Part shown: positions 1-12,463 of the stretch, piece after piece | Layout of the letters: the number at the start of each line of letters is the position of its first letter | Numbering within the stretch: position 1 is the stretch's first letter | Translations under genes and position numbers: made by a program | Source of the DNA: a virus | Lineage: Duplodnaviria; Heunggongvirae; Uroviricota; Caudoviricetes | Length of the DNA stretch: 12,463 nt | Direction: 5' to 3' (one strand) | Virus record (IMG/VR): IMGVR_UViG_2531839234_000008 | The notes under the pieces: model-generated | Database searches by the model: none | The model's input: the letters and a program-made list of their open reading frames with translations, nothing else | Told to the model about the DNA's origin: nothing

Positions 1-163
1 CAATTTCAGAACATCGACGCTTCTTCGCAAAATAAACCAGGGCGATATCAAAGGCGCATGTGATCAGCTACGGCGCTGGACATACGCTGGCGGTAAGCAA
101 TGGAAAGGGCTGATGACTCGCCGCGAGATTGAGCGTGAAGTCTGTTTGTGGGGGCAACAATGA
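1..163 (+). CDS. R: Phage endolysin (lysozyme), C-terminal fragment; 5' end lies outside the window
   Basis: Frame beginning at nt 2 is open from the window edge to TGA at 161-163 and translates to ...[53 protein letters not shown], which I recognise as the C-terminal tail of lambdoid prophage endolysins. Its stop overlaps the Rz start (ATGA at 160-163). Position immediately upstream of Rz fits the lysis cassette. Confidence 0.75.
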
Positions 164-597
164 GCAGGGTAACCGTTATTATCTCCGCTCTGGTTATCTG
201 CATTATCGCCTGCCTGTCATGGGCTGTTAATCATTACCGTGATAACGCCATCGCCTACAAAGAGCAGCGCGATAAAGCCACATCCATCATCGCTGATATG
301 CAGAAGCGGCAACGTGATGTAGCAGAACTTGACGCCAGATACACAAAGGAGCTTGCTGATGCTAATGCGACTATCGAAAGTCTCCGTGCTGATGTTTCTG
401 CTGGGCGTAAGCGCCTGCAAGTCTCCGCCACCTGTGCAAAGTCAACGACCGGAGCCAGCAGCATGGGCGATGGAGAAAGCCCAGGACTTACAGCAGATGC
501 TGAACTCAATTATTACCGTCTCCGAGGTGGAATCGACAAGATAACCGCGCAGGTTAACTACCTGCAGGAGTACATCAGGACGCAATGCCTGAAATAA
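160..597 (+). CDS. Rz: Rz i-spanin (inner-membrane spanin)
   Basis: Translation [39 protein letters not shown]...YTKELADA... closely matches lambda Rz as I remember it (N-terminal TM helix, coiled-coil periplasmic domain). The ORF track starts at GTG 148, but ATG at 160 matches the lambda Rz N-terminus and is coupled to the endolysin stop. Ends TAA 595-597. Confidence 0.9.
359..544 (+). CDS. Rz1: Rz1 o-spanin (outer-membrane lipoprotein), embedded in the +1 frame of Rz
   Basis: The +1 frame inside Rz encodes [20 protein letters not shown]|[13 protein letters not shown]..., a signal peptide with a lipobox-like VSAC followed by a proline-rich segment, as in lambda Rz1. AAAGGAG at 344-350 sits 8 nt before ATG 359. 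An alternative start is ATG 365. Confidence 0.75.
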
Positions 598-630
598 TTT
601 TTTTTGCAAATCACAAAGTCCATTTAATGA

Positions 631-654
631 GCCTCGCGATGCGGGGCTTTTTGC
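631..654 (+). terminator. Putative intrinsic terminator, first of two after Rz
   Basis: GCCTCGC (631-637) pairs with GCGGGGC (641-647) as a 7-bp stem (one G-U), loop GAT, followed by CTTTTTG. A T8 run (598-605) also follows the Rz stop directly. Confidence 0.45.
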
Positions 655-659
655 AATAA

Positions 660-684
660 ATGCGTACCGCAACGCATGTTTTTT
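660..684 (+). terminator. Putative intrinsic terminator, second of two after Rz
   Basis: ATGCGT (660-665) and ACGCAT (672-677) form a perfect 6-bp stem with a 6-nt loop, followed by G and a T6 run (679-684). Confidence 0.5.
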
Positions 685-799
685 ACACCGAACCTGCCCC
701 TTTGGAATGGGCCTTTGAGGATACCAGTTAGTGCTGGCGAGCCTCGGTGGGCTGGTTTCCTGTGCGGCAAAGGTTCATTTCAAAGAGTAGGTACACGCT

Positions 800-1297
800 A
801 TGAAATCATTAACCCTCTTCAATCAACCAATCCGTATCGGTGAAGATGGCATGATCTGCCTCACTGATATGTGGAAAGCCAGTGGTAAAAGTGAATCTGA
901 ATCTCCGTACCACTACCTGCGAAACAAGCAGACCAAAGAGTTCTTGGCTGAGCTGGAGAAAAACCACGAATCTGTGGTTTTTACGGAACGCGGTGCGCAC
1001 GGTGGAACTTATGGCGGAAAGTTCGTTGCTTATGATTACGCAGCATGGCTAAACCCCGGATTTAAATATGCAGCCTATAAAGTCCTCGATGATTACTTCA
1101 CCGGAGAGCTTCATCATCGGAACAGCTTAAGTGCGCAGCTCAACATGAAATGTCATGAGTTTGATCAGAAAAAAGACATGGCGAGCTTCTGTGGACAAGG
1201 CCTCGCGGCATGGCGCTACACGAAACCTGGTTTGATCGCTGAAATTAACTCCCTGGCTAACCAGTTGCAGATTTCGATCCCCGGGCTTCCGGGATGA
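800..1297 (+). CDS. KilA-N-like domain protein, accessory moron gene of unknown function
   Basis: 165-aa ORF. The N-terminal part (...FNQPIRIGEDGMICLTDMWKASGKSESESPYHYLRNKQTKEFLAELEKN...) fits the pattern I associate with KilA-N/APSES-type phage DNA-binding domains (IR-x-DG-x-L-D-x-A-G...P-x-x-(W/Y)L...T-x-E(L/F)). It lies between the lysis cassette and cos, a known moron hotspot in lambdoid phages. Shine-Dalgarno is weak. Domain call is from memory, not a profile search. Confidence 0.6.
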   Translation: MKSLTLFNQPIRIGEDGMICLTDMWKASGKSESESPYHYLRNKQTKEFLAELEKNHESVVFTERGAHGGTYGGKFVAYDYAAWLNPGFKYAAYKVLDDYFTGELHHRNSLSAQLNMKCHEFDQKKDMASFCGQGLAAWRYTKPGLIAEINSLANQLQISIPGLPG

Positions 1298-1551
1298 GTG
1301 ATCGTGTCATTGAATGCGCCTCCAGAGCGGGGCGCGACTTCTCAGAGTTCATGAAAGGCGAGAAGGGTATGATGGAAGCATTGGCCTCGGTGGATGAGTT
1401 TGGCGAGCAGCTGCGCCTCAACGGCTGTGTCAATCATCACTTTGTTAGCTACATGATGCGGAACTCGATCATGCAGGCATTCATGGACATGGCAAAAGCC
1501 GAGAGGAAAGAAGAGCGCCGGCGTAAGCGAGCGGAAGCAAAAGCGAAGTAG
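1294..1551 (+). CDS. Hypothetical small protein (85 aa) with a basic Lys/Arg/Glu-rich C-terminus, translationally coupled to the upstream gene
   Basis: ATG at 1294 overlaps the stop of the preceding ORF (ATGA, 1294-1297). Same-strand ORF ending TAG 1549-1551 and followed immediately by a strong hairpin. C-terminus AKAERKEERRRKRAEAKAK is highly charged. No homolog recognised. The frame is closed by TAA at 1258-1260, so this is not a frameshifted continuation of the KilA-N ORF. Confidence 0.5.
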   Translation: MSDRVIECASRAGRDFSEFMKGEKGMMEALASVDEFGEQLRLNGCVNHHFVSYMMRNSIMQAFMDMAKAERKEERRRKRAEAKAK

Positions 1552-1559
1552 CCATTACA

Positions 1560-1581
1560 AAGCCCATCTACTGGTGGGCTT
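1560..1581 (+). other. Strong hairpin directly after the moron stop codon (possible terminator or RNA-stability element, no U-tract)
   Basis: AAGCCCATC (1560-1568) pairs with GGTGGGCTT (1573-1581) as a roughly 9-bp stem (one G-U) with loop TACT, 9 nt after the TAG stop. It is followed by GATAATGG, not a T-run, so it is not a canonical intrinsic terminator. Confidence 0.35.
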
Positions 1582-1970
1582 GATAATGGCTTATACCCTA
1601 CACGGGATAACTTAACTGATATCCCTTTTAACGGATAAAGGTATTCAAGCCTGACACATCATGCGCTGTATCGTCGCTGTATTTCCGCATTAACCATGAC
1701 CGTAGCCCGACGGGGAATTCCTTCTGCGCGAGTGTGCGGGAATAATCAAAAACGATGCACACCGGGTTTTTACCGCGCTAATGATTCGCGGGTTTGTCCC
1801 TCATGCTCGCCAGTCCTGTGCGGGGGTGGAAGAAACAGGACACTCACACAGATTCTTGTGGGTCGATGCTATTCCTTTCTGGATTATCCCGATGCCATTC
1901 ATGCAAGGGCTGTATCAGACGTTCGTCATGGCTTTCAGGCTGACGGCTCCTCCCGGTGGGGTGGCCTGCC

Positions 1971-1990
1971 ACGGGGCGGGAGCGTCGCGG
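1971..1990. other. cosN: Candidate cosN (cohesive-end nicking site) of a lambda-like packaging system
   Basis: ACGGGGCGGGAGCGTCGCGG (1971-1990) versus the lambda cos junction as I recall it, ACGGGGCGGCGACCTCGCGG: same length, identical flanks (ACGGGGCGG ... TCGCGG), 15 of 20 positions identical, divergence only in the central 5 nt. It sits about 170 bp upstream of the small terminase start, as lambda cosN does relative to Nu1. By analogy the 12-nt cohesive end would be GGGCGGGAGCGT (1974-1985). Confidence 0.5.
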
Positions 1991-2150
1991 AAAAAGGCTA
2001 GTTTTTGCATTTTTATCGGCCACCATCATCTTTGCATCTTATTGATTATTAATGGTTATTTGTTTTTTGTATGTCGAATTGAGTGTTTTTTGTTCGACAT
2101 CGAACGCGTTTTCTTAAAGTTGTTCGCACGATGCATGTTTAAAGCTCTCC
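1991..2150. promoter_or_regulatory. cosB: Candidate cosB-like region (terminase small-subunit/IHF binding) between cosN and the terminase genes
   Basis: AT-rich segment between the cosN candidate and the terminase RBS. It contains a perfect 8-bp inverted repeat, ATGTCGAA (2071-2078) and TTCGACAT (2093-2100), with a 14-bp T-rich spacer. It also has three TGCAT-core repeats (TTTGCATTTTTA 2004-2015, TTTGCATCTTAT 2031-2042, ATGCATGTTTA 2131-2141) and a related TGTTCGCAC at 2121-2129. The role is inferred from position only. Confidence 0.35.
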
Positions 2151-2159
2151 GGAGGAAAT

Positions 2160-2651
2160 ATGGATCATGAGTTGAAAAACCTGGTGCTGAATATTAATCA
2201 ACTGGCGGCTTTATCTGGTCTGCACCGCCAGACTGTCGTGGCAAGACTGAAAAACATTCGTCCCGCTGGTGGACATGACAAACTCAAGCTATACCGGTTG
2301 ACCGATATTCTGACTGAATTTATGGGGTTACCACCGCCGGTTGCTGAGGGCGAAATGGATCCACATGAACGCAAAGCCTGGTATCAGTCTGAACGTGAGC
2401 GTCTTAAGTTCGAACAGGAAACGGCACAACTCATTCCGGCCAGTGATGTCAGACGGGAGTTTGCCATCTGGGCAAAAGCGGTCGTGCAGGTGCTGGAGAC
2501 ATTACCGGATATTCTGGAACGTGACTGTGGTCTGCAGCCTGCCGCTGTGAGCCGTGTTCAGTCCATTATTGATGATCTGCGCGATCAGATAGCCCTGCGG
2601 GTGACCGAAGCAGGTGCGGATGATGAGGAGGAATTACAGCAGGAGGAGTAA
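2160..2651 (+). CDS. Terminase small subunit (Nu1-like, N-terminal helix-turn-helix)
   Basis: 163-aa ORF with GGAGG 4 nt upstream of ATG 2160. N-terminus ...INQLAALSGLHRQTVVARL... looks like an HTH. Acidic C-terminus. Its stop overlaps the large terminase start (TAATG at 2649-2653). Position is immediately after cos and before the large subunit. Confidence 0.75.
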   Translation: MDHELKNLVLNINQLAALSGLHRQTVVARLKNIRPAGGHDKLKLYRLTDILTEFMGLPPPVAEGEMDPHERKAWYQSERERLKFEQETAQLIPASDVRREFAIWAKAVVQVLETLPDILERDCGLQPAAVSRVQSIIDDLRDQIALRVTEAGADDEEELQQEE

Positions 2652-4753
2652 TGCTGAATCAGGAAACCGCAAAGGCAGCACGAACCGATTCAGGTTATAT
2701 CCTTCGCGCACCGAGACGAATGCGGGTTGCTGATGCCGTTGCTCAGTATATGCGGGTGCCCATGGGGGCCGGGAACTCAGTCCCGTGGGATCCGCTGGTG
2801 GCACCGTATGTTATTGAGCCGATGAACTGCCTGGCCTCGCGTGAATACGACGCAGTGATATTTGTTGGCCCGGCACGAACCGGCAAGACTATCGGCCTGA
2901 TTGACGGCTGGGTGATTTACAACGTGATTTGCGATCCTGCGGATATGCCGATCATTCAGATGACGGAGGAAAAAGCCCGCGAACACTCCAAAAAACGACT
3001 CGCCAGAACGTTTCGCGTCAGCCCGGAAGTGGTCAGTCGCCTGAGTCCGAACAAAAATGACAACAACGTTTATGACAGAACATTCCTTGCTGGCAACTAC
3101 CTGAAAATCGGCTGGCCGTCAGTCAATATCATGTCCTCATCAGATTATAAATGCGTGGCGCTGACGGATTATGACCGTTTTCCGGAAGATATTGATGGCG
3201 AGGGGGATGCCTTCTCTCTTGCCTCAAAACGTACCACCACATTTATGTCCAGTGGTATGACGCTGGTGGAGAGTTCCCCCGGCAGGGATGTGAAGGATGT
3301 GAAATGGCGACGGACTTCACCGCATGAGGCTCCACCAACCACGGGGATACTGTCGCTCTATAACCGTGGCGATCGCCGTCGCTGGTACTGGCCCTGTCCA
3401 CACTGTGGTGAGTATTTTCAGCCCTGCGGCGATGTGGTTGCTGGTTTCCGTGATATTGCCGATCCCGTGCTGGCAAGTGAGGCGGCTTATATTCAGTGTC
3501 CTTCCTGTTCAGGACGGATTATGCCTGAACAAAAACGTGAGCTGAACGGACGTGGGGTCTGGTTGCGGGATGGTGAATCCATCAATGCGGATGGTAGTCG
3601 TTATGGTGATCCCCGACGCTCACGTATTGCGTCATTCTGGATGGAGGGTCCGGCAGCTGCTTACCAGACACTCTCGCAACTCGTTTACAAACTGCTTACT
3701 GCAGAACAGGAATACGAGACAACCGGAAGTGAAGAAACACTCAAGACGGTTATCAATACCGACTGGGGATTACCTTATCTTCCCCGCGCCAGCATGGAGC
3801 AACGAAAAAGTGAACTGCTTGAGCAGCGGGCAGAGCCAGTTCCTTCCAGCAGTGTGCCGGATGGCGTTAATTTCCTTGTGGCGACAGTGGATGTGCAGGC
3901 GGGACGTCATCGCCGTTTTGTGGTTCAGGTAACGGGCTATGGCAGCCGTGGCGAACGCTGGATTATTGATCGTTACAACATCACGCAGTCATTGCGCGGT
4001 GACAGCGACGGTGAGAGCCAGCGAATTGATCCGGCCAGCTATCCGGAAGACTGGGATGTCCTGCTGACGGATGTTTTTCATAAAAGCTGGCCGCTGGCCT
4101 CCGATCCTTCTCAACAAATGCGACTGATGGCAATGGCGGTGGACTCCGGCGGTGAAGACGGGGTCACTGATAATGCCTATAAATTCTGGCGTCGTTGCCG
4201 TCGTGATGGCCTTGGTAAACGTATTTACCTGTTTAAGGGCGACAGCATCCGGCGCGCAAAACTGATCACCCGTACATTCCCTGATAACACCGGACGAACG
4301 GGCCGACGGGCGCAGGCCGCAGGTGATGTGCCGCTCTGGCTTCTTCAGACGGATGCACTGAAAGACCGGGTGAATAACGCGTTATGGCGTGACTCTCCAG
4401 GTCCCGGCTATGTGCATTTCCCTGACTGGCTGGGGAGCTGGTTTTACGACGAACTGACGTATGAAGAGCGGAGTAGTGACGGGAAATGGAGTAAGCCGGG
4501 TCGCGGTGCCAACGAAGCTTTTGACCTGATGGTGTATGCCGAGGCTCTGGTCATTCTGCATGGATACGAAAAGATCCGCTGGCCGGATGCACCGGGGTGG
4601 GCGAGCCGGGAAACCTGGCTGGAGAGTGTCCCGGACAGTACCGAACCGTCACCCTCACCGGAACCGGTATCCACGCCTGTTAAAAAACAAAAACGGAAGA
4701 AAACAGTAACTGACGATGTTAACCCCTGGCTGACTTCCGGAGGATGGTTATGA
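2651..4753 (+). CDS. A: Terminase large subunit (lambda gpA family: ATPase plus endonuclease)
   Basis: 700-aa ORF with AGGAGGAG RBS. Walker A P-loop GPARTGKT at nt 2867-2890. Cys-rich segment WYWPCPHCGEYFQPCGD...CPSCSG resembles the lambda gpA ACPHCGEE region. Other segments (VNTDWGLPYLPR, ANEAFDLMVYAEAL) resemble remembered lambda gpA blocks. Confidence 0.92.
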   Translation: MLNQETAKAARTDSGYILRAPRRMRVADAVAQYMRVPMGAGNSVPWDPLVAPYVIEPMNCLASREYDAVIFVGPARTGKTIGLIDGWVIYNVICDPADMPIIQMTEEKAREHSKKRLARTFRVSPEVVSRLSPNKNDNNVYDRTFLAGNYLKIGWPSVNIMSSSDYKCVALTDYDRFPEDIDGEGDAFSLASKRTTTFMSSGMTLVESSPGRDVKDVKWRRTSPHEAPPTTGILSLYNRGDRRRWYWPCPHCGEYFQPCGDVVAGFRDIADPVLASEAAYIQCPSCSGRIMPEQKRELNGRGVWLRDGESINADGSRYGDPRRSRIASFWMEGPAAAYQTLSQLVYKLLTAEQEYETTGSEETLKTVINTDWGLPYLPRASMEQRKSELLEQRAEPVPSSSVPDGVNFLVATVDVQAGRHRRFVVQVTGYGSRGERWIIDRYNITQSLRGDSDGESQRIDPASYPEDWDVLLTDVFHKSWPLASDPSQQMRLMAMAVDSGGEDGVTDNAYKFWRRCRRDGLGKRIYLFKGDSIRRAKLITRTFPDNTGRTGRRAQAAGDVPLWLLQTDALKDRVNNALWRDSPGPGYVHFPDWLGSWFYDELTYEERSSDGKWSKPGRGANEAFDLMVYAEALVILHGYEKIRWPDAPGWASRETWLESVPDSTEPSPSPEPVSTPVKKQKRKKTVTDDVNPWLTSGGWL

Positions 4754-4962
4754 ACCAGAATGATATCGAAGCCATGATTCAGCGTTATACGGAAGCTGAA
4801 ATGGCGGTGCTGGACGGAAAATCCGTCACCTTTAATGGTCAGCAGATGACCATGGAAAACTTATCTGAGATCCGGCAGGGACGGCAGGAGTGGGAGCGCC
4901 GCCTTGCGGCTCTGATTACACGACGACGGGGGCATCCCGGGTACCGGCTGGCGAGGTTCTGA
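4750..4962 (+). CDS. W: gpW-like head-tail joining protein
   Basis: 70-aa product MNQNDIEAMIQRYTEAEMAVLDGKSVTFNGQQMTMENLSEIRQGRQEWERRLAALITRRRGHPGYRLARF resembles lambda gpW, including the C-terminal RRRG motif. GGAGG at 4739-4743 lies 6 nt before ATG 4750, which overlaps the large terminase stop (ATGA). The ORF-track start at 4744 has no spacer to the RBS. Confidence 0.8.
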   Translation: MNQNDIEAMIQRYTEAEMAVLDGKSVTFNGQQMTMENLSEIRQGRQEWERRLAALITRRRGHPGYRLARF

Positions 4963-6471
4963 TGGCAATTCTTGATGATGTGATTGGCGTTTTTTCACCA
5001 GGATGGAAAGCGGCAAGGCTGCGTTCCCGTGCGGTGATCCAGGCTTATGAGGCCGTAAAAACGACGCGGACACACAAAGCCCGGCGGGAAAACCGAACTG
5101 CCGACCAGTTAAGCCAGTACGGGGCCGTGTCGTTACGTGAGCAGGCCCGTTACCTTGATAACAACCACGATCTGGTTATTGGTGTATTTGACAAGCTGGA
5201 AGAACGGGTGGTGGGGAAAAACGGGATTATTGTCGAGCCACATCCGGTATTACGCAATGGGGCCATTGCCCGTGATCTGGCCGCGGAGATACGCACCCGA
5301 TGGAGTGAATGGTCTGTCAGTCCGGAAGTCACCGGGCAGTTTACCCGTCCGATGCTGGAACGTCTGATGCTGCGTACCTGGCTGCGCGATGGTGAGGTGT
5401 TTGCCCAGATGGTTTCCGGGCGCATAAACAGCCTGACGCCTTCTGCCGGTGTTCATTTCTGGCTGGAGGCGCTCGAGCCAGACTTTATTCCCATGACCAG
5501 TGATGAGAGCAACAGGCTGAATCAGGGCGTGTTTGTTGATGACTGGGGGCGTCCCGAAAAATATCTGGTGTATAAAAGCCGTCCCGTATCCGGACGGCAG
5601 ATGGAAACCAAAGAAGTGGATGCAGAGCGAATGCTGCATCTTAAATTTGTTCGCCGTCTGCACCAGATGCGCGGGACGTCTTTGTTGTCCGGTGTGCTGA
5701 TCCGCCTCAGTGCCCTGAAAGAGTATGAGGATTCTGAGCTGACTGCAGCAAGGATCGCCGCTGCTCTGGGGATGTACATCCGGAAAGGCGATGGGCAGAG
5801 CTATGAACCGGATGGTAATGGCAGCAAGGATAAGGAACGCGAGCTTACCATTCAGCCAGGCATTATTTACGACGATCTGAAACCCGGCGAAGAAATCGGA
5901 ATGGTGAAGTCGGATCGCCCCAATCCTAACCTTGAAACTTTTCGTAATGGTCAGTTGCGTGCCGTGGCGGCGGGCAGTCGTCTGAATTTTTTCCAGTACA
6001 GCGCGCAACTATAACGGCACTTACAGCGCCCAGCGTCAGGAGCTGGTTGAATCCACTGATGGCTACCTGATCCTGCAGGACTGGTTTATTGGTGCCGTCA
6101 CCCGCCCGATGTATCGTGCCTGGCTGAAACAGGCTGTGGCATCCGGTGTTATCAGGCTACCCCGCGATCTTGACCGTTCTTCACTGTATACCGCGGTGTA
6201 TTCCGGACCGGTGATGCCGTGGATTGACCCTGTTAAGGAGGCTGAGGCCTGGAAAATTCAGATTCGTGGTGGAGCAGCGACAGAATCAGACTGGGTACGT
6301 GCAGGTGGTCGTAATCCGGATGATGTCAAACGTCGGCGCAAGGCCGAAATTGATGAAAACCGCAAGCTGGATCTGGTATTTGATACCGATCCGGCCAGTG
6401 ATAAAGGAGGCAGCAGTGCCGCAACGAAACGACAGGAGCCGCAGCACACCGACGACCAGTCCGAAGAATAA
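4962..6471 (+). pseudogene. B: Portal protein (lambda gpB-like) interrupted by a single frameshift near a T6 run (5987-5992); pseudogene or sequencing error
   Basis: ORF from ATG 4962 (GAGG 5 nt upstream, coupled to the W stop) runs to TAA 6012-6014. The +1 frame is open from 5986 and continues to TAA 6469-6471. Across the junction the downstream frame reads ...LNFSSTARNYNGTYSAQRQ..., which aligns with the lambda gpB block ...SYEQLSRNYAQMSYSTAR... as I recall it, so both pieces are one portal gene. Removing one T from TTTTTT (5987-5992) restores a single ORF of about 502 aa. Confidence 0.8.
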
Positions 6472-8443
6472 TTCCTGGTTCAGGATGCAGGCTGGTCACC
6501 AGAGTGACGCGGATATTTATATTTATGACGAGATTGGTTTCTGGGGTGTTACAGCGAAGCAGTTTATCAGTGATCTGAATGCACTGGGCGATATCACCCA
6601 CATTAATCTCAATATCAATTCACCGGGTGGCGATGTCTTTGAAGGCATCGCCATTTTTAATGCACTGAAAACACATGGTGCGTCCATTACCGTTTATGTC
6701 GACGGTGTGGCGGCGTCAATGGCGTCGGTCATTGCGATGGTGGGAAAACCGGTCATTATGCCGGAAAACTCCTTCATGATGATTCATAAACCATTTGGCT
6801 TTACGGGCGGTGATGCGGAGGACATGCGCACCTATGCCGACCTGCTCGATAAAGTTGAGGCGGTTCTGTTACCCGCTTATGCACAGAAAACCGGGAAAAC
6901 CACCGATGAAATTGCTGCCATGCTGGCGGATGAGACCTGGATGTCCGGTGCCGAATGTCTGGCACATGGATTTGCTGATCAGGTGACGCCAGCCGTTAAG
7001 GCAATGGCATGTATTCAGTCAAAACGTACAGAGGAATTTAAAAAGATGCCGGAATCCATTCGAAACATGATTACTCCGCCACGCAACAGTGCTCCACGCG
7101 TACAGGATGATGGACCTGCAGCCTCCCGGACGCCAGTGCAGGCAGCAGCACCTGTGGTGGATGAAAACAGTATCCGTGCGCAGGTACTGGCAGAGCAAAA
7201 AGCGCGTGTAAACGGTATTAATGATCTGTTTGCCATGTTTGGCGGGCGTTATCAGACGCTGCAGGCTCAGTGTCTTGCCGATCCTGAATGTTCGCTGGAG
7301 CAGGCCCGCGAAAAGCTGTTGAACGAGATGGGGCGCGAGTCCACGCCATCTAATAAAAATACCCCGGCTCATATTTATGCCGGAAACGGTAATTTTGTGG
7401 GGGATGGGATCCGCCAGGCGCTGATGGCGCGTGCCGGATTTGAAAAAACCGAACGTGATAATGTCTACAACGGGATGACCCTGCGTGAATATGCCCGTAT
7501 GTCACTGACTGAACGGGGTATTGGGGTTTCCAGTTATAACCCGATGCAGATGGTCGGTGCGGCGTTCACACACAGTACGTCTGACTTCGGTAATATTCTG
7601 CTGGATGTTGCGAACAAAGCCATTCTGCAGGGCTGGGAAGATGCCCCTGAAACCTATGAACAGTGGACGCGGAAAGGTCAGTTGTCTGATTTTAAAATTG
7701 CCCATCGTGTGGGTATGGGGGGCTTCAGTGCTCTGCGTCAGGTGCGTGAAGGGGCGGAATATAAATACGTCACCACCGGAGATAAACAGGCCACTATTGC
7801 ACTGGCTACCTATGGCGAGCTGTTCAGTATCACCCGTCAGGCCATTATCAATGATGATCTGAATATGCTGACCGATGTCCCGATGAAACTGGGCCGTGCG
7901 GCGAAATCCACTATTGCCGATCTGGTTTATGCCATTCTGACGTCTAACCCGAAAATCTCCACAGATAATGTAAGTCTGTTCGATAAAGCGAAACATGCAA
8001 ACGTACTGGAGAGCGCTGCAATGGACGTGGCATCGCTGGATAAAGCCCGCCAGTTGATGCGCGTTCAGAAAGAGGGGGAGCGTCATCTGAATATTCGTCC
8101 TGCGTTCGTACTGGTACCGACGGCGATGGAGTCTGTTGCTAACCAGGTCATTCGCTCCTCAAGTGTCAAGGGGGCTGACATTAACGCCGGTATTATTAAC
8201 CCGGTGAAAGATTTTGCGACCGTTATTGCAGAGCCTCGTCTTGATGATAACAGCCAGACCACCTTCTACCTGGCTGCGTCAAAAGGCTCCGATACGATTG
8301 AAGTGGCTTATCTCAACGGTGTGGATACGCCATATATTGATCAGATGGAGGGCTTCAGTGTGGATGGCGTGACAACGAAAGTGCGTATTGACGCCGGTGT
8401 CGCGCCAGTTGATCACCGCGGTCTGGTGAAATGTACGGCGTAA
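6416..8443 (+). CDS. Prohead protease (ClpP/S14-like) fused in one ORF to the presumed scaffold/major capsid region
   Basis: 675 codons from GTG 6416, which has AAGGAGG 5 nt upstream (alternative start ATG 6485). The N-terminal ~200 aa carry ClpP-like motifs: ...NSPGGDVFEGIAIFNALK..., catalytic-Ser context GVAASMASV (Ser codon 6716-6718), His context MMIHKP. The remaining ~470 aa have no recognisable motif. Because no separate capsid gene exists between portal and the head-completion/tail genes, synteny implies the major capsid protein is encoded here. Confidence 0.75.
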   Translation: MPQRNDRSRSTPTTSPKNNSWFRMQAGHQSDADIYIYDEIGFWGVTAKQFISDLNALGDITHINLNINSPGGDVFEGIAIFNALKTHGASITVYVDGVAASMASVIAMVGKPVIMPENSFMMIHKPFGFTGGDAEDMRTYADLLDKVEAVLLPAYAQKTGKTTDEIAAMLADETWMSGAECLAHGFADQVTPAVKAMACIQSKRTEEFKKMPESIRNMITPPRNSAPRVQDDGPAASRTPVQAAAPVVDENSIRAQVLAEQKARVNGINDLFAMFGGRYQTLQAQCLADPECSLEQAREKLLNEMGRESTPSNKNTPAHIYAGNGNFVGDGIRQALMARAGFEKTERDNVYNGMTLREYARMSLTERGIGVSSYNPMQMVGAAFTHSTSDFGNILLDVANKAILQGWEDAPETYEQWTRKGQLSDFKIAHRVGMGGFSALRQVREGAEYKYVTTGDKQATIALATYGELFSITRQAIINDDLNMLTDVPMKLGRAAKSTIADLVYAILTSNPKISTDNVSLFDKAKHANVLESAAMDVASLDKARQLMRVQKEGERHLNIRPAFVLVPTAMESVANQVIRSSSVKGADINAGIINPVKDFATVIAEPRLDDNSQTTFYLAASKGSDTIEVAYLNGVDTPYIDQMEGFSVDGVTTKVRIDAGVAPVDHRGLVKCTA

Positions 8444-8466
8444 ACGTCGCAGACAACAACTCTGAT

Positions 8467-8487
8467 GGCCCGTAAGGGCTTTTTTTG
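8467..8487 (+). terminator. Putative intrinsic terminator after the capsid ORF
   Basis: GGCCC (8467-8471), GTAA tetraloop, GGGCT (8476-8480) giving a 5-bp stem, followed by an 8-T run (8480-8487), 24 nt after the stop at 8443. Confidence 0.5.
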
Positions 8488-8497
8488 TACCTGAAAT

Positions 8498-8516
8498 CAG
8501 CCCCTGAACGGGGCTG
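8498..8516 (+). other. Second GC-rich hairpin just upstream of the next gene's RBS, no U-tract
   Basis: CAGCCCC (8498-8504) pairs with GGGGCTG (8510-8516) as a perfect 7-bp stem with loop TGAAC. It ends 13 nt before ATG 8530. Confidence 0.4.
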
Positions 8517-8529
8517 TGCGGAGACAGTT

Positions 8530-8853
8530 ATGGCAAAGAATTTTGTAGAAGAAGGAAAAACGGTGGCGATTGTTGCCAGTGCAGCCATCAGCAGCGGAGA
8601 TCTGGTGCAGGTGGGCGATGTTTTTGCGGTGGCGCTGACCGATATTCCACAGGGTGAAACAGGCGACGGCATGACCGAAGGTGTGTTTATGCTGCCTAAG
8701 CTGAAAACGGATGACATGAAAACGGGTAAGAAGGTTTATCTGAAGTCAGGAAAAGTTCAGCTGACTAACAGCGGCTCTGATCCGCTGGTCGGGGTTGTCT
8801 GGGCAGATGCCGGAACCAGTGCAGAAGAAGTGCCGGTAAAACTCAATGTCTGA
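8530..8853 (+). CDS. Small head protein, possibly a decoration/cement protein (DUF2190-like as I recall the family)
   Basis: 107-aa product MAKNFVEEGKTVAIVASAAISSGDLVQVGDVFAVALTDIPQGETGDG... Position is directly after the capsid ORF. ATG 8530 is preferred over the ORF-track start 8485 because of the hairpins and a GGAGA about 6 nt upstream. Family assignment is from memory and uncertain. Confidence 0.55.
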   Translation: MAKNFVEEGKTVAIVASAAISSGDLVQVGDVFAVALTDIPQGETGDGMTEGVFMLPKLKTDDMKTGKKVYLKSGKVQLTNSGSDPLVGVVWADAGTSAEEVPVKLNV

Positions 8854-9121
8854 TCCCTTTTCCCGGCTGGCAGCGCGTATGGATGCTATCACGGTCAGAA
8901 AGATGGGAAAGACAGCCTCGATTAATGATGTCGATATGACTGTGATCCCGGGAGAAACACTGGCAGAGCTGAATGCTCTGTCCGGACCTGCGGTCTCTCT
9001 GGTGGTGTTTTCTTCGGGATACCGCCCACGGCGCGGGGATCGCGTTGTTTATGACGGACAACAATGGACGGTCACACGGCATGAACGCTTTAACGGTAAG
9101 CCAATGATCTTTATTGAGTAA
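8846..9121 (+). CDS. Head-tail joining protein (lambda gpFII-like)
   Basis: 91-aa product. The C-terminal block ...RPRRGDRVVYDGQQWTVTRHE... resembles lambda FII ...LRRGDTLTIGEENFWVDRV... Overlaps the upstream stop by 8 nt (translational coupling). Position is before Z. Confidence 0.6.
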   Translation: MSDPFSRLAARMDAITVRKMGKTASINDVDMTVIPGETLAELNALSGPAVSLVVFSSGYRPRRGDRVVYDGQQWTVTRHERFNGKPMIFIE

Positions 9122-9132
9122 AGAGGTGTGGG

Positions 9133-9711
9133 ATGAAGGGGCTTGAGAATGCCATCCGCAATCTGAACAGCCTTGATACCCGTATGGTGCCACAGGCCAG
9201 CGCATGGGCGATAAACCGTGTGGCACAGAAAGCGGGCTCGGTTGCCACCCGGCAGGTTGCCGGGAATACCGTTGCGGGAGATAACCAGGTGAAAGGGATC
9301 CCCCTGAAACTGGTTCGTCAGCGTGTCCGGGTGTTTAAAGCCAGTCCGTCAGGAAAAATGACGGCCAGGATCCGCGTTAACCGGGGCAATCTGCCCGCCA
9401 TTAAGCTGGGGACAGCCCGGGTCAGACTGGCCCAGCGTGGTGGAAAACTGCAGTACCGTGGCAGTGTGCTGAAGGTGGGTAAATATCTTTTCCGGGATGC
9501 GTTTATTCAGCAACTGGCGAATGGTCGCTGGCATGTGATGCGGCGTATTGATGGCAAAAATCGTTACCCCATTGATGTGGTGAAAATCCCGCTGTCCGGA
9601 CCGCTGACACAGGCATTTGAAGATGCCCGCGACCGCATCATTGCTGCGGAAATGCCGAAACAGCTGGGGTATGCACTGAAACAACAACTGAGGTTATGGC
9701 TGACCCGATGA
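9133..9711 (+). CDS. Z: Tail completion protein Z (lambda gpZ-like)
   Basis: 192 aa. Clear similarity to remembered lambda gpZ: KGLE...L, INRVA, ...RIRVNRGNLPAIKLG..., FIQQLANGRWHVMRRIDGKNRYPIDVVKIPL..., LGYALKQQLR. AAGAGGTG RBS before ATG 9133. Confidence 0.88.
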   Translation: MKGLENAIRNLNSLDTRMVPQASAWAINRVAQKAGSVATRQVAGNTVAGDNQVKGIPLKLVRQRVRVFKASPSGKMTARIRVNRGNLPAIKLGTARVRLAQRGGKLQYRGSVLKVGKYLFRDAFIQQLANGRWHVMRRIDGKNRYPIDVVKIPLSGPLTQAFEDARDRIIAAEMPKQLGYALKQQLRLWLTR

Positions 9712-10109
9712 ACCGACATACACAAATCCGCCAGGTCGTACTGGCACGCCTTCGGGAACAGTGTGGAGACAGCGCCACGTTTTTTGACGGGCTTCCGGCA
9801 TTTGTTGATGCGCAGGAACTGCCTGCCGTGGCGGTGTGGCTGAGTGATGCTCAGTACACCGGAAAAATGACGGATGAAGATGACTGGCAGGCTGTTCTGC
9901 ATATTGCTGTCTTCATCCGGGCACAGGCACCGGATTCAGAGCTGGATATGTGGATGGAGAGCACCATTTTCCCGGCCCTGAATGATGTATCGGCACTTTC
10001 CGGACTCATCGACACCCTGATCCCACTCGGTTTTAACTATCAACGTGATAATGAGATGGCCACCTGGGCGATGGCGGAAATCACGTACCAGATCACGTAC
10101 ACGAATTAA
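9708..10109 (+). CDS. U: Tail terminator protein U (lambda gpU-like)
   Basis: Product MNRHTQIRQVVLARL...GDSATFFDGLPAFVDAQELPAVAVWLSDAQYTG...APDSELDMWMES...ITYQITY aligns along its length with remembered lambda gpU (MKHTELRAAVLDAL...GATFFDGRPAVFDEADFPAVAVYLTGAEYTG...VPDSELDAWMES...LTYVITY). ATG 9708 overlaps the Z stop (ATGA). An in-frame ATG at 9696 is the alternative start. Confidence 0.88.
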   Translation: MNRHTQIRQVVLARLREQCGDSATFFDGLPAFVDAQELPAVAVWLSDAQYTGKMTDEDDWQAVLHIAVFIRAQAPDSELDMWMESTIFPALNDVSALSGLIDTLIPLGFNYQRDNEMATWAMAEITYQITYTN

Positions 10110-10119
10110 GGAGGTGGTA

Positions 10120-10863
10120 ATGACCACGCCAAATCCACTGGCAAAGACGAAAGGTGCGGGGACGACGTTCTGGATGTATACCGGCAACGGCGATGCGTTT
10201 GCGAACCCTTTGTCGGACACTGACTGGCTGCGTCTTGCGATGGTGAAGGATCTGCAACCTGGCGAAATGACCGCTGATGCAGAAGATGACACTTATCTCG
10301 ATGATGAAGATGCAGACTGGAAAACGACAACCCAGGGGCAGAAATCCGTTGGTGATACTTCGGCGACGCTGGCCTGGCGTCCGGGTGACAGCGGGCAGAA
10401 AAAACTGGTTCAGTTGTTCGACTCCGGTGAAGTCTGCGCGTTTCGTATCAAATATCCCAACGGCACTGTTGATGTTTTCCGCGGCTGGCTGAGCTCACTG
10501 GGTAAAACCATTGCCTCAAAAGACGTGATGACCCGCACAGTGAAAATCAGCGGTGTGGGGCGTCCATATCTGGCAGAGGAGGGCACTGAAACTGTGGGCG
10601 TTACCGGGCTGACGGTGGCACCGGCATCCGCCAGTGTCAATGTGGGAGCAACCACCACGCTGACCTTTACAGTAAAACCTGACGGAGCCAGTGACAAAGC
10701 GATCAGTGTGCATTCGACAGATCCACAGACAGCCACTGTGACCCTGAACGGACTTGTGGCCACGGTGAAAGGCGTGAAGCAGGGCAGCGTCAGCATTGTG
10801 GGCATGACCGCTGACGGGAATTTTGTGGCTGTGGCTGCGGTGACTGTCAGCGCTGCAGGTTAA
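10120..10863 (+). CDS. V: Major tail protein V (lambda gpV-like) with C-terminal Ig-like (Big_2-type) domain
   Basis: Product MTTPNPLAKTKGAGTTFWMYTGNGDAFANPLSDTDW...YLDDEDADW...NGTVDVFRGWLSSLGK... matches remembered lambda gpV closely. The C-terminal ~90 aa (TGLTVAPASASVNVGATTTLTFTVKPDG...) look like an Ig-like domain, as in lambda gpV. AAGGAGG at 10108-10114 precedes ATG 10120. The ORF-track start 10045 lies upstream inside U. Confidence 0.92.
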   Translation: MTTPNPLAKTKGAGTTFWMYTGNGDAFANPLSDTDWLRLAMVKDLQPGEMTADAEDDTYLDDEDADWKTTTQGQKSVGDTSATLAWRPGDSGQKKLVQLFDSGEVCAFRIKYPNGTVDVFRGWLSSLGKTIASKDVMTRTVKISGVGRPYLAEEGTETVGVTGLTVAPASASVNVGATTTLTFTVKPDGASDKAISVHSTDPQTATVTLNGLVATVKGVKQGSVSIVGMTADGNFVAVAAVTVSAAG

Positions 10864-10883
10864 CAGGACGATACTCATCATTT

Positions 10884-10907
10884 GCCCCGGTTATCCGGGG
10901 CTTTTTT
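10884..10907 (+). terminator. Putative intrinsic terminator between V and G
   Basis: GCCCCGG (10884-10890), loop TTAT, CCGGGGC (10895-10901) giving a perfect 7-bp GC stem, followed by a T6 run (10902-10907). Confidence 0.55.
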
Positions 10908-10923
10908 GCAGGTGGAGAACATG

Positions 10924-11310
10924 ATGTTTCTGAAACAGGGCACGTTTAATTATGAAAAGCAGTCCGTGGTGCTCAGTGAGCTGTCCGGGCTGCAGAGAAT
11001 TGAATATCTGGCGTTTGTTCAGCAGCGAACGGCAAAGTTTGATGCCGAAGAGGGAGAACTGCCGGAGGCTGAACGACAGATTGCTTTTCTGCGGATGGGG
11101 ATGGATATCAATGCCTGGCTGGTTTCCCGCTCACTGTGGAATGCGGAACAGTCTCAGGATGTTGAGACGCTTTGCGCATCCGTTATTACAACATGGTCGT
11201 ATGATGCCCTGGGAGCGGGGGCGGAGATGGTTCTGTCGCTGAGCGGTATGGGAGCCATTGAGAATGCCGGGGATTTGGAGCATGAGGTGCTGACGCCGGA
11301 AAAGTCCTGA
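10924..11310 (+). CDS. G: Tail assembly chaperone G (lambda gpG-like)
   Basis: Product MFLKQGTFNYEKQSVVLSELSGLQRIEYLAFV... matches remembered lambda gpG (MFLKTESFEHNGVTVTLSELSALQRIEHLAL...). GGTGGAG RBS at 10911-10917. ATG 10924 is preferred over ATG 10921 and over the ORF-track start 10882, which lies inside the terminator hairpin. Stop TGA 11308-11310. Confidence 0.82.
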   Translation: MFLKQGTFNYEKQSVVLSELSGLQRIEYLAFVQQRTAKFDAEEGELPEAERQIAFLRMGMDINAWLVSRSLWNAEQSQDVETLCASVITTWSYDALGAGAEMVLSLSGMGAIENAGDLEHEVLTPEKS

Positions 11311-11648
11311 CGCGGGAAATGCAGTTTGTCATGCGGCTTGCCCGGGAGTTCCGGCGGGCAGACTGGCGGCGGATGCTGTCGGAAATGTCGGCCACTGAGC
11401 TTGGTGAGTGGGGCGATTATTTCCGGATGCAGAGCTTCAGTGATGTGTGGATGGATGCGCAGTTTGCCTCGCTGAAGGCATTGATCGTGAGAATGGTGTC
11501 CGGTAGCAGTGATGCTGCGGTGGCTGATTTCAGCCTTTTACCGGAAGAGAACGGGATACCGGAGCGAACGGACGAAGAACTGATGCATCTTGGGGAAGGT
11601 ATTTCCGGAGGTGTGCGTTATGGACCAGATAGCCAACCTGGTCATTGA
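11286..11648 (+). CDS. T: gpT-like frame, expected to be expressed only as a G-T fusion by -1 ribosomal frameshifting
   Basis: The frame that is -1 relative to G is open from 11286 (after an in-frame TGA at 11283-11285) to TGA 11646-11648, overlapping the last 25 nt of G exactly as in the lambda G/T arrangement. It has no good independent RBS (ATG 11319 is downstream of the G stop and lacks a Shine-Dalgarno). Followed by tape measure gene H. Confidence 0.65.
   Translation, partial: GADAGKVLTREMQFVMRLAREFRRADWRRMLSEMSATELGEWGDYFRMQSFSDVWMDAQFASLKALIVRMVSGSSDAAVADFSLLPEENGIPERTDEELMHLGEGISGGVRYGPDSQPGH
11298..11304 (+). promoter_or_regulatory. Candidate -1 frameshift slippery site for G-T fusion (GGAAAAG)
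   Basis: Within the G/T overlap the G-frame codons are G|GAA|AAG (11298-11304), one substitution from the lambda slippery heptamer G|GGA|AAG as I recall it. A-site Lys-tRNA re-pairing from AAG to AAA is perfect; P-site re-pairing from GAA to GGA is imperfect. It is the only slippery-like sequence in the 25-nt overlap. Confidence 0.4.
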
Positions 11649-12463
11649 TTTGGGGATTGATGCGGCAGAGTTTAAAAATGAAATTCCCCGTATCAAAAAC
11701 CTTCTGAATGGTGCAGCCAGCGATGCAGAACGGTCTTCTGCCCGTATGCAGCGTTTTATGGAGCGTCAGACTCAGGCCGCCCGGCAGACAATGCAGGCGG
11801 CTTCTTCGGCTGCAACAGCCGCATCCGTCCATGCGCAGACGGTGGAGAAGAGCGCACAGGCTCATGAACGCATGGCCCGCGAGGTGGAGCAAACCCGCCA
11901 GCGTATGGAGGCACTGAGCCAGAAAATGCGCGAGGAACAGGCGCAGGCCATGGCTCTGGCGGAGGCTCAGGATAAAGCGGCTGCTGCGTTTTATCGTCAG
12001 ATTGACAGTGTGAAACAGGCCGGTGCGGGGCTGCAGGAATTACAGCGTATTCAGCAACAGATCCGACAGGCCAGAAACAGTGGCGGGATTGGTCAGCAGG
12101 ATTATCTGGCGCTGATTTCTGAGGTTACGGCGAAAACCCGTGTTCTTACACAGGCTGAGGAAGAGGCTACCCGACAGAAAGTGGCGTTTATCCGTCAGCT
12201 TAAAGAGCAGGCAACCCGCCAGAATCTTTCTTCTTCTGAGTTGCTTCGTGCTAAGGCTGCCCAGCTGGGGGTAAGCAGTGCTGCAGAAGTGTATATCCGC
12301 AAAATGGAGCAGGCAGGAAAAGCCACGCATTCGCTGGGTCTGAAAAGTGCAGCAGCCCGTCAGGAGATAGGCGTTCTGATAGGTGAACTGGCCCGCGGCA
12401 ATTTAGCGGTTGGCGGATTTTTTCCGTCACCCAGCCCAGCACTTTGGGCATGCAGCCTGGCAG
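11620..12463 (+). CDS. H: Tail tape measure protein H (lambda gpH-like), N-terminal ~281 codons; continues beyond the window
   Basis: ATG 11620 opens a frame with no stop through 12463, checked codon by codon. N-terminus MDQIANLVIDLGIDAAEFKNE... resembles remembered lambda gpH (MAEPVGDLVVDLSLDAARFDE...). The rest is Ala/Gln/Glu/Arg-rich and helical-looking, typical of tape measure proteins. Start overlaps the end of the T frame by 29 nt. Confidence 0.85.
   Translation, partial: MDQIANLVIDLGIDAAEFKNEIPRIKNLLNGAASDAERSSARMQRFMERQTQAARQTMQAASSAATAASVHAQTVEKSAQAHERMAREVEQTRQRMEALSQKMREEQAQAMALAEAQDKAAAAFYRQIDSVKQAGAGLQELQRIQQQIRQARNSGGIGQQDYLALISEVTAKTRVLTQAEEEATRQKVAFIRQLKEQATRQNLSSSELLRAKAAQLGVSSAAEVYIRKMEQAGKATHSLGLKSAAARQEIGVLIGELARGNLAVGGFFPSPSPALWACSLA

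Follow-up and report, generated by a model that had tools for sequence, protein, structure and literature searches.

Gene rha of phages P22 and phi80 (P22 orf201; ES18 gp79) lies directly after Rz and belongs to the late operon. P22 Rha has an N-terminal Phage_pRha domain (PF09669, 79.8 bits) followed by a C-terminal ORF11CD3 domain. In a secondary account, rha is a late-operon gene that is detrimental in IHF-deficient hosts (PMC4936722). The same slot is occupied in other phages by a KilA-N gene followed by a small gene. The pair is called hkbK/hkbL in HK620, and 'kilA' with its neighbor in the Stx phages 2851 and 1717 and the Stx2a_WGPS phages. The records of HK620, 2851 and 1717 annotate it as 'unknown' or 'similar to P1 KilA'. 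In HK97, HK022 and mEp234 the upstream protein of the slot has 242 residues and carries P63C instead of ORF11CD3. To our knowledge, the IHF-dependent phenotype of Rha has been on record since 1985 without a mechanism.

The present work concerns a gene pair, ORF1 and ORF2, located between Rz and the small terminase gene in a stretch of 12,463 nucleotides from a Caudoviricetes virus (IMG/VR record IMGVR_UViG_2531839234_000008), hereafter the window. A sequence-only reading had regarded the pair as a moron and as the likely seat of a lysogenic conversion, toxin or anti-defense function. Our analysis favors another reading, to which we give a probability of roughly 0.6: nt 655–1550 form a mobile, dispensable late-operon cassette of the Rha or 'Bro-network' class, which acts as a DNA-binding regulator or in the control of competitors and is not expressed in the lysogen.

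Organization of the locus

The coordinates are collected in Table 1. ORF1 and ORF2 are on the same strand, and the TGA of ORF1 overlaps the ATG of ORF2 as ATGA at nt 1294–1297. The positions previously read for the ORFs, their ATGA coupling and the hairpins all hold on re-computation. A cosN-like site follows the cassette at a distance of about 420 bp and is 187 nt ahead of the terminase start; the equivalent distance in lambda is 191 nt. Both ORFs are under purifying selection, with dN/dS of 0.04–0.06 for ORF1 against HK620 and one E. coli relative, and of about 0.12 for ORF2 against a Klebsiella homolog. Neither protein matches a family of the lysis or morphogenesis machinery, in agreement with the sequence-only reading. 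Profile searches gave zero family matches for the ORFs at nt 676–843 (55 residues), 1696–2001 and 1781–2170. The first runs across the leader hairpin, and the remaining two fall in the pre-terminase non-coding stretch with the cos-like site; all three were treated as non-coding.

Table 1. Coordinates of genes and sequence elements around the cassette (positions in the window).
Feature	Position	Strand	Description
Rz	148–597		Pfam Phage_lysis, 1e-34
Intrinsic terminator t1 after Rz	629–652	+	GAGCCUCGC-GAU-GCGGGGCUU + U tract; 5′ slot boundary
Second hairpin	660–684	+	AUGCGU-N6-ACGCAU + U6; first element of inserted cassette
5′ leader	692–792	+	One long imperfect hairpin, ~100 nt; conserved core 700–785
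Shine-Dalgarno-like sequence	785–792	+	GAGUAGGU, 8 nt 5′ of ORF1 ATG; read from sequence
ORF1	800–1297	+	165 aa
ORF2	1294–1551	+	85 aa; predicted three-helix protein, basic C-terminal tail
3′ boundary element	1550–1639	+	Two-tier hairpin 1550–1591, then conserved stretch
Inverted repeat	1604–1625		GGGATA-N10-TATCCC, within conserved stretch of 3′ element
Lambda-like cosN	1974–1985		GGGCGGGAGCGT
Small terminase	2160–2651		DUF1441

Distribution and mobility

The gene pair is present in 389 of 5426 complete E. coli genomes, and at least 80% of the whole window is found in at least 1283 E. coli genomes. One prophage matches the window over 89% of its length, with 99.8% identity in this late region, and yet does not have the pair, window nt 591–1550 being replaced by about 209 bp. 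The pair is therefore accessory cargo. In two prophages with an empty slot, L008 and L009, both flanks are kept, and the match to the window starts again precisely at nt 1551. ORF1 and ORF2 are real genes, and they are dispensable.

The expectation that the interval between Rz and cos is a variable cargo slot was confirmed, since the closest prophage lacks the pair and other relatives contain ParDE with IS600, or rha with the lysogen-expressed moron pid (P22/BTP1). At least five different packaging modules are found downstream of Rz and the cassette, among them cos-type, HNH-dependent and headful (P22/HK620) ones. In phages of Klebsiella and Enterobacter the cassette is also found inside clusters of tail genes. 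The flanks of two Klebsiella loci (L011 and L014) were folded, and there too a terminator, a small hairpin and a long leader precede the gene, which is followed by ORF2 and a hairpin. The ORF2 DNA displays a dS of 0.02 between phages whose ORF1 is diverged or has a different C-terminal domain, suggesting frequent exchange with a junction near nt 1309.

Hairpins at the slot boundaries

Hairpin folding was compared with that of shuffled sequences (z-scores; 200 shuffles). A terminator scan of nt 1–2700 gave 7 sites, against 2.3 ± 1.6 expected. Two terminator-like hairpins had been proposed 5′ of the pair. The first, t1, is a good one, with 9 bp, a U5 tract and −14.4 kcal/mol (z −2.9), and it is present in 6 of 6 aligned loci, the empty slot included. 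Its stem shows compensatory changes in FDAARGOS_943 (CCACGT/GCGTGG), and HK97 matches the window over nt 160–652. The second hairpin was picked up by the terminator scan but is weak (6 bp, U6 tract, −6.9 kcal/mol, z −1.4). It is semi-conserved, and its U tract, which is absent in P22, HK620 and FDAARGOS_943, is lineage-specific as judged from the alignment.

The hairpin proposed to follow the pair is indeed strong, with −27.2 kcal/mol and z −5.9 over nt 1550–1591, a value that 0 of 200 shuffles equaled. Its inner stem is exactly nt 1560–1581, and 6 of its 17 pairs are compensatory among 9 sequences. It has no U tract, however, and so is not a canonical terminator. HK97, HK022 and HK620 have the 3′ element too, as do L008 and L009, whose slot is empty, and in P22 it follows rha. 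In relatives without ORF1 and ORF2 the first and third hairpins are adjacent to each other, which makes them markers of the slot and not of the cassette. The idea that the hairpins bracket an autonomous unit was not upheld, as the classical moron layout of a promoter and then a terminator is not seen.

The structured leader

The minimum free energy of the leader hairpin is −48.7 kcal/mol (z −3.35), and 0 of 200 shuffles equaled it. In the minimum-energy structure predicted for the window, the base of the stem (nt 692–697 with 787–792) would pair the Shine-Dalgarno sequence; this pairing belongs to the window fold and is outside the conserved consensus structure. In an alignment of 10 sequences, RNAalifold classes 8 of the 33 pairs as compensatory. 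A covariance model locates the leader at 17 distinct loci, in which 95.2% of cells are paired, compared with 33–48% when the partners are slid. At these loci both partners have changed in 24 of the 33 pairs, and the values obtained were matched by 0 of 500 shuffles, the pair counts being somewhat inflated because the alignment was fitted to the covariance model. The many G-U pairs make the leader specific to the sense strand.

A search of Rfam with nt 1–2700 (E up to 1) gave no family for the leader or the 3′ hairpin; the sole match, at nt 1804–2094, was a chance eukaryotic lncRNA below its gathering score. In Klebsiella phage RothC the same leader stands ahead of an HNH-AP2 homing endonuclease. 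Since immI-like loci contain members of the ORF2 family but not this leader, the gene pair does not require it. We did not find an earlier description of the covarying leader hairpin or of the adjacency between the 85-residue protein and the Bro-network.

The encoded proteins

Residues 9–101 of ORF1 match KilA-N (PF04383) with 58.4 bits against a Pfam gathering cut-off of 23.8 (E 7e-16), as the sequence-only reading had anticipated for a profile search. This N-terminal domain qualifies as an APSES-like DNA-binding fold. Residues 109–161 match ORF11CD3 (PF10549, 47.5 bits, gathering cut-off 25), which is modeled as a helical hairpin with helices at residues 86–131 and 134–156. The matches and the model identify ORF1 as a predicted DNA-binding protein of the APSES/KilA-N type that also carries the helical hairpin of ORF11CD3. 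The likeness to P1 KilA suggested earlier does not extend over the full length, for the C-terminus is ORF11CD3 and not KilA-C/ANT. Phage_pRha (PF09669), KilA-C/ANT (PF03374), P22_AR_N and P22_AR_C were not found in ORF1 by Pfam. For both proteins, sequence searches of solved structures gave nothing below E 0.18, NCBIfam gave nothing meaningful, and the Pfam and NCBIfam profiles detected no nuclease or recombinase domain. Among the PADLOC models (E up to 1) ORF1 matched only the candidate PDC-S22, partially and over the KilA-N core (E 1e-8), so that no named defense family such as BstA was matched. The match of ORF2 to QatB, at E 0.022, is at chance level.

ORF2 belongs to PHROG 875 (E 3e-54), whose function entry reads "unknown", and has no match in Pfam, NCBIfam or PDB. 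AlphaFold2 predicts helices at residues 3–20, 26–42 and 48–84 with a pLDDT of 89. The protein had been said to have no recognizable homolog, but in addition to PHROG 875 its family comes to 138 clusters when the threshold is 90% identity and to 20 representatives when it is 50%, out of 1.84 billion proteins. A profile built from the ORF2 alignment gave 20 matches in these 1.84 billion representative proteins, all from one narrow enterobacterial family barring two, a T5orf172 fusion and a repeat artifact. Nearly all readable homologs adjoin a KilA-N or pRha ('Bro-network') gene, and they are usually located just 3′ of it and tightly coupled. Four architectures are found in these partners: KilA-N+ORF11CD3, KilA-N+P63C, pRha+ANT, and pRha. 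Small ORFs 3′ of the pRha genes in IdasGreatGrand and Enterobacter phage MII were considered as distant relatives of ORF2 and showed no similarity.

Expression of the cassette

Consensus promoter scans, which miss weak, activator-dependent and alternative-sigma promoters, found no promoter on the + strand of nt 598–800. In a relaxed sigma-70 scan upstream of ORF1 the best −10 hexamer was inside ORF1, and 42% of shuffles scored equally. The cassette does not contain a LexA box, the nearest LexA-box-like site being inside Rz (nt 224–239), and the IHF consensus site (WATCARNNNNTTR) was not found within the window.

RNA-seq of BTP1 lysogens gives 1.7–36 TPM for rha, which is classed as 'lytic' and tracks the terminase gene, and 41–1110 TPM for its neighbor, the moron pid; high expression in these lysogens is confined to bstA, cI, pid, gtrA and gtrC (PMC7067206). 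By analogy, the P22/BTP1 rha data approach for the present pair a picture of late-only expression, which the sequence-only reading had set against its own proposal. From the absence of a consensus promoter, the anatomy of the locus and the behavior of P22/BTP1 rha, whose product has a different N-terminal domain, we infer that the cassette is probably expressed only late.

Proposed role of the cassette

In the reading that we prefer, the cassette would be inserted between the post-Rz terminator and the conserved 3′ hairpin of the late operon, and only late RNA polymerase that has been antiterminated by Q and continues from the lysis genes would transcribe it. Judged by its shape and position, the leader may gate the translation of ORF1, with the stem either melting or undergoing an RNase III-type processing, and the translation of ORF2 would follow through coupling. 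Both proteins would then act on DNA while the phage grows lytically, serving as a non-essential regulator or as a factor in competitor control. The niche proposed is that of the P22/phi80 Rha, which harms the phage when the host is IHF-deficient. The insulation of the cassette by the terminator(s) and the leader suggests that untimely expression is perhaps costly.

A wider reading, which we hold to be speculative and rather doubtful, is that the cassette represents an undescribed and self-contained 'late-only expression unit' of enterobacterial phages, serving a lytic-phase warfare between elements. A covarying leader RNA, insulated by a terminator, would be combined with interchangeable effectors, namely KilA-N+ORF11CD3, KilA-N+P63C, the pRha variants and the HNH-AP2 endonuclease. 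The ORF2 family would join the Bro-network as a new member, found both with KilA-N effectors and in the leaderless immI-type loci. The effectors might, for example, silence or cross-induce co-resident prophages or satellites. If true, such warfare would also account for the old Rha phenotype.

The partners of the ORF2 family bear on another possibility, that ORF1 together with ORF2 inactivates a CI-type repressor of its own phage or of co-resident prophages and satellites. Late expression would then lock in lytic growth or cross-induce the neighbors, as the Gifsy/Fels antirepressors do. ORF2 homologs are located in P22 immI-like operons with the order Arc, Arc, P22_AR/Bro-N antirepressor, pRha(+ANT), ORF2, and PHROG and GenBank labels of the relatives read 'anti-repressor'. 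Cross-talk between prophages through trans-acting antirepressors is also documented (PMC3121763). However, these labels are name transfer only, the ANT/KilA-C and P22_AR domains are missing from ORF1, and its N-terminal fold is of a DNA-binding type. No LexA box was found upstream, and a product made once the late operon is already on cannot induce its own phage. We consider an antirepressor unlikely.

The moron proposal holds that the pair is expressed in the lysogen for host conversion, as a toxin or in anti-phage defense, for instance in a BstA-like abortive infection. The slot is a genuine cargo hotspot, as the ParDE and IS600 of one relative and the pid of P22 indicate; the prophage defense protein BstA contains a KilA-N domain; and ORF1 has its weak match to PDC-S22. 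Such a role is nevertheless distinctly unlikely in view of the upstream region, where the scans detected neither a promoter-like site nor a LexA box, and where terminators and a structured leader flanking the Shine-Dalgarno sequence stand 5′ of the genes. The absence of a named PADLOC family, and a protein of 165 residues whose C-terminus is not the BstA-type domain, also speak against it. The cassette resides in lysis or structural operons and not beside the repressor, and rha, the homologous gene of the slot, is low in BTP1 lysogens and not among their expressed genes. Of the attributes of a classical moron (Juhala/Hendrix), variable presence is found, and a promoter of its own is not apparent in the sequence.

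Selfish cargo, spread by recombination at conserved flanks with zero benefit to the phage, we rate as quite improbable. The structured flanks (terminator with leader, ORF2 with 3′ hairpin) would here mainly render an insertion in the late operon harmless. The leader ahead of the RothC endonuclease, the fusion elsewhere of an ORF2-like domain to a T5orf172/GIY-YIG-like domain, and the apparent exchange near nt 1309 that leaves nearly identical ORF2 DNA beside diverged ORF1 genes are in line with it. Neither protein has a nuclease or recombinase domain, however, both ORFs are under strong purifying selection, and hundreds of genomes retain the pair undamaged.

IHF acts at lambda cos. A cos-adjacent DNA-binding protein that assists or regulates the terminase would fit the distance to the cosN-like site and the IHF-dependent phenotypes of Rha described in the secondary account (PMC4936722), yet it is very improbable, since the cassette travels with the Rz module and not with the terminase, precedes packaging modules of cos-type, HNH-dependent and headful kinds, has tail genes as its neighbors in some phages, at a long distance from any site of packaging, and is dispensed with in packaging by the closest relative.

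The late-operon cassette of the Rha class remains our preferred reading, and its lesson is that a gene between lysis and packaging is not always a lysogenic-conversion moron. Being apparently insulated from expression in the lysogen, the cassette is not a first-rank virulence or defense candidate in prophages of the Stx-phage kind.

Comparison with known systems

The cassettes of HK620, 2851 and 1717 have no structural difference from that of the window; only the downstream packaging module changes. The proteins of 2851, 1717 and the Stx2a_WGPS phages are 100% identical to ORF1 and ORF2, and those of HK620 are about 93% and 100% identical, respectively. Because identical copies were already deposited and annotated, the window adds no new gene pair. 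The pair is an already catalogued, uncharacterized phage cassette. In HK97, HK022 and mEp234 the leader is detected by the covariance model and the ORF2 DNA is 85–98% identical, whereas the KilA-N domain of the HK97 type is only 24% identical to that of ORF1.

P1 KilA has the KilA-N domain in common with ORF1, with 29% identity over ORF1 residues 17–127. According to the Pfam description of ANT, P1 KilA carries KilA-C/ANT, which is absent from ORF1. Its context is the P1 lytic replicon, and that of ORF1 is the late operon. BstA, like ORF1, is a prophage accessory protein with an N-terminal KilA-N-like DNA-binding domain (Owen et al. 2021). Its second, C-terminal domain starts from residue ~156, whereas ORF1 ends at residue 165 with ORF11CD3. 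BstA has about 300 residues and is encoded beside the repressor. It is highly expressed in BTP1 lysogens, in contrast to the late-operon ORF1 with no named PADLOC match.

T7 and lambda mRNAs have long imperfect hairpins for RNase III processing between operon genes. The leader resembles these in its sense-strand-specific shape and its position just 5′ of the ribosome-binding site. There is no sequence similarity, and the analogy is one of shape and position alone.

P22 rha, like the cassette a non-essential accessory gene, differs from it in the N-terminal domain, which is Phage_pRha in P22 Rha and KilA-N in ORF1, and in having no ORF2 partner; a search for an ORF2 remnant in P22 found none. 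The two share the C-terminal ORF11CD3, the same 3′ hairpin element behind the gene, and a leader of which 101 nt (window nt 686–786) are 99% identical. The leader, the C-terminal domain and the slot tie the uncharacterized KilA-N/hkbK-hkbL genes to P22 rha, and offer a concrete handle for comparison.

Features of the late region

We read the two genes after Rz as a mobile, Rha-like cassette confined to the lytic phase, in which a DNA-binding protein and a small partner are insulated by one or more terminators and a structured leader. This is the most economical reading, with a probability of about 0.6. The window is the late region of a lambdoid E. coli prophage. Its cosN-like site, GGGCGGGAGCGT then CGCGG (in lambda, GGGCGGCGACCT then CGCGG), lies 187 nt upstream of the small terminase start, the lambda cosN-to-Nu1 distance being 191 nt. 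The pair is therefore located between the lysis cassette and cos, as the sequence-only reading had placed it.

Features of the late region around the cassette
Feature	Position	Description	Folding
Lysozyme gene, end only	5' of Rz	First gene of the window	
Rz	148-597	Pfam Phage_lysis	
ORF embedded in Rz	329-544 (+)	Frame other than that of Rz	
First hairpin	629-652	9 bp + U5	z -2.9
Second hairpin	660-684	6 bp + U6	Weak
Leader hairpin	692-792 (core 700-785)	Single long hairpin	-48.7 kcal/mol, z -3.35
ORF1	800-1297	After Rz; 165 aa, KilA-N + ORF11CD3	
ORF2	1294-1551	After ORF1; 85 aa	
Third hairpin	1550-1591 (inner stem 1560-1581)	Without U tract	-27.2 kcal/mol, z -5.9
3' non-coding element	1550-1639	Two-tier hairpin with compensatory changes, then inverted repeat GGGATA-N10-TATCCC (1604-1625)	
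About 600 nt without credible genes	Between ORF2 and small terminase		
cosN-like sequence	1974-1985	Lambda-like	
Small terminase	2160-2651	DUF1441	
Large terminase	2651-4753	Lambda gpA-type	
Head and tail genes	Downstream of large terminase		

The ORF embedded in Rz has the proline-rich stretch and the lipoprotein-like signal (…LLGVSAC…) that an Rz1 o-spanin would be expected to have. The portal gene is present as two ORFs, 4890-6014 and 6109-6471, and 99.8%-identical O157:H7 prophages likewise have two annotated 'portal protein' CDSs; the lineage may therefore be defective for head assembly. A 58-aa minus-strand ORF annotated in the relative NZ_CP065615 (WP_001205133.1) matches window 1628-1804. 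Here an in-frame stop interrupts it at codon 9, and it is probably not functional as a gene.

The ORF1/ORF2 pair

The two ORFs overlap by ATGA, and both this coupling and the KilA-N domain of ORF1 are as first described. The proteins are 100% identical to 'kilA' and its neighbor in Stx phages 2851, 1717 and relatives. Their HK620 counterparts are hkbK, with 93% identity to ORF1, and hkbL, with 100% identity to ORF2. The annotation of hkbK/hkbL and the Stx-phage 'kilA' genes since 2001 is 'unknown, similar to P1 KilA'. The pair itself is thus already known and annotated; among the parts of the cassette, only the leader motif and the linkage of ORF2 to Bro-network genes were not found described.

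ORF2 is a member of PHROG 875, a family with no assigned function. Its predicted structure is confident (pLDDT 89), with three helices and a basic tail, and comparison of the modelled fold gave no informative match. The family is very narrow: at 90% identity it comprises 138 clusters, all those with a named source being Enterobacterales, and at 50% identity 1.84 billion proteins yield only 20 representatives. It has the invariant motif ECASRxGRDFSxF...GEK...QL..GC.N.

Nearly all ORF2 homologues with readable surroundings directly follow a Bro-network gene (the KilA-N/pRha class), overlapping it or at most 2 nt away. The partner is KilA-N+ORF11CD3 in this window, HK620, Stx phages, Klebsiella and Enterobacter; KilA-N+P63C in HK97, HK022, mEp234 and Klebsiella; pRha+ANT in Rouxiella, within a P22 immI-like Arc/Arc/antirepressor operon; and a 234-aa pRha protein in metagenomic contigs. 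All except one of the 80 IMG/VR loci with identical ORF2 have it after a KilA-N gene, most in the order Rz, KilA-N+ORF11CD3, ORF2, then varied terminases. In GCA_046521305.1 (locus L113, 3501-4988), protein P0132 joins an ORF2-like domain at its N-terminus to a T5orf172/MUG113 (GIY-YIG-like) domain. Its gene is found among tail genes, where a KilA-N+P63C gene follows immediately downstream and an Arc/Arc/Bro-N immI-like operon is close by.

ORF2 DNA is near-identical (dS 0.02; 98% with HK97) where ORF1 has diverged or has another C-terminal domain. Between phages with near-identical ORF2, dS of ORF1 is 0.3-0.56; against HK620, synonymous divergence is 0.02 for ORF2 and 0.56 for ORF1. A sharp mosaic junction lies at about 1309, 15 nt into ORF2. 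HK97 and mEp234 share 98-99% DNA identity with window 1309-1588, whereas their upstream KilA-N gene has only 24% protein identity to ORF1 and a different C-terminal domain. ORF2 is thus a conserved partner that also acts as a recombination anchor.

The structured leader

None of 200 shuffles of 692-792 folds equally well. In the predicted fold, the stem base pairs with the Shine-Dalgarno GAGUAGGU, 8 nt 5' of the ATG. Ten diverse copies show compensatory changes at 8 of 33 pairs. The covariance model built from them has hits 5' of all the late-operon cassettes searched, even the highly divergent HK97-type and Klebsiella copies. Among 17 distinct leader sequences, in an alignment fitted to the model, 95.2% of cells are paired, against 33-48% with partners slid, and 24 of 33 pairs have changed on both sides (0/500 shuffles match these values). 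Since G-U pairs are frequent, the structure is sense-strand-specific, which points to an RNA-level role. Rfam holds no matching family.

The leader was found ahead of KilA-N+ORF11CD3, KilA-N+P63C, pRha+ORF11CD3 and pRha-only (ES18 gp79) genes, and in Klebsiella phage RothC it precedes a gene for an HNH-AP2 homing endonuclease, immediately 5' of the holin. All these genes lie within late operons; at immI-type loci the model did not find the leader. An antirepressor directed at other elements, a role that the Rouxiella operon would suit, is an unlikely explanation of the cassette.

Expression

The promoter scan gave no sigma-70-like promoter on the plus strand from Rz to ORF1. In a relaxed scan, the best candidate has its -10 hexamer within ORF1, and 42% of shuffles score equally. 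No LexA box was found at the cassette. The first hairpin, conserved with compensatory changes, makes a good intrinsic terminator. Because of these features, only Q-modified, terminator-resistant late transcription would be expected to reach the cassette, and the leader may add control of translation or processing.

RNA data are available for rha, the homologous slot gene of BTP1. In BTP1 lysogens rha reaches 1.7-36 TPM over 17 conditions, falls in the 'lytic' class and tracks the terminase gene, while pid beside it reaches 41-1110 TPM; the authors put the lytic-gene signal down to 0.2% spontaneously inducing cells (PMC7067206). The lysogenic-conversion, toxin or anti-defence role first suggested thus finds no support, and a moron expressed in the lysogen, as pid is, seems doubtful. 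For the lytic-phase cassette, the most likely predicted function is as a regulator or in competitor control during lytic growth.

The slot and the inserted unit

Over the matched late region, which covers 89% of the window, O157:H7 strain F6667 has 99.8% identity. About 209 bp replace window 591-1550, and homology restarts exactly at 1551. The 3' hairpin directly follows the first terminator there and the cassette is absent, which puts the inserted unit at about 655-1550. The three hairpins originally listed are all real, but the first and third, adjacent in F6667, mark the slot rather than the cassette. Versions of the first hairpin go with the cassette in Klebsiella tail-gene insertions. The 1550-1639 element is conserved in P22, HK97, HK022, HK620 and O157 prophages, with or without the cassette.

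At least 1283 genomes carry at least 80% of the whole window, and the pair was found in 389 of 5426 complete E. coli genomes; with F6667, this bears out its accessory status. In NZ_CP065615.1 (2019-3916), the lysis gene is separated from the KilA-N cassette by a copy of IS600 and a ParD/ParE toxin-antitoxin pair, further evidence of cargo accumulating in the slot; its terminator hairpin shows compensatory stem changes. The P22/BTP1 slot holds rha and the oppositely oriented, lysogen-expressed moron pid. The Rz-to-cos interval, suspected to be variable, is a true hotspot. That the cassette itself is selfish cargo is improbable; both ORFs are under purifying selection (dN/dS 0.04-0.06 for ORF1, about 0.12 for ORF2).

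The same two-gene cassette also occurs within tail-gene clusters of Enterobacter and Klebsiella prophages (L112, 2942-3764; L006, L011 and L014, about 2500-5250), one between the tape-measure and distal-tail genes and the others after the major tail and DUF6246 genes. The cassette is therefore not bound to the lysis-packaging junction, and a packaging helper is highly improbable.

Relation to Rha

[quoted passage not shown] P22 Rha consists of Phage_pRha and ORF11CD3, so its C-terminal domain is common to ORF1. In the literature rha counts as a late-operon gene, with a product that stops phages from growing in IHF-deficient hosts (PMC4936722). The GTG annotated as the start codon of P22 rha falls within the conserved leader hairpin (NC_002371.2, 39575-39643). 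It is the ATG at 39644 (MNELIANHDF…), 3' of a Shine-Dalgarno-like sequence, that aligns with the start of ORF1, so the first 23 residues of the deposited protein are probably untranslated. Upstream of rha in P22, BTP1 and relatives, the sequence has 99% identity to window 686-786, and the hairpin of window 1554-1609 lies 3' of P22 rha.

Follow-up and report, generated by a model that had tools for sequence, protein, structure and literature searches.

A lambda-type cosN nicking site with a diverged core in an Sp3-like prophage region, most likely a relic copy

We found that positions 1972-1987 of the window (the whole stretch of DNA that was analyzed, 12,463 nucleotides) very probably represent the cosN nicking site of a lambda-type cos belonging to the mEp460/cdtI/Tritos/O157-Sp3 lambdoid group, and that the copy in the window is most likely a relic. 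We put the probability of this reading at roughly 0.85. The site is of a known kind, and published phage genomes have already been deposited with the identical site as their start. It marks both ends of the virion map, left and right, in a common group of lambdoid phages and prophages from E. coli, and its value lies in correct annotation.

RESULTS

Sequence and geometry of cosN

The elements of the cos region, all upstream of the terminase genes, are as follows.

1945-1951, plus strand: cosQ-like heptamer GGCTCCT (packaging-termination signal), placed by alignment to lambda and relatives
1952-1971, plus strand: cosQ-cosN spacer CCCGGTGGGGTGGCCTGCCA, conserved in length and semi-conserved in sequence
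1972-1987, no strand assigned: cosN in the 16-bp sense, CG + 12-bp cohesive-end sequence + CG
1974-1985, plus strand: predicted 12-nt 5' cohesive end GGGCGGGAGCGT, matching the termini of the cdtI and Tritos records
1989-2006, plus strand: conserved element GGAAAAAGGCTAGTTTTT, directly 3' of cosN
2007-2159, plus strand: candidate cosB (small-terminase binding region), the sequence type of which follows the small-terminase allele

The lambda reference junction, ACGGGGCGGCGACCTCGCGG, was rebuilt from NC_001416 by joining the final 3 nt of the record to its initial 17 nt. Positions 1971-1990 of the window, ACGGGGCGGGAGCGTCGCGG, are identical to this junction at 16 of 20 positions, and the mismatches fall at positions 10, 11, 12, and 14 of the 20-mer, which correspond to bp 7, 8, 9, and 11 of the cohesive end. 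Across both strands of the window this was the top match to the lambda junction, the runner-up reaching 14/20. When windows were simulated with a first-order Markov model, a match of at least 16/20 was found anywhere in 7 of 500 (about 1.4%). The 16/20 match by itself would thus be suggestive, and the context decides.

The cosN frame, CG, GGGCGGGAGCGT, CG, is present at 1972-1987 with the left half GGGCGG, and by analogy with lambda the nicks are predicted at 1973/1974 on the top strand and at 1985/1986 on the bottom strand. Two-fold symmetry holds at 8 of the 16 positions of cosN here and at 10 of 16 in lambda. The distance from the predicted right nick (1985/1986) to the small-terminase ATG at 2160 is 175 bp; in lambda, Nu1 starts at bp 191, 179 bp past the cohesive end. 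In a literature search with the 11-mer GGGCGGGAGCG, the matches were confined to papers on G-quadruplexes and vectors.

An earlier note on this DNA had proposed a lambda-like cosN with a diverged core, and gene context, related loci, and two deposited termini now back that proposal. Alignment to NC_001416 indicated that the lambda sequence used in the note was accurate enough to locate a real site. The note had counted 15 of 20 identities; the site is indeed in the sequence and does match, and the figure is corrected to 16. Its statement that the divergence is limited to the central 5 nt is borne out, because the four mismatches all lie inside a 5-nt span, and the distance of about 170 bp to the small terminase gene, as in lambda, agrees with the 175 bp and 179 bp given above. 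The predicted overhang, which the note had expected to be unlike that of lambda, is GGGCGGGAGCGT, the exact start of the cdtI and Tritos records.

The cosQ heptamer and the spacer

The distance from cosQ to the top-strand nick is 22 nt in the window and 23 nt in lambda, and CCGGTG directly follows cosQ in both. A C at position 1947 turns GGGTCCT, the form of the heptamer in lambda and in every close relative, into GGCTCCT. Compared with a GGGTCCT heptamer about 20-25 bp before cosN, the window therefore has the fitting spacing, and its heptamer agrees at 6 of 7 positions and is not the intact signal. The spacer is 21-23 nt long across relatives, in which the motifs CCGGTG and CTGCCA recur.

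The distribution of GGCTCCT points to an impaired copy rather than another kind of site. In 121 IMG/VR loci chosen by cosN alone, GGGTCCT was found in 118 and GGCTCCT in 3 (among the matches listed), and the three GGCTCCT loci have the exact upstream context of the window. The portal frameshift described below was also present in both GGCTCCT loci that were long enough to check (IMG/VR contigs L081 and L090). The same variant occurs in prophage Sp3 of E. coli Sakai, and it was found in 0 of 76 loci collected by large-terminase homology. The C at 1947 hits the GGT core that is common to all natural cosQ alleles seen, and on these alignments the G-to-C change would be harmful. The lambda cosQ genetics of Wieczorek and Feiss from 2001 reportedly give a further ground for reading the change in this way.

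The 76 homolog loci carry three cosQ alleles at the same spacing from cosN (AGGTACT in 41, GGGTCCT in 33, and GGGTCCC in 2; loci L140-L219). AGGTACT is the allele of all Pasteurellaceae and Morganellaceae loci in which a cos was found. A 2015 paper remarked that natural cosQ variation was not apparent, and AGGTACT as a second common allele sits uneasily with that remark. When the large-terminase alignment was searched for a column tracking AGGTACT versus GGGTCCT, no clean one was found; the column with the highest mutual information reached 0.56 of 1.0 bit and lay in the variable C-terminal tail. Two or more common cosQ alleles in one terminase clade could help to define what reads cosQ.

The segment downstream of cosN

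In 70+ loci from different genera, the element GGAAAAAGGCTAGTTTTT is kept as GGRAAASGGCTAGTTTT between two neighbouring segments that diverge. It occupies the place of the lambda cosN-cosB interval (I2), which is needed for termination, and we infer its role from that place.

In the candidate cosB, the equivalent of R3 according to lambda spacing (bp 50-65) would be positions 2023-2038. A search of this segment for a lambda-style R-site triad found none, and the only repeat was an 8-bp perfect inverted repeat at 2071-2078 and 2093-2100. A search of the candidate cosB for an IHF site likewise gave no significant match: an IHF-like site with one mismatch lies on the minus strand at 2035-2047 and is at chance level (5 found in the whole window versus 8.6 expected).

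Terminase genes and gene neighbourhood

The two terminase genes lie directly behind the candidate cosB.

2160-2651, plus strand: small terminase subunit (DUF1441, phrog_141), 163 aa; Pfam DUF1441, 4.6e-44; PHROG 141 'terminase small subunit', 2.7e-77
2651-4753, plus strand: large terminase subunit of the gpA family (ATPase + endonuclease), 700 aa; Pfam GpA_ATPase, 1.2e-70, and GpA_nuclease, 1.9e-85

The large terminase, which also belongs to phrog_15, matched lambda gpA at 24% identity (BLASTP, E value of 2e-18). A gpA-family large terminase, as looked for beside a lambda-like cos, is thus present, and by analogy this would be the enzyme expected to nick cosN. The small terminase gave no alignment with lambda Nu1 by BLASTP, and its Pfam family is DUF1441, not Phage_Nu1, so that it is not of the Nu1 type. 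The lambda mechanism is transferred here by family-level homology.

Upstream of the cos region are the Rz lysis gene (148-597), a KilA-N/ORF11CD3 gene (800-1297), and a small ORF. After the large terminase gene come genes for a W-like head-tail adaptor, a lambda-family portal, and a ClpP-protease/major-capsid fusion.

Breadth of conservation

The exact 24-mer GGGCGGGAGCGTCGCGGAAAAAGG was found in at least 120 IMG/VR contigs. We also collected 80 loci from GTDB species representatives (Enterobacterales and Pasteurellaceae) by homology to the large terminase of the window (61-99% identity), with no DNA pattern used in the selection. In 76 of the 80 loci, a cosQ, a 21-23-nt spacer, a cosN-like site, and an A-tract/GGCTAG/T-tract element were found before the large terminase gene, mostly about 560-780 bp from its start and farther away in three loci.

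In most of the 76 loci, cosN has the form CCACG/GGGCGG, six variable bp, then CGCGG. There are 44 different 12-mers, with the variation mostly at bp 7-12, and the 12-mer of the window occurs 3 times. In a sub-clade including Citrobacter, Rosenbergiella, and others, CCGAG replaces CCACG as the left flank. A study from the Feiss laboratory (PMC4669245) described the same pattern: natural variation in lambda-like cosN sites falls mostly at bp 7-12, and the CG pairs beside the nicks are kept. Compared with lambda, cosN of N15 differs at bp 9 and 12, and that of Gifsy-1 at bp 8, 9, and 11 (PMC4669245). For mEp213 and LLS, a 2025 paper gave the related 12-mer GGGCGGCGCGCT as the putative cohesive end (PMC12315714). 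As far as the alignment goes, cosN of the window fits the published bp 7-12 pattern exactly.

The same junction in published phages and at their record ends

By megablast and blastn against GenBank phages, the junction was found in PhiR40_1/47_1/55_1 and 606R10, and the PhiR40_1/47_1/55_1 genomes are 98% identical to the window over the cos region. The junction ...CCTGCCACG/GGGCGGGAGCGT/CGCGGAAAAAGGCTAG is identical in PhiR40_1, 569R4, phi458, cdtI, Tritos, ev081, and HannyBb, and the bases to the right of GGGCGGGAGCGT in this common junction are CGCGG...

The records of cdtI (AB285204, 2007) and Tritos (OV696610) begin with GGGCGGGAGCGT and end with ...CCTGCCACG (...CCACG). Both starts may have been set by analogy with lambda and not by end mapping; the LF82 paper gives no account of how the Tritos ends were set. 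According to the title of its paper, cdtI is an 'inducible prophage' (Asakura et al. 2007). None of the IMG/VR contigs with the site, among the matches listed, starts exactly at the left cohesive end, and most of them are prophages from isolate genomes.

Two further records are disturbed at this junction. The genome of Ayreon was opened arbitrarily at the small-terminase gene, according to the Ayreon paper, and its record (MF807953) contains about 140 nt of chimeric sequence inside cosN, between ...CCACGGGG and GGAAAAAGG. This insert (locus positions about 213-353) includes a piece of the phage's own small-terminase gene. The record of mEp460_4F5 (LR595868, positions 1-30) starts 5 nt before the predicted left nick and is without 3 nt (TCG) at the predicted right nick; this gap may have arisen in assembly, or it may be a real 9-nt variant. 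From the arrangement of the two records, both disturbances appear to be assembler artefacts of the sort expected where reads stop at a physical virion end, which would be indirect evidence of such an end. Phage records in this group with an arbitrary start or with a junction artefact, such as Ayreon and mEp460_4F5, could be corrected with the help of the site.

One cosN with three downstream modules

Among the IMG/VR matches listed, three downstream sequence types were found behind an identical cosN. Of the 99 listed loci that had a called downstream ORF, all except 3 have the small-terminase allele that goes with their downstream type. The alleles are the window type, the mEp460/4F5 type (87% identical to the window protein), and the cdtI type (38%).

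The large terminases of the window and cdtI (window 2651-4753 versus cdtI locus 733-2832) are 87% identical overall. By a count from the printed alignment, their identity is about 77% in the first 380 residues and about 99% in residues 381-700, a stretch that holds most of the nuclease domain. This suggests that the N-terminal part of the large terminase and the small terminase travel with cosB, and that the rest of the large terminase, including most of the nuclease domain, may travel with cosN. Such modularity would fit the lambda model, in which recognition of cosN (and cosQ) falls to the nuclease part of the large terminase. The comparison of window and cdtI also suggests a recombination joint inside the large-terminase gene.

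The earlier note had supposed that the diverged core bears on terminase specificity, and published genetics does not support this supposition. In comparisons of lambda with N15, changes at cosN bp 7-12 were without measurable effect, and specificity resided in cosB and the small terminase (PMC4669245). One cosN with three cosB/small-terminase modules likewise argues against a role of the diverged core in setting specificity. Positions 7, 8, 9, and 11 belong to the naturally variable half of the cohesive end, where change is tolerated in lambda genetics. Changes at these positions alter the annealing of the sticky ends, not which terminase acts.

State of the copy in the window

Over positions 1551-12406, the window shares 99.86% identity with prophage Sp3 of E. 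coli O157:H7 Sakai. Sp3 lies between ybhC and ybhB, beside the bio operon, and we take it to be CP-933K of EDL933. The top complete-genome matches listed were O157:H7 or O157, or strains with no serotype shown. The portal gene of the window is broken.

4962-6471, plus strand: lambda-family portal pseudogene, +1 frameshift near 5985-5990

When tblastn was run with the intact portal of PhiR40_1, residues 1-343 were found in frame 3 and residues 343-502 in frame 1. The lesion is a 1-nt insertion relative to the plaque-forming PhiR40_1, and because the portal is split, the prophage cannot make its own portal. In RefSeq, the Sakai Sp3 equivalent (ECs_0826/0827) is also a pseudogene. Asadulghani et al. 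(2009; PMC2669165) reported that Sp3 is without repressor and replication genes, that its integrase and portal genes are disrupted, and that it was negative for circularisation, replication, and packaging.

Positions 1-1550 of the window (the Rz end, the KilA-N gene, and the small ORF) are not Sp3-like, so the window comes from a mosaic relative of Sp3. None of the complete E. coli genomes in the collection has window 1-2200 contiguously at an identity of at least 99%. We also observed that positions 1-1550 are 98.9% identical to another O157 prophage, with the mosaic junction near 1551. Judged by these matches, the window is an Sp3-like packaging/head/tail region joined to the lysis-proximal segment of another prophage.

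The portal frameshift, the cosQ heptamer GGCTCCT, and the Sp3 data together mean that the copy is best read as a relic, probably an intact cosN inside a decaying packaging module. The claim that packaged DNA ends here, with the lysis genes at the right end and terminase at the left, accordingly divides in two: the layout is upheld by the context and the relatives, while for this copy the portal frameshift, the cosQ change, and the unpackaged state of Sp3 speak against it. The cosQ change and the portal frameshift serve as a further marker that the O157:H7 Sp3-type prophage is no longer packageable. It is very doubtful that the cosQ G-to-C change is tolerated or compensated and that the Sp3-type cos is a competent substrate for another O157 prophage in the same host whose small terminase and cosB type match. 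If it were true, such a prophage could begin or end packaging at this cos in trans and thereby mobilise the adjacent effector genes nleB, nleC, nleH, and nleD of a prophage that is otherwise dead.

DISCUSSION

Alternative explanations

The alternative that the cos is fully functional in this prophage, such that induced virions would have DNA ends at 1974/1985, draws on the intact cosN, conserved flanking element, and terminase genes and on the 98% identity over the region to functional phages (PhiR40_1 and relatives). We consider it improbable, since it has to be reconciled with the +1 frameshift in the portal gene, with a change at a cosQ base that is invariant in 118 of 121 listed sites and in 76 of 76 related sites, and with the gene losses, disrupted integrase, and negative circularisation, replication, and packaging results of the near-identical Sakai Sp3. 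It is also quite unlikely that the cos is real and the geometry of cutting differs from that of lambda, with an overhang other than 12 nt or with nicks displaced by a few bases. The missing 3 nt at the right nick of mEp460_4F5, the start of that record 5 nt before the left nick, and the CCGAG left flank of the Citrobacter/Rosenbergiella sub-clade would be accommodated by such a geometry. However, most of the 76 loci retain the CG...12 bp...CG frame around 6 bp that vary, two independent records (cdtI and Tritos) start at the lambda-equivalent base, and terminases of the gpA type make 12-nt 5' ends (PMC4669245, PMC9026076).

That the site is a chance resemblance, or simply part of a protein-coding ORF, is scarcely credible. 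The 1.4% of simulated windows that reached 16/20 leave some room for chance, and plus-strand ORFs at 1696-2001 and 1781-2170 span the site, where PhiR40_1 has an annotated CDS for a hypothetical protein (XSB42407) and a PHROG of unknown function (phrog_17397) covers the region. But in 76 of 80 loci, drawn from two bacterial orders, the site keeps a fixed place before a homologous terminase, with a spacer that differs in length by 1 nt, and its variation is mostly at cosN bp 7-12, not at codon third positions. The spanning ORFs have no Pfam matches, and their annotation differs among relatives in strand and extent. We rejected these ORFs as real genes on the fixed-place conservation of cos, the lack of Pfam matches, and the inconsistent annotation. 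The conservation recorded as phrog_17397 more likely reflects cos DNA rather than protein.

Proposed mechanism

Our preferred reading is a lambda-type cosN nicking site, and its working is described here by analogy with the lambda paradigm (PMC9026076, PMC4669245). In a functional relative, the small terminase would bind cosB, and two large-terminase protomers would nick cosN 12 bp apart. Strand separation would then leave 12-nt 5'-GGGCGGGAGCGT overhangs, and packaging would run rightwards from the terminase genes. Termination would follow when the next cos is cut with the aid of cosQ, cosN, and the segment just 3' of cosN, so that the virion chromosome would carry its lysis genes at the right end. 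We infer the nick positions, the overhang polarity, and the effect of the cosQ change from the same analogy.

Comparison with known systems

The cos region of the window has the lambda order of cosQ, cosN, candidate cosB, small terminase, and large terminase. It also shares with lambda the GGGCGG left half of cosN, the CG pairs beside both nicks, the distance from nick to small terminase (175 bp here versus 179 bp in lambda), and a large terminase of the gpA family. Unlike lambda, it has changes at cohesive-end bp 7, 8, 9, and 11, a cosQ that reads GGCTCCT in this copy, no recognisable R3-I1-R2-R1 pattern, a large terminase just 24% identical to gpA, and a small terminase of DUF1441/phrog_141 with no BLASTP similarity to Nu1.

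With the natural cosN variants of N15, phiD326, Gifsy-1, and mEp213/LLS (Feiss laboratory 2015, 2017), the window shares variation at bp 7-12 together with conserved CG flanks and left half, whereas its 12-mer carries four changes from lambda, compared with two in N15 and three in Gifsy-1.

In cdtI and Tritos, the cosN, the left flank, and the next ~20 bp are identical to the window. They differ from it in an intact cosQ, GGGTCCT, in a slightly different cosQ-cosN spacer, and in a small terminase (180 aa, MSNVSG...; 38% identical by global alignment) and cosB of another type; they also formed phage particles, and Tritos was isolated from plaques and imaged. Sakai Sp3 has the same cosQ variant as the window and a portal gene broken at the equivalent position, and it differs in that window 1-1550 is not Sp3-like.

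Follow-up and report, generated by a model that had tools for sequence, protein, structure and literature searches.

The split portal gene of an Sp3-like prophage segment matches the known Sp3 portal pseudogene of Escherichia coli O157:H7

Sp3 and the described relatives of the locus

Sp3 is a lambda-like prophage of the E. coli O157:H7 strain Sakai, where it lies at 891124-929709 between ybhC and ybhB; its counterpart in strain EDL933 is CP-933K. The Sakai element keeps nleB2, nleC, nleH1, nleD and lpxR, and its integrase and bet genes are annotated as pseudogenes in addition to part of its portal gene. Asadulghani et al. 2009 listed the portal and integration functions of Sp3 as 'D' (defective) and recombination as defective too (PMC2669165, Tables 1 and 2). 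The repressor, antirepressor and replication functions are given as absent in the same work, and no circularisation/excision, replication or packaging of Sp3 was found (PMC2669165).

Close relatives of the Sp3 portal gene are carried by viable phages, including mEp460, cdtI, Ayreon, mEp460_ev081 and others, which match over 1512 nt and have a 1509-nt portal coding sequence where one is annotated. The 502-aa portals of mEp460, cdtI, Ayreon and Tritos show 98.2-99.1% nucleotide identity over the whole gene to the locus studied here and have the same neighbours, namely terminase, a gpW-like gene and a ClpP/capsid fusion. Each of these four phages has a single uninterrupted portal ORF with a serine at residue 343, whereas our locus is split and lacks Ser343. 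A more distant relative is lambda gpB (PDB 8k38 and related entries; E=1e-4, about 140 residues aligned), which belongs to the same family by PF05136 and in which the conserved block AAG..(L/V)S(F/Y)..(S/T).R(N/D)Y aligns; it is exactly inside this block that the gene described below is interrupted.

The window analysed here is a stretch of 12,463 nt from a viral record in IMG/VR. Over positions 1551-12406 it is 99.86% identical to Sakai Sp3 (10.86 kb; 11 SNPs after the junction zone), and this near-identity of the late region extends to a lineage-specific lesion, an A followed by six T (A+T6), and to the same two portal fragments (ECs_0826 and the pseudogene ECs_0827, 'phage portal protein'). 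Sp3 sequence is missing from positions 1-1550 and 12407-12463, meaning that the window is not collinear with Sp3 over its whole length, and neither end of a prophage lies within it; the experiments on Sakai Sp3 bear on the allele and not necessarily on the element from which the window was taken. The split portal gene is the already known portal pseudogene of Sp3 and the CP-933K lineage. One of the two explanations offered by an earlier note on this DNA, that a cryptic or domesticated prophage has suffered a genuine inactivating mutation, is supported by the 'D' entry for the Sp3 portal and the lack of detected packaging (PMC2669165), together with the pseudogene status of ECs_0827. The portal defect has already been published and the locus has little import beyond bookkeeping; what is added here is the ancestral G+T5 state, the loss of a conserved serine, the allele counts and the annotation of two coding sequences by PGAP.

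Anatomy of the split gene and nature of the lesion

Table 1. Features of the window, with positions counted from its first letter
Feature	Position	Strand	Remarks
Lysis-module segment: rrrD end, Rz, KilA-N gene, hypothetical gene	1-1750	+	Stx2c-prophage match
Terminase small subunit (DUF1441)	2160-2651	+	Open frame
Terminase large subunit (gpA ATPase and nuclease)	2651-4753	+	Open frame
gpW-like head-tail adaptor gene	4750-4962	+	Directly upstream of portal gene
Portal gene, 5' fragment	4962-6014	+	350 codons and premature TAA; equals Sakai ECs_0826; PF05136 match
Portal gene, 3' fragment	5986-6471	+	+1 frame; residues 344-502 of the intact protein; Sakai pseudogene ECs_0827
Lesion, A5986 and T6 (5987-5992)	5986-5992	+	Intact alleles G and T5; net +1 nt
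Premature TAA of the shifted portal frame	6012-6014	+	Sequence and translation
ClpP-like prohead protease / major capsid fusion	6416-8443	+	Open in window
ygcP fragment	12405-12463	+	Joined to middle of Sp3 tape-measure gene

The junction in the window reads cgt ctg aat ttt ttc cag tac agc gcg caa cta TAA, and translation from ATG 4962 terminates here with the C-terminus ...AAGSRLNFFQYSAQL*. The +1 frame is closed by a TGA at 5983-5985, is open from 5986 onward (IFSSTARNYNGTYSAQRQELVE...) and ends at a TAA at 6469-6471. With the +1 frame closed at 5983-5985 and frame 0 ending at 6012-6014, the shift must fall within 5986-6011, and the T6 is the sole run of more than 2 nt in that interval. The whole of 4962-6471 measures 1510 nt, and subtraction of one base leaves 502 codons and a stop, the length of the intact orthologues. 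The layout described in the earlier note stands on each of these points: the frame-0 translation confirms the end of the portal frame at 6012-6014, the +1 frame does run on to 6471, exactly six T at 5987-5992 form the only homopolymer of the junction, and one T fewer gives a single ORF of about 502 aa.

As the intact orthologues show, the true portal start is ATG 4962. PGAP begins the 5' fragment at GTG 4890 instead, overlapping the gpW-like gene (WP_010904538.1, 374 aa), and treats 6136-6471 as a separate 111-aa 'phage portal protein' (WP_127446149.1). Both fragments (4890-6014 and 6136-6471; 6191-7315 and 7437-7772 in L001) are given as ordinary CDSs with no pseudogene flag. Automated PGAP annotation in this way presents two ordinary 'phage portal protein' coding sequences where one pseudogene exists.

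The 5' fragment matches Pfam PF05136 (Phage_portal_2) with E=8.3e-74 over profile positions 3-324 of 354, and the intact orthologue matches with E=9e-82 over 3-354. A Pfam search with the 3' fragment alone gave no match, which reflects the reach of the model and not lost homology, as the alignment to gpB is seen in the intact orthologue. Among the 159 residues lost from the 5' product are the last part of the Pfam domain and all of the stretch that lines up with lambda gpB 332-474, including the block that is best conserved with gpB. By the general portal fold, the lost segment should include inner-channel and crown elements, and a fragment of about 350 aa would not be expected to form a working portal dodecamer. 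The profile match to PF05136 and the position of the gene, between the terminase large subunit and gpW-like genes on one side and the head protease-scaffold-capsid gene on the other, both place it in the lambda family; no single uninterrupted ORF spans the whole domain and the C-terminal region. The window portal is thus lambda-family by homology and position, yet it is no functional member of that family.

Comparison with intact alleles shows that the lesion is not a simple change in homopolymer length. The intact sequence is CTG AGT TTT TCC (L-S-F-S), as read in the O55:H7 strain TB182A, mEp460, Ayreon, mEp460_ev081, E. coli H10, ATCC 25922 and 20.1, whereas the window has CTG AAT TTT TTC C; in the three viable phages whose junction was read, the protein reads GAGTTTTTCC. 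On these alignments, the lesion is either a replacement of G by AT or a G-to-A substitution plus an extra T. The T5-versus-T6 difference proposed by the earlier note consequently holds in part: the run does contain one extra T, and orthologous prophages carry T5 in all intact copies read, but the preceding base has also changed, the ancestor being G+T5. Plain slippage from T5 to T6 was rejected as a full description, given an ancestral GAG-T5 and GAA-T6 in the window.

Neither putative intermediate was recovered. An 80-mer with A+T5 was not matched exactly by any of the 5,426 complete E. coli genomes, the corresponding 36-mer found nothing in IMG/VR, and G+T6 in the identical context was likewise missing from both the complete genomes and IMG/VR. 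The two changes may have arisen in either order or in one complex event. The lesion removes the codon for Ser343, and alignment places the same serine in lambda gpB (GVSYEQLSRNY) and in the 8vhx portal. Because this codon is destroyed, a single reversion by loss of one T would restore the frame and leave S343N within the most conserved block.

Distribution of the A+T6 allele and competing explanations

Many O157:H7 chromosomes match a 2-kb query spanning the site at 100% identity, and each has two 'phage portal protein' features. The exact 80-mer centred on the run and carrying A+T6 occurs in 287 of 5,426 complete E. coli genomes, among them the Sanger-sequenced Sakai genome, while the remaining matching genomes (about 1,560) align over 79 nt, one base shorter. 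For comparison, the O157 O-antigen polymerase gene wzy was found in 306 of the complete genomes searched. In IMG/VR, 8 contigs have this allele and more than 120 have the intact form, and among 93 full-length copies there, 86 have GAG-T5 and seven have GAA-T6. These 86 full-length non-O157 copies encode 502 aa in 73 cases and 491 aa in 11, the latter ending 11 codons early through a late stop, and in the remaining two a single nucleotide is deleted at unrelated sites (in an AA run at codon 316 of L098 and in a G5 run at codon 195 of L067). The two deletions indicate that decay of the portal gene by indels recurs. Based on sampled carrier rows and on 287 carriers against 306 wzy genomes, the A+T6 allele appears essentially co-extensive with the O157 clone, and, if confined to the O157:H7 lineage in this way, it could mark that lineage.

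We consider it highly likely that the portal gene of lambda-like Sp3 (CP-933K lineage) in O157:H7 has been split by a loss-of-function mutation that is fixed and vertically inherited. Under this explanation, ancestral CTG AGT TTT TCC would have become CTG AAT TTT TTC C after O157:H7 and O55:H7 split, with vertical inheritance since. Ribosomes would leave the portal frame at codons 343-345 and stop 7 codons further on at the TAA at 6012-6014, giving a product of about 350 aa without the last 159 residues. The portal lesion would then be a single stage in the degeneration of a prophage that is retained because of the cargo it carries (nleB2, nleC, nleH1, nleD and lpxR). The sequences themselves show the base change, where it occurs and in what state the orthologues are; from these we infer that the portal has lost its function and that the lesion is neutral, and the Sp3-type late region of the window would be unable to build capsids on its own.

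The earlier note had also raised a homopolymer-length error of sequencing or assembly, under which the real portal gene would be intact. The source assembly does show signs of imperfection: at its right end the window runs from the tape-measure gene into ygcP, a core gene unrelated to it, the window as a whole has no collinear counterpart among the complete genomes, and some related IMG/VR contigs contain many indels (L016 and L019, about 50 gaps each). An artefact, however, would not be expected to recur in other, independently made assemblies from its lineage, yet this 80-mer recurs unchanged in 287 separate complete genomes, Sakai included, obtained by Sanger, PacBio and hybrid sequencing, as well as in 8 IMG/VR contigs. 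Furthermore, the accompanying G-to-A substitution is not the product of a homopolymer miscall, and RefSeq/PGAP gives two fragments or a pseudogene in the carrier genomes. Sequencing error was ruled out on the population counts and the accompanying substitution, and we give it almost no weight.

It is likewise most improbable, if marginally less so, that the gene is rescued by recoding, in which slipping of the ribosome (+1, on U UUU UUC) or of RNA polymerase (on T6) would yield a functional S343N portal. A P-site tRNA-Phe can re-pair perfectly one base downstream, from UUU to UUU, within 5988-5991, and only 12 portal subunits suffice per capsid. Against this, the A site at the sole re-pairing position holds UUC, not a rare, hungry or stop codon, and the 80 nt downstream fold no better than shuffled sequence (MFE -17.6 versus a shuffle mean of -19.8 kcal/mol, z = +0.76), leaving neither a downstream RNA structure nor an A-site pause codon as a stimulatory element. 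Efficient transcriptional slippage takes runs of about 9 or more, and T6 is shorter. A frame-restored protein would lack the serine that is conserved in lambda gpB, and the Sakai element packages no DNA (PMC2669165). The earlier note had asked whether the split is conserved in viable phages, and it is not: the two-frame layout occurs in one clonal lineage, and the extra base is absent from every viable phage and non-O157 copy examined, with 84 of the 86 other full-length copies open to codon 491 or 502 and the other two frameshifted elsewhere. Programmed frameshifting was ruled out for lack of both conservation and a stimulatory structure.

The 350-aa fragment could instead have been kept for a putative function of its own, such as dominant-negative exclusion of related lambdoid phages. 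In the O157:H7 genomes sampled its ORF is unbroken and does not vary, the late operon that contains it still has the Q antiterminator upstream in Sakai, and closely related portals are common among E. coli phages. Identity among O157:H7 genomes is, however, expected from clonality alone, and other portal copies are frameshifted at unrelated positions, as random decay predicts; retention for function has, in our judgement, a negligible chance of being correct. Spontaneous +1 slippage on U-UUU-UUC may still produce trace full-length portal. There is a very slim chance that such low-level slippage supplies trace S343N portal, or that the 350-aa fragment hinders assembly of related lambdoid portals, and if either were true, a 'dead' portal gene would still shape prophage-prophage interactions in O157:H7.

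Stepwise decay in the O157:H7 lineage

Returning to the fixed loss-of-function mutation, the closest comparison is the prophage of O55:H7 TB182A (NZ_CP038295.1), which resembles Sp3 in its position on the ybhB-bioA side, its cargo (nleD, nleH1-1, nleC, nleB2 and lpxR) and its late genes. It differs from window positions 1720-12406 at 12 sites, two of which are the lesion. Its portal is intact at 502 aa with GAG-T5, and differs from the window portal only by three SNP positions and the extra T. The early region is also better preserved in the O55:H7 element, which keeps cI-like, cro-like, cII, O, P, ren and ninB-G (L142, 3446000-3493000) as well as N, cIII, kil, gam, bet and exo, whereas the early region of Sakai Sp3 is lost or broken; the repressor, cro, O and P genes still present in the O55:H7 orthologue are missing from Sakai Sp3. 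Collectively, the comparison with O55:H7 gives a clear picture of stepwise prophage decay, in which O157:H7 has kept the cargo effectors and lost immunity and replication genes, integrase, bet and portal.

The O55:H7 element has a lesion of its own, an internal stop in the ClpP/major-capsid fusion gene (L002, 7466-9493) that PGAP annotates as a pseudogene; this is an independent and different inactivation of the same head module. A related prophage of DETEC-P61 (NZ_CP116152.1; L009, 1-4) has an intact portal, but its annotation lists a frameshift in the gene for the terminase large subunit. Across the copies compared, the pattern is that of a widespread prophage family whose members decay independently and in ordinary ways, the O157 copy being well advanced.

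Mosaic ends of the window

Positions 1 to about 1750 of the window match, at 99.9% identity, the lysis module that directly follows stx2c in the Stx2c prophage of O157:H7 strain 472 (L013, 9001-10840). Where window positions 1-1550 hold this lysis module of the Stx2c-prophage type, KilA-N gene included, Sakai Sp3 has a different sequence. The 290-nt stretch at 1551-1840, which is common to Sp3 and the Stx2c prophage, is the likely crossover. The IMG/VR draft contigs L020 and L019 share this left junction, which no complete genome among the 5,426 contains; the mosaic could be either a real inter-prophage recombinant or a repeat-mediated mis-join. The Stx2c prophage has been described as a recombination hotspot in O157:H7 (bioRxiv 10.1101/2020.12.02.407981).

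At the other end, the last 59 nt of the window are 100% identical to the core gene ygcP, which lies at about 3.7 Mb in O157:H7, with the junction at 12406/12407. No complete genome has the junction between the tape-measure gene and ygcP, and the right-end 40-mer is absent from IMG/VR. This end is probably a chimeric contig or a scaffold join. The best coverage of the whole window by a complete RefSeq E. coli genome is 92%, and none is collinear with it throughout. The mosaic ends lower trust in the source assembly; the conclusion on the portal gene is unaffected because it rests on independent genomes. The Stx2c prophage of strain 472 also carries a portal gene that PGAP annotates as 'frameshifted' (L013, 16373-18957), here within a different, HK97-type head module.

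What the first reader, a model, noticed from the sequence alone, without database searches (positions are those of the whole stretch)
6416..8443. Single 675-codon ORF fusing a ClpP-like prohead protease to the presumed scaffold and major capsid protein
Lambda encodes protease C (with nested scaffold Nu3), decoration protein D and capsid protein E separately. Here one ORF carries the ClpP-like protease (N-terminal ~200 aa, Ser/His motifs present) and runs without a stop through about 470 more residues to the only place a capsid protein can be encoded. Capsid protein is needed in hundreds of copies and protease in few, so either every subunit carries a self-cleaving protease domain or an internal in-frame start makes a protease-less scaffold-capsid product, as with lambda C/Nu3. 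One candidate internal start is ATG 7046-7048, with GAGGA 10 nt upstream. I believe similar fusions are annotated in some enterobacterial prophages, but cannot verify that here. The head module is thus organised differently from the clearly lambda-like tail module, consistent with mosaicism.
Basis: partly seen in the sequence, partly recalled or inferred. Interest (0 to 1): 0.55.

Follow-up and report, generated by a model that had tools for sequence, protein, structure and literature searches.

The report
Known protease-scaffold-capsid fusion gene
This is an ordinary copy of the already described "tripartite" phage head gene (as in Salmonella phage Gifsy-2), which encodes the head protease, a scaffold segment and the capsid protein in one reading frame. 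Comparative evidence suggests it also makes a protease-less scaffold-capsid protein from a conserved internal start.

Summary
Window 6416-8443 (+) is an uninterrupted 675-codon ORF with three parts: an N-terminal ClpP-type serine protease, a short helical middle domain, and a C-terminal HK97-fold major capsid protein.

It is not new. It scores 980 bits (cut-off 475) against NCBIfam NF045540, [quoted passage not shown]. It is about 99% identical to phages mEp460, cdtI and phi458, and 70% identical to the Gifsy-2 "tripartite capsid gene" (Effantin et al. 2010). The same architecture was described for Pseudomonas phage MD8. More than 100 diverged protein clusters share it, so a sequencing error is excluded.

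- The ATG is invariant in 86 loci at 46-99% identity.
- An RGGA Shine-Dalgarno core lies 9-10 nt upstream in all of them and is kept through amino-acid changes.
- Eight diverged lineages, including a second fusion family, each have an SD+ATG in the protease-scaffold linker.

Most likely there are two products: a 73-kDa full-length protein and a 51-kDa scaffold-capsid protein, as with lambda C/Nu3. This is inferred, not shown. GTG 6416 is the better-supported start, not RefSeq's ATG 6485. The adjacent portal gene is frameshifted in this copy.

The parts
6404..6410 (+). Shine-Dalgarno AAGGAGG for the full-length product, 5 nt upstream of GTG 6416
   Evidence: Sequence. Duplex energy with the 16S 3' end is -11.6 kcal/mol, against -2.2 for ATG 6485. 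This alignment column has the strongest SD of 651 columns across 86 loci.
6416..8443 (+). Full-length protease-scaffold-capsid ORF: 675 codons plus TAA, predicted 73.4 kDa. It overlaps the portal gene end by 56 nt.
   Evidence: NF045540, 980 bits against cut-off 475; 70% identical to the Gifsy-2 gene; mass.
6506..6988 (+). ClpP-type (S14) prohead protease domain, residues 31-191. Catalytic Ser101 is at 6716-6718 and His124 at 6785-6787.
   Evidence: Pfam CLP_protease E 4e-36. PDB ClpP sequence hits down to E 5e-16. AF2 pLDDT above 90, and Foldseek matches ClpP with TM about 0.8 normalised to the target. Ser101 and His124 are invariant in 94 sequences.
7031..7035 (+). Internal Shine-Dalgarno-like GAGGA, 10 nt upstream of ATG 7046
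   Evidence: An RGGA core is present in 86 of 86 loci. The codon carrying it is G-ending in 53 of 53 non-redundant sequences. It is the only one of 40 E/K/Q columns at 100%; the background is 45%.
7046..8443 (+). Predicted nested product from the internal in-frame start at Met211: scaffold plus capsid protein, 465 aa, 50.6 kDa
   Evidence: The ATG is invariant in 86 loci. It is the only conserved internal start codon with an SD in all sequences. Analogous SD+ATG sites occur in the linker of 8 diverged lineages. Translation from this site has not been shown experimentally.
7085..7150 (+). Disordered Pro/Ala/Gln-rich linker, residues 224-245, variable in length and sequence
   Evidence: AF2 pLDDT below 50. 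The region is variable in alignments.
7163..7336 (+). Helical scaffold-like (delta-like) domain, residues 250-307, three helices
   Evidence: AF2 helices at 250-273, 280-288 and 294-307, pLDDT 88-97. The scaffolding role is inferred by analogy with the HK97 delta domain and lambda Nu3.
7337..7393 (+). Low-confidence loop, residues 308-326; probable region of the maturation cleavage that frees the capsid protein
   Evidence: pLDDT dips to 51-70 between two well-folded domains. The cleavage site itself was not determined.
7394..8440 (+). HK97-fold major capsid protein domain, residues 327-675
   Evidence: Pfam Phage_capsid_4 E 6e-55 and Mu-like_gpT. AF2 model pLDDT 88.7. Foldseek matches phage capsids including phiXacJX1, HK97 Head II and D3, and encapsulins, probability 1.00.
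8467..8487 (+). Terminator-like hairpin (GGCCC GTAA GGGCT) followed by T7, between the capsid gene and the decoration gene
   Evidence: Annotated as a rho-independent terminator at the same place in mEp460.
8530..8853 (+). Head decoration (cement) protein gene
   Evidence: Pfam Phage_cement_2 E 1e-20. PHROG 122 'head decoration' E 3e-47. mEp460 annotation.
4962..6471 (+). Lambda-family portal gene, interrupted in this window by a 1-nt insertion in a T run at 5987-5992
   Evidence: Pfam Phage_portal_2 E 1e-73 on the first fragment. Alignment with mEp460. 78 of 79 matched close relatives lack the insertion.

Best explanation
The ORF is a member of the known Gifsy-2-type "tripartite" capsid gene family (NCBIfam NF045540). 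One reading frame encodes a ClpP-type prohead protease (residues about 20-192), a flexible linker, a three-helix scaffold-like domain (250-307) and an HK97-fold major capsid protein (about 327-675).

Proposed mechanism:
1. Translation starts at two places. GTG 6416 has a strong AAGGAGG and overlaps the portal gene end, as lambda C does. It gives the 73-kDa full-length protein.
2. The conserved internal GAGGA-N10-ATG at 7046 gives a 51-kDa scaffold-capsid protein without protease. This is analogous to lambda Nu3 nested in C, and resembles HK97 gp5 (delta domain plus capsid protein).
3. Both products co-assemble through their identical capsid domains on the portal into a T=7 procapsid. The protease and scaffold parts face inward, so the protease is delivered by being part of some capsid subunits.
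4. The protease then removes everything N-terminal of about residues 308-326. The shell expands during DNA packaging, and the decoration protein encoded at 8530-8853 binds.

Shown here: domain identities and folds, family membership, the start-site signals and their conservation. Inferred: use of the internal start, co-assembly, the cleavage region, T=7 geometry and decoration (the last two by homology to Gifsy-2).
For: Family membership:
- NF045540 scores 980 bits against a cut-off of 475.
- 70% identity over 669 aa to the Gifsy-2 gene, whose protease and coat genes are described as fused (PMC12315714, citing Effantin 2010).
- MD8 gp5 (56% identical) is described as protease, scaffold and capsid protein in one gene (PMC8508860).

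Folds:
- AF2 pLDDT is 87 for the full length and 88.7 for residues 211-675.
- The N-domain matches ClpP structures and the C-domain matches HK97-fold capsids.
- Catalytic Ser101 and His124 are invariant.

Start at GTG 6416:
- It is the top SD column of 651, and 91% of loci have a start codon there.
- The conserved SW[FY] motif lies upstream of ATG 6485, and Met24 is Ile in Gifsy-2, Fels-1 and Pseudomonas phages.

Internal start at ATG 7046:
- The ATG is invariant in 86 loci at 46-99% identity.
- SD duplex energy is -5 kcal/mol or stronger in 100% of loci, against 12% of all codon positions.
- The RGGA core survives E/K/Q/G amino-acid replacements. The wobble base is G in 53 of 53 sequences, the only such column of 40.
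- Of 12 conserved start-codon columns, only 6416 and 7046 carry a consistently strong SD: 70% and 100% of loci at -5 kcal/mol or stronger. Met137 reaches that in 58% of loci, but there the GAGGAC lies directly against the ATG, too close to act as an SD.
- Eight diverged lineages, including Stenotrophomonas S1 of the second fusion family, each have an in-frame SD+ATG in the linker. This is about 9-fold enriched, with a rough chance probability of about 1e-8.
- Control: the same scan on lambda gene C picks only Met309. From my own knowledge this is the Nu3 start.
- Both start regions fold less stably than shuffled sequence.
Against: - No protein-level data were available here, and the full text of Effantin 2010 is not held. 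Neither the existence of the 51-kDa product nor the ratio of the two products is shown.
- In more distant cluster representatives (35-45% identity), Met211 is replaced by A/V/I/T before a conserved Pro. This exact site is therefore not universal, and part of its conservation is a protein-level motif.
- SD-like sequences inside genes also arise from amino-acid constraints. Four other SD-like column clusters exist in the alignment.
- The enrichment test was designed after the first examples had been seen.
- In this particular window the portal gene is frameshifted, so this copy may never be used to build a virion.
Confidence: 0.72

Rival explanations
1. There is a single product only. Every capsid subunit is made as the 73-kDa protease-scaffold-capsid polyprotein and about 415 protease domains are packed into each procapsid. 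The conserved SD-like motif and Met211 serve another purpose, for example a protein motif at the protease C-terminus or a ribosome pause at the domain boundary.
For: - The frame is open throughout, with no stop, and the family is defined by the fusion.
- Pro212 and the F-x(3-5)-x-P motif are conserved as protein in distant members where the Met is not.
- My rough estimate, not a tool result: 415 x about 35 kDa would fill about 35-45% of a T=7 procapsid interior. That is dense but not impossible.
Against: - Conservation of RGGA at the nucleotide level across amino-acid changes, at a fixed 9-10 nt from an invariant ATG, is the signature of an initiation site rather than a peptide motif.
- Non-homologous SD+ATG sites recur in the linker of all 8 lineages examined.
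- The same scan recovers the nested start in lambda C.
Confidence: 0.2
2. The long ORF is an artefact: two genes (protease and capsid) joined by a sequencing or assembly error in this window.
For: The neighbouring portal gene does carry a homopolymer-length difference that could be a sequencing error.
Against: - The uninterrupted fusion is present in 74 phage records, 80 species genomes, 598 IMG/VR stretches and more than 100 diverged protein clusters.
- It has its own curated NCBIfam model.
- AF2 gives a continuous, confident multi-domain model.
Confidence: 0.01
3. In this particular genome the gene is an unused relic. The prophage is defective because its portal gene is frameshifted, so the intact capsid ORF makes no virions here.
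For: There is a 1-nt insertion in the T run at 5987-5992. It splits the portal into 4962-6014 and 6109-6471. It is absent from 78 of 79 matched close relatives.
Against: - The insertion is in a homopolymer and could be a sequencing error or a phase-variable tract.
- The capsid ORF itself is 99% identical to those of viable phages and carries no lesion.
- This affects only whether this copy is used, not what the gene is.
Confidence: 0.35

Closest known systems
Salmonella phage Gifsy-2 tripartite capsid gene (STM1034.3n in NC_010393; Effantin et al. 2010, Virology 402:355) and NCBIfam NF045540
   Same: - Same domain order: ClpP-like protease, central helical domain, HK97-fold capsid protein.
- 70% amino-acid identity over 669 residues.
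- Same neighbours: lambda-type portal upstream with overlap, decoration gene downstream.
- Same conserved Met-Pro site, with GAGGAG upstream in Gifsy-2.

   Different: There are only sequence-level differences. The N-terminal 17-28 residues and the Pro/Ala-rich linker are not conserved. This copy sits next to a frameshifted portal gene.
Phage lambda C / Nu3 nested genes
   Same: - A protease gene that starts with GTG and a strong SD and overlaps the portal gene end.
- An in-frame internal SD+ATG that yields the scaffold part without the protease.
- A separate decoration gene.
(the C/Nu3 overlap is established knowledge)
   Different: - Lambda C is an S49-family peptidase, not ClpP/S14.
- In lambda the capsid protein E is a separate gene downstream of D. 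Here the capsid domain is joined in frame to the scaffold, and the decoration gene follows it.
Phage HK97 gp5 (delta domain fused to the capsid protein) with separate protease gp4
   Same: The predicted internal product (helical N-terminal domain followed directly by an HK97 fold) has the gp5 layout, and the helical part is presumably removed by the protease.
   Different: - The protease is in the same ORF rather than in a separate gene, and it belongs to a different family.
- A decoration protein is present, which suggests cementing rather than HK97-style covalent chainmail. This was not tested.
Pseudomonas phage MD8 gp5 (and F10, JBD68); Stenotrophomonas phage S1 gp8 (NF045541-type fusion)
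   Same: MD8 gp5 is 56% identical and is described in print as protease, scaffold and capsid protein in a single gene (PMC8508860). S1 gp8 is annotated 'major head and protease protein' and also has an SD+ATG (MPQP...) at the junction.
   Different: The S1 N-terminal domain is not ClpP-like: the Ser and His motifs are absent in the alignment. The window protein scores below the cut-off for NF045541 (399 against 525).

Membership tests
NF045540 / Gifsy-2-type ClpP-protease-scaffold-capsid fusion | Whole-protein score above the curated family cut-off | tested here: met
   980.3 bits against a cut-off of 475, covering residues 32-674.
NF045540 / Gifsy-2-type ClpP-protease-scaffold-capsid fusion | ClpP-fold N-terminal domain with catalytic Ser and His | tested here: met
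   Pfam CLP_protease E 4e-36. Foldseek matches ClpP structures. Ser101 and His124 are invariant.
NF045540 / Gifsy-2-type ClpP-protease-scaffold-capsid fusion | HK97-fold capsid domain at the C-terminus of the same uninterrupted ORF | tested here: met
   Pfam Phage_capsid_4 E 6e-55. AF2 plus Foldseek match HK97, D3 and phiXacJX1 capsids. There is no internal stop.
NF045540 / Gifsy-2-type ClpP-protease-scaffold-capsid fusion | Position between a lambda-family portal gene and a decoration gene | tested here: met
NF045540 / Gifsy-2-type ClpP-protease-scaffold-capsid fusion | Proteolytic maturation to a capsid-only protein in a T=7 decorated shell | not testable with these tools
   Known for Gifsy-2 only from the literature (title and citations seen). 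It needs virion protein analysis.
Lambda C/Nu3-type nested protease/scaffold gene | In-frame internal start codon with a ribosome-binding site downstream of the protease domain | tested here: met
   GAGGA-N10-ATG at 7031-7048, conserved in 86 loci with synonymous-site constraint. Lambda control.
Lambda C/Nu3-type nested protease/scaffold gene | The internally initiated protein is actually made | not testable with these tools
   Requires a western blot, mass spectrometry or initiation-site profiling.
Lambda C/Nu3-type nested protease/scaffold gene | S49-family (SppA-like) protease homologous to gpC | tested here: not met
   The domain is ClpP/S14. TIGR00706 SppA_dom scores only 22 bits against a cut-off of 155, and lambda C is annotated as an S49 peptidase. 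The gene works like C/Nu3 but is not a member.
HK97 gp5-type delta-domain capsid protein | Protease encoded by a separate gene | tested here: not met
   The protease is in the same ORF.
HK97 gp5-type delta-domain capsid protein | Helical N-terminal domain directly preceding the HK97 fold | tested here: met
   AF2 helices at 250-307, followed by the capsid fold from about 327.

The most novel reading that the evidence does not exclude
The tripartite capsid gene is really a nested pair. A conserved internal initiation site makes the protease-less scaffold-capsid protein the main building block. The full-length protein is a minor subunit that carries the protease into the procapsid by co-assembling through its own capsid domain. 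The ratio of protease to capsid protein would then be set by two ribosome-binding sites. This arrangement would be maintained across the whole fusion family, even where the site has moved. I could not establish whether this has already been proposed or tested in print.
Probability: 0.6. Interest if true: 0.4.

Novelty: already known. Interest (0 to 1): 0.27.

Why it matters
The fused gene has been described, has a curated family model, and is common in Gammaproteobacterial prophages. It is therefore not a discovery.

Its practical value is for annotation:
- Public records of near-identical phages call it variously "head maturation protease", "Nu3", "major capsid protein" or "terminase protein".
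- RefSeq starts it 23 codons too late.
- Capsid-finding pipelines can miss it. PMC8814770 failed to recover an HK97-fold capsid protein for Gifsy-2.

The comparative evidence for a conserved internal start gives a concrete, cheaply testable answer to how a phage can make hundreds of capsid subunits and fewer protease copies from one reading frame.

Tried and rejected
- Papers not held. I tried to read Effantin 2010, Duda 2013, Liu & Mushegian 2004 and Casjens & Hendrix 2015. What Effantin 2010 reports on protein bands or internal starts could therefore not be checked.
- PDB sequence search with the whole protein returned only ClpP chains. Foldseek with the full-length model was also dominated by ClpP. 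A second model of residues 211-675 was needed to test the capsid fold.
- I tested whether Met211 is conserved across the whole family. It is not. Beyond about 50% identity it is A/V/I/T before a conserved Pro. I therefore rejected "one universally conserved start codon" and looked for start sites lineage by lineage instead.
- I looked for natural split versions, that is a stand-alone scaffold-capsid gene starting at the Met-Pro site. P0228 and P0166 start exactly there, but P0228 lies on a 1501-nt contig and its nearest relatives are full-length fusions. It is a contig-edge truncation. Viral and metagenome scans did not recover either locus. This is no evidence either way.
- IMG/VR scans with P0151, P0193 and P0140 gave few full-length loci.
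- ATG 6485 (the RefSeq start) was rejected. Its SD is weak (-2.2 kcal/mol), the Met is not conserved, and a conserved motif lies upstream of it.
- Other conserved in-frame Met codons (102, 108, 115, 121, 122, 354, 377, 548) lack an SD. Met137 has a GAGGAC directly abutting the ATG, which is the wrong spacing.
Full report
**Observation**

Window 6416-8443 on the + strand translates without interruption into 675 codons and ends at TAA 8441-8443. The mechanical ORF in that frame runs from 6224.

In numbering from GTG 6416, Pfam finds a Clp protease domain at residues 31-191 (E 4e-36) and a Phage_capsid_4 domain at 375-672 (E 6e-55), with a weaker Mu-like gpT match. The upstream genes are a lambda-type terminase and portal. 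The downstream gene, 8530-8853, is a head-decoration (cement) protein.

**What it is**

The protein scores 980 bits against NCBIfam NF045540, [quoted passage not shown] (cut-off 475), and matches PHROG 133 end to end.

- The DNA is 98.5-99.4% identical to cultured phages phi458, mEp460, cdtI, Tritos and Ayreon, and about 77% identical to Stx-converting phages and VT1-Sakai.
[quoted passage not shown] That gene is the subject of Effantin et al. [quoted passage not shown] - The 56%-identical gp5 of Pseudomonas phage MD8 has been described as encoding protease, scaffold and capsid protein in one gene (PMC8508860).
- An exhaustive profile-free search found 6,898 50%-identity clusters at E below 1e-30. 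More than 100 of the best 150 align over essentially the whole length at 35-60% identity.

The fusion is therefore real, widespread and already named. A sequencing error is excluded.

**Structure**

An AlphaFold2 model built on a 94-sequence alignment is confident (mean pLDDT 87). It shows these parts:

| Residues | Feature |
|---|---|
| 1-17 | Disordered |
| about 20-192 | Protease domain, pLDDT above 90 |
| 203-219 | Two short helices |
| 224-245 | Disordered Pro/Ala-rich linker |
| 250-307 | Three helices |
| 308-326 | Low-confidence loop |
| 327-675 | Large alpha/beta domain |

Foldseek against the PDB matches the N-terminal domain to ClpP (TM about 0.8 normalised to the target). A separate model of residues 211-675 (pLDDT 88.7) matches phage capsid proteins of the HK97 fold, including phiXacJX1, HK97 Head II and D3, as well as encapsulins (probability 1.00).

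Ser101 and His124 are invariant in the alignment.

**Where translation starts**

RefSeq starts the mEp460 gene at the ATG equivalent to window 6485. The evidence favours GTG 6416:

- In an alignment of 86 loci (46-99% identity; Enterobacterales, Pasteurellaceae, Pseudomonas and Shewanella), the column of GTG 6416 has the strongest Shine-Dalgarno complementarity of all 651 columns. The mean is -8.0 kcal/mol, and 91% of loci have GTG or ATG there.
- In the window itself, AAGGAGG lies 5 nt upstream of GTG 6416 (-11.6 kcal/mol). ATG 6485 scores only -2.2.
- A conserved SW[FY] motif lies upstream of ATG 6485, and that Met is Ile in Gifsy-2, Fels-1 and the Pseudomonas phages.

GTG 6416 overlaps the portal gene end by 56 nt. 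Lambda's GTG-initiated gene C overlaps gene B in the same way.

**The internal start**

I tested the proposed site comparatively.

- The Met211 codon is ATG in 86 of 86 loci.
- In all of them an RGGA core lies 9-10 nt upstream. Duplex energy with the 16S 3' end is -5 kcal/mol or stronger in 100% of loci, against 12% of all codon positions.
- The motif is kept at the nucleotide level while the encoded residues change: GAG-GAA/GAC (Glu-Glu or Glu-Asp), CAG-GAG (Gln-Glu), AAG-GAT (Lys-Asp) and GGA-GAC (Gly-Asp).
- Among 40 alignment columns dominated by Glu, Lys or Gln codons, overall G-ending usage is 45%. This column is the only one at 100% (53 of 53 non-redundant sequences); the next highest is 80%.
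- Of 12 conserved start-codon columns, only those at 6416 and 7046 have a strong SD in most or all loci (70% and 100% at -5 kcal/mol or stronger). Met137 reaches that threshold in 58% of loci, but its GAGGAC directly abuts the ATG, which is the wrong spacing for an SD.

In more distant family members (35-45% identity) this Met is replaced by Ala, Val, Ile or Thr before a conserved Pro. The exact site is therefore not universal.

However, every diverged lineage for which I could get DNA has another in-frame SD+ATG in the linker between protease and helical domain, often again followed by Pro. The lineages were six groups of IMG/VR contigs and Stenotrophomonas phage S1 of the second fusion family. 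Such sites are about nine times denser in the linker than elsewhere in these ORFs. The rough chance of all eight lineages having one is about 1e-8, but this test was designed after the first cases had been seen.

As a control, the same scan on lambda gene C picks a single internal ATG, Met309, with AGGAGG upstream. From my own knowledge this is the Nu3 start. Both start regions in the window fold less stably than shuffled sequence.

**Most likely mechanism**

Two primary products are predicted: the 73.4-kDa full-length protein and a 50.6-kDa scaffold-capsid protein from ATG 7046. They would co-assemble through their shared capsid domain on the portal. The protease would then remove everything N-terminal of roughly residues 308-326, and the decoration protein would bind the expanded shell.

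The folds, family membership and start signals are shown. Use of the internal start, co-assembly, the cleavage region, and the T=7 decorated shell (by homology to Gifsy-2) are inferred.

The main rival is a single product, with a protease on every subunit. It is not excluded. By my rough estimate, 415 copies of a 35-kDa internal portion would fill about 35-45% of a T=7 procapsid. That is dense but possible.

**Comparison with known systems**

This is a member of the Gifsy-2 / NF045540 family, and every sequence-testable defining feature is met.

- It works like lambda C/Nu3 (a nested in-frame start in a protease gene that overlaps the portal). It is not a member of that family, because the protease is ClpP/S14 rather than S49 and the capsid gene is joined in frame.
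- Its predicted internal product has the layout of HK97 gp5 (helical domain plus HK97 fold), but the protease is not a separate gene.

**Novelty and verdict**

The finding as stated is already known and annotated.

I could not check whether that has been published, because the key paper is not held.

Interest is low to moderate. A specialist would not be surprised by the fusion. The nested start is a tidy, testable detail rather than a new kind of system.

Noticed in passing
window 4962-6471 (T run at 5987-5992): The lambda-family portal gene is split into two ORFs (ending at 6014, resuming at 6109-6471) by a 1-nt insertion in a T run (A+T6 here). 78 of 79 matched close relatives have G+T5 and an intact gene. 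Only L005, whose capsid protein is 100% identical, shares the insertion. This is either a defective prophage or a homopolymer sequencing error.
   Followed up: partly
window 6416 vs 6485; L001 (mEp460) 4352: RefSeq records of mEp460 and cdtI start the fused gene at the ATG equivalent to 6485 and name it only 'head maturation protease'. Other near-identical records call it 'Nu3', 'major capsid protein' or 'terminase protein'. SD strength and conservation favour GTG 6416, 23 codons upstream.
   Followed up: yes
window 8467-8487 and 8499-8517: A terminator-like hairpin with a T7 tail lies directly after the capsid gene, and a second GC-rich hairpin lies just before the decoration gene's ribosome-binding site. 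mEp460 is annotated with a rho-independent terminator at the first. This may tune the ratio of decoration protein to capsid protein.
   Followed up: partly
window 7025-7051 (residues 204-212): A peptide motif F-x(3-5)-[M/A/V/I/T]-P follows the protease domain. Pro212 is conserved in about 95% of 133 diverged cluster representatives, even where Met211 is not. Its role is unknown; it could be a docking site, a cleavage site or a structural cap.
   Followed up: partly
L276 (lambda NC_001416) 5132 vs 5342: In lambda gene C the only internal in-frame ATG with a strong SD is Met309 (AGGAGG, -10.8 kcal/mol). The RefSeq nu3 CDS is drawn from 5132, where the SD is weak (-2.7).
   Followed up: no
proteins P0006, P0033, P0034, P0061, P0080: Public databases hold chimeric 'proteins' in which this capsid gene is joined to terminase, portal or tail domains (for example 1135 aa with a portal domain). 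These probably come from frameshifts or assembly joins in prophage regions. The open frame upstream of 6416 (to 6224) makes portal-capsid read-through calls easy.
   Followed up: no
window 1-2133: By alignment offset, mEp460 genome position 1 (the start of its small terminase gene) corresponds to about window 2134. The first 2.1 kb of the window therefore lies upstream of the packaging module, as expected for a prophage or a permuted assembly. I did not examine it.
   Followed up: no
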